64,000 nt of DNA from Candidatus Marinacidobacterales bacterium (lineage in GTDB: Bacteria > Acidobacteriota > Vicinamibacteria > Marinacidobacterales > SMYC01): the NCBI GenBank assembly GCA_965247365.1, contig CBDFHB010000002.1, positions 804,745-868,744 on the forward strand, written 5' to 3'. Each line of letters begins with the position of its first letter. Within the stretch, counting starts at the first letter, position 1. Under the pieces are notes generated by a model, which worked only from the letters and a program-made list of their open reading frames with translations, was not told the origin of the DNA and did no database searches. Below, in pieces: positions 1 to 64,000 of the stretch. The position numbers and the translations under genes were made by a program.

Positions 1-1
1 C

Positions 2-3000
2 GTCGCGTCCACCGTCACGGGGGCCGCATCCGCGCAGAACGAGATCGTCGCGCCGGAGCTCTTCTCGGGACTGCGCTATCACATGGTCGGGCCGTCCCGT
101 GGCGGACGCGTAACCGCCGTTGCCGGACATCGCGCCCAGCGGTCCACTTTCTATATGGGGGCGACGGGCGGTGGCGTCTGGAAGACGACGAACTATGGCG
201 CGACGTGGCATCCCATCTCGGACGGTTACTTTGGGAGTCCTTCGATCGGCGCCATTCGCGTCGCGGAGTCGAACCCCGACGTCATCTACGTCTCGACGGG
301 CTCGGATGGGCTACGCTCGAACGTCATCATCGGTAAGGGCGTTTACAAATCCACGGACGCCGGCAAGACTTGGAAGCACGTCGGTCTTTCGAAGACGGGT
401 AACAGCGGCGCCGTGCTCATTCATCCGCGCGATCCGGACGTCGTCTATGTCGCGGCGATCGGAAATCCCTTTGCCGCCAATTCCGAACGGGGCGTCTACC
501 GAACGAGGAACGGCGGCGAGAGCTGGGAGAAAGTGCTCTTCGTATCCGACGAGACCGGCGCGGTGGATCTCGAGTTCGCCCCCGACAACCCCGACGAGAT
601 CTACGCGACGATGTGGCGGGCCGAGCGCAAGCCTTGGACCATCATCAGCGGCGGGGAAGAAGGAGGCGTTTACAAGTCGATGGATGCCGGCGAGAACTGG
701 AAGCAGCTCACGAACGGTCTGCCGCGCGGACCGCGGGGCAAGGCGGATCTCGCGGTCAGCGCCGGCGATCCAAAGCGAGTCTATGTTCTCATCGAAGCTC
801 CGGGCACCGAGGGCGGCGTCTATCGCTCCGACGATCGAGGCGAGAGCTGGTATCAGGTCACGGACTTCCAACCCATCAGGAACCGGCCTTTCTACTACTG
901 CAATCTGGAGGCCCATCCGACGAACCCGGACATTCTTTGGGGAATGGCCGAGGATCACAACAAGTCCGAAGATGGCGGCAAGACGTGGGCGAGCAAACCA
1001 ACACCGCACGGCGACAACCACGACATGTGGATCAACCCCGACGAGCCGGATATCATCGTGCAGTCGAACGACGGTGGCGCCAACGTGACTCTCGACGGCG
1101 GCGAGACGTGGTCGGCCCAACACAACCAGCCGACCGCGGAGCTCTATCAAGTCGACGTGAGCGACGCATTTCCCTATCGGCTCTATGCCGGTCAGCAGGA
1201 TAACTCGACCATCTCGGTGCCAAGCCTGCCTCCCCGCAGCATGCCCGGTGGACATACCTCGCTCTGGGAGGATCAGGGAGGTTGCGAGACCGGGCCGGTG
1301 GTGCCGAAGCCCGGCGATCCGGATATGGTCTATGCGAATTGCAAGGGCCGCTTCGGACTATTCAATCGACGGACCGGTCAGGAGCAACAGCACTACGTGG
1401 GATTCTGGAACATCTACGGACACAATCCGAAGGACCTTCAATTTCGCTTCCAGCGCGTCGCGCCGATCCACGTTTCGCCTCACGATCCCAACCGGGTGTA
1501 CCACACGTCCCAGTACGTGCACGTGACGGAGAACGGGGGTCGTCAATGGCAGACCATCTCGCCCGACCTCACCGCCTTCACCGCTGAGACTCAAGTTGTC
1601 TCCGGAGATCCCATCACCATCGACGTCACCGGCGAGGAGCACTTTGCCGTCATCTACGAGATCCAGGAGTCGCCGCACGAGCGTGGGGTGATCTGGGTGG
1701 GTTCGAACGATGGGCCGATACACGTCACCCGCGACAACGGGAAGAGTTGGAAGAACGTGACGCCAGAAGGGCTCGGACCTTACGGTCGCGTACAGAACAT
1801 CGAAGTCTCACCGCACTACCCGGGAAAAGCCTACGCCGCGATCCTCCGATATCAGCTCGGTGACTTCGAGCCTCATGTCTATCAAACGGAGAACTATGGG
1901 GAGACCTGGACTCGGCTGACGACGGGCGACAACGGGATCCCGAACGACTACCCCGTGCGCGTCGTTCGCGAGGACCCTCACCGGGAGGGTCTTCTCTACG
2001 CCGGAACCGAGTTTGGCATGTTCGTCTCTTTCGATTCCGGCTCCCACTGGCAGTCGTTCCAGCTCAATCTCCCGGCGACTCCAGTGACGGATCTAAAGGT
2101 CGTTGGCAAGGATCTCGTGATGTCCACCATGGGACGGGGCTTTTGGATTCTCTACGACGTGACCCCGCTCCATGAGATCGAGCCGAGCATGGCGAGAGCG
2201 GACGCGCACCTGTTCGCGAGTGCGGAGGCTTACCGGCTTCGCTTGCCATCACAGTTTCTGCGCGAGGAGCGAACCCCCGACGAGCCCCAGTACAGAAGGC
2301 CCGGTGTCAACGTGGACTATTTTCTGGCGACAGAGCCCGACGGGGCGCTCATTCTCGAGATCTTCGACGTTGCCGGAGCGCTCGTGCGTCGGTTCTCGAG
2401 CGAGGACGCTTCCGAGAGCAACGTAGCTCCCGAGGAAGCGGGCATGCGGGTTCCCCAACTCGAGGCGATCGGAGCTCCCGAGCTCGACAAGAGCGCGGGT
2501 CACAATCGCTTTACGTGGGACTTGCGTCACGCGGGCGCCTGGCACGCTGAGGAAGAGCACTCCGGTCGCGACGGTCCCATGGTCGCACCCGGCACGTACC
2601 AGGCCCGCCTCACCGTCGGGGATTGGAGCGAGACCGTTTCCTTCGAGGCGAAGATCGACCCGCGCGTCGTCGCGGAGGGTCACGTGACTGACGAAGACGT
2701 TGCCGCACAAGTGAAGCTCGCGCTCGACGCGCGAGACGCCCTCAGCCGAAGCCGACTCGCTGCGAGCCGCGTCAACGAGGCGCTCTCAGAAGCGGAAGGC
2801 ACGAAAAAGGAAGCTCTTCAAGCGATCCGAAAGGAGCTCGTGACGGCTCCGAGGCGTTACTCACAGCCGATGCTCGTGGACCAACTGGACTATCTCTATG
2901 GCAACCTCGACACCGCCGACCAGCGCCCCGGCAAGGATGCCACCGATCGCTACGAGGCCCTGAATCGTCAGCTCGAAGAGCTCACGGGAAGGCTCGACGA

Positions 3001-3022
3001 GCTGCTGAGAACGACTGAGTGA
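2..3022 (+). CDS. BNR/Asp-box repeat beta-propeller protein (sortilin/VPS10-like family), 5'-partial
   Basis: Frame is open from base 2 (ASTVTGAASAQNEIVAPELFSGLRYHMVGPSRGGR...), so the ATG at 83 is probably internal. About ten Asp-box motifs are present: STDAGKTWKH, TRNGGESWEK, SMDAGENWKQ, SDDRGESWYQ, SEDGGKTWAS, TLDGGETWSA, TENGGRQWQT, TRDNGKSWKN, TENYGETWTR, SFDSGSHWQS. Stop TGA at 3020-3022. Confidence 0.8.
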   Translation, partial: VASTVTGAASAQNEIVAPELFSGLRYHMVGPSRGGRVTAVAGHRAQRSTFYMGATGGGVWKTTNYGATWHPISDGYFGSPSIGAIRVAESNPDVIYVSTGSDGLRSNVIIGKGVYKSTDAGKTWKHVGLSKTGNSGAVLIHPRDPDVVYVAAIGNPFAANSERGVYRTRNGGESWEKVLFVSDETGAVDLEFAPDNPDEIYATMWRAERKPWTIISGGEEGGVYKSMDAGENWKQLTNGLPRGPRGKADLAVSAGDPKRVYVLIEAPGTEGGVYRSDDRGESWYQVTDFQPIRNRPFYYCNLEAHPTNPDILWGMAEDHNKSEDGGKTWASKPTPHGDNHDMWINPDEPDIIVQSNDGGANVTLDGGETWSAQHNQPTAELYQVDVSDAFPYRLYAGQQDNSTISVPSLPPRSMPGGHTSLWEDQGGCETGPVVPKPGDPDMVYANCKGRFGLFNRRTGQEQQHYVGFWNIYGHNPKDLQFRFQRVAPIHVSPHDPNRVYHTSQYVHVTENGGRQWQTISPDLTAFTAETQVVSGDPITIDVTGEEHFAVIYEIQESPHERGVIWVGSNDGPIHVTRDNGKSWKNVTPEGLGPYGRVQNIEVSPHYPGKAYAAILRYQLGDFEPHVYQTENYGETWTRLTTGDNGIPNDYPVRVVREDPHREGLLYAGTEFGMFVSFDSGSHWQSFQLNLPATPVTDLKVVGKDLVMSTMGRGFWILYDVTPLHEIEPSMARADAHLFASAEAYRLRLPSQFLREERTPDEPQYRRPGVNVDYFLATEPDGALILEIFDVAGALVRRFSSEDASESNVAPEEAGMRVPQLEAIGAPELDKSAGHNRFTWDLRHAGAWHAEEEHSGRDGPMVAPGTYQARLTVGDWSETVSFEAKIDPRVVAEGHVTDEDVAAQVKLALDARDALSRSRLAASRVNEALSEAEGTKKEALQAIRKELVTAPRRYSQPMLVDQLDYLYGNLDTADQRPGKDATDRYEALNRQLEELTGRLDELLRTTE

Positions 3023-3177
3023 ACGCCGCGAGCTACCGTGAGTTCTGGCCGCTCTACCTTCGCGAGCACAGCAAGCCCATGACGCGCGCCCTGCACATCT
3101 CCCTCAGGCGACCGATGAAACTTCAGCGGAAATTCTCGACGAGCATGATGTTGGATTCGATCTCTCCCCGCACGTAA
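3019..3177 (+). pseudogene. DUF962 (Mpo1-like) membrane protein, N-terminal relic
   Basis: GTG at 3019 overlaps the upstream stop (GTGA). The first ~26 codons, MNAASYREFWPLYLREHSKPMTRALH, match the conserved DUF962 N-terminus. The remainder is unrelated and stops after 52 codons, versus ~100 or more expected. Confidence 0.35.
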
Positions 3178-3345
3178 ACCCTCGTCGGTGAGCGTCCAGT
3201 TACCGAAGCCAACCTTCTCGAGAACCAAACTCTTCCTCTCCCCCATCGATGGGCATGCGCCAGATGCCGAGAGGAGCTCCTGCCGCCTTGGTCTGCTTGG
3301 CAAAGTAGAGGTAAGTGGCGTCGTCCCCCGTCTCCGTTGTCAGCC
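3123..3345 (-). pseudogene. C-terminal relic of a PD40/TolB-like beta-propeller protein (multiple frameshifts)
   Basis: Three minus-strand frames read in succession give TETGDDATYLYFAKQ...GIWRMPIDGGEE / KSLVLEKVGFGNWTLTDEG / VYVRGEIESNIMLVENFR-stop. This resembles the characteristic C-terminus of PD40-propeller proteins. No intact ORF. Confidence 0.3.
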
Positions 3346-3592
3346 GACGGGTGCTTGCTTCATCTACTGTTGGTGACCCGCACCTATCCGCGTGGGAACA
3401 GGTTTATGAGCGTTTTTTGGCGATCTGTAGACGACGGCGCCAAGATAGGCTGTAATCTATTGCGTCATAGAGACTTGACTGCCTTTTAGTAAGACCTAAT
3501 GATGGAAGCACGCCAAGGGCGGCACAAAGCCACTGGAATCGAGCGAACTTTCCGTCTCTCCCACTCGTTTCTTGAGGTAACAGGAGGTGATC

Positions 3593-4423
3593 ATGCGCTC
3601 GCTCACGAGGAATCTAGCGGTCCTGGCGGCCCTCTTGACGCTCTCGGGTTGCCACATCGCCATGGGCGATGGAGCCTTTTCCGCCAGCGAGGATCTCGAG
3701 GAGACCTTGCCATTCGGGAGCGGAAGCTCCCTGGAGCTGACGAACGTCAACGGGCACGTCACGGTTTCGACCTGGGACCGAGAGGAGATCCGTGTCGAAG
3801 CGAAGAAATTTGCCTCGAGTGAGCGCCGTCTCGACGACGTGGAGATCGAGATCGAAGAGACGTCCGGCGTCGTCGAGGTCAGAACCCGCCTCCCGAAAGG
3901 GGGCTTGTTTTCAGGGAAAAGCAAAGTGGACTACCAGATCACTTTGCCCGCGACGGCGAGCGTGAACGTCCGGACGGTGAACGGGAAGCTCGTCTTCGCC
4001 GGCGTCGGGGGCCGTCTGGAGGCGAAGACGGTGAACGGCTCCGTCGAGCTCGAAAGCGCGCGGGGAGAGGTGGTGGCCACTACCGTGAACGGAAGCATCC
4101 AGGCGAGCTACGAGGCGCTCGACGAGCACGGCCGGAACCGCTTCTCCACCACCAACGGAAGCGTCCGCATCGAGCTTCCCAGGGATGCAAACGGAGAGTT
4201 CGAGGCCCGCACCATCAACGGCCGCATCCACAGCGACTTCGACGAGCTCGAGCCCGCCGGCCGCTGGGGAAGCCGAAAGCTGTCCGGCCAACTCGGAACC
4301 GGCGGCGGCTCCTTCGAGATCAAGACCGTCAACGGTTCGGTCCGGATAGAGAAAAGAGCCTCAGGTGCCGGACGTACCCTTTCTGAGCGACGATCGCGAA
4401 TCGCTGATTTCGACCCGCTCTGA
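3593..4423 (+). CDS. DUF4097-family lipoprotein (beta-strand repeat, putative adhesin-like)
   Basis: AGGAGG at 3582-3587, 5 nt before ATG 3593. Lipobox LTLSGC. Repeated (V/T/I)NG(S/K/H/R)(V/I/L) strands: VNGHV, VNGKL, VNGSV, VNGSI, TNGSV, INGRI, VNGSV. Confidence 0.75.
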   Translation: MRSLTRNLAVLAALLTLSGCHIAMGDGAFSASEDLEETLPFGSGSSLELTNVNGHVTVSTWDREEIRVEAKKFASSERRLDDVEIEIEETSGVVEVRTRLPKGGLFSGKSKVDYQITLPATASVNVRTVNGKLVFAGVGGRLEAKTVNGSVELESARGEVVATTVNGSIQASYEALDEHGRNRFSTTNGSVRIELPRDANGEFEARTINGRIHSDFDELEPAGRWGSRKLSGQLGTGGGSFEIKTVNGSVRIEKRASGAGRTLSERRSRIADFDPL

Positions 4424-4586
4424 CCACCCACGCTTTGGCGGATGCTCGATTTCGTCACGCTTAGATGACAATTGTGAACGGGGAGATCGGATCAAACGGC
4501 TAAACAGCTCCCAATGCACCCATACAAGGTGTGCTACCCTCCCACTCTCGAGCTACATCCACGCGATGCCCGAAGGGAGGATCGCC

Positions 4587-6647
4587 ATGTTGAAGCCTTC
4601 GCTGATTGTATCCACTCTCGCCCTCTGCCTCGTGAGCCAAGCTACCGCCCAAACGAGCGGCAACCGGTTGACGCTTGAAGGGTACCTCGATTACGAGACC
4701 GTCGACGACCCCAGACTGTCTCCCGACGGAAGCCGCGTCGTCTACACGCGCCTGTGGTTCGACAAGCTGGCCGATCGGCAGCAATCGTCGCTCTGGATCG
4801 TGAACGCCGACGGCACCCGCAATCGCTTTCTGATCGATGGCTCGAATGCTCGTTGGTCTCCCTCGGGCGACCGGTTGGCATTCGTCGCGTCTGGCGAGCC
4901 CAAGGGGCCACAAGTATTCGTACGCTGGATGGATGCAGAAGGGTCCGTCACTCAAATCACCCGCATCGACCAATCCCCTAGAAACGTCGCATGGTCTCCG
5001 GACGGTACGAAGATAGCTTTCACCATGTTGGTAGAAAAGAAGAATCAGTGGCCCATCGCTCTTCCGAAGCCGCCCCAAGGAGCCAAGTGGACCGAGTCCC
5101 CCAAGATCATCGAGCGGCTCGAATACCGCCGGAATGGTATCGGCTATATCGATACAGGGTACCTTCACATCTTCGTCGTTGCCGCGGAAGGCGGTACGCC
5201 GCGGCAGATCACTTCGGGCGACTACGATCACCCCGGGAGAGACCCTACTTCGAACAACAATCTGGCCTGGACGCCGGATAGCAAACAAATCCTTTTCAGC
5301 GGGCTCCGTGCCGCAGATGCCGACTATCAATGGCGGGAGTCCGAGATCTACTCGGTCGATGTCGCCACCAGCGAGGTGCATCGCCTCACCGATCGCAAAG
5401 GCCAAGATCAGACACCGAGGGTTTCTCCCGATGGAACGAAAGTCGCCTACAGGGGTTACGACTGGCACCGCGACTTTTATATGCACGAGATCTACGTCAT
5501 GGACATCGACGGCGGGAATCCTCGACTGGTCTCCGGCGATTGGGACCGTCGCTCGAAAGCCCTTTTCTGGGGAAGCGACAGCGACAGGCTCTACCTTACG
5601 GCCGAGAACGAAGGCAGCCGCGACCTTTACGCCCTTCCTCTGACCGGACCTGAGTCCAACAAAGTGGTGCCGGTGACGGAAGGTAACCATTGGGTCACGG
5701 TGTCCGAGATCAGTCCCAAAGGCCAGGCCGTTGCGGTTCGGAGCGATTTCCATCGGCCGCCGGACGTCGTTCTCTTCGACATTGCCCGAGCCGGAGCGAT
5801 GAAGCAGCTGACGCACGTCAACGACGATATCCTCGAAGGCATCGATCTCGGGGATGTGGAGGAGATCTGGTACGAAGCGCCGGACGGTGTTCGCCTCCAA
5901 GGCTGGTATATGACACCGCCGGATTTCGATGCGACGAAGACCTATCCCATGCAGCTTCACATCCACGGTGGCCCTCACTCCATGTACGGAGCACAGTTCA
6001 AATACAACTGGCACGAGCACGCGGCCAACGATTACGTCATTCTGTTTACCAACCCCCGAGGCAGCAGCGGTTATGGCAGCAAGTTTGGAAACTTGATCGC
6101 CGACGCCTACCCCGGCCCGGACTATCAGGATTTGATGGCCGGCGTCGACACGATGCTGGAAAAGGGCTTCGTCGACGAGCAGAATCTCTTCGTCACCGGC
6201 TGCAGCGGGGGGGGCATCCTCACGGCATGGATCGTTACCCAGACGGATCGATTCGCCGCAGCCTCTTCCAACTGCACCATCGTGGATTGGATGAGCCACC
6301 TGGGCACCACGGACATCGTCGTATCATTCTATCGCTTCCCCAAGCTTCCCTGGGAAGATCCGACATTGTGGTTGAAGCACTCCTCCATCAATCACGTGCA
6401 AAACGTGAAGACACCGACGATGCTCATCACCGGAGAGGAAGACCTGAGAACGCCGATCACCCAAGCTGAGCAGTTCTATCGGGCCTTGAAGTTCTTGAAA
6501 GTCCCGACAGCGCTTCTGCGCTACAAAGACCAGGCCCACGGAACCGGGACCCGTCCTTCCAACTTCATGAGGACTCAGCTCTATTTGCGCTACTGGTTCG
6601 ACAAATACAAACGCCCATCGGGGCGGACAACGGACGATCAGCGCTAA
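4587..6647 (+). CDS. S9-family serine peptidase (prolyl oligopeptidase/acylaminoacyl peptidase type) with N-terminal PD40 beta-propeller
   Basis: GGGAGG lies 7 nt before ATG 4587. Signal peptide MLKPSLIVSTLALCLVSQATAQ. PD40-like repeats (SPDGSRVVY, SPSGDRLAF, SPDGTKIAF, TPDSKQILF, SPDGTKVAY). Nucleophile elbow GCSGGG. The ORF-track start 4365 would overlap the upstream gene. Confidence 0.9.
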   Translation: MLKPSLIVSTLALCLVSQATAQTSGNRLTLEGYLDYETVDDPRLSPDGSRVVYTRLWFDKLADRQQSSLWIVNADGTRNRFLIDGSNARWSPSGDRLAFVASGEPKGPQVFVRWMDAEGSVTQITRIDQSPRNVAWSPDGTKIAFTMLVEKKNQWPIALPKPPQGAKWTESPKIIERLEYRRNGIGYIDTGYLHIFVVAAEGGTPRQITSGDYDHPGRDPTSNNNLAWTPDSKQILFSGLRAADADYQWRESEIYSVDVATSEVHRLTDRKGQDQTPRVSPDGTKVAYRGYDWHRDFYMHEIYVMDIDGGNPRLVSGDWDRRSKALFWGSDSDRLYLTAENEGSRDLYALPLTGPESNKVVPVTEGNHWVTVSEISPKGQAVAVRSDFHRPPDVVLFDIARAGAMKQLTHVNDDILEGIDLGDVEEIWYEAPDGVRLQGWYMTPPDFDATKTYPMQLHIHGGPHSMYGAQFKYNWHEHAANDYVILFTNPRGSSGYGSKFGNLIADAYPGPDYQDLMAGVDTMLEKGFVDEQNLFVTGCSGGGILTAWIVTQTDRFAAASSNCTIVDWMSHLGTTDIVVSFYRFPKLPWEDPTLWLKHSSINHVQNVKTPTMLITGEEDLRTPITQAEQFYRALKFLKVPTALLRYKDQAHGTGTRPSNFMRTQLYLRYWFDKYKRPSGRTTDDQR

Positions 6648-6821
6648 CTTATCGAACGGGTGTCTGGTGCGCCGGCCAAGCCGCAGTCGGGACTCGCTGT
6701 TCTTGACAATGATGGAGCGATCGTATATTGAAGGCCAGAAGTCCAAAGACTGATTCTCAGTCTTTGGAAGTAGTCTCCTCAACCATGTTCGGGTGGGCTA
6801 TCTACTCGGTGGAGGTACAGG

Positions 6822-9815
6822 ATGCCATTTAGAGTAATGATTCATGCGAAGCTGCTAGTGCGCGCCCTAATGGCGGTGCCGTTGGCCCTATTGCTGGCCG
6901 GCGGGGCGGCCTTCGCGCAGCAGGTCACTGGAACCATCTACGGCAAGGTCTTGGACGATCAGGGGCTTGCCGTCCCGGGCGCGACGGTGACGATCTCGAG
7001 TCCACAGCACATCGCGACCGAGGTTCGAACCACGACCGATCAGGGTACGTACCGTGTCGATCGGCTGTTGCCGTCGCAAAACTACACCGTGGTGGTCGAG
7101 TTGACAGGATTTAGAAAGATGACCTTTGAACGGGTGAACCTGTTTGCAGGGCAACTCATCGAGGTGAATGCGACACTGTCGCCGGGCGGGGTGGAGGAGA
7201 CCGTTACCGTCATTGGAGAAACGCCACTGGTTGACATCAAGAGTTCGCAGACGATGATCACGATCGATACAAATATCGTCGACAACATCCCCCTGGGGCG
7301 CAGTGCTAGTTCTCTCGTCGAGTCGATGCCGGGCGTCCAGGAATCAGCTGACCTCGCTCCGCGAGGTGGGGGGCATCGGGGGACAACGGTTCACGGCGGC
7401 GGGCCCCGGGAGAGCTATTTCAGCATCGACGGAGCGGCTGCCATGGACATCGTGTACGGCCATCTCGCGTTCGGTGTCCCGATAGACATGATAGAGGAAG
7501 TCCAAGTAACGACCGGGGGTATTCCCGCGGAGTTTGGCCAGGCCACGAGTGGGGTTTTCAACTTCGTGACCAAGTCAGGAGGGAACGACTTCTCGGGCGT
7601 GGTCAACTATTACTACAAGGGCGAGGATTTGGAGTCGAACAACCTCACGCCCGAGCTAGAGGAGGAACTCGGGTCGAAAGCGAGCACAATCAAGGACCAG
7701 GAGTACGGCGGAACTCTTGGGGGACCGATCAAGCGAGATTCTATCTGGTTCTTCGGCAGTATCCGTCGGCTGAACCTGGAAGTGCTACAACCCATTCTCC
7801 CCACCCAGCCACAAACTCGCGATACGACACAGAGCTTCTTCAAGGTCACCGGGCAGGCGGGCGACAGCCTCCTGAGCGGCTCTCTCTCGAGCCAGCGTAC
7901 AAGCCTTTTTCCGGAAAACGTTAGCGGTTTTCAGAACGTCGACGCCCCGGAGACCTGGAGGTCACTAGACGATCAGGGGGACCTCCTAAATCTCAAATTC
8001 ACGCATATAGTGAACGAAAACACCATTTTTGACGCACAGTACAACCAGATCTGGAAGAGAAACCATAATAACTATCCCAACAACCCTGACTTCGCAGTCG
8101 GCTATAGGGACCAAGGTACACAGCTGGAATTCGGGGGGCTCGTCGAGGGTATAAGGACTCTGAAGGCCCGGAATACGTGGGGAGTTCGCCTTAATCTCTC
8201 GCACTTCCGCGAGAACGCGGGTGGCTCACACCAGATCAAGGCAGGCTTCTTTATGGATCGGCCTAACAGCGACCGGTCGTTTGGCTACCCCGGTGGGGAA
8301 GACGTCCTGCAACAACTTCTCTTTGGTGCGGCCTACCGGGTTCGCCTGGACCTCCTGCCGCTTACAAGTCAAGCCCGGAACATTGACACTTATGCAGTGT
8401 TTGCGCAAGACCAATGGACAATTGGAGATCGGCTCACCCTGAACCTGGGACTACGGTGGGAGATCGCGGAAGCCTGGCTTCCCGAGCAGAGTCGGGGTGG
8501 CGGCCGTTGGTTCCCCGTCCAGACCATCCCGGAGACCCGCAACCTCATCAACTTCAACAACCTCTCGCCGCGCCTGGGTTTCGCGTATGCGCTGGGTGAG
8601 GCAAAAAGGACTTCCATCAAGGCCAGTTTCTCGCGACACTACCATACGCTCATCACCCAGGACCACGCCGTCGCCGTACCCGAAATCGGAGGAGGCGAAA
8701 CGTACGAATGGAACGACCTGAACGGTGACCTCGTATTCCAGGACGGTGAGCAGGGACAGCTTATCTCACGTATCTTGAGCCCCACTCTTGATACAGTAAG
8801 GGAAGTCATCGACCCCAACTTGGAAAATTCCTGGGTAGATGCGTTTCAAATCAAGCTCGAGCATGAGTTGACGAACGACTTCGTCGTCTCTGTGGCAGGA
8901 ATCTTCAAGCGCGAGAAGAACCTCTTTGATACGGTTATAAGGCGGACAACAGGAGACCAACAAAACCCTTTTAATGACTACCGCTCGATTGACGTGGTCA
9001 ACCAAATCGACGGCTCGCCTTTGACCATCTTTGCCCTGAAACCGGAATTCTTGGGGTCCCAGTCCGTCTCATACTTGACGAACCCCACCTTTGTGGGGGT
9101 GGAACTTTTCCGAAACTACAACGTATTGGAGATTGTCGTACAGAAGCGCTTCCGTGACGGCTGGCAATTCCTGGCCGCGTACAACTACAACGACACCAAC
9201 GGCAACATCGGCAATAACTTCACCGGCACCACGCTCCAAAACTTTGTCTACAACACCCCCAATACACTCATCAATGTGGAAGGACCGCTGGACCACGACT
9301 CTCCGCACCAGATCAAGCTCCAGGGGACCTACACGTTGCCCTACGATATTCTCGTGAGCGGCTTCTACTCGGGCTCGACCGGGATTCCCATCCACATCTT
9401 CCAACCTTTCATGGCCGACCTGGCTCCGGGAGCCTACACGGTGCGCCATTTCCCACTCTGCCCCGGCGGCGCAATCGAAGTAGACGCCAAAGGCCATAGC
9501 GGCGGCGGCGGCGGTTGTAGGCCGGCTCCGCTTGGTAACCCCAATATCGTGGTGGAGACCAACATCGATGTGGCTGGGGAGCCAAGGGGTTTACGCCGGT
9601 TCGACTTCAGACACAACCTCGACCTCCGAGTGGAAAAGCAGATTCCGTTCGGGGACGGAATGAAGGTCGGGCTCATCCTCGACGTGTTTAATCTAACCAA
9701 CACGAACCGAGTTACGTCCTATAGTTCACTGAAATTCGACATACCGCAATTCCTGCAGGCCTCGACGATCGAAACACCCCGTATCCTGAGACTCGGAGTG
9801 CGCTTCTCGTTTTAG
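6822..9815 (+). CDS. TonB-dependent receptor-like outer-membrane protein with N-terminal carboxypeptidase-regulatory-like domain
   Basis: Signal peptide ending AFAQQ. Then VTGTIYGKVLDDQGLAVPGATVTIS (CarboxypepD_reg-like), a plug-like segment, a long beta-barrel and the terminal RLGVRFSF (C-terminal Phe). Confidence 0.85.
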   Translation: MPFRVMIHAKLLVRALMAVPLALLLAGGAAFAQQVTGTIYGKVLDDQGLAVPGATVTISSPQHIATEVRTTTDQGTYRVDRLLPSQNYTVVVELTGFRKMTFERVNLFAGQLIEVNATLSPGGVEETVTVIGETPLVDIKSSQTMITIDTNIVDNIPLGRSASSLVESMPGVQESADLAPRGGGHRGTTVHGGGPRESYFSIDGAAAMDIVYGHLAFGVPIDMIEEVQVTTGGIPAEFGQATSGVFNFVTKSGGNDFSGVVNYYYKGEDLESNNLTPELEEELGSKASTIKDQEYGGTLGGPIKRDSIWFFGSIRRLNLEVLQPILPTQPQTRDTTQSFFKVTGQAGDSLLSGSLSSQRTSLFPENVSGFQNVDAPETWRSLDDQGDLLNLKFTHIVNENTIFDAQYNQIWKRNHNNYPNNPDFAVGYRDQGTQLEFGGLVEGIRTLKARNTWGVRLNLSHFRENAGGSHQIKAGFFMDRPNSDRSFGYPGGEDVLQQLLFGAAYRVRLDLLPLTSQARNIDTYAVFAQDQWTIGDRLTLNLGLRWEIAEAWLPEQSRGGGRWFPVQTIPETRNLINFNNLSPRLGFAYALGEAKRTSIKASFSRHYHTLITQDHAVAVPEIGGGETYEWNDLNGDLVFQDGEQGQLISRILSPTLDTVREVIDPNLENSWVDAFQIKLEHELTNDFVVSVAGIFKREKNLFDTVIRRTTGDQQNPFNDYRSIDVVNQIDGSPLTIFALKPEFLGSQSVSYLTNPTFVGVELFRNYNVLEIVVQKRFRDGWQFLAAYNYNDTNGNIGNNFTGTTLQNFVYNTPNTLINVEGPLDHDSPHQIKLQGTYTLPYDILVSGFYSGSTGIPIHIFQPFMADLAPGAYTVRHFPLCPGGAIEVDAKGHSGGGGGCRPAPLGNPNIVVETNIDVAGEPRGLRRFDFRHNLDLRVEKQIPFGDGMKVGLILDVFNLTNTNRVTSYSSLKFDIPQFLQASTIETPRILRLGVRFSF

Positions 9816-9871
9816 TAGGGGTTGGGAAGTAAAGAAGACATAAACCTCTAGGTCTCGAAGGACGACACAAA

Positions 9872-9906
9872 CCGGGGCGCCGCTAGGCGCCCCGGTTCTC
9901 TTATTC
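9872..9906 (+). terminator. Rho-independent terminator downstream of the receptor gene
   Basis: Perfect 10-bp stem CCGGGGCGCC (9872-9881) / GGCGCCCCGG (9886-9895), loop GCTA, followed by TTCTCTTATT. Confidence 0.6.
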
Positions 9907-10050
9907 ACCGTACTCTCGGTCGCAGCGCGGCCTTTACCACCATTATCTCAACGACGGCCTTCTCCAGGCTCTGGTGCACGAAGAGCTCTTGACCCCGGCA
10001 AGCGCTTCGACTCAGCTTCTCGATACATTGAAGATCGAGGAGATGAGCCG

Positions 10051-10259
10051 ATGGCCGCACGCAAGTCCACCAGAGTGAACCGCAAATACAAGACGAAGTA
10101 TCGCGTTGCGAACTGGCGGGAGTACGAGCGTGGCCTCAGGACCCGTGGCGACATCACCGTTTGGCGGACGAGGCGCGCGAAGCGTGGACACCACCGAACA
10201 ACCGCCGCCGCGGTGGCCAGCCGCGCTACTCGAATCTGGCAATCGTGACGGCGTTGACG
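10051..10259 (+). mobile_element. IS5-family (IS903-group) transposase, N-terminal relic with frameshift
   Basis: KYKTKYRVANWREYERGLRTRGDITVW, then after a frameshift near 10160 ADEAREAWTPPNNRRRGGQPRYSNLAIVTALT. This matches the IS903-type N-terminus (KITNWSTYNKALINRGSLTFWLD...GRPQRYSDLAITT). Similarity ends about 10260. No DDE core or IRs seen. Confidence 0.6.
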
Positions 10260-10709
10260 TCGATCTTCGCGGTGCTGGAACATCTCGACGATGCCGAGGA
10301 CACACTCCTGGTGAAGCTCATTTCCGGAAAGCAAACCTTGGTCGACAAGACGCTGTGGCGTGATTTCTTTTCAGTGGCGACCGCCAAAGCGCGGTGGCAA
10401 ACTGCCGGGTTGTCCCGGGAGGACCGCTCGCTTCTCCGTCGGGTAGAGTCTGGCAATCGCGTTCGCGCCGCAAAGGGCGCGAAGATATTGGAAACAAGCC
10501 TTCTCGTGCACGGCAAGAACGTCCACACAGAATCGGGCGCGCATGCGAAAGTGCTGACGTCGTGGAAGGTGTGCATGCAGGAACTGCACTTCCGGTTAGG
10601 TAACCAGGACCCGGAAGCTTCGAAAACGCCGTTCGAAGAGCGTATCGACGCTTGGGCATCGGAATTCGGCAAGAAAGCAAAACTACCCTGGCAAACGAGG
10701 TAACTTCCA

Positions 10710-11692
10710 TTGAAGTTCGATCTGCACACTCACTATTACCCTGAGATGTTTTTCGACAAGATACGAGAGCTCTCCACAGACTTCTCGTTCGACAAGACCC
10801 CACGGGGCGCACCATTATCAAGCTCAAGGGCGCTCGGGTTTTCGGCATCACACCGCCGATGACGGATCCGGCGAAACGGCTCGAAGACATGGACCGTGTG
10901 GGTATCGACGTGGAAGTCCTGTCGTTATCGACCCCGAACGTATTCTTCGCGGACGCGGAGCATCAGCCGGCGGTCGCACGCATGGCGAACGACGCCTACG
11001 CGGGGCTCGTCGCCAAACACCCGAAACGCTTCAAAGGGTTCGCATCGATTCCCATGGACGCTCCCGACTAAGCGGTCAAAGAGCTCGAGCGCGCGCTCGA
11101 CGAGCTGAAGCTCAACGGTGTCATCCTTATTAGTAACATCCAGGGACGTCCACTGACGTCTCCCGAGTATCGGCCGTTCTTTGAGGAGGCGAATCGAAGA
11201 AAGGTGTGCATCTTCTTGCATCCAATGCTGCCGGCGAACCCTGAGCCCTTCCGGCAGTACGTTCTCGGGCCCCTGGTGGGTTTTCCTTCGGACACTACCC
11301 TCGCGACCGCGCTCATGTGTTTCGACGGGTTGTTCCGTGAGCTTCCGGACATCCGCTGGATCATCGGCCACGCAGGAGGCGCGATTCCGTGGCTGATGGA
11401 GCGGCTCGATAACGGCTACCGCGATTTCGCCGAGTGCCGCGAGAACATCGACGAGCTTCCGAGCACGTACTTGAAGAAGCTCTATTACGACACCGTCACC
11501 TTCAGTCCCTACACGCTCAGGATGCTCCGCGATCTCGTCGGTACCGAGCACATGGTCATGGGAAGCGACTACCCGCACCTTCTCGGCTCGATCGAACGCT
11601 CGGTATCGTCAATCGAAGCACTTCACGTTCCGGAGGTCGAAAAACAACGTATCTTCAGCGGCACGGCGCTTTCTATCCTGAACAACATCTGA
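10710..11692 (+). pseudogene. Amidohydrolase-2 family (ACMSD-like decarboxylase/hydrolase), disrupted by a frameshift and an in-frame TAA
   Basis: TTG 10710 begins LKFDLHTHYYPEMFFDKIRELSTDFSFDK (HxH metal motif). A frame change near 10790-10800 leads to DPTGRTIIKLKGARVFGITPPMTDPAKRLEDMDRVGIDVEVLS. In-frame TAA at 11069-11071 (PMDAPD*AVKELERAL). The same frame continues to 11692 (IIGHAGGAIPW, VMGSDYPH). Confidence 0.75.
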
Positions 11693-11703
11693 GATTTCAC
11701 GTC

Positions 11704-11789
11704 ATGCGTCTGCTCCAAAGCGTTCGCAACCTGGGACCGGGCATCATCATGGCCGCGACCGCTATCGGCACCAGTCATCTGATCTTGAG
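11704..11789 (+). pseudogene. Nramp-family metal transporter, 5' fragment (split by IS21)
   Basis: MRLLQSVRNLGPGIIMAATAIGTSHLIL, then the IS21 end at 11790. Removing the IS and one TSD copy restores ...TSHLILSPVAGARFGYELMW... in frame. Confidence 0.7.
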
Positions 11790-11867
11790 TGTTAGGGAAC
11801 ACCTAAAACCGGCCACGCAGGAACACCTCAAACCCTGCCACTTCGGGAAGCGCAGACAAGGCATCCT

Positions 11868-13436
11868 ATGCTCCGAAAGGAGCATAGGAAAGCCTTGGGA
11901 AACTACCTGAAAGTGAATAAGAGACAACAAGTTATAGCGCTGTTGGAGCTCGGCTGGAGCTACCGCCGGATCGAGTCCGAGACGGGTGTGCGTCGCGAGA
12001 CGGTGTCACGCTACGACAAGCTGCGTCGTTCAAAAGCGGCCAAAGTGTTCCCCGGCTCGGAAGAGGTCTCGGAACCGGGAATCAACGACTTACGAGATTC
12101 GGGGTCGGCAAAAGCGGCCAAAGTGACCCCCGGCTCGAGGCCGCGCCAGAGCTCGTCGTCGGCGGTGTTCCACGACGAGATCGTGGAGAAGGTCGAAGCG
12201 GGTCTGAGCGCGAAGCGGGTCTGGCAAGACCTGGTCGAAGAGTTCGGCTACGGCCACGCCTACGAGTCGGTCAAGCGCTACGTTCGGAAGCTGAAGGTTC
12301 AGCGCCGGGTGGTGACGGTGCTTCACTCGGCGCCGGGCGAAGAAGCCCAGGTGGATTTCTTCCGCGGGGTGGCGACGTTTGATTCTCTCACCGGCCAATG
12401 GAAGAGGCCTTGGGTGTTTCGAATGACGCTCGGCTGCTCACGCCACGGCTACGAAGAAGCGGTTTGGGATCAGAAGCTCGAAACGTTCTTGCGTCTGCAT
12501 GAGCACGCGTTCGAAGACTTCGATGGTGTTCCCTTGGTTGTACGGCATGACAACCTGAAGGCGGCTGTAGTACGGGCGTGCCTGTACGACCCCGACGTGA
12601 ACCCGATCTATGCGGCCTTCGCCGAGCACTGGGGTTTCACGCCGCTGCCGACGAAGCCGCGGAACCCTCAAGAGAACGGCAAGCAGGAGCGAAGCGGCGG
12701 CTATGTGAAGGACAACGCTCTCAAGGGCAAGCGATTCGATTCTCTTCGCGAGCTCAACGAGTATCTGAAACGCTGGAATCGCACCATCGCACGACTGCGG
12801 ATCCACGGCACGACGCGCAAGCAAGTCTGGACGCATTTTCTCGACACCGACAAAGCCGCACTCAAGCCGGTCGCTCAACAGCGCTTCGCGATGTTCGACA
12901 GCGGCACGCGGAGCGTTCATCCCGACGCTCACGTAGAGGTTGCGGGCGCCTTCTATCCCGTCTCTCCTCGGCTGTTGGGTCAACGCGTGCAGGTACGCTG
13001 GGACGACAATCTCGTACGCGTCTATCACGACGACGCGCTCGCCGCCTCACACCTTCGAGTGGCTCCCGGCCACTACGCGCCGGAGCCCGGACAAAAAGCC
13101 GTCACCTCGAGCCAGCGAGCTTTCGCGGTCAAGCTCCTGGGCCGGTGCGAGCGGGTCGGTGCAGCGCTGCGAGCGTGGGCCGACAAGGCGTACGAAGTAC
13201 GGGGCGTGAGAGCCCTGCGCCTCATCCAGGGCGTTTTGAGTCTCACGCGCAAACACCCGCGAGAGAGCGTCTTGTGGGCTGCCGACAAAGCTCTCGAACA
13301 CGAGTTCTTCCGCTACCAGGACTTCAAACGCCTCGTCGTGCGCGGCGATACGGTCCTGCCCACTCAGCTCCCGCTTCTATCCGAACACCCTGACATCCGT
13401 TCTATGGATTCTTATCGATTGGAGGATTGGCCATGA
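11868..13436 (+). CDS. istA: IS21-family transposase IstA
   Basis: N-terminal HTH (VNKRQQVIALLELGWSYRRIESETGVRRETVSRY). DDE core region (QVDF..., VRHDNLKAAV, PRNPQENGKQER). The stop overlaps the istB start (ATGA 13433-13436). The true start may be GTG 11913, because ATG 11868 sits in a hairpin stem. Confidence 0.9.
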   Translation: MLRKEHRKALGNYLKVNKRQQVIALLELGWSYRRIESETGVRRETVSRYDKLRRSKAAKVFPGSEEVSEPGINDLRDSGSAKAAKVTPGSRPRQSSSSAVFHDEIVEKVEAGLSAKRVWQDLVEEFGYGHAYESVKRYVRKLKVQRRVVTVLHSAPGEEAQVDFFRGVATFDSLTGQWKRPWVFRMTLGCSRHGYEEAVWDQKLETFLRLHEHAFEDFDGVPLVVRHDNLKAAVVRACLYDPDVNPIYAAFAEHWGFTPLPTKPRNPQENGKQERSGGYVKDNALKGKRFDSLRELNEYLKRWNRTIARLRIHGTTRKQVWTHFLDTDKAALKPVAQQRFAMFDSGTRSVHPDAHVEVAGAFYPVSPRLLGQRVQVRWDDNLVRVYHDDALAASHLRVAPGHYAPEPGQKAVTSSQRAFAVKLLGRCERVGAALRAWADKAYEVRGVRALRLIQGVLSLTRKHPRESVLWAADKALEHEFFRYQDFKRLVVRGDTVLPTQLPLLSEHPDIRSMDSYRLEDWP

Positions 13437-14170
13437 ACCCTCAGCTCGACGCCCAACTACGTCATCTACGCTTGTCCGGAATCGTCGAGGCGCTTGCCGT
13501 ACGACTCGAGCAGGCGAGAAGCGCCGGGCTCGACTATCTCGAGTTTCTCGAGCTGCTCGTCCAGGACGAGCTCGCCCGACGGGCAGACCGACTGTTCAAA
13601 CGGCGACTCAAGCAGGCCACGATCACTCAGCTCAAAGAGCTCTCCGACTTCGACTGGACGTTCAATCCCAAGATCCCACGGGCCCGGCTCTCCGAGCTCG
13701 CCACTGGCCGATTCGTCGCCGAGCACACAAACGTGCTTCTCGTCGGGCCTCCCGGTGTCGGCAAGTCCCACGCCGCGGTCGCGGTCGCCGTCGGGGCGAT
13801 CCGTTCCGGCTACCGCGTTCTCTTACGCTCTGTGTTCGATCTCGTTCAAGACTTTGCCGAAGCCGACGCCGTCGGCGAACGTCGCGAGCTCGTCAACAAA
13901 CTCTCCCGCATCGACCTGCTCATCCTCGAAGACTTCGGCATGAAGAAGCTTCACGCCGCTGCCGCCGAAGACCTCCTCGAAGTCTTCGTCCGCCGTCACG
14001 AAACCGCGTCTACGCTCATCACCACCAACCGGCCTACCGAAGACTGGGCCAAGTTTCTCGTAGACGTTCCCGCCACCACCGCCATCCTCGATCGATTCCT
14101 CTCCCACATCGAGATCGTCACCATGCGCGGAAAAAGCTACCGCCTCAGCAGAGCCAACCGCGAAAGGTAA
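13433..14170 (+). CDS. istB: IS21-family helper ATPase IstB
   Basis: GGAGGA lies 6 nt before ATG 13433. Walker A LVGPPGVGKSH. Walker B LLILEDFG. Confidence 0.9.
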   Translation: MNPQLDAQLRHLRLSGIVEALAVRLEQARSAGLDYLEFLELLVQDELARRADRLFKRRLKQATITQLKELSDFDWTFNPKIPRARLSELATGRFVAEHTNVLLVGPPGVGKSHAAVAVAVGAIRSGYRVLLRSVFDLVQDFAEADAVGERRELVNKLSRIDLLILEDFGMKKLHAAAAEDLLEVFVRRHETASTLITTNRPTEDWAKFLVDVPATTAILDRFLSHIEIVTMRGKSYRLSRANRER

Positions 14171-14482
14171 ACGGCAGAATGAAAGCCCTCGCACTAAACG
14201 CTCAACCGCGCATGGAGTCTATGGAAGCTGACGTGTCTGACGGTTTTGTGGAAGAGCTCGACTACCCCTTTAATCGCTTTGGACTCCCAGTCCCGAGCTC
14301 TCCCACAAAACCTTGGAAAACGCTTCGCGTTTCCAACAGCTCCCACAGCCTCGGGCCTCTTTCGATATCAAGGAGAAAAAAGTTTGACCTTCTCAGTCTC
14401 AGTGTCAGATACTTAGCGCCAGCTACCCGAGTGGCCGGGTTTGAAGTGTTCTTCAGTGGCCGCTTTTGGGTGTTCCCTGACA

Positions 14483-15471
14483 TCTTGAGCCCGGTCGCAG
14501 GCGCGCGGTTCGGCTACGAGCTCATGTGGCTCGTCCTTTTCTCTCACGTCTTCAAGTACCCAGCGTTCGAGTTCGGCCCACGGTTCGCAGTCGCCACAGG
14601 TACGTCATTGATTCGCGGTTATCAGGACGTTCCCGGGCCGAAGAACTGGGCAGTTTGGGCTTTCCTGGTGACGACGGTGCTCCAAGGCCTCGTGCTTCTC
14701 GCTGGCATGCTTTCGGTGACGGCCGCCATCCTCGTCGCGAGCTTTGGGATGTTCTCGTTGACGGTGTGGGTCGTGATCCTCGGTGTCGCCATCGTCGTGC
14801 TCCACCGCATGGGTAGATATACCGCGCTCGCCGTCGGCAGCAAGATCGCCATGTTCGTGCTCACGGTGGTAAGCGTCATCGCCTTTTGCGCCGCGCCGCC
14901 ACGATGGTCCGACCTCACCCAGGCATTCATCCCGTCCATACCGACCGGGTCCCTCGTTCTCGTCGCGGCGATTCTCGGGCTCATGCCCACCGGGATCAAC
15001 GTCGCCATCTGGCATTCCCTTTGGGCGCTCGAGCAAATGGACGATTTGCGCCAGGCGGTTTCCGACAAACGCGAGATGCTGCGCTTGGGCTTGCTGGATT
15101 TGAAAGTGGGTTACATCCTCTCCGCCGTTCTCGCTTTGATCTTCGTGTCGCTCGGCGCGAATCTCCTCGGCCCGCGAGGCCTGACACCGAGCGGTATCGA
15201 CGTCGCCCTCACCCTGTCGCGGATCTACACCGAGGTCTTGGGTGATTGGATGTTCCCCGTCTTCATGCTCGCCGCGTTCGCCGCGATGTTCTCGACCGCG
15301 TATTCGGTGATGGACGGGTTTCCGCGAACGTTCTCGACGCTCCTGCGTACTCTCTATCCAGCGAACGAAACCTTGAAGCGAGCGAGCGACCCGGCGTACT
15401 GGATCTTCATGGCCGTGATCTTCGCGTTCGCCATCGGAGCCAACTACATTTTTCCAATCCTGTACGGATGA
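14483..15471 (+). pseudogene. Nramp-family metal transporter, 3' fragment (split by IS21)
   Basis: ILSPVAGARFGYELMWLVLFSHVFKYPAFEFGPRFAVATGTSLIRGY... is multi-TM and in frame with the 5' fragment once the IS is removed. The 430-aa track ORF 14179..15471 is a chimera that starts inside the IS right end. Confidence 0.7.
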
Positions 15472-15659
15472 TTCAGCTCATCGGCCTCGTGAGTTTGGCG
15501 GTCGCACCGATCGTCTACGGGCTCAACTACTATTGTGTAACCCGGCTCATCGATGACGAATCGATGAAGCCGAAACGGTGGCTCCGTCTCTGGGGTCTCG
15601 CCGGCCTCTGGTTCATGACGGCGGCCGTGGTGTTCTCGCTCTACATTCGCATGAGGTAG
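15468..15659 (+). CDS. Small membrane protein, or a frameshifted C-terminal segment of the Nramp gene
   Basis: ATG 15468 overlaps the upstream stop (ATGA). The product is 63 aa with two hydrophobic helices (IGLVSLAVAPIVYGL, WGLAGLWFMTAAVVFSLYI). Confidence 0.35.
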   Translation: MIQLIGLVSLAVAPIVYGLNYYCVTRLIDDESMKPKRWLRLWGLAGLWFMTAAVVFSLYIRMR

Positions 15660-15661
15660 CC

Positions 15662-15750
15662 ATGACTTCCCCGACGTGCCCGACGTGGACGTTCACTCCC
15701 ATCGGTGTCGCCCGCACACCGTTCGCCGAGACATCCGAAATCTCGAAAGG
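15662..15750 (+). pseudogene. TrmO/TsaA-like methyltransferase, N-terminal relic
   Basis: MTSPTCPTWTFTPIGVARTPFAETSEISKG resembles the TrmO N-terminus (IGxxxSPF....IPxQ). Similarity and high GC both end at about 15750. Confidence 0.4.
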
Positions 15751-15769
15751 TATTGGGGGTAGCTGTTGG

Positions 15770-17140
15770 CTATCCTAGTTTGGATGAAACCAGGCGTTTC
15801 GCAAATTCTTTTGCCTTTTCAGGAATCTGTATTATTACCGCCGATTCCTTTAACGGTTTTGTGGCATCCATTCCTATCCGCGTTGCTGTGCCTTCATCCG
15901 ATGCCGAGGGATCCAACAGGACTCCCATGGCCCCCTGGACCTTCACCAAGTCCTTATCGGCCTGAAAGCGGGTGGAAATTGCCCACAGGACCTCTGTTTC
16001 ATTGAAAACATCGACGTCTTCGTCAACCACCACCACCAGTTTTAGGCAATGATCAACGCCCAGGGCGGTTAAGATGGCCTGTTTGGCCTGACCCGCAGCC
16101 GTCTTCTGCATGGATATATAGGCATGAAACAAACCGCATCCGGAAATGGGCACATGCACTTTCTTAAGCCCCGGAATCGTCCGGGAAAGGGATTGAAACA
16201 GGTCCGCTTCCCTCGGAATAGCCAGAAGGGAACAGTGCTCGGCGGACAAACCCGCAGAGATACTCTGATAAATCGGGTTCTCTCGGTGATACATGGTTTG
16301 CGCTTCAAAAACATGCTGGGTGCTTCTAAATGAAGAATAATTGGTGAATTCGCCAAACGGACCCTCAGGCTCTCGAATCCCAGCCAATATTTCCCCCTCC
16401 AAAACGATCTCCGCATATGCCGGTATGTTGAGGGGCACACTTATTCCTTTTACCACCTCAAAGGGCTCGCCCAGCAGCGCGCCGACGACTTCGTATTTGC
16501 CTACGGTACTGGGAATCACGCCGATGGAGGCCAAAGAAACTAAAGGATGAACCCCCAGCACACACGCAATGGGGAAGTTTTCACCCTTTTCCTCCGCCCT
16601 TCGTTGAAAATCCCATAACCGTTTGCGCGAGTGCAGGCTTATGCCGAAGCGGTTGCTGCCTTTAAACATCATCCGGTGATACCCGAGGCTGCTCAGTCCG
16701 GTGTCCGGATCGGCGGAAACGATAAGGCCGGCGGTAATGTAGGGGGCCGGATCCGCCTGAAAATGAGTAAGTATCGGTAAAACGGAGGTGTCAATCTGAT
16801 CGCGCTCATAAATCCTATAATGGGCCGGCGACTCTTCTATCACGTTTTCCCTGTAATAATTATCTTTGCGGTTGGAATACGTGGCAATAAGATTCTGTTC
16901 ATCAGTATCAAACGCAAGCGCCATTCGGGCTCTTGAGCCGAGCAAATTAGCGAGAACAGGAATGGCGGTACCTTTGATATTTTCAAAAACGACAATCGGA
17001 GATTTACCCTGTTTTTCTAGTTCCGTTAGAAAAGCAGTGGCCTCATAGGCAGGATCCACTTCTTCGGTGATATGCATGACTTGATCCGGGCTTTTGGTTT
17101 CCGCTTGATGGATATATGACCGCCAGTCCTGCCTGCTCAT
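15770..17140 (-). CDS. UbiD-family (prenyl-FMN-dependent) decarboxylase
   Basis: 456 aa. UbiD-type segments include PIVVFENIKG, ITAGLIVSADPDTG..GYHRMM and EGPFGEFTNYSS. Lower GC than the flanks. Confidence 0.9.
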   Translation of the reverse strand: MSRQDWRSYIHQAETKSPDQVMHITEEVDPAYEATAFLTELEKQGKSPIVVFENIKGTAIPVLANLLGSRARMALAFDTDEQNLIATYSNRKDNYYRENVIEESPAHYRIYERDQIDTSVLPILTHFQADPAPYITAGLIVSADPDTGLSSLGYHRMMFKGSNRFGISLHSRKRLWDFQRRAEEKGENFPIACVLGVHPLVSLASIGVIPSTVGKYEVVGALLGEPFEVVKGISVPLNIPAYAEIVLEGEILAGIREPEGPFGEFTNYSSFRSTQHVFEAQTMYHRENPIYQSISAGLSAEHCSLLAIPREADLFQSLSRTIPGLKKVHVPISGCGLFHAYISMQKTAAGQAKQAILTALGVDHCLKLVVVVDEDVDVFNETEVLWAISTRFQADKDLVKVQGAMGVLLDPSASDEGTATRIGMDATKPLKESAVIIQIPEKAKEFAKRLVSSKLG

Positions 17141-17589
17141 AACGGCTCCCTTTTCAACTGAAGTTGTTTGTCTTCGATATCCTGAACGCCGCCTTTCACT
17201 GCAATGCGCATAGGAATTTCAAACGGCCCTCCCAATGTAGAGCTGGGTGAGTGGACCGTCCAGGGAGCCTGATGTGGTGGTCCACCCGCTGCTTCCGGTC
17301 TGATCCGGGGGCCGATCAGCGGTCGCGAGCCGATCGCGCTTCGCCAGTTCAAGCGCTTCGCAGTATTCGGAATCCTCATCGAGCCACCGGTAATGGCTGC
17401 TCCGTTCGTGTACCTCCACTGAATAGCCCACCCGAACATGGGTGAACAGACTATTTCCGAAGGATCGTGTCTTTTGACTTCTGGAAAGAGGTTGAGATCG
17501 GCTAACTTGCCGCCCATATTGGCACTTGGGTTTCTGATGCGGATGGCTAGCCCCTTGAGTCCATGGCTGAATAAAGTATCCGGTATCAT
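17137..17589 (-). CDS. Hypothetical protein, translationally coupled to the UbiD-family gene
   Basis: 150-aa ORF whose stop overlaps the decarboxylase start (ATGA 17137-17140). No recognisable motif. It has an internal GC-rich patch (about 17260-17400). Confidence 0.3.
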   Translation of the reverse strand: MIPDTLFSHGLKGLAIRIRNPSANMGGKLADLNLFPEVKRHDPSEIVCSPMFGWAIQWRYTNGAAITGGSMRIPNTAKRLNWRSAIGSRPLIGPRIRPEAAGGPPHQAPWTVHSPSSTLGGPFEIPMRIAVKGGVQDIEDKQLQLKREPL

Positions 17590-17675
17590 AAGTTAGTACC
17601 GAAGGTCAATCCGTAAGTAGCTGGAGGGCGCACGTCACGATCGTGAGGCAGTTCGAATATCGCGGAGTGGAGTGG

Positions 17676-17703
17676 TTTACAAGCTTGTTCCTACGGCTAT
17701 AGT
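17676..17703 (+). promoter_or_regulatory. Candidate sigma70-type promoter of the TRAP operon
   Basis: TTTACA (17676-17681), 16 nt, TATAGT (17698-17703). GGAGGAGG at 17708-17715 and ATG at 17722. Confidence 0.35.
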
Positions 17704-17721
17704 AGTCGGAGGAGGTGTGCA

Positions 17722-18783
17722 ATGAGAGTGAAATATAAGATTGGCAGAATCCTGTCCGCTCTGACATTGCTATGGGGCACGCTTCTAGCGGCGGCCTGCT
17801 CTAACGGCCTTGCTCCCCCTGATGCCACCATCAGATGGAGGGCGCAGTCTGGAGTACCCGCCGGCAGTTGGAACTATCAAGACCAGTTCGTGAAGTTCGC
17901 CGAGTTGGTGAATGAGCGGAGCAATGGGCGCCTTGAAATCGAGATTTTCCCCCCCGGTACGATCGTTGATGCCTACGAGCAGTTCAATGCGGTACAAAAG
18001 AAAGCAATCGAAATGGGAATGGGCGTGGGGGGGTATAACGTCAAGCAGGTTCCGGAAGCTCACATCGAACAGGGACTCTTTGGTGTTTTCTCGACGCTTG
18101 AGGACTTTGTGGACTTCTATATCTACTACAAGGACGGGGCTGCCTACGAGCTTATCGACGCCGCTTACAGAGAAAAGGGCTGCCATCTCCTGAAGTCGCT
18201 GGGACCCTCCCCTCTCGTTGTCATTTCCAGAGAACCTCTGAAGACGGTACAGGAATTGAAGGGACTGAAGATCAGGGGCAGCGCGACGGCCCCTGATTTG
18301 ATCACCAACCTGGGTGCTGTTCCGGTGACTTTGGCACCGGCGGAATTGTACATGGCACTGCAAACGGGAACCGTCGATGCAGTGATCATGCCCAATTATT
18401 CGATCGGCACCTATAATTTTTGGGACGTTGCCAAAGGCCTTATGGGTCCTCCTATTGGTCAGGCAGCCGGAGATATGTACGTCAATCTGGAGGTCTATAA
18501 CAGCCTTCCCGATGACTTGAAAGGGATCTTAGAGGAGGCGGCAGAGGAAGCCATGCTCCACTATGTAGAGACCATTTCCGCAAAGATGGACGAAATACTG
18601 GAAATCGCGGAAAGGGAGCACGGCGTCACCATCGTCACTTTACCGGATGAAGAGTATGCGAAGATCCTCGAAGCGGCAGCTCCTATTTTGGACCAGACAG
18701 CTGCCCGAAGCCCAAGATCTGAAAAAATTATCCAGCTGATGAAAGAGTATCTGGCAGAGAAGGGAACAAGAGGGACGGACTAA
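17722..18783 (+). CDS. TRAP transporter substrate-binding lipoprotein (DctP type)
   Basis: Lipobox LLAAAC. DctP-like core (LKGLKIRGSATAPDLITNLGAVPVTLAPAELYMALQTGTVDAV). Confidence 0.85.
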   Translation: MRVKYKIGRILSALTLLWGTLLAAACSNGLAPPDATIRWRAQSGVPAGSWNYQDQFVKFAELVNERSNGRLEIEIFPPGTIVDAYEQFNAVQKKAIEMGMGVGGYNVKQVPEAHIEQGLFGVFSTLEDFVDFYIYYKDGAAYELIDAAYREKGCHLLKSLGPSPLVVISREPLKTVQELKGLKIRGSATAPDLITNLGAVPVTLAPAELYMALQTGTVDAVIMPNYSIGTYNFWDVAKGLMGPPIGQAAGDMYVNLEVYNSLPDDLKGILEEAAEEAMLHYVETISAKMDEILEIAEREHGVTIVTLPDEEYAKILEAAAPILDQTAARSPRSEKIIQLMKEYLAEKGTRGTD

Positions 18784-18927
18784 GGGACTTTCCCCCTTTT
18801 TTCGATTTGGAGGTCGGCAATCAATAACTCTTCTCCTCTTTTCCCCACCTACCTGAGGCGTGTCCTTCAAGCGATAGACGCCACCAGTGAATGGACCGGT
18901 AAGATCACCGCCTTCCTGATTCCAGGC

Positions 18928-19395
18928 ATGATGTTCATCATGACCTACGAGGTGGTGGCCCGGTATATCCTGAAAAGCCCTACCATTTGGGCGATGGAGA
19001 GTACCCAATACCTTTTTTTGGCCACCACGGCTCTGGGAGGTGCCTATGTCTTGCGCCATGGTGGACATGTCAACGTACCCATCTTGTATGGTCGTTTGAG
19101 CACTCGAACCCAAGCGATCGTCGATGTGGTGACCTCACTCTTCTTTTTCTTTTTCATTGTCGCTTTGTTTCGAGCCTCCTGGCTGACCACGGTGGAGGCG
19201 GTGGTCTATCGGGAACATTCACCCACCTACTGGGAGCCCCCCATTTATCCGGTCTATATCGTCATGACTGCCGGTATTTTACTCATCATTCTTCAGGGTG
19301 TAGCCAAACTTGTCCGGGACCTCGCCACAGCGATCACGGGGAAAGTGGAAACTCCAAGCGGGATTGCGAGCGCTCGACAGGATGAGCCGCAATGA
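18928..19395 (+). CDS. TRAP transporter small permease (DctQ type); true start probably upstream
   Basis: MTYEVVARYILKSPTIW and four TM segments. The in-frame upstream codons VLQAIDATSEWTGKITAFLIPG also look DctQ-like, but no ATG/GTG/TTG is present upstream in that frame (see findings). The stop overlaps the next start (ATGA 19392-19395). Confidence 0.75.
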   Translation: MMFIMTYEVVARYILKSPTIWAMESTQYLFLATTALGGAYVLRHGGHVNVPILYGRLSTRTQAIVDVVTSLFFFFFIVALFRASWLTTVEAVVYREHSPTYWEPPIYPVYIVMTAGILLIILQGVAKLVRDLATAITGKVETPSGIASARQDEPQ

Positions 19396-20705
19396 GTCTG
19401 GGACTGGTCACCGCGATTCTTTTCATTCTTCTGGCCTTATTGCTCCTGTCGGGTCTGCCTCTTGCCTTTGGGTTGGGTGCCACCGCGGTGATACTGGCTT
19501 TATGGAGGATGGGTCCTGAAGCTCTCTTTCTTCTGACCACCACGGCCTTTTCCTCCTGGACCCTTTATATCCTGGTGGCCCTGCCCCTTTTTGTTTTGAT
19601 GGCCAACCTTCTTTCACGCTCAGGGATCGCCGATGACCTGTATGAAATGATGTACCACTGGATGGGATCATTGAGGGGAGGATTGGCGATGGGTACGGTG
19701 ATTATCTGTGCGCTTTTCGCGGCCATGTCAGGGGTGAGTGCCGCAGGAACGGTCACCATGGGCCTGGTCGCCCTGCCCTCCATGCTGAGGAAAAACTATC
19801 ACAAGGACATCGCCGTGGGCGCAATCTCAGCCGGAGGTTCCTTGGGAATCCTGATCCCTCCCAGCATCATCATGATCGTGTTTGCCAGCCTCACAGGTGC
19901 CTCGGTAGGGAAATTGTTCATAGGAGGGGTCATTCCGGGTCTCGTCATCGCTGCTCTTTTTGTCACCTACATTGGAATCAGGACTCTGATCCAACCTCAT
20001 CTCGGCCCCTCGATTCCAGAAGAGGAGAAGATCTCCTGGGGCCGGAAGTTCAGGCTCATCCGGGCGGTGATTTTCCCGGTAGCTCTCGTCTTGCTGGTGC
20101 TGGGATCCATCTACACGGGAATCACCACCCCCACGGAAGCCTCGGCAATCGGAGCCTTCGGAGCTCTGATCTGCACCATCGTCAAGAGGCGCTTTTCCTG
20201 GGCGATGTTTCAGGAAGCAACCCTGGAGGCATTCAAACTCTCCGTCATGGTGGGTTGGATCGTGTTAGGCGCAAAAGCCTTCTCCCATATTTATGCGGCA
20301 ACGGGAGGCGGCAAGTTCATTCTTGGCATGATCTCAGGACTTGAACTGAGACCATGGCTGATTCTTCTAGCCATGCAGCTGATTCTCTTTATCCTGGGAA
20401 TGTTTATCGATCCCATTGGGATCATGATGATCACTCTCCCGGTATTTCTGCCACTGAGTGAAGAATTAGGATTCGATCTCATTTGGTTCGGTGTCCTCTT
20501 TACCATCAATATGGAACTGGCCTATATCTCCCCTCCTTTTGGATTGAACCTCTTCTACATGAAGGGTGTGGTTCCCAACAATATCGGCATGGGAGACATC
20601 TATAGATCCGTGCTGCCTTTTATTGCCCTGGAGGTTCTGGGCCTGATCCTGGTCATCCTGTTTCCCCAGCTGGTGCTCTGGTTACCGAATGCTATGATGG
20701 GGTAG
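19392..20705 (+). CDS. TRAP transporter large permease (DctM type)
   Basis: 437 aa, polytopic. DctM-like segments include SGIADDLY, LFAAMSGVSAAGTVTMG and GILIPPSIIMIV. Confidence 0.9.
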   Translation: MSLGLVTAILFILLALLLLSGLPLAFGLGATAVILALWRMGPEALFLLTTTAFSSWTLYILVALPLFVLMANLLSRSGIADDLYEMMYHWMGSLRGGLAMGTVIICALFAAMSGVSAAGTVTMGLVALPSMLRKNYHKDIAVGAISAGGSLGILIPPSIIMIVFASLTGASVGKLFIGGVIPGLVIAALFVTYIGIRTLIQPHLGPSIPEEEKISWGRKFRLIRAVIFPVALVLLVLGSIYTGITTPTEASAIGAFGALICTIVKRRFSWAMFQEATLEAFKLSVMVGWIVLGAKAFSHIYAATGGGKFILGMISGLELRPWLILLAMQLILFILGMFIDPIGIMMITLPVFLPLSEELGFDLIWFGVLFTINMELAYISPPFGLNLFYMKGVVPNNIGMGDIYRSVLPFIALEVLGLILVILFPQLVLWLPNAMMG

Positions 20706-20710
20706 AAGAA

Positions 20711-20765
20711 ATTCAAAACTCAAAATCCGAAACAAATTCAAAATCCAAAAACTCAAAATTCGAAC
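20711..20765. repeat. A-rich degenerate short tandem repeats (TCAAAA-type units)
   Basis: ATTCAAAACTCAAAATCCGAAACAAATTCAAAATCCAAAAACTCAAAATTCGAAC. CTCAAAAT occurs twice (20719-20726, 20752-20759) and TTCAAAA twice (20712-20718, 20737-20743). Confidence 0.5.
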
Positions 20766-21092
20766 CCTGGAAAAGATCTTGTCGCATTTGGCGACGCGAA
20801 CGACGGACTCTCGCGCTCCTCCCTAGCTCATGCAGCCGTTCCCCAAAACCCCGTGGTTGTCTCCCGTCAAGCGCGGCCCGAATTCTGCCTGCGCTCACCT
20901 TCTGCTTCCCTGAAGAATTAGCCACACGTCGCTTCTGCCGCTCTCTTGGGCTTTTGCTATTGCTCCAGGACGGACGGCCTGGACCTTTCTCTCGTGCACG
21001 CTGACAAAATTGGCACCGGTACGCATCCGCCCGACATGATCCTTCCTATCTCTTATCCGGAGCGACATAAGAAGAGGAATACGTGATACGTT

Positions 21093-21665
21093 TTACTTCC
21101 TGTCGACCCCGGACCAACGCTTGATCGTACCGGCATCGAGCCCGAAAAGATCCAATACTCGACATACCGAGTGGTTGATGATGTCATCGATAGTTTTGGG
21201 ATCGCTATAGAATGCAGGCATAGGAGGTGCTACGACCGCACCCATTTCTGCCGCCTGGTAGAGTAACCTGCAGTGCCCGGCGTGCAGCGGGGACTCTCGC
21301 GGCATCAACACCAGCCTGCGGCTTTCTTTAAGTACGACATCTGCGGCGCGGCAAAGCAAATTGTCGGCATAGGAATGTACTATCGCTGACAGCGTCTTCA
21401 TTGAACACGGTGCCACAATCATCCCATCGGTGCGAAAGGATCCGCTGGAGATGCTCGCAGCCACATCATTAGTGCCATGAACAACATCAGCCAGCGCCTC
21501 GACCTCTTTCACCGTGTAGTCCGTTTCTATTCTGACGTTCATTTTGCCGGTGGCGGACATCACCAAGTGCGTCTCAACATCGTTCTGACTCTGCAAAATC
21601 TCAAGGAGTCGTATCCCGTAGATGACACCGCTTGATCCCGAAATCCCGACAACTAGCCGCTGCAT
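21093..21665 (-). CDS. ubiX: UbiX-family flavin prenyltransferase
   Basis: MQRLVVGISGSSGVIYGIRLLE... GGAG lies 8 nt before ATG 21665. The GTG at 21674 abuts the RBS and is unlikely to be the start. Confidence 0.9.
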   Translation of the reverse strand: MQRLVVGISGSSGVIYGIRLLEILQSQNDVETHLVMSATGKMNVRIETDYTVKEVEALADVVHGTNDVAASISSGSFRTDGMIVAPCSMKTLSAIVHSYADNLLCRAADVVLKESRRLVLMPRESPLHAGHCRLLYQAAEMGAVVAPPMPAFYSDPKTIDDIINHSVCRVLDLFGLDAGTIKRWSGVDRK

Positions 21666-21839
21666 ACCATGCACTCCTTCGATTACTTACTTAGTGCTGC
21701 AGAAAAAGTTTAGACGAGGGCGCCATGCAGATTCTTATTGGCCGAATGACATGTCGCGCGTGTCTTTTTTGGAGTGTAGCACCGTTTGTTGATACGATGT
21801 TCGAGAACACATTCGTCTGCACAATTGATGGGTTGGACT

Positions 21840-22388
21840 ATGGTGGAACGGTTCTGGGATTTTTCAGTGCGAACCTATGGAGTGTCGGGCGTATCCCAGG
21901 CTTGTCTCGCCTTGCAGGACGAGCGCGGTGTTGATGTCAACATGCTGCTCTATTGTATCTGGATTGGCGCAACTCGCGGTGTGTTCAACGAACAGTTGTA
22001 CCGGGCGGCCATGGACTACTCACATGACTGGGCAGCTCACGTGGTGCGTCCGTTACGAGCGGCGCGAACCTGGATGAAATCGGAAGGTTGTCGCCGGGAA
22101 GGGGCGCCGGCCGAATCATGTATGTCCGTTCGCAAGCGAATCAAGGCCGTCGAGCTCGAAGCGGAAAAGTTGCAACAAGGTGCGTTGGAGTCGTTTGTAC
22201 TGGATCAAGACGGCGAACCCGAAAGGAATGATCAGGTGATCGCAGCGGTCGATAACATCAAACGCTATTTCGCGGATATCGAAGTTCATCTCGACAACCG
22301 GGTCTGCCAACACAGCGCGATCGTCGTAGGCGCGGCAATCGATGGGGCGTCACCGCAGCGGGTGGTGGACGCATTACATGGGGCTTAG
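21840..22388 (+). CDS. TIGR02444/DUF2390-family protein
   Basis: MVERFWDFSVRTYGVSGVSQACLALQDERGVDVNMLLYCIWIGATRG fits the family N-terminal pattern (W.F...Y...GV...CL.LQD..G.DVN.LL...W). Start chosen at ATG 21840. Confidence 0.6.
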   Translation: MVERFWDFSVRTYGVSGVSQACLALQDERGVDVNMLLYCIWIGATRGVFNEQLYRAAMDYSHDWAAHVVRPLRAARTWMKSEGCRREGAPAESCMSVRKRIKAVELEAEKLQQGALESFVLDQDGEPERNDQVIAAVDNIKRYFADIEVHLDNRVCQHSAIVVGAAIDGASPQRVVDALHGA

Positions 22389-22691
22389 ACCTGGTGGGGA
22401 GAATTCGAGCGGGTCGGCGACGGACGTGGCCTTTCCCTTTCGTAGGAGCCGTGCGCTTGAAATGAATCGGTTTGCCCTACCTGAGCGTGCGGGTTACCGT
22501 CTGGTAAACTGGACCGTGTGAAGGTCCGGGCTGAAGGATGGAGAACCTCGAAGGCAATCCCAGGCGACCCGACATCGAGATCTTCAATACGTCAGTACGA
22601 CTGGAACTCCGGCCGCGATCCGCAGTTGGAAGCAGCCGTAGAGGAGCTGTTGAGCGACCTGCGCTGACGCGCACGACGACAGTCCCTCCCC

Positions 22692-22821
22692 ATGCCTTAC
22701 ATCGGTGAAGCAGCAGCGCTCGGCACAGCGCTGTTGTGGTCCTTTACGTCCATTTTTTCTAGGAAGCCGGCAAGCGTATCGGCGCCTTCAAGGTCAATAA
22801 GATCCGGCTGTTGATCGCGGT
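22692..22821 (+). pseudogene. DMT/EamA-family transporter, N-terminal relic with frameshift
   Basis: MPYIGEAAALGTALLWSFTSIF, then after a frameshift near 22758 EAGKRIGAFKVNKIRLLIA. It ends abruptly at the next fragment. Confidence 0.45.
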
Positions 22822-22961
22822 ATGGACGAGCTCTACGATCTTCAAGCCGATCCGTACGAGCTCACCAACTTGATCGACACCCCGGAGGCCAGGAAACGCT
22901 CGCGGCAATGCAGAACGAGCTCGCGGCGCTACTCGAACAAACGGGCGCGATTACCGAGTGA
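22822..22961 (+). pseudogene. Sulfatase, C-terminal relic with frameshift
   Basis: MDELYDLQADPYELTNLIDTPEA, then after a frameshift near 22880 QETLAAMQNELAALLEQTGAITE-stop. The ELYDL..DP.E..NL motif is typical of sulfatase C-termini. Confidence 0.5.
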
Positions 22962-23085
22962 GCTCGGGAAACCCGACTAGGTAGCGTTTACTGGGTCGAT
23001 TTCGCTGTGGTGGTGTCAACGCCGGTCAGAAACTGCACATTCGTGGCGGGTGAAAATTACACACTCGACCTACGGGTGACGAACC

Positions 23086-23925
23086 CTAAGGCGTCGTTAC
23101 CTCCTTGGATTTCCTTCGAGCTCTGAGTGGCGGGCGAGGCTCGTCCGAGCCCGCCGGATGGAGAGCCTGCCAAAGTTCGGTGTGCTCTCGCATGCGGTAG
23201 CTGTTTCCTCGGATGTTGACGAGGTGGCAGTGATGCAGGATTCGGTCGATGAGGGCGGCAGCCATGACTTCATCGCCTATGATCTCGCCCCATTGCTCGA
23301 AGCTCTTGTTTGAAGTGAGGACGGTTGAGGCGTGTTCGTAGCGTCGGCTCATGAGCTGGAAGAAGAGGACTGCACCGGTCTGGCTAACCGGCAAGTAGCC
23401 GATTTCGTCGACCACGAGCAGCGCCGGGTGGCTGAGTACGGCGAGTCGGCGTGTCAGGGTTCCGGCAGCTCGAGCCTCCTCGAGCGAGGTGATGAGCGCA
23501 GCGAGGGTGCCGTAGTAAACGCGTCGTCCCTTCTGGGCGGCAGCGATAGCAAGACTGATCGCCAGATGAGTCTTGCCGACACCGGGCGGCCCTAACAAGA
23601 CGACATTCTCTTTGCGCTCGACGAAGCCGAGCTCGTGAAGACTCTCGATCTGCTCGCGCTTGATGGATGGCTGGAATGAGAAGTCGAACTCCCCAATCGT
23701 CTTGACCGTGGGTAGCCGCGAGGAACGCATCGCGGCTTGCAACCGGCGATTGTTCCTCAGGTTGATCTGCGCGCCCAGAAGCTTCTCGATGGCTTCCGAC
23801 GTCGTGACCCCTCCACTGTCGGCCTCGGGGAGGACGCCGTCCACGGCTTCGAGAGCGCCGGGCATCTTGAGGTCTGCTAACATCGCCCGTATCTGCTCAC
23901 GTCGAGAGGCGGCGGCGGCCTTCAT
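23086..23925 (-). CDS. istB: IS21-family helper ATPase IstB
   Basis: Walker A LLGPPGVGKTH. Walker B LLVVDEIGY. The start overlaps the istA stop (23922-23925). Confidence 0.9.
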   Translation of the reverse strand: MKAAAASRREQIRAMLADLKMPGALEAVDGVLPEADSGGVTTSEAIEKLLGAQINLRNNRRLQAAMRSSRLPTVKTIGEFDFSFQPSIKREQIESLHELGFVERKENVVLLGPPGVGKTHLAISLAIAAAQKGRRVYYGTLAALITSLEEARAAGTLTRRLAVLSHPALLVVDEIGYLPVSQTGAVLFFQLMSRRYEHASTVLTSNKSFEQWGEIIGDEVMAAALIDRILHHCHLVNIRGNSYRMREHTELWQALHPAGSDEPRPPLRARRKSKEVTTP

Positions 23926-24962
23926 CGCCCGCCCCCAACGAGCCGGTCGTAGACCTGAAGCGAACGTCGCTCGACTTCAATCGATGGCAGCTCGGCCACG
24001 TGCGCTCTCGTTCGTTTGCTCTCTCGTCTCGGGAGAACAAGGGAACGGTAAGGCCGCTCAGCAAGCGGCCTTAGAGTCGCTTTCTCTTCCCGCTCGAATC
24101 GGTCTATCGGCCTCTCGTGGATCGTGCGATGTTGGCGGACGTTCGCAACGTCACTCGACCACCGCTCGAGCTGAGCATCGAGATCCTCGTCGTTGAGAAA
24201 GTGACGACCGTAGAAGAAGTTCTCGCGAACGTAGCGGATGGGCCTCTCCACTTTGCCCTTGGTCTTCGCACGATACGGGCGACAGGCTCTTGGTCGAAAC
24301 TCCCAGTGATGAGCGAAGCGAACGAACTCGGGATTCTCAACGAGCGGACCACCCTCCCAACGACGGTCTTCCACGATGACCGAACGCATCTGGTCGAAGA
24401 GCACCTCCTTCGGAACGCCACCCAGGAATCGGAAGGCCTGCTCGAGCCCCTCGAACAACGTGTGCATATCCTGGCGCTTGAAGAACCGAAGCCACAACAA
24501 CCGAGAGTAGCCAAGCACCAGGAGCAGAGCCCAACGGCGCCCCCACGGCAGACGGAAGTGCGCGAAGTCCACTTGAGCTTGATGGCCCGGCGGCGTCTCG
24601 AAACGCACAACAGGCTCGATGCCAGGTCGAGGACGCACTTGGCGGACGTACTCTTTGAGCTGCGTGTAGCCGCCTTCGTAGCCCGACGCACGTAGCTCTT
24701 CATACAGGCGAACCGCGCTGAGCTGCGGAAACTCCTCCAGGCGTGAGTCAACGATCCCTCGGTACCGGTCGAGCTTTCGCGGTGTCGGTGGGCGCTTCCT
24801 GTAGCGGACCGCTTCGTTGTCTAGGTCTCGGTCCAATTGGCCGGTCTCAATCCACTGGTAGATGGTGCGGCGGCTTATTCCCAGCTTGTCTGCCAGGGCT
24901 GCCTTCGTCAATCCCTGCTGCAAATACTCTCGTAGCAACACTCGTTTCTCCCTTCCGTACAT
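23922..24962 (-). CDS. istA: IS21-family transposase IstA (short, 346-aa type)
   Basis: HTH (LTKAALADKLGISRRTIYQWI). Integrase-like core (QVDFAHF..., LFDQMRSV, PYRAKTKGKVER). Confidence 0.9.
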   Translation of the reverse strand: MYGREKRVLLREYLQQGLTKAALADKLGISRRTIYQWIETGQLDRDLDNEAVRYRKRPPTPRKLDRYRGIVDSRLEEFPQLSAVRLYEELRASGYEGGYTQLKEYVRQVRPRPGIEPVVRFETPPGHQAQVDFAHFRLPWGRRWALLLVLGYSRLLWLRFFKRQDMHTLFEGLEQAFRFLGGVPKEVLFDQMRSVIVEDRRWEGGPLVENPEFVRFAHHWEFRPRACRPYRAKTKGKVERPIRYVRENFFYGRHFLNDEDLDAQLERWSSDVANVRQHRTIHERPIDRFEREEKATLRPLAERPYRSLVLPRRESKRTRAHVAELPSIEVERRSLQVYDRLVGGGR

Positions 24963-25163
24963 GGGTGCCTCCGCTCTGGAGGGACCACTTTGTCTGAAGG
25001 GCCGCGGTCCTGCCTAGCTCGCGCCAGCCACACCTACGGCCAGGTCTACGGATGGCCGAGTGTGCAATTTTCGTCCGCCATAAGTGTGCAATTTACGCCC
25101 GCCGCTAACAGGTGGTGACACTGCGGCCAAAATAACCGTCTGTTGCCTGCGTCAAAACTCCAT

Positions 25164-26342
25164 TCATTCGACCACGATCATCATGATTTCCACGAGGGCG
25201 CTCGATGACATCAGAGGTGTGCCCACGGTGGCGCGCGCCGGCGGAGGCGACGGCAGATACTCGCGATAAATCTCGTTCATGGACTGGAAATCCCGGATAT
25301 CGGTGACCCACACGAGGCCCTGAACCACATTTCCGAAGTCCATCCCTTCTTCAGCGAGCAGCCCCTTGATGCTTTCGAGGGCCTGACGAGTCTGCGCTTT
25401 GACGTCCCCGGGCGCGTAGCCGTCGGGTCCGCGGCCGGTAATGCCGGAGAGATAGAGGCGGTCACCAACGCGAATGCCCCGCGAAAGAGTGGCATTGGGG
25501 CGGCTCGGCCCGACGATGCGGCGGTTTCCGCCTCTGACGGCGGTGCACATGATCTCGACGTGGAGTCCGGTTCCCATGAGGCCGGCGCGGACGGTAGCAC
25601 GCGCTGGCGGCGCCTCGGAGAAAAAGGCGCGGTAGACGTCGTTCATTTCCTGGAAGCTGCGCGCGTCCGGGAGATAGACATTGCAAGACGCGACGTCCTT
25701 CTTGCTCAAGCCGGCCGCCTTCAGCACCGCTTCCACGTTTGCCAGGGCCTGGCTCGTCTGGCCTCGGACGTCCGTCGGCTGTTCCGAAGCGGGCGCACCG
25801 CGCTTGCGTCCGACCATGCCCGCGGTGAACAAGGTATCGCCTGCCATGATGCCCGGGCTGTAAGGCGCGGTCCACTCGCTCACGCCTGCGGGCATCACGA
25901 CTTTGCGCTCGACGCCGGGCTTGGCGGCGATCATCGCGATCTCCGCGAGTGCGGCAGGGATGGCGATGTCGGCTTGGACCGTGGCGCGGACCGGCGGTGC
26001 ATCGGGAAGGTAGCTCCGGTAGACCTCGTTCATCGCGCTGAAGTATCGGGCGTCGGACAAGTACACGGTCGAGCTCACGACGTACGACAGATCCATGTCC
26101 GCGGCTTTCAGGGTGGCGCGGAGATTCTCGAGCGTTTGTTTCACCTGCTCTTTGATATCTGTCGACTCCCCGGAGAGCGAGCCCGACAGGTAGAGAAAGT
26201 CGCCCGCCATGACGGCGGGGCTGAAAGGCAAATCGGTTCTCAATCCGGCAGGGGCGATGATCTTGTGGTCCGCGACCACGGCCGGTGCGACCGGCGCCAG
26301 TAGCAGTGCGAGAGCTAGCGATGTCAGGACGAATCTTCGCAT
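25164..26342 (-). CDS. Secreted protein made of three tandem RidA/YjgF/L-PSP domains
   Basis: AAGGAGG lies 8 nt before ATG 26342. Signal peptide MRRFVLTSLALALLLAPVAPAVVA. Three ~120-aa modules each end in the family C-terminal motif (PVRATVQADIAIPAALAEIAMIA; PARATVRAGLMGTGLHVEIMCTA; PARATVGTPLMSSSALVEIMMIV). Confidence 0.8.
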   Translation of the reverse strand: MRRFVLTSLALALLLAPVAPAVVADHKIIAPAGLRTDLPFSPAVMAGDFLYLSGSLSGESTDIKEQVKQTLENLRATLKAADMDLSYVVSSTVYLSDARYFSAMNEVYRSYLPDAPPVRATVQADIAIPAALAEIAMIAAKPGVERKVVMPAGVSEWTAPYSPGIMAGDTLFTAGMVGRKRGAPASEQPTDVRGQTSQALANVEAVLKAAGLSKKDVASCNVYLPDARSFQEMNDVYRAFFSEAPPARATVRAGLMGTGLHVEIMCTAVRGGNRRIVGPSRPNATLSRGIRVGDRLYLSGITGRGPDGYAPGDVKAQTRQALESIKGLLAEEGMDFGNVVQGLVWVTDIRDFQSMNEIYREYLPSPPPARATVGTPLMSSSALVEIMMIVVE

Positions 26343-26467
26343 CTCGAAAGCCTCCTTGTGCTTGCGGCGGATACTAACGGCTTGCGGTCTGGAACGAAAG
26401 GATGTGGTTCCGGAGATGATGTATCGGTCGCCGCTCCCCGACACGACTTCGCGCGATCACAGGCGCG

Positions 26468-27251
26468 GGTACTGTCAAGTTCAGTGGGTGAGTGGCAGAC
26501 TTGCCGATGAAAAGCCACGTGGCGAGCTACCGCGGATACCGATTTCCACCCGAGATCATCAGCCACGCCGTATGGCTTTACCATCGATTCTGTGTGAGCT
26601 TTCGGGACGTTGAGGATTTGCTGGCGCAGCGCGGCATCACGGTTTCCTACCAAGCGATCCGGCTTTGGTGCCTCAAGTTCGGTCCGGAGTACGCTCGTGG
26701 TCTGAAGCGTCGGCAGGGTCGGCTGGGCGACACTTGGCACCTGGACGAGGTCTTCGTGACGATCCAGGGCCAACGCCAATATCTCTGGCGTGCAGTCGAC
26801 CAAGATGGTGATGTCATCGATATTCTCGTCCAGCCTCGCCGTGATCGGAGAGCCGCGAAACGCTTCTTCCGCAAGCTGTTGAAGGGGCAAGGCCGCGAGC
26901 CCGGTCGGCTGGTCACCGACAAGCTGAGAAGTTACAGCGCGGCCCATCGAAGCGTCATGCCGTCCGTCGTCCATAGCACGGAGAGTTACGAGAACAATCG
27001 CGCCGAAGTCTCCCACCAGCCGACACGGCAACGCGAGCGCCAAATGCGAAGCTTCAAATCTCCAGGTCAAGAGCGGGCTCGTCCGAAACCTCTTCCACGT
27101 CGGCCGTCACCTGTTGCGAGCTGACCATCATCGGAAGTTACGAGGTCGCGCTTTCCTCACTTGGGATGCAGTAACGATCGCCGCCTAACTCGAGCAGAGA
27201 CCACAATCCGACGGTACCGGCTCGCTCGAGTAACGCCAACTTGACAGTACC
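26468..27251 (+). mobile_element. IS6-family insertion sequence (784 bp) with perfect 14-bp terminal inverted repeats
   Basis: GGTACTGTCAAGTT at 26468-26481 and AACTTGACAGTACC at 27238-27251. A single transposase gene lies between them. No 8-bp direct repeat at the flanks (caggcgcg / caacccga). Confidence 0.85.
26507..27188 (+). pseudogene. IS6-family transposase with a C-terminal frameshift/deletion
   Basis: MKSHVASYRGYRFPPEIISHAVWLYHRFCVSFRDVEDLLAQRGI...DEVFV...NNRAEVSHQPTRQRERQMRSFKSPGQ. The conserved tail GLVRNLFHVGRHLLRADHHRKLRGRAFLTWDAV then continues in another frame to TAA 27186-27188. About 20 nt appear to be missing around 27070. Confidence 0.7.
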
Positions 27252-27286
27252 CAACCCGAACGTCATCGGTCGGGCGCGGGTTCCGT

Positions 27287-27315
27287 TTGACACGGTTCAT
27301 CGGCACGTATATATA
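27287..27315 (+). promoter_or_regulatory. Candidate sigma70-type promoter upstream of the amidase pseudogene
   Basis: TTGACA (27287-27292), 17 nt, TATATA (27310-27315), inside a (TA)n/T-rich tract. Confidence 0.3.
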
Positions 27316-27397
27316 TTTTTGAAATCCGTTGCGCAAGAGGATTCTGTAGCGGGAGGAAGGGCGGCGCTACCCGATCTTGTTGCCACCGGAGGCTCTC

Positions 27398-28349
27398 ATG
27401 GAAGAAGCCATTCTCTTTGGGTCGGTGGCCGAGTTGGGCCAGATGATACGCAGCCGGGAGATCTCTCCGCTCGAGTTGACAGCTGCCTATATCGATCATT
27501 TCGCCTGCAAGCGTCAATGGGGTCGTCGGACTGCGCCCGACCTACGGGCGCGTGAGCCGATACGGCGTAATGGTGGCCGGCTGGACGATGGACAAGCCCG
27601 GTCCCATGTGTCGCTACGTCGACGATTGCGCCACCGTGCTCCGGCACGTCATGGGAGCGGATCCTCTCGACCCGACAGCGGTGGATGCTCCGTTCGAAAT
27701 CCCGCCGCAAGCGGGGATCCGCGGGAAAAAGATCGGAGTCCTGCGCGACGAGTTCGACATGCCCGAGGACCCTGAGTTGAGACAGATACTCAACGCCCCG
27801 GTCCTGGAAAGCCTCGGGCTCGTCCTCGAAGAAACGGAGCTCAGGGATCTTCCGTACAGCGAGGTCTCACGGTTGGTCGGCATCGAAGAGGCCAGCTACT
27901 TCGAGCCCTTGATCGAGTCGCCGAGAGTCAACGAATTGCTCAGGAAGGATCACATCAACAGGTGGGCCGCTGCCCGCATGGTTCCTGCAATCGACTATGT
28001 AAAGGCGCAGAGGATTCGGGTCGAGATGATGCAGTATGCAAGCGAGTTGTTCGACCGTTATTCAGCGCTCGTGACGCCGTCCCGGATGGGGACGGCATGG
28101 GACGCCGATGCGCCACGAGCTCCGCACGCCCACGAGGACCCCGACAGCACTCTGCATCCGAGGATCAGTCTGTTCTCGAACCTGGTCGGCGTTCCTGCGG
28201 TTTCCGTCCCCTGCGGATTTACGGAGGGGGGGCTACCGATGGCCATCCAGTTTGTCGGTGCTGCGTTCGACGAAAGCGGAATTCTTCAACTGGCACGTGC
28301 CTATGAACAGGCCACGACGTGGCACGAACGACATCCAGCTTTGGGTTGA
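27398..28349 (+). pseudogene. Amidase-signature family amidase with an internal out-of-frame deletion
   Basis: The N-terminus MEEAILFGSVAELGQMIRSREISPLELTAAYIDHFA (27398-27505) is joined out of frame to VNGVVGLRPTYGRVSRYGVMVAGWTMDKPGPM...GVPAVSVPCGF...LARAYEQA. The Gly/Ser-rich GGSSGGS signature segment expected between them is absent. Confidence 0.75.
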
Positions 28350-28367
28350 TCCTTCGGAGGACTTCAC

Positions 28368-28643
28368 ATGGCCCAATCGATCAGTCGCAGAGAGTTGTTT
28401 ATCGGCGCTGCCGGGACGACGCTGTTGTCCACGGCGTGCGCCGAGGTTGAAGAAAAGGGAGAGCTTTCCGACGAGACCGTCAAGGCCTTCCTGGCATTCA
28501 CCGACCAAGTGGTGGAAGGCGAAGAGCGGATCGCCGAGATCAAGAAGGCTCTCGAACGCTTTGTAGAGTCCCTCCGGACAATCAGGGCGCACGGCGTACC
28601 ACAGGCGGTGGAGCCCGCGACAACGTTTCGGGCCAGGCGCTAA
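28368..28643 (+). CDS. Small Tat-signal protein, possibly a detached amidase leader domain
   Basis: MAQSISRRELFIGAAGTTLLSTAC (twin-arginine RRELF). 91 aa in total. The tail ...LRTIRAHGVPQAVEPATTF resembles the pre-catalytic leader of secreted amidases. Stop TAA at 28641-28643. Confidence 0.45.
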   Translation: MAQSISRRELFIGAAGTTLLSTACAEVEEKGELSDETVKAFLAFTDQVVEGEERIAEIKKALERFVESLRTIRAHGVPQAVEPATTFRARR

Positions 28644-28738
28644 TGGCGCGCTGAATCGGCGCGCTCGCTCTTTGGCGCGTCACGCGCCATGAGGCGGACA
28701 GCCACTAGGTGAGTACACCCATCCAAGAGGAAGGTCCA

Positions 28739-31700
28739 ATGCAGAAAGCGAATCGGCGTTTGCTTGTCATCTCTTTTTGTCTCGGCGCCGTCGTGTGCCT
28801 TTTCGCTCCGGTAAGAAGTTCCGGTCAGGGAGAATCGAGTTCAGCCGTCAGGCAGATCGAAGTCACCCTGGAGGAGGGAACCGACTTCGCTGCCGCCCTC
28901 TCCCCGGACGGAAGGATCATCGCTATCGATCTCCAGGGAACGATCTGGCAGTTGCCGGCGGCGGGTGGTACGGCTAAAGCCTCGACCGACGCTATGGGTG
29001 ACGCTCGCCAGCCGGCCTTCTCCCCGGACGGAAAGCGGATTGCCTTCCAATCCTACCGCGACGGGAACTGGCACCTATGGACGGTCTCGGCCGAGGGGAC
29101 GGATGATCTGCGCCAACTCACGTTCGGCCCGTTCGATGACCGCGAGCCTCACTGGTCGAGCGACGGCTCCAAGATCGCCTTCTCCTCCGACCGGGAAGGC
29201 ACGTACGATCTCTGGGAACTGGAGTTTTTGACAGGTCGACTCGACCGGCTCACGACAGGCGCCGGAAACGAGTTCGCGCCCGCCTGGTCGCCTGTTGACC
29301 AGAGGATCGCGTTCGTCTCCGAGCAGGACCTTGTGGTGGTGCCGAGTATTCCCGGGAGTCGGGATTCCGGGGACGGCATCTCGGAGACCGCCCGCTCGGT
29401 GCGGGTCCTCTTCCGCGATGGAAAGCAGCGGACCGTTACGACGGTGACCGGCAACGCCTCGGCTCCGTCATGGAGCCCCGATGCGACGATGCTCCTTTTC
29501 AACGAGATCGAAGGGCTTGAAAGCCGCCTCCTTCTGGTGGACGTCACCGAGAGCGGATCCTTGTCATCTTCAAACAAACCCCGACTGGTCACTCTCCCGG
29601 ATGAGGATGTCTTCCCATTCCGGGCCTCATGGCTTTCCCCGACCGAGTTTCTCTACACGGCCGACGGAAAGATCAAACGCCGCTCTGTGGATCTGAGCGA
29701 TCCCGAGACCGTAGCTTTCAAGGCGACCGTGACATTGGAAAGACACACCTACGAAAGACGGCGAAGGGACTTCGATTCCACCGATCCCCAACCGGTACTG
29801 GGCATCGTCACGCCTGCTGTCTCTCCTGACGGCAGTCACATCGCATTCGTGGCTCTCGGTGATCTCTGGCTCCTTACGATCGGCGGGGAGCCCGAACGAC
29901 TCACCGAGGATGGTTTCGTCGAGCTCCATCCAGCCTGGTCATCGGACGGAGAGCGGCTGGTTTACGCATGCGATCGCGCGGGGACGATGGACCTCTGGAT
30001 CAAAAACCTTCGCACCGGCGAGGACCGACAGCTTACCGACCGCCCTGGCGCTGAGACGTATCCCGCCTGGTCTCCCGACAACTCCCTAATTGTCTTCTCC
30101 GATGGCCGAGGCGCACTCAAGCTCGTCGATGTCGTCTCCGGAGAGGTGGTAGATCTCCACGCTCCGCTGATGTCGGAATCAAACTGCTGTTCGCCTGCGT
30201 CGGGGCGGGCAACCTGGTCTTCCGACGGGACCGTCGTCGCGGTCTCTGCTCTCAACCGGTACTCCTCCCGCTTTCGCGAAGGGCGAAACGACATCCTTCT
30301 CATTTCTCGTCATGGTTCTCCCGATCGCAGGGTCACGCCATTTTCCCACCGCTCGATCGGATCGAGAGGAACCGACGGCCCGGTCTGGTCTCCCGACGGG
30401 AGCATGATGGCTTTCACGAGCGATGGGGCGCTCTGGGTCGTCCCGGTGGGCAAAGCCGGTGAGCCTATTGGACCGCCGCGACGATTCGCGAACGAGCTGG
30501 CGGAAGCGATCTCTTGGACGGGAGACTCGCGAGCGATTTTCTTCATGGCCGTCGATCGGCTGCAGCGCGTCTCTCTCGACGACGGTCGAGTGGACACCAT
30601 CCCGCTCGAGCTTACCTGGGAGCGGAAGCTTCCCACCCGTCGTCTCGTGGTTCATGCCGGCCGCCTCTTCGACGGCCGCTCCGATTCTCTGCGCCGCGAC
30701 GTGGACATCATTGTTAGTGGTCACCGGGTTCAAGACATCACACCCCACCGGTCGGAGCTTCACTCCGGGCGGACCGTGGACGGCTCTCAGGGAACGGTTA
30801 TTCCCGGGCTCATCGACATGCACGTGCACCAGCAGGCCGGTTTCGGGGAGGTCCTCGGCCGCATCTGGCTGTCTTATGGCATCACCTCGGTGAGGGAGCC
30901 CTTGTCCAATCCCTACGAGGCGCGAGAGCGTCTGGAGTCCATCTCCTCCGGTAAGCGCGTCGGCCCTCGCGAGTTTTTCACCGGCCAGAGCTTCGACGGT
31001 TCGCGGACGTACTACGCGGGCGCGCTGGCTATGGACGCTGGAGCGCAGTTGGAAGCGGAGCTTCAGCGCGCCCGAAAGCTCGAGTACGACTTCATCAAGA
31101 CCTACGTGCGGCTTTCCGATCCGGTCCAGAAGCGGATCGTGGAGCGCGCCCACGAGATGGGGATTCCCGTCACTTCGCACGAGCTCTATCCCGCGGCTGC
31201 ATATGGCACTGACGGGGTCGAGCACTACCGGGGTACGAGCCGGCGCGGCTACTCACCCAAGGCCACTTGGACCTTCCGGTCCTACCAGGACGTCATCGAG
31301 ATCCTCGCCCGCTCGGGAATGGTGACCACTCCCACCATGGGGGTCTTCTCTTTCCCGCTGGCGGCCGTGCGCGAGCCGGCGCTCATCGAGGACCGACGCC
31401 TGAATCTTTTTCCTTCCCCGGTCATGGAGTCCACTCGAGCCGCGATGGAGGTTGCCCGGAAAGACAGGGTTTCTGAAGCGAATCGTCTCGAGCGGCTGGG
31501 GCGCATCGTGAAAGACTACAGCGAGGCAGGCATCCGCATCCTCGGTGGCACTGACATTCACCCCTACGCCGTCAGCCTCCATGCGGAGCTTCAACATTTT
31601 GTAGAAGAAGCGGGTCTGAGCCCCTTTCAAGCTCTTCAGGCCGTCAGCCTCCATGCTGCAGAGTCACTGGGTGCCGCCGAAGACTTGGGAACTATCGAGC

Positions 31701-31831
31701 CAGGAAAGCTGGCCGACATCGTTATCGTCGACGGCAATCCTCTGGAGGAAATCCGCGACGCCCGGCGAGTTCGAACAGTGATCCAGAACGGAGCGGTTTA
31801 CGAGCTGCAGGATTTGCTGAAGCGGCCGTGA
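28739..31831 (+). CDS. Secreted PD40/TolB-type beta-propeller repeats fused to a C-terminal metal-dependent amidohydrolase domain
   Basis: GAGGAAGG lies 5 nt before ATG 28739. Signal peptide. PD40 repeats (SPDGRIIAI, SPDGKRIAF, SSDGSKIAF, SPVDQRIAF, SPDATMLLF, SPDGSHIAF, SSDGERLVY, SPDNSLIVF, SPDGSMMAF). Amidohydrolase motifs GLIDMHVH, GGTD and the terminal KLADIVIVDGNPL. Confidence 0.85.
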   Translation: MQKANRRLLVISFCLGAVVCLFAPVRSSGQGESSSAVRQIEVTLEEGTDFAAALSPDGRIIAIDLQGTIWQLPAAGGTAKASTDAMGDARQPAFSPDGKRIAFQSYRDGNWHLWTVSAEGTDDLRQLTFGPFDDREPHWSSDGSKIAFSSDREGTYDLWELEFLTGRLDRLTTGAGNEFAPAWSPVDQRIAFVSEQDLVVVPSIPGSRDSGDGISETARSVRVLFRDGKQRTVTTVTGNASAPSWSPDATMLLFNEIEGLESRLLLVDVTESGSLSSSNKPRLVTLPDEDVFPFRASWLSPTEFLYTADGKIKRRSVDLSDPETVAFKATVTLERHTYERRRRDFDSTDPQPVLGIVTPAVSPDGSHIAFVALGDLWLLTIGGEPERLTEDGFVELHPAWSSDGERLVYACDRAGTMDLWIKNLRTGEDRQLTDRPGAETYPAWSPDNSLIVFSDGRGALKLVDVVSGEVVDLHAPLMSESNCCSPASGRATWSSDGTVVAVSALNRYSSRFREGRNDILLISRHGSPDRRVTPFSHRSIGSRGTDGPVWSPDGSMMAFTSDGALWVVPVGKAGEPIGPPRRFANELAEAISWTGDSRAIFFMAVDRLQRVSLDDGRVDTIPLELTWERKLPTRRLVVHAGRLFDGRSDSLRRDVDIIVSGHRVQDITPHRSELHSGRTVDGSQGTVIPGLIDMHVHQQAGFGEVLGRIWLSYGITSVREPLSNPYEARERLESISSGKRVGPREFFTGQSFDGSRTYYAGALAMDAGAQLEAELQRARKLEYDFIKTYVRLSDPVQKRIVERAHEMGIPVTSHELYPAAAYGTDGVEHYRGTSRRGYSPKATWTFRSYQDVIEILARSGMVTTPTMGVFSFPLAAVREPALIEDRRLNLFPSPVMESTRAAMEVARKDRVSEANRLERLGRIVKDYSEAGIRILGGTDIHPYAVSLHAELQHFVEEAGLSPFQALQAVSLHAAESLGAAEDLGTIEPGKLADIVIVDGNPLEEIRDARRVRTVIQNGAVYELQDLLKRP

Positions 31832-32049
31832 AAGCGACCTCGAGCGGCGATCGCCGGGCTCGGCGCTCCAAGCCTAGGAGCTGGAGAAGCGAGGTGATCC
31901 GCTGGACAATCCTTCCGCGCTCAGTGAAGACGGGGAGGACAGTCTTCCTGCGTCCACGCATGACGTCGGCTTGTGGGGTTGACGATACTCGGGCGACCAG
32001 CGCGGCCTGGCGTTGGTTGAGTCGAATGCCCGGGCGTGCCTCGCGTAAC

Positions 32050-32158
32050 GGTATTGTCAAGTTGAGGGCCTCAAGGCCGATTCGACCCCAAAATATGGTT
32101 GACGGTGCGTCCTTGAACCCCACGATATTGGGGCGCGGTTCGCCAACTTGACAGTACC
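32050..32158. mobile_element. 109-bp IS6-derived mini-element (IR pair without transposase)
   Basis: GGTATTGTCAAGTT (32050-32063, 13/14 match to the IS6 left IR) and CGCCAACTTGACAGTACC (32141-32158, 18/18 identical to the IS6 right end at 27234-27251), with 81 bp between the 14-bp IRs. Confidence 0.55.
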
Positions 32159-32514
32159 GTGGGTGGTTAGGTCGCTTCAGCCTCCTCGAGTTCGACACCC
32201 CGAAAGACGTTGGCCCACCCCCGCACAGCCACGCCTGGCGCGAAGGGTATTGGGTTCTCGAAGGTGAGATTGAATTCGTCATCGACGGAAAGAGCCAGAC
32301 GCTCACGTCGGGCTCATGGGTCGTCGTCCCTGGCGGGACGGTCCACACTTCGAAGGTCCTCAGTGAGCGGGGCCGCTACCTGATTTTCGCCGAGCCCGCC
32401 GGCGTCGAGAACTTCCTCGTTGAGGTCCAGGAGGGGACCGCCGACGATCCCGGCAACATGGCGAAAATCCTCGAGATTGCGGCGCGACACGGGTTCAACG
32501 TGGTTACCGGCTAG
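32159..32514 (+). pseudogene. Cupin-domain protein, 5'-truncated at the IS6-type IR
   Basis: The open frame from 32161 reads GWLGRFSLLEFDTPKDVGPPPHSHAWREGYWVLEGEIEFVIDGKSQTLTSGSWVVVPGGTVHTSKV...HGFNVVTG-stop (TAG 32512-32514). Cupin motifs G(x)5HxH and GxxxxxPxGxxH are present. There is no start codon, and the N-terminus is missing. Confidence 0.65.
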
Positions 32515-32729
32515 GCCGCTGCCGCCATCGGCTTGTCTGTTCAGCACGGTGTTATTTTTCAGACCGTATCGGACATGCCGTACCCGCGCAGGCTGAATGA
32601 GGCCCAGGCATTCGTTGAGAAACCGAACGAAGTTGACTTTGCTCATCGGCCTCACTAGAGTCCGAAGAGAGTTCACGCCGTCCACGCGCGCCGCTTGAGG
32701 CCATCGGGCTTCGACAGGGAGGACGTAGA

Positions 32730-34091
32730 ATGCAAGCTCACTCGGAGAGCAGCGCGCTTTTCAGATGGATCGTCACGATGAGTGCCGTTCTGTTACTCGG
32801 CTGCCCGCCGGAACCGCCCGACGATCCGCGTTCCGAGCTGGTCAAGAAAGGCGAGGCGCTTTTCTTCAACGAGACCTTCGACGGGAACGGGAGAACTTGC
32901 GGCACGTGCCACCCGGCGGAGAACAACTTCACCATCGATGTCGCGTTCATCGCGTCGCTTCCGGAGGACGATCCTCTCTTCGTCGCCGAGCTCAATCCGG
33001 ATTTGAAGGAGAACTTCGAGAACCCGAGGCTGATGCACCAGTTCGGTTTGATTCTCGAGAACTTGGACGGCTTCGGCGATTTGGAGAACCGCTTCGTGAT
33101 GCGGGGCGTCCCGCATACGCTAGGACTCACACACAGCGTCGAAAGCCCGCAAGGCCCCCGTACGGGCTGGTCCGGAGATGGCGCACCCGGCGACGGAAGC
33201 CTGCGCGCGTTCGCCACCGGCGCCGTCATCCAACACTTCACGAAGACTCTCAATCGCGTAGCGGGGATCGATTTTCGCCTGCCCACCGTTGAAGAGCTCG
33301 ACGCGCTCGAGGCCTTTCAGCTCACGCTCGGCCGGCAGGAGGAGCTGACGCTTCCCCTTCCCTTGAAAGACGAGGTCGTGCAGCGGGGTCAGGAGATCTT
33401 TCTGGACGACACCCTCGGCAAGTGCAACATCTGCCACGCCAACGCGGGCGCCAACGCCATCATAGGCGGAAGGGACCTGGGCAACGCCAACTTCGACACC
33501 GGCGTCGAGAATCTGCCGGACAAACCCGCGAGCCTCGTCGGCGAGAAGATCCCGCCCGATGACGGGTTCGGAAGCCCCGGCGACGGGACCTTCAACACGC
33601 CCTCGCTGGTGGGGGCGGCGGACTCGCCGCAGTTTTTCCACAACAACGCCATCGACACCATCGAAGGAGCCGTCGCCTTCTACAACGGTGATGCGTTCAA
33701 TAGTTCACCTGCGGGACAAGTGCTCGCGAGCCTAGACCCCAACGGCGTGGGCATCCGGCTCGATGCGACGCAGGTCGAGGCCGTCGCCGCCTTTCTCCGG
33801 TTGGTAAACGCTCTCGACAACGTGCGGATCACGACGTCGCTCCTGGAAGACAGCATCCAGGCCCGGCCCTCGGAGCGGGCGGTCGGGCTCTTGAAGCGCG
33901 CCGTGCGGGAGTCGGAAGACGCCGCCCGGGTGCTCTCGGAGCGGAGCCTTCACCCCGATGCCGTGATGTTGCTGCAAGCCGCGACGCGGCTCATCGAGAG
34001 GGAGGCAGCACACCCGTCCCGGGACGCCGAGCCCACACGCGAGGCGATTCAAAATCTAGAGGAAGCGAAAGCGCTCCTCGTGGAAGAGTGA
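32730..34091 (+). CDS. Di-haem cytochrome c peroxidase-like lipoprotein
   Basis: GGGAGG lies 6 nt before ATG 32730. Lipobox LLLGC. Two CxxCH haem motifs (CGTCH, CNICH) in a CCP/MauG-like context (FFNETFDGNGRTCGTCHP). Confidence 0.7.
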   Translation: MQAHSESSALFRWIVTMSAVLLLGCPPEPPDDPRSELVKKGEALFFNETFDGNGRTCGTCHPAENNFTIDVAFIASLPEDDPLFVAELNPDLKENFENPRLMHQFGLILENLDGFGDLENRFVMRGVPHTLGLTHSVESPQGPRTGWSGDGAPGDGSLRAFATGAVIQHFTKTLNRVAGIDFRLPTVEELDALEAFQLTLGRQEELTLPLPLKDEVVQRGQEIFLDDTLGKCNICHANAGANAIIGGRDLGNANFDTGVENLPDKPASLVGEKIPPDDGFGSPGDGTFNTPSLVGAADSPQFFHNNAIDTIEGAVAFYNGDAFNSSPAGQVLASLDPNGVGIRLDATQVEAVAAFLRLVNALDNVRITTSLLEDSIQARPSERAVGLLKRAVRESEDAARVLSERSLHPDAVMLLQAATRLIEREAAHPSRDAEPTREAIQNLEEAKALLVEE

Positions 34092-34100
34092 GATGTCATC

Positions 34101-34493
34101 ATGATGAAGAAACGCATCGTCCTCTGCTGCGCCTTAGCGATGGCCTTCACCTTGCTCCCTGCCTACGCTCAGAGAGCGACGGAGCTCTACACGCCGATCG
34201 GTCAATCCCCCGGCCTCTCGGAAGATCTCACCGTCATTGGCACTATCGAGTCGGTCGATGAACCAGAGCGCACTTTTCGAATCAGTGGCTCCGGCGAGCC
34301 CGCCTCGGCGATCGTGACCGAGCGCACGCGGATCTATTTGGACCGGAGCAAGTTCCGAGAAACGAACCGCTATGGTGAACTCGGCGATTTGAAGGAAGGT
34401 CGGCGCGTCGAGGTTCTCTACGAGGATCGAGAAGCGCGCGGCCAGGGCCCTGCCGAGTGGATCAAGATCGAGGTGCCCGAGCCTGAGAACTGA
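34101..34493 (+). CDS. Small secreted protein of unknown function
   Basis: Signal peptide MMKKRIVLCCALAMAFTLLPAYAQ. 130 aa. Starts 9 nt after the upstream gene. Confidence 0.55.
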   Translation: MMKKRIVLCCALAMAFTLLPAYAQRATELYTPIGQSPGLSEDLTVIGTIESVDEPERTFRISGSGEPASAIVTERTRIYLDRSKFRETNRYGELGDLKEGRRVEVLYEDREARGQGPAEWIKIEVPEPEN

Positions 34494-34519
34494 AGGCTGG
34501 TTCTTTCAACAGCGAAGTC

Positions 34520-36480
34520 TCAGGGTGTCACGAAGCGGCCGCGTCCCCAGCGGTTCGGGATCTTGCTCGGAAAGTTACCGGATTGCTCGGTATCGCTCCA
34601 CGTATACACCGTAGTTCTTCCCCGATCGTTTCCGCCGTCGTTGTCGCGGAAGTTGAAGTCGAGACCGAAACTTCCCGAGCCCGCCGGGTCCGGATCGAGT
34701 ACGTTCATGTCGATGCGGAGCTCGCACCACCAGCCCGATGCGTGCGACGACACCGCCGACTCAACTCCCGCGAGAACTTGCGCGCGGTAAGTCGGTGTTG
34801 TGACGTAAACGTTGGTTTGATTGCGAGCATCGATGACGAGCTGAACGTCGGACGCGGAGCTCTCCAATCGACCCGTGCCACCGTCGGCGGACGGATCCAG
34901 ATAGATCTCGAGGCTGTCGTTGGCCCAATTCATGGCAGCATCGAATGGTGTCTGGACGTCGTCGTCGGAGAGCCATACGAGAAAGTAGAGGAAAGTATCG
35001 TCGTGGCGCGCGTAGACGCGCGCGGTGTGATCGGCCAGGCTTGCCGGGAGTGAGACTTGGGTGGCGCGGCCCGCCCAATGGAGCGTTCCGCCGTCGTAGC
35101 CGACGAGAGCGATGTCCCCTTCGACCACGTCTCCCGCGCGCGCGAGCGCTGTGTGCTCGTCGAGATTCCAATCGGACGGACTCCCGTCGATGACGACGCT
35201 CGCGGTTCGGTGGATGCGAAGAGCCGGCGTGAGCACTTCGACGCCGGTCGTGAAGCTCCAAGTGGGCCCCACCGCGGTGCCGGCAGCGTTCACCGCATCG
35301 ACGCGCCAGTGGTACGTGGTGTCAGAAACGAGAGGGCCGGGATCGAAAGAGGCCGGTAGCGTCGTCGACACGAACGAAGGGGGGTTGTTGACACCGAAGT
35401 GAACCCGGTACGAGCTGGCGCCGAGGCCGCCCTCCCAGGCGAGACGTGGCTCGAGGCCGACATCGCGAGCGCCGTCGATCGGCATCGGGTTCTCGGCTGC
35501 GCTCGGTGGCCCGCCGGCCGGAAGCTCGAGAAGGCGCGCGCGCGCCCATCGGTCCGGGATCTTGCTCGGAAAATTCGCCGAACGCTCGAAATCACTCCAT
35601 GTGTAGACGGTCGACTGGCTCGGAGCGTTGTCAGCGTCGTTGTCGCGGAAGTTGAAGTCGAGGCCGATGACGCCCTCGAGAGGGATCTTCGGTGAAAGCG
35701 AGCTTTTGAGGAGCTTCACTTCGATCCACCAGCCGTCGGCATCGGACGTCACCGCACTGACCAAGCCCCCGAGGACGCGGTCGCGATAGCTGCTCTCGGC
35801 GACGTAGACGTTCGCCTGGTTGGTCACATCGATCACCAACTGGATGTCGGAGACGGAGCCTTGCATCCGGTCCGGCCCACCGTCCGCACTGGGATCGATG
35901 TAGATCTCGATGCAGTCATTGGCCCAATTCATGCCGACACCGTGTGTGGCGCGCAGGTCGTCGTCGTCCACGCGCGCGAGGAAATAGAGGCTCTCGGCAT
36001 CATGCTGCGCGTATACGCGCGCCGTGTGATCGCGCGCGCTTTCCGGGAGCACCATGGACGTTACGTGGCCCGAGACATGGAGTGTTCCGCCATCGTAGCC
36101 GACGAGCGCGACGTCTCCCGTAGCGAGCTCGCCCGCCCGCACCGTGCGTCCGAACGTCGAGAGATCCCAATCGTCGGGCATGCCATCGATACGAAGGCCA
36201 GCGGTCGGAAGGATCTCGAGGGTCGAAGTTGTCTCTCCATCGGCCGTCGTGAAACTCCAGAGCGCGCCGGGCGTCACGCCGCTCGCATTGACTTCGTCGA
36301 CTAGCCAGAAGTACGTCGTCGACGGTGCGAGAGGTCCCGGTACGAATGTGGCTGCCGCTTGCCGCCCACGAAACGCGGGTGGGTTGGCAGTCCCGAAGTA
36401 GACGTCGTGAGAAGTTGCACCGCTTCCCGGCGCCCAGCTCGGGATCACATCGAGAGGGGTGTCGGTCGCTTGGTTGACGG
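34520..36480 (-). repeat. Internal ~1-kb tandem duplication within the 1630-aa gene
   Basis: The 26-nt string GTCGTTGTCGCGGAAGTTGAAGTCGAG occurs at about 34637 and about 35636. The protein modules are duplicated (VYFGTANPPAFRG... / VHFGVNNPPSFVS...; ALVGYDGGTLH twice; NWANDCIEIYIDPSADGG / NWANDSLEIYLDPSADGG). Confidence 0.7.
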
Positions 36481-39412
36481 GGTCGGGAGAGGAAGCCACG
36501 CCTGGCCGTCCGGGCGCCTCGTGGGTAACCTCGACGGTATCGATGTGAAAACGGTTACCCACGCCACCAAAGATTCGAAAATCAGCGCCGCCGTTCTGGC
36601 GGTTGCCGAACCAAGCGTCGCCCAAATGAAACGTGTGGCTCTTCCACAGACCGGTGTCGGCGGGGACGACAGTGCCGCCGTTCTTGTAACGAGCGCCGTC
36701 GGACGCATCGTATTGGATGGTGAGGGAGCCGGTTCCGGAATCGAAATAGTCGATCGTTACCGCGGTGGAGGGATGCCCGCCTTCGAAGTGGAAAGCGTCG
36801 TTCACATCGAAATAGAAGAAAAAGTCGGAGCCGGGGTCGGTGTTTTCCTTGGCTTCCCGCCCTCCGATGCTGCGGGGCGAGCTTGTGCCATCGGCAGGCT
36901 CGACGAGGAACAGACCTTCTTCGAAGTCGGAAGGTCCGAGGTCGATGCGCGCGATCCCGCCCCCACTGGGTCCGTCACTGACGAGGTGAAGAAGCCAGTC
37001 GTCGGTGTTTGGAGCGCGAAACGACCACCGTGAGCCACCGGAAACACTACCGATCCGCGTCCTCTCTCCCGTACGAGGATTGAACCAGTCGGCGACGAAG
37101 TGACCCGACGCGGCGGAGAGATCGAGCCGAACGTCTCCTCCTGTCGGAAGCTGGACGACATACTCCTGTCCCTGCCACGCGGCGGCGATGCCGCGGTCGA
37201 CGAGCCCTTGGGCCGGCTCCAATCGATGGAACGAGGTTCCGTCGAAAAATTCATAGAGAATGGCAAGGTACTCGGCTCCCGGGGTGTCGGTGGCCTCGAG
37301 GACGAAGTCGCCGACACGGTGATAGGTCGAATACCACGGTGTGTGGTTGCCGTAGACAGCGTAACCGCCAGCGAGGGTGAGGGCGTAGTGATCCCGTCGC
37401 ACGAGGTGAGGCGCCTGGTTCGCCGGGAACACGCGTGGGTCCCCCTCGTAACCGTATTCGAGGTTGATGACCGGTTTATCGAAGATGCGTGAGTTCGCTA
37501 CCAGAGCCCTCAGCTCTTCGGGTGTACCCTTGCGCTGGTGACTGATGAACGAGTGCTCGGGATCGGCGCCGAATGCATCCGTCGTCACCACGGTATGGAG
37601 CGACGTCGGATGCCCGTAGGGATCGGCCTCGGCGACAGTGCTCATGTAGTCCCGCCAGCGCGAGCGCGGCTCTCCCGCCTCTTCGAACTCGCCGACGATG
37701 ATCCAAAAAACGTTCTTCGATGCGTAACGGGACACGAGGTAGCGAATGTAGCGCGCGTATTGCTCCTGAGTCTCGTACTCCTGGTAGCCTTCGTTGCCCC
37801 ATGAGAAGAAGAGTCCCGCCGCCATCCCACGCGCGTTCATATAGTCGATCTTGTGGTCGATGAGGTGAAAGTAGTCCGGGTTCAACCAATCGGTGTCGAA
37901 CATCTCCCGGCCGTGATCCTGCACGCGGTAGATCGGTCCGCTCTCGCTCCCTAGAAAATCGTGCACGACGCCGTGGGCATAGTTGAAGTGCTGCGCCGCA
38001 CGATCGTCGATCAGGCGTTGGAACGTACCGTCGAGAAATCGCAAGTTGTAATACATGTGCCAGATGGTGTCGCCGAGGAAGAAGAACGGCTCGCCCGTGC
38101 CCGCCCACTCGAAAGTGTACGGAAGCGTCGTTGCCACCCGAACGTAGCCTTTGCTCGTCGAAGCCTCGGCTACGAACGTTCCCGCCTTGCCGTCGAGAGA
38201 AGGATCGTTCGAGCTCACTCGCCAGCTCCAGAGTCCCGGCTCCGTTGGGAGAACGCGTACCTTGTAGAGTGCCCCGCCATCCCAAAGCCCGTCGATCCGG
38301 ATTGTGCGTGTCGGGCCTTCGAACGTCGCTGTCACGGAAACGTCGGTGTATGGGTTGTCTCGTGCGGTCGTCGCAAGAAAGACGAGCTCGTGCTCCGTGT
38401 AGGTCGGCACGATTGCGGCATCGCCCGTCAGCGTTTGGAATCGCTTGGGCACGCTCCACTCGCCCCACCCGAGCGCGTTTTTCAGACGAACGTGGGCGAA
38501 GTACGTCGTGTTATCTGATAGTGGATCGCTTCGAGCGTAGGCGTTCGCGCTGGGTACCAGTCCCGAGTCCCACACGATGGCTGCGTCGGGGTCTGGCGAG
38601 CCCGTGATCCGAGCTTCGTATTGCGTGTGATGCCCGCCGGCCCAATCGAGGATCGGTACGAGGGTACGCACGGTGGTTTTGGGATTGTTGATGAAGGGGG
38701 GTGCCGGAGGTGTCCCAAAATCGTAGATCTTCACGTTCGAGTACCGGGCGTCGAGGATGGCGTTGTTGCGGGTGTTGGTCCCGATACGGATGTCGTGGAC
38801 GGCTGGACGGTAGGTGCTGCGGTAGACGAACGGCCACCGATCGATGTCGCGGCCATCGATGAAAAAGCGGATCACGCCGTCTTTCCATTCGAGGCGCATG
38901 CGGTACGTTCTCGATTCGTCCCACGGGAACGGGCCGACGGACGAATAGTCTTCGAACTGGTTCACGCCGTCGGTGTTCATGATGAACTTGAGATAGTTGG
39001 CGAAGTACCCTTCCTCGTCGCGGCCGTTGCGTTGCAAGACGAACTTGAACGGGTTGAGGCGGATGTCCGGGGCATAGACGTGCCGGGGATCTCCGAACGA
39101 CGCGTCGTACATGCTGAGGATCTGGCCTCGGTGGTTCTGCTCCCGCGTGTCGTCGAAACGCAGGCCGGTAACGTCGAACTCGATCGCTCCCACCTCGATG
39201 GGTATTTCCGGCGTGTAGCGGATGTTGTCGGACGCGCCGGTGACCCTCCACCCACCGGAGATGAACTGGCCCGGGCCGTTGTCGCGGGCGCCGACGGTCG
39301 TACCGGTGGTCAGTGGATCGTCGACGACCAAGCGCCCCTGAGCGGCGGCGATTGTCGCCGCAAGCAGGCAGAAAGCGAAGACTGCCTGCGTTCGAGTCTG
39401 TCCCGGTCTCAT
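34520..39412 (-). CDS. 1630-aa secreted multidomain carbohydrate-active protein: LamG-like + FN3-like + DUF5060/DUF4038 (GH140-like) + 2x(FN3-like + CBM9-like)
   Basis: Signal peptide MRPGQTRTQAVFAFCLLAATIAAAQG. The DUF5060/DUF4038-type segment reads TEHELVFLATTARDNPYTDVSVTATFEGP...GEPFFFLGDTIWHMYY. Two C-terminal modules end in ...DFNFRDND...TVYTWSD...NFPSKIP(D/N)RW. Confidence 0.85.
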   Translation of the reverse strand: MRPGQTRTQAVFAFCLLAATIAAAQGRLVVDDPLTTGTTVGARDNGPGQFISGGWRVTGASDNIRYTPEIPIEVGAIEFDVTGLRFDDTREQNHRGQILSMYDASFGDPRHVYAPDIRLNPFKFVLQRNGRDEEGYFANYLKFIMNTDGVNQFEDYSSVGPFPWDESRTYRMRLEWKDGVIRFFIDGRDIDRWPFVYRSTYRPAVHDIRIGTNTRNNAILDARYSNVKIYDFGTPPAPPFINNPKTTVRTLVPILDWAGGHHTQYEARITGSPDPDAAIVWDSGLVPSANAYARSDPLSDNTTYFAHVRLKNALGWGEWSVPKRFQTLTGDAAIVPTYTEHELVFLATTARDNPYTDVSVTATFEGPTRTIRIDGLWDGGALYKVRVLPTEPGLWSWRVSSNDPSLDGKAGTFVAEASTSKGYVRVATTLPYTFEWAGTGEPFFFLGDTIWHMYYNLRFLDGTFQRLIDDRAAQHFNYAHGVVHDFLGSESGPIYRVQDHGREMFDTDWLNPDYFHLIDHKIDYMNARGMAAGLFFSWGNEGYQEYETQEQYARYIRYLVSRYASKNVFWIIVGEFEEAGEPRSRWRDYMSTVAEADPYGHPTSLHTVVTTDAFGADPEHSFISHQRKGTPEELRALVANSRIFDKPVINLEYGYEGDPRVFPANQAPHLVRRDHYALTLAGGYAVYGNHTPWYSTYHRVGDFVLEATDTPGAEYLAILYEFFDGTSFHRLEPAQGLVDRGIAAAWQGQEYVVQLPTGGDVRLDLSAASGHFVADWFNPRTGERTRIGSVSGGSRWSFRAPNTDDWLLHLVSDGPSGGGIARIDLGPSDFEEGLFLVEPADGTSSPRSIGGREAKENTDPGSDFFFYFDVNDAFHFEGGHPSTAVTIDYFDSGTGSLTIQYDASDGARYKNGGTVVPADTGLWKSHTFHLGDAWFGNRQNGGADFRIFGGVGNRFHIDTVEVTHEAPGRPGVASSPDPVNQATDTPLDVIPSWAPGSGATSHDVYFGTANPPAFRGRQAAATFVPGPLAPSTTYFWLVDEVNASGVTPGALWSFTTADGETTSTLEILPTAGLRIDGMPDDWDLSTFGRTVRAGELATGDVALVGYDGGTLHVSGHVTSMVLPESARDHTARVYAQHDAESLYFLARVDDDDLRATHGVGMNWANDCIEIYIDPSADGGPDRMQGSVSDIQLVIDVTNQANVYVAESSYRDRVLGGLVSAVTSDADGWWIEVKLLKSSLSPKIPLEGVIGLDFNFRDNDADNAPSQSTVYTWSDFERSANFPSKIPDRWARARLLELPAGGPPSAAENPMPIDGARDVGLEPRLAWEGGLGASSYRVHFGVNNPPSFVSTTLPASFDPGPLVSDTTYHWRVDAVNAAGTAVGPTWSFTTGVEVLTPALRIHRTASVVIDGSPSDWNLDEHTALARAGDVVEGDIALVGYDGGTLHWAGRATQVSLPASLADHTARVYARHDDTFLYFLVWLSDDDVQTPFDAAMNWANDSLEIYLDPSADGGTGRLESSASDVQLVIDARNQTNVYVTTPTYRAQVLAGVESAVSSHASGWWCELRIDMNVLDPDPAGSGSFGLDFNFRDNDGGNDRGRTTVYTWSDTEQSGNFPSKIPNRWGRGRFVTP

Positions 39413-39528
39413 CGGCTCTTCACTCCGTCAAAAAAAGTCGTCACACCGTAACGCCGGGACGTGCAGCCTCGCGGTGATGTGGAGTGCGGGGATTATCCCC
39501 AGGAAAAGCGTAGGGAAAAGCCTTCAAT

Positions 39529-40575
39529 TCAGGAGGACAACTCTGGGGGAGCGAGAAGTCGCGAGCGCCGCGCTTGCTGGAGGGAGCGCAGCAGCAGGAG
39601 ATCCGACGCGTCGTTCGGATCGGTGACGAAACCGGTCTCGGAGTGGACCGTCATGAACCCGTTCTGCTCCTGGATCAGCTCGAAGTGTCGCACATAGGCC
39701 TCGATCGTGGTCCGCGGGTAGAACTCTGGTTCATCGTCGACGATCGGTTCTGAAAACGTCGGCCAGCCGAAGCTGAGCTCGGGGAAATCGCGACGGGGAT
39801 AGTGGATGTTCGCCCAGCTTGCCGCGGGGTAAAGGTAGTTGCCGTAGCCGCTGTCGTCGGGAGCGCGGCCCGAGGAGCAGGACATCGTCACGTAGGGCCA
39901 GCGGTTTCGAACTTGCCTCAGCATCCGATTCACCCGGGGGGCACCCCAGCCTTTCCCATGAGCCTCGACTTCGTTTCCGAGCTCGAGGAGCAGATTCGAT
40001 AGATCCTGGAACGCATCCACGACCTCGAGGACGTAGAGCTCGGTCTCAGGGAAGCGACGGTAGAGAGGTCCGTTGCTTTCGAACTGCGTTACGAGGATGA
40101 CGTACTCCATGATAGCCCCGCTGGGAGCGAAGACGCGTTCGATTGTCTCGCGCACGGTACGAATGTGCTCGGCCGAGGGATGAAGCCCGCTGGCATCGAC
40201 GGCGCGGTGTTTCGGGACGCGGTCGAGAAGCGGGTCGGGAGGCCAGAAGGAAGTATCGGAGAAGACACGGAAGACTTTGATCCCCTGATTGAGCCCGCGC
40301 TCGACCCAGGCCATCCGCTCGTCCAGCGAGCGGCCCAGAAGACCAAAGCTCGTGTAGCCGTAGTAATCGAAGTTGAACCGTCCCTGGATGACGAGTGGGC
40401 GGAACCCGGGATGCTTTGTTTCGTATTCGGGGCTTCGAAGGAGCGTTTCCCTGAGGTCGGCTTCGCTCATGCCCGCGTTCATGCGTTCGTTGTAGAACGA
40501 CACTCCGCCGGCGTCGGGCTCGCGGGTGAGGATCTCCCGGTACGCGTCGGCGATGATCGGCGAGAAGTCGGGCAT
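39529..40575 (-). CDS. DUF4214 N-terminal module fused to a clan-A-like glycoside hydrolase barrel
   Basis: MPDFSPIIADAYREILTREPDAGGVSFYNERMNAGMSEADLRETLLRSPEY (DUF4214). Later LELGNEVEAHG (NE acid/base-like). No signal peptide. Confidence 0.7.
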   Translation of the reverse strand: MPDFSPIIADAYREILTREPDAGGVSFYNERMNAGMSEADLRETLLRSPEYETKHPGFRPLVIQGRFNFDYYGYTSFGLLGRSLDERMAWVERGLNQGIKVFRVFSDTSFWPPDPLLDRVPKHRAVDASGLHPSAEHIRTVRETIERVFAPSGAIMEYVILVTQFESNGPLYRRFPETELYVLEVVDAFQDLSNLLLELGNEVEAHGKGWGAPRVNRMLRQVRNRWPYVTMSCSSGRAPDDSGYGNYLYPAASWANIHYPRRDFPELSFGWPTFSEPIVDDEPEFYPRTTIEAYVRHFELIQEQNGFMTVHSETGFVTDPNDASDLLLLRSLQQARRSRLLAPPELSS

Positions 40576-40581
40576 GGGCGC

Positions 40582-41664
40582 TCAGGTGGCCACCGCGCGG
40601 GACAGAGACACGGTGTTCACCGCGGCCCTCAGCGTGTGGTACGCGGGCTTCGGCGAGAAACCCTCGTCCACGATCCCAAACCCGCCGTTTCCCTGTCCGG
40701 GACCGTCCCAGTAGTGAAAAAAGAAGAGTCGTTGGACCCAGAGCTCTTGCTGAAGCGTGCGCAGACAGTCGTCGTAGTACTGGCGCTGATTTCCGTCCGA
40801 CGTCCTACGTCCGGTCTCGGTGAGCCAGAAGGGTTTGTCGTCGACTCCATGATCGCGCATTTTCGTGCGCAGTGACGGTTGAAACAATCTGTCGGTGCGC
40901 AGCTCGACGATGGCGTCTCGTCCGGTTTGCGGATAGTTGTGATGGTTGACTATGTGGATGAGCGACTTCGCTGTCATCGCCTCGTCGAACCAATCGCGCC
41001 AGCCCCCGACGTTGGCGAGTCAGGGAGCGACGACCGAGGCGGCCGGGGCCAACTCACGGATGAGGCTCGCGCCCGGTTGCAGAATCGCCGATCGATACTG
41101 CTCCATCGAGCCATTCCAAAATTCCTCGATGTTGGGCTCGTTCCAAGGCTGCCAAGACGTGACGCGATCCCGATAACGCTCCACCGTCGCGCGCACGAAG
41201 TCGTTCCAATAGGTCACTGACGCCGGCGGATCCCCGAGGCGCGGGTTCGAAGGATTCGATGACGCCCACGCCGGCGTGTACGAGAGCGTCGCGAGGGTTT
41301 CGAGTCCCAGGCTCGTCGCGTGATCGATGATCCTGTCGGTGTCCTGCCAACGAAAGACACCTCGCTGCGGCTCGATGCGGTACCAGTCGAAGTCCACGCG
41401 GATCCATCGGACGCCGAGATTGAGAGCGACGGCGTTCAGGATCGCGTTCGTGGGGATGTGGACGTTCAGCCCCACGCGCGGCGCGAGCGGAACCAACGGG
41501 TTCCTTCGTGCGTACTCGTCGCTTTGCACAAGCCCCTCACGCATGTCGGCTTCGCTCATGCCTTGGTTCATGAGACCGTTGTAGTGCTCGAGCCCGCCGG
41601 AGTCGGGCTCCCGCCTCAGGATCTCGACATAGGCGTCACGAACGATCGGTCGAAAGCTGGGCAT
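40582..41664 (-). pseudogene. DUF4214 N-terminal module fused to a clan-A glycoside hydrolase, interrupted by a single in-frame TGA
   Basis: MPSFRPIVRDAYVEILRREPDSGGLEHYNGLMNQGMSEADMREGLVQSDEY. Acid/base WQPWNEPN. In-frame TGA at 41020-41022 (VVAP*LANVGGW). The same frame continues to the nucleophile FWLTETG and to the stop at 40582. Confidence 0.75.
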
Positions 41665-41681
41665 CTTCGGGTCGACTCCCG

Positions 41682-41930
41682 TCAGCGCTTTCGCGTCTTC
41701 GTCTTCTTTTTCGTCGTTTTCTTGCGTTTTCCGGATGATACTGCTGCCGCTCGCAACGTAGAGGGGTTATTGGTCGCGTACTCGTTGCTCCGGAGAAGCG
41801 ACTCGCGCATTTGCGCTTCGGTTAGTCCCGAGTTCATTGCCTGGTTATACGATTCGAGCCCGCCCGCATCGGGCGGTCTGCCGAGAATCCGGATGTAGGC
41901 TTGCGTGATCACGGGACTGAAATCGGCCAC
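41682..41930 (-). CDS. Stand-alone DUF4214 domain protein with a polybasic tail
   Basis: GAGGAGG lies 6 nt before GTG 41930. MADFSPVITQAYIRILGRPPDAGGLESYNQAMNSGLTEAQMRESLLRSNEY. Tail SSGKRKKTTKKKTKTRKR. Confidence 0.65.
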   Translation of the reverse strand: MADFSPVITQAYIRILGRPPDAGGLESYNQAMNSGLTEAQMRESLLRSNEYATNNPSTLRAAAVSSGKRKKTTKKKTKTRKR

Positions 41931-42158
41931 GACCGTCCTCCTCGTGAAGTTCTAGTGATGCTCACCGAGCGCACCAGGAAGGCAAGAACCATGAGCTCGT
42001 CCTCAATTTGGTTTGACCGGCGCGCTTGATCGGTCGAAGAGACTATACAAGATTCAGGTCCGTGTCGCGAGAACTTCTATAGGTTCATTCCGCGGCGCAC
42101 GTGTACCACGACGAGGAACCGTGCCCAGACCGCATCTAGCTGCTTGGCCGTCAGGGAA

Positions 42159-45100
42159 TCACGGCAACGGGACCGTCAACGCATAGATTCGCCCCGGGCT
42201 CGTTCCCACGTATAGCAACTGGTTAACGACGTCGAGAGACGCAGCTCCTACCGTTGCCACCACGCCTCCGAGCGGGAGGACCTTCACCGTCGGAGGATTC
42301 ATGGTGCGATCGAGCTCGTAGAGCTTGCCATCCCCCCCGCCCACGTAAAGGTACGGCGTCCCTCTGGAAAGCAACGGAACGGAAGGACCCGGCACGGGCT
42401 CGCCCCACTCGATGGACGCGCTTGCGCCCAAGTCCCGGAGCTCCCACACCATGGTGTCCGTACTCACGTAGAGACGGATTCCGTCGGGCCAAATGAACCC
42501 TTTCACCGTTCCGTCGCCTAGAGGCTGGTTCCAAAACTCGCCCCCGTTCTCCGGGTCGAGCGCGATCACGACCCCTCCCGTCGTCCCGACGTAGACGCGT
42601 CCCCGGTATAGAACCGGGCTCCCAGCGATGTCGGTGAGAGGTTTGGACCACTTGAGGTTCACGCTCGAAGCGTCGAACTCGAGGCACCAGAGCGTATTCG
42701 TACCGACCCCCTCGTAAGAGGCGAAGTAGACCCGCTGGTTGAGATAGTCGACCACCGCCTGCCCGTTGATGATCCCGATGCCGCCCCCGTCGTCGAAGGA
42801 CCAGGCGATCTCACCCGTGCTCGGATTAACGGCGAAGAACTCGTTGTCGATCGCAGGATTTCGGGTCCCCACCATCACGAGGTCGTGGGCGCCGCCGTAG
42901 GCGCTGAACATGCCGCTGGGCGAGGCTTGCACATCATCGACGGTTAGCGCCTTTCGCCAGAGAAGGCTCCCGGTCTCGGCGTCGACGGCGTAGACGTGGC
43001 CGTCCTGCGAGCCGGGGAAGATCACTTTGTTCGCGCCGGCCAACGCAAGCGGAACGATGCTGGGCCGTCCCTGGGCGGGCGCTTCCATTCGTTGGAACGG
43101 ACGCCATCCCGCGGGCCAGTCCCCGTCTGCTGAGCCCATCGAATGGAGCACGGTGTCGTTCGAGACCGCGTAGGCCAGGTCGGGGCCAACGCTCGCTGGG
43201 GTCAGGGTGGTGGCGCCGGTGGTGTAGATCCACTCGAGGGGGTTTGTCACGGCCAGCGTGTCCTCGGGCCGCCCGCTCGACGGAGTGGCGAGAGAGTATT
43301 TGTCGACCCCGTTGAAAACGAAAGCGCTGTAGAAATAGGTCGTGAAGTTGGTGCGGCCGGTATGGTCGAAACTGCCCGTCCCATTCGGGGTGAAGGCGGA
43401 GAGAGGCACGAGCTCGCTTCCGTCCGTTTCCGTCGCGGGTTGCGCCACGTCACTGTACCGGATGGTGAGCTGGTTTCCGGTGGGAGGGTTCACCCAGCGT
43501 AGCTTGTTCGTTGTATCCGTGGACGTGACGGTCAAGATAGGGACCTCGTTGGGTGCGTTGCTGCAGACGGCCGACGTCGTCACGGAAAGCTCCACCACGT
43601 TCGCGTCCTCGCTGCCGTTCTGACAGAGCCCCCCGCCTCCGAAGTTGGAGTCCTCGGCGCGCGCGACGTAGTAGTAGCTCTGGCTGGGCTCGAGCCCGAA
43701 AGGATCGACGTAGGAGCCACCCGACAAGCAGGGCGCGACGAGGTTGTCGGTTCCCGGAGAGAACCCCGGGCTCGTCGAGCGATAGACGTTGTAGAAGATG
43801 GGCGTTGAGCTCGGGCAAGTTCCGGTGGCGGGGTTCCATGTCAGCGTGACGTCGCACCCGCCGGGAGCCGTGGCCGAGCTGAGCCCACCGAACGAGGGAG
43901 CGCCGACACAGGAGAGCGCGACGTCGGTCGGCTCCGTCGTCTCGTTGTCCGCCACGTCCGGATCGATCTCGCCCGCCACCGCCGCCGCGTCGTTGATGAA
44001 GGAGCCCACCACCGTCGGCATGACCTCGATCCGTACTTTCTGATTGCCGCCGGGCGGGATGTCGACAACGGTGCATCTCACCGTCCCCGACACATCGGTG
44101 CAGGTCGGTGGAATCGAAGAGACGAAGGTCATTCCCACGGGAAGGGTGTCGGTGACGGTGACCGCATGGGCGTCGTTGGGTCCCTCGTTCGTGACGGTGA
44201 CGGTATAGATGAAGCTCTGGCCGGTCAAGACGGGATCGGATGAGTCGGTCTTGGTCACGCTCACGTCCGTGTGGGGCAGAGCCCAGAGCTCCTCGCCGCT
44301 CCCGTCGTCCGCGGTGAAGAAGAAGAGCGAGGCCCCGGGGGTGAACCGCGACGGCAGCGACGCGGGCGAGCCGGAAGCGATGTCCTGCACGAGGAGAGTC
44401 GTCGGCATGGACCCGGCGCTCTTCCAGAGCTCGACGCCGGAGGTGGAGTTCGTGGCGGCGAAGAGAATTTCCTGGCCCGCTCCCGCCAGAGGAGTCGAGA
44501 ACGGAAGCGCCGTGCCCGCCCCGGGGTTGACGTCCGTAACGCGTACGGTGCCGGGGGCGGTGCCGTCGCTCTGCCAGAGCTCCGCGCCGTTGACGCCGTC
44601 GTCGGCGCCGAAATAGAGAAGACCGTTCTGCGCTATGAGGCTGAAGGGACCACGGACGCCGGCAGAGCCGGGCATGATGTCGAGCACCATCACCGTACCG
44701 GGGCCGCTCCCGTCGCTCTTCCACAGCTCTCGACCGCTGACTCCGTCATCCGCCGTGAAGAAAAGCATTCCGCCTACGTCGACGAGGAAATTGTATTGCA
44801 GGAGACTCGTGAATCCGCCGCAGGACCCTGGACAGATTTCCTTCACCAGAACCGTGCCGGCATCCGTTCCGTCGCTCTTGAAGAGCTCGCGGCCGATGCC
44901 GCCGGGCCCGGTGGCAGCGAAAAACAGCGTCCCGCCGACGTTCGTGAGGTGGAACGGGGACGAGGAGGACGCACCCGGAATCAGGTCCTTCACCAGCAGG
45001 GTTCCCGGATCGGTCCCGTCGCTCTTCCAGAGCTCGCTGCCACTCGTGCCGTCGTTCGCACGGAAGAAGAGGGTGCCGTTCACGTTCGTGAGCCAAGTTG

Positions 45101-47027
45101 CGCCGGACGAGCTCGACCCGGGAAACACGTCCTTGACCATCGTCGTCCCCCCAAACGTGCCGTCGCTCTTCCAGAGCTCGGCGCCGAGAAAGAGGCTCCC
45201 GTCATCCGCCACGAGGAACAGAGTACCGTTGACGTCGGTGAGCTCGGTGGGATTGGAGGACCACCCCGGCCAGGGGTGGATGTCGCGGACGAGGACGGTC
45301 CCAGGAACCGTTCCATCACTCTTCCAAAGCTCTCGTCTCAACGTGACGCCGTCATCGGCGGTGAACAAGAGCGAGCTTCCGACCCTCGTGAGGTCCTGGG
45401 GAGAGGAGTCCCCGCTTCCGGGGAGAATGTCCGAGAGCCTCGTCGTACCCGGCTCGGTCCCATCGCTCTTCCATAGCTCGTCCCCGCTGACCCCGTCGTT
45501 GGCGCTGAAGAACACCAGGCCGTTCGCGAGGGTCAGTGAGTCGGGTAGCGAAGAAGTCGTGGTGAGGTTCTTGACGATGACCGTACCTGGGCCGGTGCCG
45601 TCGCTCTTCCAGACCTCGCGGCCGTTGGTCCCATCGTCGGCAAAGAAGTAGAGAAAGCCCCCGAGACTGGCGACCCAGTAGTTGTAGACGTTGGTGAAGG
45701 GAGTGCATCCGCCGGGGCAGATGTCCAAGACCAGAGCAGTGCCGGGCCCCGTTCCATCCGTGCGGTAGAGCTCTTCCCCCGTGGTGCCGTCGCTGGCGCT
45801 GAAGAAGAGCATTCCGGCGACCTCGCTCAGAATCACTTGTTCCAGACCAGACGCATTGCTGCTCGGCAAAGACGAGCAGGCGCCGACGCAGAGGTCGATG
45901 ACGAGCGTCGTCCCCGGACCGGTGCCGTCGCTCTTCCAAAGCTCTGTGCCGTTGACGCCGTCGTCGGCGACGAGAAAGGCCGTCGTTCCAACCTTGGAGA
46001 GCCTCGGTGGGTCGTTGGCGGGAAACGATCCGCTGAACCCCGGCCGGATGTCCTTGACCATGACGGTGCCGACACCGGTCCCATCGCTCGTCCAGAGCTC
46101 GCGTCCCGCCGCCGAGGTGTTGGCGGTGAACAACAACTTCCCGTTCAGCTCCATGAGCGCCTTCGGATCGGAGCCGAACGAGCCGAGCTGGATATCGCTG
46201 ACCAGCAGCGTCCCCGCGGCGGTTCCGTCGGATTTCCATAACTCCTTCCCGATGCTTCCGTTGTTCGCGTTGAAAAAGAGCATTCCGCTCACGTCGGTAA
46301 GGTGATCCACGAAGGAAGACGCCAAGCCTACCCGGATGTCTCTTAGGAGCACCGTACCCGCCGCCGTCCCGTCGCTCACCCAGAGCTCACGGTTCTCCGC
46401 GGCGGTGAAAGCTTCGAAGAAGACCAAACCGCCTGCCGCCGTCAGCTCTTGGGGCAAAGAACCCCCGGTGCCGGGATCGATGTCCTTGACGAGCACCGTT
46501 CCCACCGTGGTCCCGTCCGTCTTCCACAACTCGCGTCCGTTGACCGGATCCGTCGCCGCGAAAAACAGCGTGCCGCCGACCACGGTGAACGAGCCTGGGC
46601 CGGAGGAGGCGCTGCCGGGATAGATGTCTTTCACGAGGACGGTACCTGCCGTCGTGCCGTCCGTCTTCCAGAGCTCGCCTCCCACCGCAGGGTCGCCCGC
46701 GTTGAAGAAGAGCGTGCCGCCGAAATCGACCATGGACCCAGGCGGGCTGAAAGCGTCGCCGGGGACGAAGTCACGCAGCATGAAGGTCCCCGCGCTCGTT
46801 CCATCCGTCCGCCAGGGCTCCTGTCCGTGCACGAGATCCGAACCGACGAAATACACCAGCGAGCCGCTGGTCTCGAAGCCATAGGGGTTCAGACCCACTC
46901 CGACGTTGACGTTGGTCTGGATGTCCTTCACCCGATAGGCGGGCTGTGCGTCTATTGGCGCACTGAGCGCGAGCCCCACGAGGATCGCAGCGAGGCCGAT
47001 CGCGAAGTAGCCGCGGGATGAGAACAT
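42159..47027 (-). CDS. 1622-aa secreted ELWxxDG-repeat protein with DUF11, FN3-like and C-terminal PQQ/BamB-like beta-propeller regions
   Basis: GAGGAG lies 6 nt before ATG 47027. Signal peptide. About 17 units of ...G(R/K/G)ELW(K/T/V)(S/T)DGTxxGT.... DUF11-like DVSVTKTDSSDPVLTGQSFIYTVTVTNEGPNDAHAVTVTDTLP. C-terminal propeller strands (VYAVDAETGSLLWRK, FFAVNPSTGEIAWSF, VIALDPENGGEFWNQ). Confidence 0.9.
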   Translation of the reverse strand: MFSSRGYFAIGLAAILVGLALSAPIDAQPAYRVKDIQTNVNVGVGLNPYGFETSGSLVYFVGSDLVHGQEPWRTDGTSAGTFMLRDFVPGDAFSPPGSMVDFGGTLFFNAGDPAVGGELWKTDGTTAGTVLVKDIYPGSASSGPGSFTVVGGTLFFAATDPVNGRELWKTDGTTVGTVLVKDIDPGTGGSLPQELTAAGGLVFFEAFTAAENRELWVSDGTAAGTVLLRDIRVGLASSFVDHLTDVSGMLFFNANNGSIGKELWKSDGTAAGTLLVSDIQLGSFGSDPKALMELNGKLLFTANTSAAGRELWTSDGTGVGTVMVKDIRPGFSGSFPANDPPRLSKVGTTAFLVADDGVNGTELWKSDGTGPGTTLVIDLCVGACSSLPSSNASGLEQVILSEVAGMLFFSASDGTTGEELYRTDGTGPGTALVLDICPGGCTPFTNVYNYWVASLGGFLYFFADDGTNGREVWKSDGTGPGTVIVKNLTTTSSLPDSLTLANGLVFFSANDGVSGDELWKSDGTEPGTTRLSDILPGSGDSSPQDLTRVGSSLLFTADDGVTLRRELWKSDGTVPGTVLVRDIHPWPGWSSNPTELTDVNGTLFLVADDGSLFLGAELWKSDGTFGGTTMVKDVFPGSSSSGATWLTNVNGTLFFRANDGTSGSELWKSDGTDPGTLLVKDLIPGASSSSPFHLTNVGGTLFFAATGPGGIGRELFKSDGTDAGTVLVKEICPGSCGGFTSLLQYNFLVDVGGMLFFTADDGVSGRELWKSDGSGPGTVMVLDIMPGSAGVRGPFSLIAQNGLLYFGADDGVNGAELWQSDGTAPGTVRVTDVNPGAGTALPFSTPLAGAGQEILFAATNSTSGVELWKSAGSMPTTLLVQDIASGSPASLPSRFTPGASLFFFTADDGSGEELWALPHTDVSVTKTDSSDPVLTGQSFIYTVTVTNEGPNDAHAVTVTDTLPVGMTFVSSIPPTCTDVSGTVRCTVVDIPPGGNQKVRIEVMPTVVGSFINDAAAVAGEIDPDVADNETTEPTDVALSCVGAPSFGGLSSATAPGGCDVTLTWNPATGTCPSSTPIFYNVYRSTSPGFSPGTDNLVAPCLSGGSYVDPFGLEPSQSYYYVARAEDSNFGGGGLCQNGSEDANVVELSVTTSAVCSNAPNEVPILTVTSTDTTNKLRWVNPPTGNQLTIRYSDVAQPATETDGSELVPLSAFTPNGTGSFDHTGRTNFTTYFYSAFVFNGVDKYSLATPSSGRPEDTLAVTNPLEWIYTTGATTLTPASVGPDLAYAVSNDTVLHSMGSADGDWPAGWRPFQRMEAPAQGRPSIVPLALAGANKVIFPGSQDGHVYAVDAETGSLLWRKALTVDDVQASPSGMFSAYGGAHDLVMVGTRNPAIDNEFFAVNPSTGEIAWSFDDGGGIGIINGQAVVDYLNQRVYFASYEGVGTNTLWCLEFDASSVNLKWSKPLTDIAGSPVLYRGRVYVGTTGGVVIALDPENGGEFWNQPLGDGTVKGFIWPDGIRLYVSTDTMVWELRDLGASASIEWGEPVPGPSVPLLSRGTPYLYVGGGDGKLYELDRTMNPPTVKVLPLGGVVATVGAASLDVVNQLLYVGTSPGRIYALTVPLP
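44387..46850 (-). repeat. ~48-codon tandem coding repeats (ELWxxDG units)
   Basis: Periodic recurrence of ELWKSDGT / ELWKTDGT codon blocks across the N-terminal half of the 1622-aa ORF. Confidence 0.8.
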
Positions 47028-47252
47028 TCGACTCTCCTCTTTAGACGGTCTTGCTCGGACGTTCGACTAAAGCTGTGGTTTCACGTCTTCGACACCTTAT
47101 GGGAGCACGGCTGGATCAGACCGGGGGGGTCGGTATGGAGACGGCGAGCGCCCCAACGACGTTCACCTATTATCTCACGATTTTCGGAGTAGAGCCACCG
47201 GGTCAGCGCTCGTTGGCCGCCGAACGTCTACGCGAATTCAACGTCCTGAAGC

Positions 47253-48119
47253 TCACGATCGCTTCTCCATCACGATGAGAAAGTGGTCTCCCCACCGACG
47301 GATTCCCGGGTAGGAGGCTATGCGATCCTCGAGTCGCTGCAGCCACTCGATCCACTTCGGATGCCGTTTGGCAAAACCGGAAAGATACGGTGGCGGCACG
47401 AGGACACCGAGCGAGCGCAGCGAGAGCGTCGTGAACCCCGCACCCTCGAACACCCGCTCAAACTCGGCAGGGGCGTAGTAGCGGGTCCAAATGGTGCACC
47501 CCTTGAAGGGGACCGGGACGAAGTCACGGGAGAATCGAACCTGGGCGCGGCGCCAGTCGAGGCCGAGACCGTAGAACGCGATCTCCCATGGGCAGACTCG
47601 CCCAATGACCGAGGCTACGAAGATGCCGCCGGCTGAAAGTCGCCTGGCAATCATGCGGGCCGTGGTGGCTAGCTCGGGTACGCAGTTGAGCGGTCCGAGG
47701 TTCGAGTAGGCGCCGTCGAACGTCCGACCGGACAGTTGATCGAGCTCGTGAATGCCGAGATGTCGCACCTCGACCTGCGCGTCGAGCCCAGCCGAGAGAA
47801 CGCGGCGCGCGGCCTCTCGAGCCATCTCCGGGGACCAGTCGATGGCAAGCACCTGATAACCGCTTCGGCCGAGGTGTTCGGCGTCGGGCCCGGGGCCACA
47901 GCCGAGATCGAGCAGTGAGGAGCCGGCGGGCAAGTGCTTCGTGATCGCGGCCACCGTGCGGCGCCTCATCTCACGAAGCACCGGGTTTTCGGCGGTCTCC
48001 GCGTCGTAGATATCCGCGGCCGCATCGAAGGCCAGCTGGGTCTGGGTGAGGGCATCGGCAGTCAGGGGCACGAACCTCCTCCCCAACCGACTTTGATCGA
48101 GCAGACGCAGCGCACGCAT
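47253..48119 (-). CDS. Class I SAM-dependent methyltransferase
   Basis: Motif I SLLDLGCGPGPD, then VLAIDWSPEM. An alternative start is GTG 48071, preceded by GGGAGG. Confidence 0.8.
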   Translation of the reverse strand: MRALRLLDQSRLGRRFVPLTADALTQTQLAFDAAADIYDAETAENPVLREMRRRTVAAITKHLPAGSSLLDLGCGPGPDAEHLGRSGYQVLAIDWSPEMAREAARRVLSAGLDAQVEVRHLGIHELDQLSGRTFDGAYSNLGPLNCVPELATTARMIARRLSAGGIFVASVIGRVCPWEIAFYGLGLDWRRAQVRFSRDFVPVPFKGCTIWTRYYAPAEFERVFEGAGFTTLSLRSLGVLVPPPYLSGFAKRHPKWIEWLQRLEDRIASYPGIRRWGDHFLIVMEKRS

Positions 48120-48129
48120 ACGGGGTTAG

Positions 48130-48268
48130 ACGACACGTCAGCTGCAAGAAAAGAAATGCCGTCGAGCTTCATGTCGAGCGCCTCTTGGACGAGACGAGGC
48201 ATCTCGCGGAAGTTCGCCCGGTGAATCGTCGCCCGTGCGGTGTTAAAAACGACATTCGGTCGGGTCAC
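48130..48268 (-). pseudogene. Radical-SAM protein relic (about 45 internal codons)
   Basis: RPNVVFNTARATIHRANFREMPRLVQEALDMKLDGISFLAADVSS resembles the post-core region of radical-SAM enzymes found in polysaccharide clusters. No CxxxCxxC, no N- or C-terminus. Confidence 0.4.
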
Positions 48269-48873
48269 GATTCGTCGCTCAGCTTCCTCAGCCGCGCGAA
48301 TTCGGGTGAGGTCATGATGTCGCGGGCCACGGCCTCGACGTCAATGCCGCTAGCCAGCCAGTAACCGTAGATGAATCGTCCGACGGGATCCGCGGGACGG
48401 CCCAGCAGGATCCGATAGACGGTATCCACTTTCGCCATGGTCTCCGTGTCTTCGAATAGATGCTCCACCTCACCGATGTCACAGACACCAAAGCCATTCG
48501 CTTTTTCGATGAGCAGTCGCACCTCGGCGCGCTCCGGGAGACGACCGAGCTCTCGGGTGAGCGTCACCTCGGCGTAGTTCGCCGAAAGAGGGTCGGCACA
48601 CGGCGCGTCCGGCTTTGTGCGCATCGCCACCTCGTTCAGATCGAGATTGTGAAGCTCGTGGAGCCCGTCTGCCACGAGGAGCTGATACTCGGAAATGCGG
48701 GCTGAAGCGAGATCCGACAGCGCTCTATATTCCCAGGTCAAGGACCACGCGATACCGGTCGCGAGCGCGAACGAGACGCCGTAGACCAGAAGCATCTGGG
48801 TCTTGAGGCGCGAGAACACTTTCTCAGAGACGATGACCTCCAGTGTTCTCTGGGCGGAATCTTCGGGGTTCAT
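48265..48873 (-). CDS. Single-pass membrane protein with C-terminal DUF4214 domain
   Basis: GGAGGAGG lies 4 nt before ATG 48873. TM segment MLLVYGVSFALATGIAWSLTW. C-terminal VDTVYRILLGRPADPVGRFIYGYWLASGIDVEAVARDIMTSPEF. Confidence 0.7.
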   Translation of the reverse strand: MNPEDSAQRTLEVIVSEKVFSRLKTQMLLVYGVSFALATGIAWSLTWEYRALSDLASARISEYQLLVADGLHELHNLDLNEVAMRTKPDAPCADPLSANYAEVTLTRELGRLPERAEVRLLIEKANGFGVCDIGEVEHLFEDTETMAKVDTVYRILLGRPADPVGRFIYGYWLASGIDVEAVARDIMTSPEFARLRKLSDES

Positions 48874-49997
48874 TGAACCTCCTCCGTTTTCATGCGATAG
48901 AGCGCCGTCAGCGCCCTGACCGTACCAGACAGGGAATAGCGTTTCATTGCTTCTTTTCGAGCGAGCTCGCCCCGGGCTCGGAGGCGCTTACGATCCGAGA
49001 GGACTTCGCTGACGGCTCGAGCGAGCGCCTCGGGGTTGCCGGTTGGAACGGCAAGGGTCGCTGGCTCTAGATCGGGAACCACGCCGACGCGCGTTCCCAC
49101 CGTCGTACGCGCGCACCCCGCTGCTTCTTGCGTGACCCATTCCTGCCCTTCGTGGAGCGAGCTCGATACGGCGAGATCGGCCGATCGGTAGTAACCAGGG
49201 AGCTCGTCGTGCGGCACGGCGCCGTGGAATAGGACGCGCCTCTCGAGCCCGAGCTCTTGCGACAGTCGTTGCAGTTGTTTTTCGAGAGGACCTGCGCCGA
49301 CGAGGTGCAAAACGGCGTCAGAGACTTCGCGGCTCACCGCGGCAAAGGCCCGGATCAATGTCCGCTGGTCCTTGACGGGAACGAGAGACGCGACATTGAG
49401 AAGCTTGGTGCCGCCTGAAAGGAGCGAGGGCACCTCCCGCCCCGGTGAGAATCGATCCAGATCGACACCGATGGGAAGCAGCTCCGCGTTCGCCAGGCGT
49501 GAGGCTAGTGAGGCGAGGTAGGTCGAGCCTGCTGTCACCCGGCTCGCGCCGGCGAGTGCGCGGGTGGCGAGCACTCGGTTCAGGCGGCTGCGTTGGCCGC
49601 CGTAACCGATCGCGGGCAGGGAGACGAGCTCTCCGCCCAGGAGCGTCACGACGGAAGGGATCCCGAGTCCGCGAGCCGCCCGCACGGCGACGTATCCGGG
49701 CTCGTCGGCCCAAAACGCGTGGAGCACGTGAAAGGGCTTCCGGCGGTGCTCGCGCCGGATGGCGGCGACGGCTTTCCAGAGCACAGGGAGCTTGCCGAGA
49801 CCACGCCTATCGGCCCCACCGAACGCATGCACTTCCGCCGCGAAGATCGAATAGCGTGCCCTACGGTGGGGATACCGGAGCGCGAAGACGCGGACGTGGT
49901 GCGCTTCAGCGAGACGGCGCACCAGGGTGAGAAGTGTGGGGATGCACCAATCGGTCTCACTTGCGCTGAATCCAGGAACGACGATGCCCAGGTTCAT
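48870..49997 (-). CDS. Glycosyltransferase family 4 (GT-B)
   Basis: C-terminal GT4 pattern: LHLVGAGPLE...VLFHGAVPHDELPGYYRSADLAVSSSLHEGQ. ATGA overlap with the downstream gene. Confidence 0.85.
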   Translation of the reverse strand: MNLGIVVPGFSASETDWCIPTLLTLVRRLAEAHHVRVFALRYPHRRARYSIFAAEVHAFGGADRRGLGKLPVLWKAVAAIRREHRRKPFHVLHAFWADEPGYVAVRAARGLGIPSVVTLLGGELVSLPAIGYGGQRSRLNRVLATRALAGASRVTAGSTYLASLASRLANAELLPIGVDLDRFSPGREVPSLLSGGTKLLNVASLVPVKDQRTLIRAFAAVSREVSDAVLHLVGAGPLEKQLQRLSQELGLERRVLFHGAVPHDELPGYYRSADLAVSSSLHEGQEWVTQEAAGCARTTVGTRVGVVPDLEPATLAVPTGNPEALARAVSEVLSDRKRLRARGELARKEAMKRYSLSGTVRALTALYRMKTEEVQ

Positions 49998-50000
49998 GGC

Positions 50001-51452
50001 TCAGAACCCGCTCGTCTCCGGCCTCTGATAGGCAATCAGCTTGTGGAGAGCACGCAGCTCGAGGGGGAAGCGATAAATGCCGAGGTGGTAGCGCCACGCG
50101 CTCACCGAGCGCAACAACAGACGCACCGGCCCTCGGAGTTTCGTGTCTGTCGTCGTCGGATAGTAGGCATTCAATACGCTCTCGAAGTCCCAGATTTGCT
50201 GGCGTAGCGAGCGCTCGAGCCATGGCACCGTGAGGCTTCGTCTCGCCGCGAACGCCGTCCATTGCGGCGCCGTCCACTCGTCGAGGGTTCGAGGGAACGA
50301 GAACCCTTGTGCCATGGCTTCATCGAAGAGCTCGCCGGCAAGCGGAACGGGTGTATAGATATAGAGCACGATCTCGCAATCGGGATTCACGCGCTTGAGG
50401 CGCCTGATGAAAGCCATCGTACGCTCCGCGTCCTCGCGGGGCTCGGGCGGGTTGCCGACGATGAACGAGAACTCGGGGACGATGCCGTGGCCTCGCATCT
50501 TGCGTGCAATCTCGATCGTCTTTTCGACCGTCGCGGTGCCGCCCTTGTTCATACGCTCGAGCGTCTCGTCCGAGCCGGACTCGGCGCCGAGAAAGACCAT
50601 GCGAAGGCCGCTCTCCCGCATGAGGCGCCACGTCGATTGGGAGTAGCGCAGGAGCGTATCGATCCGCGCTTCACCCCACCAGCCGATGCGGAGGTCCGCG
50701 ATGCGTGAGGCGTATTCGCGGATGCGATCTTCGTCGACAAAAAAGTTGTTGTCATAGAACTCGATCGCATTGACGCCGTAGTCTCGAACGAGACGACGCG
50801 CTACGCGCGCGGTGCGCTCGGCGGTTTGCGCCCGCCACCGGCCGGCCGCAAGGTTGACGACGGCGCAGAAGTTGCAAGTGAACGGACAGCCGTAACTTGA
50901 ATGGTGAGGAAGGGTTCGCGTTCCCATGAACGTGGATCGCACGTAGCTTTCCATCCGAACGCGGTGGTACGGAAAGTCGGGAAGCGCGTCGGGTGACGGC
51001 ATTTCGGCTTCGGGGTTTTGTCTCATGCCTTCGTTCTCGCCGCGGTAGGAGAGTCCCGGGGTGGCCCGAACGGCTCGCTCGTTTCCAGAAAAGAGTGCCT
51101 CGACGAACGGCCCGAAGTGCTCGTCCGCGTGCCCCCGGAGCACGTAATCAACCAGAGGCGAGTCGAGACAGGCGTCCGCGTGCTGCGTGGGAAAGTAACC
51201 GCCCCAGACGACGGTTGTTTGCGGCTGCCGTTGCTTCAGTTTCCGCGCCTCCGCTACGGCATCGGCCAGCTGCGGTCCAGGCATGACTGTCATCGCGACG
51301 ATGTTTGCATCGCGCGTGTCGAGAGCTTCGAGGTTCCCGTCGACGATGCGGTAATCGCAACGGCCCTCGAGCTTCGCGCCGAGCGCAAGGAGCGCCATAG
51401 GGAGAACCGGCTTGCCCGTGGCATTGCTCTTCGGGTTATAGAGTATGAGCAT
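50001..51452 (-). CDS. B12-binding-domain radical SAM protein
   Basis: N-terminal Rossmann-like B12-binding region (MLILYNP...LPMALLALGA...IVAMTVM). Radical-SAM cluster motif CPFTCNFC. Confidence 0.85.
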   Translation of the reverse strand: MLILYNPKSNATGKPVLPMALLALGAKLEGRCDYRIVDGNLEALDTRDANIVAMTVMPGPQLADAVAEARKLKQRQPQTTVVWGGYFPTQHADACLDSPLVDYVLRGHADEHFGPFVEALFSGNERAVRATPGLSYRGENEGMRQNPEAEMPSPDALPDFPYHRVRMESYVRSTFMGTRTLPHHSSYGCPFTCNFCAVVNLAAGRWRAQTAERTARVARRLVRDYGVNAIEFYDNNFFVDEDRIREYASRIADLRIGWWGEARIDTLLRYSQSTWRLMRESGLRMVFLGAESGSDETLERMNKGGTATVEKTIEIARKMRGHGIVPEFSFIVGNPPEPREDAERTMAFIRRLKRVNPDCEIVLYIYTPVPLAGELFDEAMAQGFSFPRTLDEWTAPQWTAFAARRSLTVPWLERSLRQQIWDFESVLNAYYPTTTDTKLRGPVRLLLRSVSAWRYHLGIYRFPLELRALHKLIAYQRPETSGF

Positions 51453-52764
51453 TGGTTCTTAGGCGTCCATCGTGCCAAAGGTTGCGGCAGTGCTCAAACG
51501 TGAAGACGGCCGGGACGAGCGTCAAGGTGCTGAGTCCGAGAAAACCCAGAACCATACCGATCGCGCCGAAGCTTCTGCCCAGGAGTGTAAATACGGGAAT
51601 CGCTACGAGAGCCTCGAGGACCGAGAGGAGAACCAGAGGCTCTTGCTTGTGCGCTCTGAGATAGCTGCCCATCGCGAAACGCACTTGCTGCAAAACGATG
51701 GCGGCGAGCAGGAGCGCCGTCGGAAGGGGCGGGAGAAATCGGGTCGCGATCTCGAGACCGAGCTCGCGCGTTGCCATGAGCCCCCCGAAGAAGAGCGCGG
51801 CGCCGGCGCTGGCGACAGCCAGGGAGGAGATCATCGCCCGGCGAAAGAGAGCATCCATGTCCCGATAGGCGCTCGTGGCGGCGTGTATTGCGAGGCGAGG
51901 CACTTTCGTTGCGATGGCGGCGAAGGCGGCTGAAGAGATCGCCGCGGCCGCCGCAAGCGTGAGGCCCATCCTCCCCGCGACTTCAGGACCGTGAAAGGCA
52001 AAAAGGACTGGCGTAAACAGCGAGTAGAGGAAATAACCCGACAGCCAGCTGAGTGCGAATTTCCACTGGAGCGGCCAGATATCGCGTCGCCATGTGAACG
52101 TGTTCGATTCGCTACGGGCCAAGTAGGTTCGGAGCGAGCGGAAGTTCTCGCGACCCAAGCCGACGACGCCGGCCGCGAATGAGACCCATCGCGCGACCGC
52201 GATCGTGAAGAGGCCTGCGCCCCCGACAACGGCGAGAGCGCCGGCAGCTCGACTCGCGAGCGCCTGGCCGAGCCTCGCACCATGCACTGTTTCGACTCGA
52301 TTGGCGCCTTCGAGTAGAGCGAAGACCGGCGTCAAGAGGACGCTCGCTCCGGTGGCGATCACAGCGATCCACCAGGCCAGCTCCCACGAGGGAGCGTCCG
52401 CCGAGGCAAAAGTACGGAAGTAAAGAGCTCCTCCGGTTCCGAGTCCGACGATGACAACGAGCGCCACGACCGCGTACCACACGAGAGAGAAACGGACGAG
52501 CGCCGCCAGGCGCGCGCGGGCCCGTTCACGCGTGGCGGGATGCGAGCTCTCCTGGAGCGCCCATTCATGGCTCACAGATTGCTGCAGGAGCTCGCCGAAA
52601 CCGAGCTCGAAGAAGGTTTGGAGTGCGAGAAGGCCGAGGATCGTATAGTAGAAGCCCTGGAGCTCGGACGTAAAGAAGGTCGCCACGAGCACCGCCGTAA
52701 TGAGGCCTCCCGCGCCTCCCGAGAGACGGTGCGCCATGGCGTAGAGCGTGGCGCGTTCTAACAT
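51436..52764 (-). CDS. Polytopic membrane protein, oligosaccharide flippase (Wzx/PST)-like
   Basis: 442 aa with about 12 hydrophobic segments. Sits in the glycan operon with 17-nt and 7-nt overlaps to its neighbours. Confidence 0.6.
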   Translation of the reverse strand: MLERATLYAMAHRLSGGAGGLITAVLVATFFTSELQGFYYTILGLLALQTFFELGFGELLQQSVSHEWALQESSHPATRERARARLAALVRFSLVWYAVVALVVIVGLGTGGALYFRTFASADAPSWELAWWIAVIATGASVLLTPVFALLEGANRVETVHGARLGQALASRAAGALAVVGGAGLFTIAVARWVSFAAGVVGLGRENFRSLRTYLARSESNTFTWRRDIWPLQWKFALSWLSGYFLYSLFTPVLFAFHGPEVAGRMGLTLAAAAAISSAAFAAIATKVPRLAIHAATSAYRDMDALFRRAMISSLAVASAGAALFFGGLMATRELGLEIATRFLPPLPTALLLAAIVLQQVRFAMGSYLRAHKQEPLVLLSVLEALVAIPVFTLLGRSFGAIGMVLGFLGLSTLTLVPAVFTFEHCRNLWHDGRLRTNAHTL

Positions 52765-53759
52765 TGCGGCTTACTCAGGGGGCTTTCGAGCAAGCGCATC
52801 GCGAGGCGCGCGACCTCTCCGGGCTCGCGGCGCGTCAGACATCGGACGTCGCCATAGCGACATTCGGCCTCCATACAGAATCGGCATTCCAAGTCGGACG
52901 AGTCGAGGCAGACCGAGTGCTCGCCGAGCGGACGGGACCAGTCCCCGCGGCTCGAACCGAATAGCGCCACGGTCGGCACTCCCGAGCACCAGCTCATGTG
53001 CATGAGCCCCGAATCCTCGGAGAGCACCAGATCGGATCTCCGGACCAGCGCGAAGGCCTCGTCGGGCGTCGTGCGACCGACGAGGTCGATAACGCTTCCG
53101 TCGAGCGCGGAGCGGAGATAGTCCGCCTTTTCTCTGAGCGCGGGAAGGCCGAGCAGGAGAAAACGTGTCGGACGTGAGTCCAAGCTCTGCCAGATCTTCG
53201 CAAAAGCGACGTAGTTTGGAAGCGGCCAGTTGCGCGTGGGAAACGCCCCCGCGGGGTTGAGAACGACGAGGCGGTGGTCCGAGCCGATGCCCGCTTCTCG
53301 CAGCAACCGTTCGGCGCTACCGTCGTTCCGGACCCGCAGATCGGTGTCGAGTCCGATGGGACCGAGACCGGCGCCTTCGATGGTGCGGCGGGTACGCTCT
53401 CCCGCCGGAACGGGACTCGTCTTGTCGAAGCGGGACCACGCCCCGGGACGAAGCGCGCTCGTCACCCATCGGCTCAGCTCGTTGTTCTGCAGGTCGAGGA
53501 CGATGTCGTACCTGCGAAGGATGAGCTGCGGCAGAAGGACGAGCATCGCGAGGCACTGTCGCTTGAAGCTTCTTCCACCTCCGATGGCGAACACGCGTGA
53601 AAAGAGGAGAAGGCTCCGCGGGATAGGCGCGGTTTCCTCTCGCGTGAGGAGGTCGATTCCGAAATCCGGGTACTTCCGTTTCAACGCGTTCAGATACGGG
53701 AGCGTGATGACGACGTCTCCCGTGGCCTGAAAACGAATCGCGAGAACCCGGGCGCTCAC
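52758..53759 (-). CDS. Glycosyltransferase family 9 (heptosyltransferase-like)
   Basis: GTG start at 53759 overlaps the upstream stop (GTGA). VLAIRFQATGDVVITLPYLNALKRKYP. C-terminal LVLSEDSGLMHMS...GVPTVALFG. Confidence 0.85.
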   Translation of the reverse strand: MSARVLAIRFQATGDVVITLPYLNALKRKYPDFGIDLLTREETAPIPRSLLLFSRVFAIGGGRSFKRQCLAMLVLLPQLILRRYDIVLDLQNNELSRWVTSALRPGAWSRFDKTSPVPAGERTRRTIEGAGLGPIGLDTDLRVRNDGSAERLLREAGIGSDHRLVVLNPAGAFPTRNWPLPNYVAFAKIWQSLDSRPTRFLLLGLPALREKADYLRSALDGSVIDLVGRTTPDEAFALVRRSDLVLSEDSGLMHMSWCSGVPTVALFGSSRGDWSRPLGEHSVCLDSSDLECRFCMEAECRYGDVRCLTRREPGEVARLAMRLLESPLSKPQC

Positions 53760-55438
53760 GCGAGAGCCTCCTCGCGTAACGCGGCGGAGGCAGCTCCGAG
53801 GAGCACGAAGAACGCGAGATAGATGGGAGTGAAGGCAAGAAGGTAGTCGAAGAGCCCGTGCACGAGAAAGCCTGTGAGACTCGCGGCAATCGCCGCGACC
53901 TCGAGAGTCGCGGAGCCCTTGCTCGCCCTCCGCATGAGCCCGATCAGGGCCCGCCCGGCGAGGAGCACGAAGGCCGCGAATCCGACGATGCCGATCGTCG
54001 ATAGAAGCTCCAGATATAGGCTGTTCGAAAAAACACGAGTGTCCCAGACTTCCTTACCCGCAAAGGCTCCGTACACCCAGCGAAAGTTATCGGGACCAAC
54101 ACCCAGAACAGGATGCTCTAGAAACAGACCGAGAGCGATGCCCCACAGCTCGCGCCGCCCCGGTCGCCAGGCTCGCCCCGTCATCGCCTGCTGAAGCTCG
54201 CCGGGGCGAACGGCTCCCGCTGAGACCGTTCCGTCCACGACGACGTTGACCGGCGTTCCGAACCCGACCTTGTCGGAGAACCACGTTGTGTTCTTATGAA
54301 CCATGTCCCAGATCATCACGTAGCTACCCGGCTTCTCCGGGGCTCTCACCGCTGCGATCAAGCCCCTCCTCTGGCCAGGAGCGAGAGGAGACGGCAGGCG
54401 CGTACGCTCACCCTCGATCGGGAGGGGCACGAGCGTGCCGTCCGTTGTGAAGGAGAACCAGCGATAGGAGAGGTAAAACGGTTTCTCTCCGCTTGAGCCC
54501 CATGTCAGTTTCCCCACGTTCGCCACCTGAACCCGCGTGTCGGTAAGCGCGCCCGACGCGAGCTCGAGCGCTTCCGACTTGGGGACGATCTCAGCCAGGT
54601 ACCAGCTTCGATCGTCCTCACTCCAAGCGCGCCATTGGAAAGAGGGTTCGAGCAGAAACAGACCAGCGGCGATGACGAGAAACGACGCGTTCAGACCCAG
54701 AAGGCCTTTGAGGCCGTTGACGTCTTTAAGGCCTTTTAGGTTGGACGAGCGGATCATGAGAGTGAACACGACCGAGGCGGCGATGGCGCCGAGGAGGGCA
54801 CCTCTCGAGTAGGTCAGCAGAATGGCACTGAAGATTCCCAGGGAAACGATGAAGGCAACCGCTCGCATTCGCCCTGGAAGGTTTCTTCGCACGACGAAGC
54901 TCATTGCGGGCGGAAGTGTGAGAGCGAGGAATCCAGCGGCCGTGTTCGGGTAGGAGAACGTCGCCGCGACCCGGTACTGACCTCCGACCTCGAACGAATG
55001 CTCCCGAAACGGCGCGACGAAGCCCTCGATCGCGGGAACGGCACCTGCCTCGAGAAGCGCGATGGCCGCAGTCGTCGTGCCCGCCGCGGCAAAGGCGAAG
55101 CACAGAAGATCGAAGCGAGGTGCGGCGGCCAGGGCGAAGGACGTGAGAACGAATGCGACGAGTCCGGCCGTCATGCGAAGCGAAAACTTCAGCGGCAGAA
55201 GCAAAGAGCCCTCCGCGAAGGCGGCCGAAACGAAGACGGCGAGGAGTAGCGCGAGCGCGGGCACCGCGAGGGGGAAACCCAAACGCCGGGCGTGAAGTCC
55301 CGACGCCGAAAGGGCGAGGAGCACGAAGGCTACGACCTCGAGATGACTCATCTTGAAACCGAGTACCGCAACCAACGGCTCCATGGGCTCGAAAGGGAGG
55401 ACGAGCACGAGAAGCGCGATGGCGAAGAGAGCTCTCAT
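53756..55438 (-). CDS. O-antigen ligase/polymerase-like (Wzy_C) membrane protein with an extra soluble domain
   Basis: ATG 55438 overlaps the upstream stop (ATGA). Multi-TM. Family segments YPNTAAGFLALTLPP and LLTYSRGALLGAIAA. Confidence 0.8.
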   Translation of the reverse strand: MRALFAIALLVLVLPFEPMEPLVAVLGFKMSHLEVVAFVLLALSASGLHARRLGFPLAVPALALLLAVFVSAAFAEGSLLLPLKFSLRMTAGLVAFVLTSFALAAAPRFDLLCFAFAAAGTTTAAIALLEAGAVPAIEGFVAPFREHSFEVGGQYRVAATFSYPNTAAGFLALTLPPAMSFVVRRNLPGRMRAVAFIVSLGIFSAILLTYSRGALLGAIAASVVFTLMIRSSNLKGLKDVNGLKGLLGLNASFLVIAAGLFLLEPSFQWRAWSEDDRSWYLAEIVPKSEALELASGALTDTRVQVANVGKLTWGSSGEKPFYLSYRWFSFTTDGTLVPLPIEGERTRLPSPLAPGQRRGLIAAVRAPEKPGSYVMIWDMVHKNTTWFSDKVGFGTPVNVVVDGTVSAGAVRPGELQQAMTGRAWRPGRRELWGIALGLFLEHPVLGVGPDNFRWVYGAFAGKEVWDTRVFSNSLYLELLSTIGIVGFAAFVLLAGRALIGLMRRASKGSATLEVAAIAASLTGFLVHGLFDYLLAFTPIYLAFFVLLGAASAALREEALA

Positions 55439-56454
55439 GCGCGTTTCTCCGAGTCGAACAACGGAAAACGTGCCGGGAGATCGCAGCGTCGAAGCACGCA
55501 ATAACCGCGCCGGAGACGCCGTGCGACCCCCTCGAAGGGCTGGCTTGTCTCGACGCGGAAACCGGCGCTCTCGAGCTGCGCGCGAAACTCGCTCGCGACG
55601 AGATAGCCCGTCGTCCGCTCGGTGGGAAGCACTCCGAGACGCTCCCGGTGGTCGTGCTCCCGCCTTTGGACCATGGCGCGGCCCGTCTCGTGGTCGTCGT
55701 AAGCGGGACTGTCGAGAACGAGGAAGATCCCGCGCGCGCGCAGGACCCGATGAGCCTCCTCGATCGCTCGGGTTACGTTGCCGGCGTAGTGCAAGGAACC
55801 GTTTGCGACTACGACGTCGAACTGGGAGTCCTCGAGGGGCAGCTCTTCCATCTCCGCACGCGCCCGCGTCAAACGAGAGTGCAACACCGTGTTCGGCCAG
55901 GCGTAACGGGCGAGTGCTCCCAGCCCGTCCTCTTTGTCGAGAGAGACGTCGGTGGCAAGGACGAAATTACCACGTTCCGCCATCCGCCACGAGAACCAGG
56001 CGTTGCCGGCGCCTAGTTCCAGAATGCGGAGTGCTACCTTGTCTCGCTCGTCGGCGCGCTTCGCATCGGGGTAGCGCCTCTCGATGGCACGGACTGCGGC
56101 GCGGTAACTGCGGGCCCTCAACTTCCACACCGCAGGGTGTCGACCGCCCGACGTGAACGGAAGCCCGCGGTAGTACGTGGCGTCACCCTCCCATCCCTCG
56201 CTCCGGCGAACGCGCCGATACGCTTCGAGAAACGGTACCAGCGCAACCATCCGCTCCGCCCGCATCAGCGTGAGGACACCGTCGCGGCCGGGGATGCATC
56301 GCGCTTCGGTCGGGCACATCACGTCGGTCTCCACGGAAAATGCCGCGGCCCCGCATTCGGGGCAGCGGAGCTTCCACAGATTCCTATGAATCGCATCGAA
56401 GGCGGCATGCGTCTTTGGCGACCGCGTCGCGTGAGCGCTATGCGGAGCCGACAT
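55435..56454 (-). CDS. Class I SAM-dependent methyltransferase with N-terminal zinc-ribbon (Trm112-like)
   Basis: LRCPECGAA...MCPTEARCIPGRDGVLTLM. Motif I ILELGAGNAW. VVANGSLHY. Confidence 0.8.
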   Translation of the reverse strand: MSAPHSAHATRSPKTHAAFDAIHRNLWKLRCPECGAAAFSVETDVMCPTEARCIPGRDGVLTLMRAERMVALVPFLEAYRRVRRSEGWEGDATYYRGLPFTSGGRHPAVWKLRARSYRAAVRAIERRYPDAKRADERDKVALRILELGAGNAWFSWRMAERGNFVLATDVSLDKEDGLGALARYAWPNTVLHSRLTRARAEMEELPLEDSQFDVVVANGSLHYAGNVTRAIEEAHRVLRARGIFLVLDSPAYDDHETGRAMVQRREHDHRERLGVLPTERTTGYLVASEFRAQLESAGFRVETSQPFEGVARRLRRGYCVLRRCDLPARFPLFDSEKRA

Positions 56455-58519
56455 GAGGGACCTCTGAATAGGGTTCGCTCGGTCCGGGGGCCTTCGCCTG
56501 CAGGGTCGAAAACTCGCGATTGAGCTTGGCGCCGTGGTCCTTGAAGTGGAGCTTGACGACCCCAGGCTCGAGCTTGACGGAGAAAACGTCGACTGCGGCG
56601 CTCAGACGGCGGCGCAAGTAGGCTCCGAGGAGGAACCTGCCGAGGCGCTCGAGAAGACCCCCCCCGAAAAAGGAGAGTGCGGTCTCGAGGAGGAACGAAC
56701 CTACGGGAGGCTCTGGCTCTGAGGGCACCAGCGAGCGGAACTCGCGCCAGAAGTTCGGAAAGAATCGCGTTCCCCAGGAGTTGGCACGCACGAGCCGGTA
56801 GAACACGCCGCGCCCCGCCAATGGTTTGAGGGCGACGATCTGGCTCGCCGTGAAGGGATCGTGCTCGCTCAGCGCGAGGCTGTCTTCGCCCACGAAATAG
56901 TTGAGGCAGATCGTCTTCCGTCGCCTCAGAAGCTTCATGGCCACGTGGAGAAGCAGCGCGACCGCCCAGGTTCTGCCCTCCGACGTGACGACGAAGAGGT
57001 CGATGTCCTCGTCGCGAGCGTTGTCGTGTGCTGTCGCCCCCGAGAGCGCTACCATGCGCACGAAAGGACACCGCCGCACGAGGTCGATGGCGAAGCGCTC
57101 GCGCTCGAGGAGCTTCTGTGTGCGGCGGTTCGCTTCCAGGCGCGCTTGTACCGAAGCTTTCTGCCCCTTCAGGAAATGGTAGGGAGGTTGAACGTCGATA
57201 GTTTCGCGCGCGAGTGGATGATCTACTACGAGGCGGGAGATCTCGCGACGCGACAGGGACACCCCTATGAGCGATCGGTGAATCTCTTGTAGCGTCATTG
57301 GATAGTCGAACAGGGCGCTATAGGCGATCGTGTCTATCACCGCCTTCGCTTCGCGACCGTCCAGTGAGAAAGGGGGACGGGGAGCGCGCGAGCGCACTTT
57401 GGAGCGTTCGAGCGCTTCTTCATAGACCGCGAGGGTTTTTCGCGCGCTCTCCTCCCATGAGAACGAGCTCGCGCGTGTCATGCCGGCGAGTCGCACCCGC
57501 TCGCGCTCCCGTTCATCCTCGAGACCCCGCTCCATGGCTGCGGTCATCGCGTCCAAGTCGTAGGGATCACAAAGAAGAGCCGCGCCCCGAGCGATTTCCG
57601 CGAGCGAGGAGTTGTCCGATGTCAGAACGGGAACGCCACAAGCCATGGCCTCGACGACGGGAAAGCCGAATCCTTCGTAGAGCGACGGGTACACGAAGAG
57701 ATCGGCGTTCGAGTAGAGCGCGGCCAGGTCTTCCTCGGCCACGTATCCGAGCCTCTTCAGGCGCTTCCCATGCGGCAGCTGTGCGAGCGTTCGGGAGAGG
57801 CTTTGCGACTTCCAGCCGATGTCTCCAGCCAGGTAGAAGTGGTGATCGGGAAAGCGATGCGCGATGCGGGAGAACGCTGTGGCCGCCCGCGTCAAGTTTT
57901 TCCTCGGCTCGAGGGTGCCCACGTACAGAAGGTAGGGTCGGCGCACTCCATAGCGTCTCTCGATGCGCTCGATGCTCTCGTCATCACGGACAGGCCGAAA
58001 CTGCGCGTCGGCAGCGTGGGGGATCGCACGGATCCTAGCCGGATCCAGATCCAACAAACGGGCGACGTCTCGCTTGGCAGACTCGGAGGGTGTGATGACG
58101 AAGCGAGCATTCCTGGCGATCTCGGGAGCGAGGGGCCTCGTCAGGAGTCTCTTCTTCCATTTGTGACAGCTGGGGAGAAGCTGTAGCGTCATGTCGTGAA
58201 AGGTAACGACATAGGGAACGTTGCTGAAGTACGGCCCCAGAAAGTTCGTGTAGTGGCAGACGTCGGGCCGAAGTCGTTTGAGGATATGTGGCAGCACCGC
58301 CTGCATCCAAATTGCCCGCGATGGAAAGCGTCCTTCGGAAACGACACGAGATCGCGGTACGTTCGGTAACTCGATGGGCCGGTTGGAGAGAACGAGGAGC
58401 TCGTCGATCGGATTGCTGGCGCCGCCCTCGACTGTCAGGTGCTCGACGAGGCGCGACGTGTAGTACCCCACCCCGGACTTGTTCCCCCGGATCGTCGTCG
58501 CGTCGAAGCCTACGAGCAT
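56438..58519 (-). CDS. Glycosyltransferase family 4 fused to a C-terminal nucleotidyltransferase-fold-like domain
   Basis: ATG 58519 (MLVGFDATTIRGNKSGVGYYT). GT4 core (YVGTLEPRKN...FVYPSLYEGFGFPVVEAMACGVPV). The C-terminal ~300 aa contain LSGATAHDNARDEDIDLFVV (a G-S...D.D pattern). Confidence 0.8.
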   Translation of the reverse strand: MLVGFDATTIRGNKSGVGYYTSRLVEHLTVEGGASNPIDELLVLSNRPIELPNVPRSRVVSEGRFPSRAIWMQAVLPHILKRLRPDVCHYTNFLGPYFSNVPYVVTFHDMTLQLLPSCHKWKKRLLTRPLAPEIARNARFVITPSESAKRDVARLLDLDPARIRAIPHAADAQFRPVRDDESIERIERRYGVRRPYLLYVGTLEPRKNLTRAATAFSRIAHRFPDHHFYLAGDIGWKSQSLSRTLAQLPHGKRLKRLGYVAEEDLAALYSNADLFVYPSLYEGFGFPVVEAMACGVPVLTSDNSSLAEIARGAALLCDPYDLDAMTAAMERGLEDERERERVRLAGMTRASSFSWEESARKTLAVYEEALERSKVRSRAPRPPFSLDGREAKAVIDTIAYSALFDYPMTLQEIHRSLIGVSLSRREISRLVVDHPLARETIDVQPPYHFLKGQKASVQARLEANRRTQKLLERERFAIDLVRRCPFVRMVALSGATAHDNARDEDIDLFVVTSEGRTWAVALLLHVAMKLLRRRKTICLNYFVGEDSLALSEHDPFTASQIVALKPLAGRGVFYRLVRANSWGTRFFPNFWREFRSLVPSEPEPPVGSFLLETALSFFGGGLLERLGRFLLGAYLRRRLSAAVDVFSVKLEPGVVKLHFKDHGAKLNREFSTLQAKAPGPSEPYSEVPHVGSA

Positions 58520-59790
58520 GACGATGCCTGTTTGCGGGAAACGGTGCGCGCCAGCCGCGGGAATCCGAGAAGATCGAGGACCCATGTCAGGCTGACGGCG
58601 AGCAGACACCACTCGGCGAGAGTGACAGCAATTGCGGCACCCGCTGCTCCGAGGCGTGGAACGAGAACGAGGTCGAGACTGACGCTCACCACAAGCCTGA
58701 CGCCTAACGCGAGCACAAGAGAGCGCGTCCGTCCCGCGGCCACCATCAGATGCGTCGTGAGCGCGTTCGCGAAGACCGGCACGAGGCCGAGGCCTAGAAT
58801 CGCCAGAGGTACGGCTGCGGGACGGAAATCCTGCCCGAACAGAATCGTGACGATGGGCTCACCAAGCAGCACGAAAACGCAAGCGAGAGCCCCACCGGCG
58901 CTCGCGAGGAGAACGAGAAGGAACCGGGTTAGGACATCGAAGCGGGGCGTCCCCAACCGAGACGCGAGAATCGGAAATGTTCCGGCAGCGATCCCGCCGG
59001 AGAGCACGAACGTGGCTTCGAACAGGCGAAAAGCGCTCTGAAAGAGTCCGGTCTCGTTGGCATCCCGGAGCGCGGCAAGGATGAAAAGATCGGCCCGCAA
59101 GTACAGAAGCGTGATGACGGCGCCGAGCGCCAACGGAAACGATTCTTTGAAGAGACGCAGGGTTTCATGACGAGCGGCCGAGCTCCCTCGAACGTGAACC
59201 GTTCGTCGAACGAGCACCATCGCCGCTCCGAGTGCCGGCACACCCGCGAGAACGAGTGCTCCGGCGAGAACCGTCAGGCTCGCGTTTCGAGACAGCGCCC
59301 AATAGGCGGCCGCAAGCGATCCGAAACGAAGACCCGTCAGAAGGAGGCCTTCCCTCGCGATGAAGCCCTTGCTTCGGAGAACGACTCCGAAAAACTCGAC
59401 CCAGGAGGTCATCAGGTGCGCGGCCAGGAGAACGAAAACGAGCAATAGATTCGGAGAAAAAGAACCGGCGGTGACGGCGGCGGCGACGGCGAGCACGACC
59501 GCCATCGTGAGGAGCCCTTTCGCGGCGACCGCGCTCCAGAAGATCGAGGGGTTCTGGCCTTTCGCGAGCGAGCGCAGGCTCACCAGGTGGAGCCCCAGAT
59601 CCGTCGCTTGCGATAGCATCCACGCCGCGTACCAGTAGACGGCGAAGGTCCCGTATCCCGCGGCCCCCAGCGCCCGCGCCACGAGAACCGACATGGCGAA
59701 GCTCAACAACCGGGAGGCGACATCCCAGGCTGTTTTGCCCGTTCCCGCGGCGAAGGCTGCTCGAAGCGAGCTCGCCTCGACAGCGGTCAT
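58510..59790 (-). CDS. Oligosaccharide flippase (Wzx/MOP superfamily)-like protein
   Basis: 426 aa, polytopic. First gene of the minus-strand glycan operon. Confidence 0.7.
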   Translation of the reverse strand: MTAVEASSLRAAFAAGTGKTAWDVASRLLSFAMSVLVARALGAAGYGTFAVYWYAAWMLSQATDLGLHLVSLRSLAKGQNPSIFWSAVAAKGLLTMAVVLAVAAAVTAGSFSPNLLLVFVLLAAHLMTSWVEFFGVVLRSKGFIAREGLLLTGLRFGSLAAAYWALSRNASLTVLAGALVLAGVPALGAAMVLVRRTVHVRGSSAARHETLRLFKESFPLALGAVITLLYLRADLFILAALRDANETGLFQSAFRLFEATFVLSGGIAAGTFPILASRLGTPRFDVLTRFLLVLLASAGGALACVFVLLGEPIVTILFGQDFRPAAVPLAILGLGLVPVFANALTTHLMVAAGRTRSLVLALGVRLVVSVSLDLVLVPRLGAAGAAIAVTLAEWCLLAVSLTWVLDLLGFPRLARTVSRKQASSCS

Positions 59791-59925
59791 ACGGAACAGG
59801 CAAGCAATTCTCGTGCCCTAAGCGAGCCGCGACCTGTTGCGGGTTTTCTAGAGGAGCCGACCATTTGCTTACAACGAGCGTAATCGAGCTTACGATAACA
59901 GAAGGGAATTATATACTTGACGATC

Positions 59926-60381
59926 CTAAAGTCGGCCTTGGCTATGGAATCGGCTAATCTCACCGAGGTTGTGAACGTGTAGGAGCTTGTTCTTTCCTGC
60001 CTGACTTTTGAGCCACATTTCAGCCCCTTTGCTGTATCCGCCTCCGTCCAAAACGATGATGGTGTTGAACTCGTTCAACTGGATCGACAAGACCTCGAAC
60101 GGGTACTTTTCCTCCACACTGCCTGGGGACGCCTGCCACTTGCATTGAATGACCAGGCAATCCGGCCATCGTTGCGGATGGTACAGGATGAAATCGACAC
60201 GCCTGTTTTTGCCATAGATGTCGCGCCCGACGGAGCATTGTTCGGCGAAGATCGGCTGCCTCAACTCACGCATGGCAAAGAACCGCCCACTCGAAACGCG
60301 TTCGTATTCCTCGGACAGAAGATCGCTGACCGCGTTCTCTAATCGACGCCCGCGCTTGTTAGCCCTTGACCCTTTACTCAT
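59926..60381 (-). CDS. Small PD-(D/E)XK-like nuclease (putative restriction endonuclease)
   Basis: 151 aa. RRVDFILY...CLVIQCKWQASPGSVEEKYPF fits a D...(E/Q)xK core. The start overlaps the methyltransferase stop by 8 nt. The stop lies inside the left IR. Confidence 0.5.
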   Translation of the reverse strand: MSKGSRANKRGRRLENAVSDLLSEEYERVSSGRFFAMRELRQPIFAEQCSVGRDIYGKNRRVDFILYHPQRWPDCLVIQCKWQASPGSVEEKYPFEVLSIQLNEFNTIIVLDGGGYSKGAEMWLKSQAGKNKLLHVHNLGEISRFHSQGRL

Positions 60382-61249
60382 AGCTAGTGATGATCAACTC
60401 GGACACAGGTCCGCGTTTACTAGCCTGGCTGTTAATAAGCCGAGGAGCGACTGTTTCATGCAGGATGGTCTTTCCTCCTCGGTAGAGGCGCCGGATAAGC
60501 GACGTATCCGAATTACTCAACATGACGTTGGCTCCCATGTTGATCCAACCGTTGATTGCATCACGTAGACGCTCCTGATCCTCGGGCGTGAACCCACCAG
60601 CTTGGTATCCTGTAAAAGTTTCGTGGTAGGGCGGGTCACAATAGACGAAATCGTTCGCATTCGGATGAACGGCCTTCACGAAGTCACCGACTTGTATCGT
60701 GGCTTTCGCCAGCACCTTGCTCGCCGTCCGTAATTTATCGGCGTTGCATATATCTGGATTCTTATAGCGTCCCTTTGGAACATTGAACTTGCCAGCTTTG
60801 TTCACGCGGTAGAGTCCGTTGTAGCAAGTTTTGTTCAGATAGATGAAGCGAGCCGCAATTCCGATCGAGGTGTCGGGCTCTTGTGCACGAACTTGAAGGT
60901 AATGCTTTTCGTTCCTATGTCCTCGCTCGTGAGCTTTCAACGCTTCGATCAACTCATCAACTCGGTCTTTTACTACTTGGTAGGTGAGGACCAATTCCTC
61001 ATTCAGGTCGGATAGGACAGCTCTATCAATCCGATCCGCCATCGTAAAAAAGACGGCACCGCCGCCAACAAACGGTTCCCAATAGGTGCTCACACGCTCA
61101 GGAAAATACTTGGCAATCTCTGGGATTAAGGTTCTTTTTCCACCGGCCCACTTAACGAAAGGCATGGCCGGGGCCTTATCAAGATAAGGGCGCTTCGTGC
61201 GCTGAAGCACACGTTTAAGCTCACGATTGAACTGCACGATGTTACTCAT
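60374..61249 (-). CDS. Dam-class (D12) N6-adenine DNA methyltransferase
   Basis: PFVKWAGGKR, FVGGGAV (motif I), NKTCYNGLYRVN, CDPPYH (motif IV). ATGA overlap with the transposase stop. Confidence 0.9.
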   Translation of the reverse strand: MSNIVQFNRELKRVLQRTKRPYLDKAPAMPFVKWAGGKRTLIPEIAKYFPERVSTYWEPFVGGGAVFFTMADRIDRAVLSDLNEELVLTYQVVKDRVDELIEALKAHERGHRNEKHYLQVRAQEPDTSIGIAARFIYLNKTCYNGLYRVNKAGKFNVPKGRYKNPDICNADKLRTASKVLAKATIQVGDFVKAVHPNANDFVYCDPPYHETFTGYQAGGFTPEDQERLRDAINGWINMGANVMLSNSDTSLIRRLYRGGKTILHETVAPRLINSQASKRGPVSELIITSYE

Positions 61250-62157
61250 GAGATCAACCCTTTGTACGTCATCCGACTAGAAAGGCCATTCTCAATCAGG
61301 TGGGCTACACGGGCTGCTCGCCCCATATCCTTGTTGTTCATACGGAAGGCGCATCCGTCAAGGTAACGCTGCGTGTGCTTCTTGCTCCACCAGTGGTGGA
61401 TCCCGATGTACGCGCGCTTTACGAGAGCCCAAAATGACTCGATGCTGTTCGTATGAGCTTCGCCACGAACATACTCGCCACGGCTATGAGTCACACGCTC
61501 CAACGAATAGAAGCTGTCGAGAACCGAGTAACCTCGGTGCTCGTCTGCTTTGATCTTAGAGCCAAGAGCAACATGCCGGAGCGTGTGTGGCACTATGTTT
61601 GCGGCATTGGCGCCTTTCACGTGGAATGCCTTCGCCTTCCCGCCTCGCTCCCTCATGCCAAAAACGACCGCTTTGGTCTTGGTGCTACGGCCCTGCGTTC
61701 CTCGCGTGCGCTTGCGGGCGTGCTTGTTTTTCTCCTTGCCGCCGATGTAGGTCTCATCCAATTCTACGATTCCGCCGAGCATCCCTGAATCGTCGTTTCC
61801 GGCCGCATTGCGGATGCGCTGAAGCATATACCAGGCCGTTTTCTGCGTCACCCCGATATCCTTCGCTAGCTGGAGGCTAGAAATGCCCTTAGAGTGACAA
61901 GTATCGAGCCAGATCGCCGCGAACCATTTAGGCAGCAATTTGATCGGCGTGTCAGCGAACATGGTTCCAGCGATGATGCGGAAGACGCGTCGACAATCGC
62001 CGCACTTGTGCCGCCGTCCGTCGGAGAAGTGATAGATTCGCTCGTAACCACCGCAGAGTGGGCAATACGGGCCTTCCGTCCAACGCAGCCTTTCGAGCTG
62101 CTTTAGGCAGGCAGCGACAGTTCCGAACCTTTGTGTGAAGTCTAGTAGGCTGTCCAT
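61246..62157 (-). CDS. IS1595-family transposase
   Basis: N-terminal zinc ribbon CPLCGG...HKCGDCRRVF. DDE region VELDETYIGGK, IKADEHRGY, TNSIESFWALVKR. Confidence 0.9.
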   Translation of the reverse strand: MDSLLDFTQRFGTVAACLKQLERLRWTEGPYCPLCGGYERIYHFSDGRRHKCGDCRRVFRIIAGTMFADTPIKLLPKWFAAIWLDTCHSKGISSLQLAKDIGVTQKTAWYMLQRIRNAAGNDDSGMLGGIVELDETYIGGKEKNKHARKRTRGTQGRSTKTKAVVFGMRERGGKAKAFHVKGANAANIVPHTLRHVALGSKIKADEHRGYSVLDSFYSLERVTHSRGEYVRGEAHTNSIESFWALVKRAYIGIHHWWSKKHTQRYLDGCAFRMNNKDMGRAARVAHLIENGLSSRMTYKGLIS

Positions 62158-62359
62158 GACGGTCTCCTTATATAAGTATAATATACACCTATTCTGGGAT
62201 CGTCAAGTATATAATCCCCTTAATTAGTGCTCGGTCGCCTCTTCGGCTCCCTCGCTCCCCTCGCTCTTCGCTCGGGGAGGACGGCCCACTCGGGCCGGGC
62301 TCGCGGCAGATGCATGGGCAGCCGCTCGCATTCTAGTGCGCGCTCGGCTCTTCGCCTCG

Positions 62360-62752
62360 CTAGGGGATTAGCTGGAAGATACCGCTCGAGAGCAGCGCCT
62401 TGATGCGCGGCTGGGTTTCCTTGTCGAAGCGGACACCGGTCAGGTAGCCGACGATCTCTTTCACAGGCTCCATTCGCTCGGCGCACCACACGATCCAGGC
62501 CGATTCCTCCAAGAGCTTGTGCTCGCGTCGGCTTCGAATTTCGAGCGTAACTTCGCTGTTGAGAGGCACTTCGCGGTTCATGATGAAGCAGGCACCTGTC
62601 TCCGACATGTTCGATATGATGCCGAAGATTTGGCGGCGCTTCTCATCGGATCGAAAGTGCACCTCGATGGCCTCCAGCGGGAGAAACCTCGGGGCTTGCT
62701 CGCTCTTGTCCTTGACGACGACTTTTGCAGGCTGTTGAATGCTGGAAGTCAC
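62360..62752 (-). CDS. PilZ-domain-like protein
   Basis: 130 aa. EKRRQIFGIISNMSETGACF contains an NxSxxG element, but the RxxxR element is incomplete. Confidence 0.6.
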   Translation of the reverse strand: MTSSIQQPAKVVVKDKSEQAPRFLPLEAIEVHFRSDEKRRQIFGIISNMSETGACFIMNREVPLNSEVTLEIRSRREHKLLEESAWIVWCAERMEPVKEIVGYLTGVRFDKETQPRIKALLSSGIFQLIP

Positions 62753-62881
62753 GGGTTTGGTCGCTCGAATCGGCTACTGTGAAGGGGGGACTATAGCAGC
62801 CTCCATCCAGTCTGCCTAGCATCGCCGGTTCCGTCAACCATCGAGTTGACGGCCCATCGGGCCGACTGCTAGCCTCATCTC

Positions 62882-63247
62882 ATGAAACTCAACGCTCTCT
62901 TGCGCTATCTGGTTGTGTTCATGACCTGTGGTCTCGCCTGCTCAGCGGTGCTCGAGCAGCCGCCGCCACGAGCCGAGGTCGAGGCCCTGCTGAAGCAGGA
63001 AGCCGAGGCCGAGAAGCAGAGAAGTGAGGCCGACGTCAATCCGGCACTCGGCGTCAAGATCTCCTGGGCGATTCAGGCCGTCGAGGTCCGCGAGCAAGCC
63101 GGAAACGAGACCCATCCTTGGGCCGGCACGATTCACTTCCTGGTCGAAAGCAAGACGCCCGATGGGGATGGCATCGCCACCGAGCGCTTCGAAAAGGCCT
63201 ACGAATACCTTTGGGACATGGAGCAGGACGCCTGGATTCCGCACTAG
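62882..63247 (+). CDS. Hypothetical lipoprotein
   Basis: MKLNALLRYLVVFMTCGLAC (lipobox-like GLAC). 121 aa. Confidence 0.5.
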   Translation: MKLNALLRYLVVFMTCGLACSAVLEQPPPRAEVEALLKQEAEAEKQRSEADVNPALGVKISWAIQAVEVREQAGNETHPWAGTIHFLVESKTPDGDGIATERFEKAYEYLWDMEQDAWIPH

Positions 63248-63349
63248 ACCAAGGCTAACTCTCCATCCCCAGTTCTGAAGCCTTACGCCTTCCCCACGCG
63301 TGATTCTCCCCGTATAATCAAAGACATACTCACAAATCGCAGCGACAAC

Positions 63350-64000
63350 ATGAACGCCATCGGGAAGCTCCTGGCTTTCGCGCTCGTAGTCTCGTCGACC
63401 CTGGTCGTCGCGGAAGACCACGGTCGGAAGCCCCCTCTGCCTCCACGGGACGGCGAATCGGTCATCCTGTTTCTTCTGGACAACTCCGCGAGTCTTCCAC
63501 CTCTCGACCCCAATACCCGGCGACGCGACGCGATCGAAAAAATCTATGGCTTCTTGAAGGGACAACCCTACCGACTGATCTTGTTCGGAGGCAGGCACGA
63601 GATCCATATCGACGCCCCGCAACACTATCGAAACGCGGGGAAGTGGACGGATTTCTTCTTCGCTTTCGACGCGACTCGCGAGCTCGTCGCTGAATATCCG
63701 GAGGGAACCGACTTCAAGATGGTCCTTATCACCGATGGGATGATCGATCCATCGCCTCGAGACTGGAGAGACCAGCACGTATCCGAGGGAGAGGACCTCA
63801 GGCGGGTGGCCGGAGAGCGCACGGGACGATTGCTGGAGCAAATTGGTCTCCCGCTCTACGTGATTCTGATTGGCGAAGAGGTGGACTACGATTTGATTCA
63901 GTCGCTGGTGGTCGCGGCCAATGGCTCGATGGCAGCCAGCGGCTACGCGCAGGGCATCGCCGATTTCTTCGACGACGATGGCATGCTGCTGCGCCGTTTC
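63350..64000 (+). CDS. von Willebrand factor A (vWA) domain protein, 3'-partial
   Basis: ATG 63350. Signal-like MNAIGKLLAFALVVSSTLVVA. MIDAS motif LFLLDNSAS. MVLITDG. The frame is open to the window end (217 codons). It is not in the ORF track because there is no stop. Confidence 0.7.
   Translation, partial: MNAIGKLLAFALVVSSTLVVAEDHGRKPPLPPRDGESVILFLLDNSASLPPLDPNTRRRDAIEKIYGFLKGQPYRLILFGGRHEIHIDAPQHYRNAGKWTDFFFAFDATRELVAEYPEGTDFKMVLITDGMIDPSPRDWRDQHVSEGEDLRRVAGERTGRLLEQIGLPLYVILIGEEVDYDLIQSLVVAANGSMAASGYAQGIADFFDDDGMLLRRF

Follow-up and report, generated by a model that had tools for sequence, protein, structure and literature searches.

Positions 59904 to 62219 of the window, the whole stretch of 64,000 nucleotides from a Candidatus Marinacidobacterales bacterium that was analysed here, are an intact, autonomous and recently active transporter insertion sequence (tIS) of the IS1595 family. 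The passenger of this autonomous element is probably a compact two-gene module for Type II restriction-modification (R-M), very probably directed at GATC. The element is made up of three minus-strand genes between terminal inverted repeats, encoding a transposase, a Dam-family methylase and a small nuclease (Table 1). An earlier sequence-only reading had proposed three open reading frames, with overlaps of 4 nt between transposase and methylase and of 8 nt between methylase and nuclease; they were recovered as claimed, with lengths of 303, 291 and 151 aa.

Table 1. Features of the element, in positions of the window.
Feature	Position	Strand	Remarks
Whole element, IS1595-family transporter IS (tIS), 2,316 bp	59904..62219	-	Boundaries from alignment to 98-99% identical copies
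IRL, transposase-proximal 23-bp terminal inverted repeat	62197..62219	-	GGGGATTATATACTTGACGATCC on the minus strand
IRR, cargo-proximal 23-bp terminal inverted repeat	59904..59926	+	GGGAATTATATACTTGACGATCC
IS1595-family DDE transposase, 303 aa	61246..62157	-	N-terminal zinc ribbon; PF12762, PF12760, NF033547
Dam-family (D12 class, alpha) N6-adenine DNA methyltransferase, 291 aa	60374..61249	-	Predicted GATC-specific; start overlaps transposase stop (ATGA)
PD-(D/E)XK nuclease (PDDEXK_11), 151 aa	59926..60381	-	Putative restriction endonuclease; start overlaps Dam stop by 8 nt
Putative sigma-70 operon promoter	62178..62206	-	-35 TTGACG (62206-62201), 17-nt spacer, -10 TATTAT (62183-62178)
Shine-Dalgarno AAGGAG	62164..62169	-	6 nt before transposase ATG; duplex energy -9.3 kcal/mol
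GATC in IRL	62198..62201	.	Overlaps final base of -35 hexamer (TTGACGATC)
GATC in IRR	59922..59925	.	Directly after nuclease stop codon (TAG|GATC)

The similarity to 98–99% identical copies in other genomes ends exactly at the two outer positions given in the table, and in other copies 8-bp target duplications adjoin the same repeat tips as those of the window element. The pair of 25-bp inverted repeats that had been claimed is real, but its true length, according to the comparison with more than 30 copies in which the repeats are kept, is 23 bp; the outer two bases are flanking sequence that matches by chance. IRL and IRR agree at 22 of their 23 positions, and the innermost base of IRR is also the final base of the nuclease stop codon. 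Since the pair is unique within the window, where 0 matches are expected by chance, and similarity stops at the tips, a chance repeat or a part of some larger unrelated repeat is ruled out. The inner block of the repeat, CTTGACGATCC, is kept even in elements with transposases that are only ~55–60% identical. With regard to base composition, the element has a G+C content of 52.8%, against 60.6% in the remaining window, and the G+C counts of 28/60 and 40/60 given earlier for segments inside and just outside it are exact.

Pfam and NCBIfam agree with the proposed IS1595 type of the transposase and with its zinc ribbon. The protein matches PF12762 (3.3e-41), the zinc ribbon PF12760 (1.2e-08) and the NCBIfam IS1595 model NF033547 (1.5e-55, 188 bits, with a cut-off of 75). 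The element thus has the DDE transposase with zinc ribbon and the terminal inverted repeats of the IS1595 family. Its tip, GGGAATTAT, and its length of 2,316 bp fit what we take to be the ISfinder end consensus of ISNwi1 (ggnnatTAT) and length range of passenger-carrying ISNwi1+ elements (1750–4750 bp), and by this presumed consensus the element would fall into the ISNwi1/ISNwi1+ subgroup. No curated IS name for this transposase lineage was found in the sources searched, and among its plasmid-borne relatives the nearest reach no more than 44% identity.

Transporter ISs have been described as elements with an IS1595-type DDE transposase, repeats of ~25 bp, 8-bp duplications and downstream passengers inside the repeats (PMC5704250 and a TnCentral preprint). 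Two of them, tISCpe8 of Clostridium perfringens and MTnSag1 of Streptococcus agalactiae, resemble the window element in transposase type, repeats, 8-bp duplications and downstream passengers. Known tISs such as these carry lincosamide resistance or mobilisation functions, whereas the cargo here is a methylase–nuclease pair. Furthermore, unlike in these tISs, the cargo is joined into the transposase operon with overlapping genes, and the repeats hold a conserved GATC, the predicted target of the cargo methylase.

The moving unit is the whole three-gene set, not the transposase alone, and it has inserted many times independently, crossing phylum boundaries. Perfect 8-bp target duplications, 87% A+T in composition, are present at 29 of the 35 complete copies, in unrelated genomic contexts; further repeat-bounded copies, which the sequence-only reading had called for, do therefore exist, and in these 29 insertions the duplications flank the three-gene unit, so that the passenger genes inside the repeats move with the transposase. 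The unit recurs with the same repeats in unrelated contexts across at least six phyla, and one Nitrosomonadaceae chromosome contains five full copies and one partial copy. In three other Marinacidobacterales assemblies, copies are 98–99% identical in DNA to the window element over the entire 2,316 bp. Scanning metagenomes for the core of the repeat added just a single copy (L087), besides one match due to chance, and a search of plasmids with the DNA of the whole element gave no match. All three genes are under purifying selection (pN/pS ~0.3; dN/dS ~0.12–0.15). Going by record names only, the hosts appear for the most part to be symbionts of marine sponges.

The window copy itself has no target-site duplication, as had been noted, and the 8-mers that flank its corrected ends, TAACAGAA and TTAATTAG, also differ; neither of them recurs nearby in the window. 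Exact-protein look-ups of both flanking genes revealed no empty site for this copy, and the 24-nt left junction, scanned against metagenomes, gave no match either. Most likely the duplication was lost when two copies recombined after insertion, and the flank swapping between the copies L013 and L016 within one genome shows a route by which duplications get lost. The missing duplication would also suit a chance association, in which an ordinary IS1595 copy landed beside a resident methylase–nuclease pair, with an outer repeat that is solo or matches by chance. The probability of such an accident is close to nil: it is already refuted by the identical architecture of 29 other insertions, with duplications flanking all three genes, and by the sister-copy similarity, which covers all 2,316 bp and ends at both repeat tips; moreover, the repeat is the only one of its kind in the window, with no chance match expected.

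The methylase matches PF02086 (9e-61) and TIGR00571 dam (266 bits) and contains the motifs FVGGGAV and DPPY, in line with the D12/Dam class to which it had been assigned. Its closest solved relative is M.DpnIIA (2DPM, 4.4e-62), with EcoDam at 1e-37, and the residues with which EcoDam contacts GATC (K9, Y119, N120, L122, R124, P134 and Y138) are all kept. These similarities argue strongly for a DpnII-M/Dam-type enzyme that methylates GATC. As a candidate Type II methyltransferase, it has both catalytic and AdoMet motifs together with the predicted GATC target, which is present in both repeats.

The nuclease belongs to the family PDDEXK_11 (PF20472, 1.4e-27). Against the DpnII family (PF04556) it scores 0.0037 and 17.1 bits, below the cut-off of 23, over model positions 141–251 of 278; 18 of the 27 nuclease homologues score below 0.01 against this family, all of them sub-threshold and the best at 2e-06. 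On these profile scores, the nuclease is a remote relative of the DpnII family and not a member. The D...QxK arrangement that had been recognised in the third reading frame corresponds to D63, Q79 and K81, and differs from the canonical D...(D/E)xK. Among the 27 homologues, E15 and D63 are invariant and Q79 and K81 are at least 90% conserved. The expected nuclease fold is borne out by the AlphaFold model (pLDDT 87.7), whose fold matches, weak as they are (best E = 8e-3), are almost all PD-(D/E)XK proteins, with the restriction enzyme BstEII on top; these PD-(D/E)XK matches are restriction or repair enzymes. At the sequence level, no PDB entry matched the nuclease up to E = 10, and none of the PADLOC restriction-enzyme models recognises it. 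A Dam gene lies directly upstream of the nuclease gene in 74 of 80 loci, and in ~30 of the 80 the pair is found without a nearby transposase, in some cases cleanly between housekeeping genes. An Alicyclobacillus plasmid carries such a pair at 34% identity, beside an Abi gene. The protein thus combines the PF20472 core, conserved residues, a confident model and an adjacent Dam gene, as in an endonuclease linked to a Type II R-M system.

A PD-(D/E)XK protein encoded in an insertion sequence could instead be a transposition accessory, like the TnsA of Tn7, that cuts the second strand at the element ends while Dam has a merely regulatory role. TnsA is also a restriction-enzyme-like PD-(D/E)XK protein with a gene beside that of a DDE transposase, both repeats of the window element contain a GATC, and the nuclease gene runs exactly up to the repeat. 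This role is nonetheless very improbable, and it was rejected. The loci that pair Dam and nuclease without a nearby transposase indicate that the constant partner of the nuclease is Dam, not the transposase; the transposase alone suffices for transposition of other IS1595-family elements; the GATC, 18 bp inside the tip, is in the wrong position for end cleavage; and no TnsA is found among the fold matches.

The three genes are very likely co-transcribed as a single operon. Their sigma-70 promoter would have its -35 box within IRL, the repeat next to the transposase. This putative promoter is the best match in the region (10/12), and the architecture TTGACG-17-TATAAT, with a -10 box matching at five or more of six positions, is present in 22 of 29 related elements. 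Expression together with the transposase, as had been suggested, is further supported by the ATGA overlap and the overlap of methylase stop and nuclease start, both conserved across elements, and by the ribosome-binding sites: in the 19 elements scored, one precedes the transposase in 11, the methylase in 11 and the nuclease in none (0/19). The nuclease appears to be translationally coupled to the methylase since, with no ribosome-binding site and a start that overlaps the methylase stop, it would be translated only by ribosomes arriving straight from the methylase. Such coupling would ensure modification before restriction.

Under the R-M reading, the nuclease would be a minimal remote DpnII relative that cuts unmethylated GATC. 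The cargo would protect the host from foreign DNA and, via post-segregational killing, make the element hard to lose, which would account for the persistence of the methylase–nuclease pair where the transposase has decayed. The suggestion that the passenger is an R-M pair, or at least a methylase with a nuclease, draws support from the Dam gene found upstream in most loci, from the relationship to M.DpnIIA and from the nuclease fold. In the known DpnII/MboI-type systems, which are Type II and recognise GATC, methylase and nuclease genes are likewise adjacent; the window methylase is closest to M.DpnIIA (4e-62) and keeps the GATC-reading residues, and the window nuclease shares remote similarity with DpnII enzymes over their catalytic half. 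It differs from the DpnII family, however, in being about half its size and below its threshold. In addition, the window element has a single methylase instead of two, the gene order M then R, translational coupling, and a location of the R-M genes inside an insertion sequence.

Some of the same observations would suit a tIS with a cargo other than a restriction system, with Dam as an orphan or epigenetic methylase and a PD-(D/E)XK protein that acts in repair, in nicking, as a methylation reader or with another specificity. We regard this as unlikely. PADLOC scores the methylase equally as a Type II enzyme (MTase_II, 5.6e-87) and as an orphan (1.4e-86), and the failure of its restriction-enzyme models to match the nuclease points the same way, as do the length of just 151 aa and the Q within the D...(D/E)xK motif. 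GATC is also not avoided in the host (413 observed in the window vs 436 expected), a count which is uninformative. In a related subclade, moreover, many copies have a frameshifted methylase and an intact nuclease gene, and a free-standing restriction enzyme would be lethal there; these copies are compatible with the R-M model only if the nuclease is kept silent through coupling or the methylase comes from another copy. Against a non-restriction cargo, the order of Dam then nuclease with its stop/start overlap is kept from Acidobacteriota to a Bacillota plasmid, a typical R-M signature, and the match to the DpnII restriction-enzyme family is remote but repeated. Furthermore, the closest solved relative of the methylase belongs to the DpnII R-M system, purifying selection on the nuclease is as strong as on the transposase, and the missing ribosome-binding site suits a toxic protein that depends on its antidote. 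An R-M module remains the preferred reading of the passenger.

Neither transporter ISs nor mobile R-M systems are new, and R-M systems have long been argued to act as selfish mobile elements. To our knowledge, clear cases of an R-M unit with its own transposase and many visible jumps are scarce, and the element would be such a case, with three overlapping genes in 2.3 kb and dozens of independent insertions. No description of the element was retrieved when the literature was searched for it, for sponge-associated IS1595 and for transposase-bearing mobile R-M units, catalogues of IS1595 passenger genes being outside the scope of these searches. Furuta, Abe and Kobayashi (2010; PMC2853133) have reported transposon-like R-M units, such as the XorKII unit of Xanthomonas oryzae, which has inverted repeats of 65 bp and a duplication of 8 bp. 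Such units lack a transposase, and their means of movement was left unexplained by the authors. They share with the window element the R-M genes within imperfect inverted repeats and the 8-bp duplication, whereas the window element is autonomous and has many independent insertions. A passage of the same article cites the 2009 IS1595 paper (Siguier et al.) on ISs with which R-M systems or solitary methylases are associated, and the IS1595 family therefore probably holds some precedent. The element would offer a compact model of an IS that gains stability, and its host a benefit, from an addictive defence module. Its nuclease family, if confirmed, would be among the smallest GATC-type restriction enzymes, and it goes unrecognised by current defence-system libraries.

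The GATC sites that had been located in both repeats are conserved, being present in 57 of the 58 repeats of 29 elements. Related left ends without a Dam cargo (L089, L084 and L085) have no GATC at that position in three out of three cases, a comparison of left ends only; no right ends matching the left ends of the distant transposase relatives L084–L086 and L089 were found. In IS10, IS50 and IS903, a GATC in the terminal repeat and in the transposase promoter couples transposition to the methylation state. The window element likewise has a GATC in its terminal repeat and at the transposase promoter, at the -35 box TTGACG. The methylase is the host's in those three elements, while here the element would bring its own; the GATC abuts the -35 box, as opposed to the -10 box in IS10, IS50 and IS903. 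Speculatively, the methylase may mark the GATCs of the repeats and so feed back on operon expression and on transposase binding.

From there, one may sketch a jumping gene that is a self-contained epigenetic switch, a scenario we hold to be possible but rather doubtful. The element's own Dam would methylate both repeats, and methylation of the GATC in IRL would act on the one promoter from which all three genes are expressed. A burst of expression and transposition would follow entry into a naive cell with unmethylated DNA, or a round of replication, and end once the genome is methylated. Through the coupled nuclease, the element would serve in defence and as an addiction module alike. The control of transposition by Dam, exerted on IS10 and IS50 by a host methylase, would thus have been internalised by the element. 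The methylase of a proteobacterial subclade and, via coupling, the nuclease would also be switched on and off by a poly-G tract, which would give a mobile phase-variable R-M system.

This variable tract lies inside the methylase gene and shifts the C-terminus in or out of frame. The window copy has CGAGGAGGAAAG at the tract position, with no poly-G and the methylase in frame, and phase variation would concern only the related proteobacterial copies. Among these, the length of the tract ranges from G6 to G18; within one chromosome there are pure runs of G16, G14 and G9, together with two copies that have a 14-nt tract interrupted by one A (GGGGGGAGGGGGGG). The subclade shares with phase-variable DNA methyltransferases (phasevarions) the hypervariable repeat in a methylase gene. 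Classical phasevarions involve Type III mod or Type I hsd genes, whereas in the subclade the gene concerned is a Dam gene inside an insertion sequence.

The strongest inverted repeat in the region, which is unique in the 64-kb window where none is expected by chance, encloses three minus-strand ORFs. Their coordinates are as the sequence-only reading gave them, with an overlap of 4 nt (ATGA) between the transposase and Dam ORFs and of 8 nt between the Dam and nuclease ORFs. The terminal repeats proposed in that reading are real, but their length of 25 bp is not: alignment of the ends with those of other copies gives a conserved terminal repeat of 23 bp, GGGAATTATATACTTGACGATCC, 2 bases shorter at each end, and the element therefore spans 59904-62219 (2,316 bp). 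Its tip, GGGAATTAT, fits the consensus of the ISNwi1 subgroup. Profile searches matched all three of the gene identities that had been proposed: the transposase belongs to the IS1595 family (PF12762, 3e-41; zinc ribbon PF12760; NCBIfam NF033547, 188 bits with a cut-off of 75), the methylase is a Dam-family D12 methyltransferase (PF02086, 9e-61; TIGR00571, 266 bits) and the 151-aa protein is a PD-(D/E)XK nuclease (Pfam PDDEXK_11, 1.4e-27) with an extra weak match to the DpnII restriction-enzyme family. The G+C content is 52.8% in the element versus 60.6% in the remainder of the window, and the two 60-nt G+C counts made from the sequence alone are exact.

Coordinates of the genes and predicted promoter of the element in the window
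Feature	Position	Strand	Remarks
Transposase ORF	61246-62157	minus	303 aa
Dam methylase ORF	60374-61249	minus	291 aa
Nuclease ORF	59926-60381	minus	151 aa
Predicted promoter	62206 to 62178	minus	10/12 match, best in region; independent scan of the window

Homologues of the nuclease number 370 in the protein collection, nearly all of about 151 aa. In the first three contexts examined, the transposase-Dam-nuclease trio stands in entirely different neighbourhoods, flanked in each of the three by a perfect 8-bp direct repeat. When one genome per species was scanned, 538 loci with a relative of the nuclease came up, and among the best 80 of these, which were analysed by script, a transposase lies upstream of the nuclease gene in full in 35 loci and in part in 12. 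Perfect 8-bp target duplications, 87% A+T in composition, were found in 29 of the 35 complete elements (a count that includes the window copy and L090, a more distant copy), so the further repeat-bounded copies that the sequence-only reading had suggested looking for do exist. The window element shares 99.0%, 98.7% and 97.9% DNA identity with copies in three other Candidatus Marinacidobacterales assemblies, the similarity ending at the repeat tips, and these are separate recent insertions of one element. That the mobile unit comprises all three genes together is near-certain, and the element is an autonomous, recently active and widely spread transporter IS (tIS) of the IS1595 family.

Several copies show particular surroundings or states of decay. 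MmeI-type methylase/TRD genes and a weak TIR-domain gene stand immediately upstream of a sister copy of 97-99% identity (L001, 134-2980), which looks as if it had landed in a defence island. A decaying copy of the window element in Marinacidobacterales contig CBDANW010000003.1 (L005, about 2795-5482) has acquired some 1.1 kb of foreign DNA between Dam and nuclease and has lost the transposase stretch equivalent to window 61480-62055; its Dam and nuclease are still 99% identical to those of the window. The copy in L090/L091 (3932-6293 in L090), with a 54% identical transposase and the 8-bp duplication AAATGAAA, sits between uppS and cdsA, inside the conserved rpsB-tsf-frr-uppS-cdsA housekeeping cluster.

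The window copy itself shows no target-site duplication, as noted from the sequence alone, and this holds with the corrected ends, where the element is bordered by the 8-mers TAACAGAA and TTAATTAG; no second occurrence of either is seen close by in the window. On one side of the insertion is a polysaccharide-biosynthesis gene and on the other a PilZ-domain gene; a search for the corresponding empty site found none. A comparable situation is seen in a 2.4-Mb Nitrosomonadaceae chromosome (OZ252054.1) with five full copies and one partial copy (L011-L014, L016, L072), three of the full copies being without target duplications. There, the sequence AACGCTTT flanks L013 on the left and L016 on the right, a sign of recombination or inversion between element copies, and such inter-copy recombination would be a plausible origin of the missing duplication in the window. 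Copies L012 and L014 of the same chromosome have the same left flank, TTTGTGAT. To the right of the window element, the intergenic stretch before the PilZ gene (62222-62360) consists of odd CT/CG-rich low-complexity sequence (ctcggtcgcctcttcggctccctcgctcccctcgctcttcgctcgggg...).

With regard to the nuclease, residues E15, D63 and K92 are invariant among 27 homologues, and Q79-C80-K81 and E96 are near-invariant. From the homologue alignment, AlphaFold gives a confident model (pLDDT 87.7, pTM 0.85) that places D63 and Q79-K81 on adjacent strands, as a PD-(D/E)XK core would have them, in agreement with the fold first proposed. The fold search gave no close structure; its weak matches are almost all PD-(D/E)XK nucleases, the top one being the restriction enzyme BstEII (E = 8e-3, TM 0.50). 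The DpnII family model is matched at E < 0.01 by 18 of the 27 homologues (best 2e-06), all under the family threshold and over the catalytic half only, and the nuclease is a remote relative of that family, not a member. The PADLOC restriction-enzyme models do not recognise it.

The strongest functional evidence for the nuclease is its gene context. The protein could be read as a transposition accessory, playing the part of TnsA in Tn7, but a Dam gene lies directly upstream of it in 74 of the best 80 of the 538 loci, including loci without a transposase, which speaks against such a role. At transposase-less loci the Dam-nuclease pair is found between housekeeping genes, such as those for chorismate synthase or an oxidoreductase. 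Furthermore, plasmid p1 of Alicyclobacillus sp. TC (L093, 3177-4486) encodes a PDDEXK_11 protein of 34% identity immediately after a Dam-family methylase, adjoining an Abi-family gene; no IS1595 transposase accompanies the pair on this Bacillota plasmid, and the pairing therefore predates the IS and extends beyond it. This context argues for Dam and the nuclease being a functional methylase-nuclease pair. In a neighbour-joining tree, transposase-bearing and transposase-less loci are interleaved and the deepest branches are transposase-less, a pattern consistent with an IS having captured a chromosomal pair, the transposase then being repeatedly lost and the pair kept.

The closest solved relative of the methylase is M.DpnIIA (4.4e-62), which methylates GATC in the DpnII system; E. 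coli Dam (1e-37) comes next. EcoDam reads GATC through R124 (Gua4), Y119 (intercalation), N120, L122 and P134 (inner base pairs) and K9 and Y138 (first base pair) (PMC4417163). In the alignment all seven are kept in the window methylase, as K33, Y143, N144, L146, R148, P158 and Y162, so that GATC specificity is strongly predicted and appears highly probable. The main inference of the sequence-only reading, an IS with a methylase and a nuclease as passengers, is thus supported, and its restriction-modification (R-M) part is the most likely interpretation: the cargo, Dam and a coupled small nuclease, most likely forms a GATC R-M module, and the nuclease is rather probably a restriction enzyme. 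At a Spongiisociaceae locus (L068, 2977-4995), the Dam preceding the nuclease is embedded in a longer ORF of 672 aa, of which it makes up the C-terminal portion, behind an unannotated extension of roughly 400 residues at the N-terminus.

The TnCentral preprint treats transporter ISs as an established category and confines them to the IS1595 and IS66 families, and IS1595-family examples have 25-bp repeats and 8-bp duplications (PMC5704250). Furuta et al. (2010) refer to a 2009 paper on IS1595 for the association of R-M systems or solitary methylases with ISs, and they report transposase-less R-M units between inverted repeats with 8-bp duplications (PMC2853133). No published description of the window element was found in the searchable literature, nor a curated IS name for close transposase homologues in any source searched. 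The element adds to known kinds, the tIS and the mobile R-M system, and is not a separate new category.

A sigma-70-type promoter is common to the left ends of 29 elements, with TTGACG inside the terminal repeat and, 15-17 nt away (17 nt in 22/29), a downstream hexamer that matches TATAAT at 5 or 6 positions in 22 of the 29. Recognisable Shine-Dalgarno sequences precede the transposase and Dam genes in 11 of 19 elements each and the nuclease gene in none of the 19. Given this lack, and the overlap of the nuclease start with the Dam stop, the nuclease is probably translated only by ribosomes that finish Dam, which would be a simple way to secure protection ahead of restriction. Purifying selection acts on each of the three genes (pN/pS about 0.3 with synonymous sites saturated; dN/dS 0.12-0.15 in the unsaturated pairs only). 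The cargo is tightly packed, the GATC of the distal repeat abutting the nuclease stop codon. In another copy, L006, the leader is 22 nt longer because three tandem copies of an 11-bp unit, ATGCCTATATA, lie ahead of the transposase Shine-Dalgarno, downstream of the -10 box (3141-3235).

The GATC reported within each terminal repeat is indeed present, and the same holds for 57 of 58 repeats overall; in the promoter-bearing repeat it overlaps the final base of the -35 box (TTGACGATC). The entire inner block of the repeat, CTTGACGATCC, is conserved, and selection on GATC is therefore inseparable from selection on the transposase-binding site. The left ends associated with a sister IS1595 transposase (L089, 54% identical, different downstream genes) and with two plasmid relatives (L084 and L085, transposase 41-44%) are similar, with a TTGAC/TTGCC box and no GATC, and lend weak support to a link between GATC and the Dam cargo; this comparison covers left ends only, the right ends not being definable. 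Methylation of GATC-bearing ends as a means of control has precedents in IS10, IS50 and IS903. That the element controls its expression or transposition by methylating its own ends is a plausible but tentative proposal, rather less likely than not. In L089 (3931-7100), the left end, GGGTAGAAATACTTGCC, is followed by four small ORFs instead of Dam and nuclease, with no Pfam match on record and several reading as coiled-coil or membrane-like; a right end was sought and not found, and the locus may be a tIS with a different cargo.

In a proteobacterial subclade whose nucleases are 77-88% identical to that of the window, a poly-G tract, 6-18 nt long, is embedded in the Dam gene (L002/L010, L003, L007-L020, L023, L055 and L067), about 30 codons before the Dam stop and some 95-110 nt upstream of the nuclease ATG. 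Past the tract, the conserved Dam C-terminus continues in frame 0, +1 or +2, varying by copy. The five near-identical copies of the Nitrosomonadaceae chromosome have pure G16, G14 and G9 tracts and, in two cases, a 14-nt tract broken by one A, a range greater than simple homopolymer sequencing error would give. All frameshifted Dam copies have the tract except L029 and L079, degenerate loci with truncated Dam matches, and in no in-frame locus (53 loci) does the G run exceed 6 nt, except in L008 (G17), L016 (G9) and L055 (G8). The window Dam is in frame and without a tract, 60470-60481 reading CGAGGAGGAAAG on the minus strand. The pattern resembles phase variation of the methylase or transcriptional slippage in its gene. 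When out of frame, Dam terminates 75-90 nt short of the nuclease start, which would break the coupling, so that the tract may switch methylase and nuclease together, the nuclease perhaps varying as well through lost translational coupling. These frameshifts pose the most serious difficulty for a simple R-M reading, since they leave intact nuclease genes next to truncated methylases.

The element is found in Acidobacteriota, Alpha-, Beta- and Gammaproteobacteria, Chloroflexota, Poribacteria, Binatia and others. In the JGI metagenome collection (241 million records) the repeat core hardly occurs, with one further copy (L087). In the record titles of L004-L083 and L087, lineages that take their names from marine sponge symbionts or are typical of them predominate: Poribacteria, Poriferihabitaceae, Spongiisociaceae, Caldilineaceae, SAR202-type Dehalococcoidia and sponge-study bin labels. 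Judging from these names, the hosts would largely belong to marine sponge microbiomes, which suggests a cross-phylum spread restricted by habitat.
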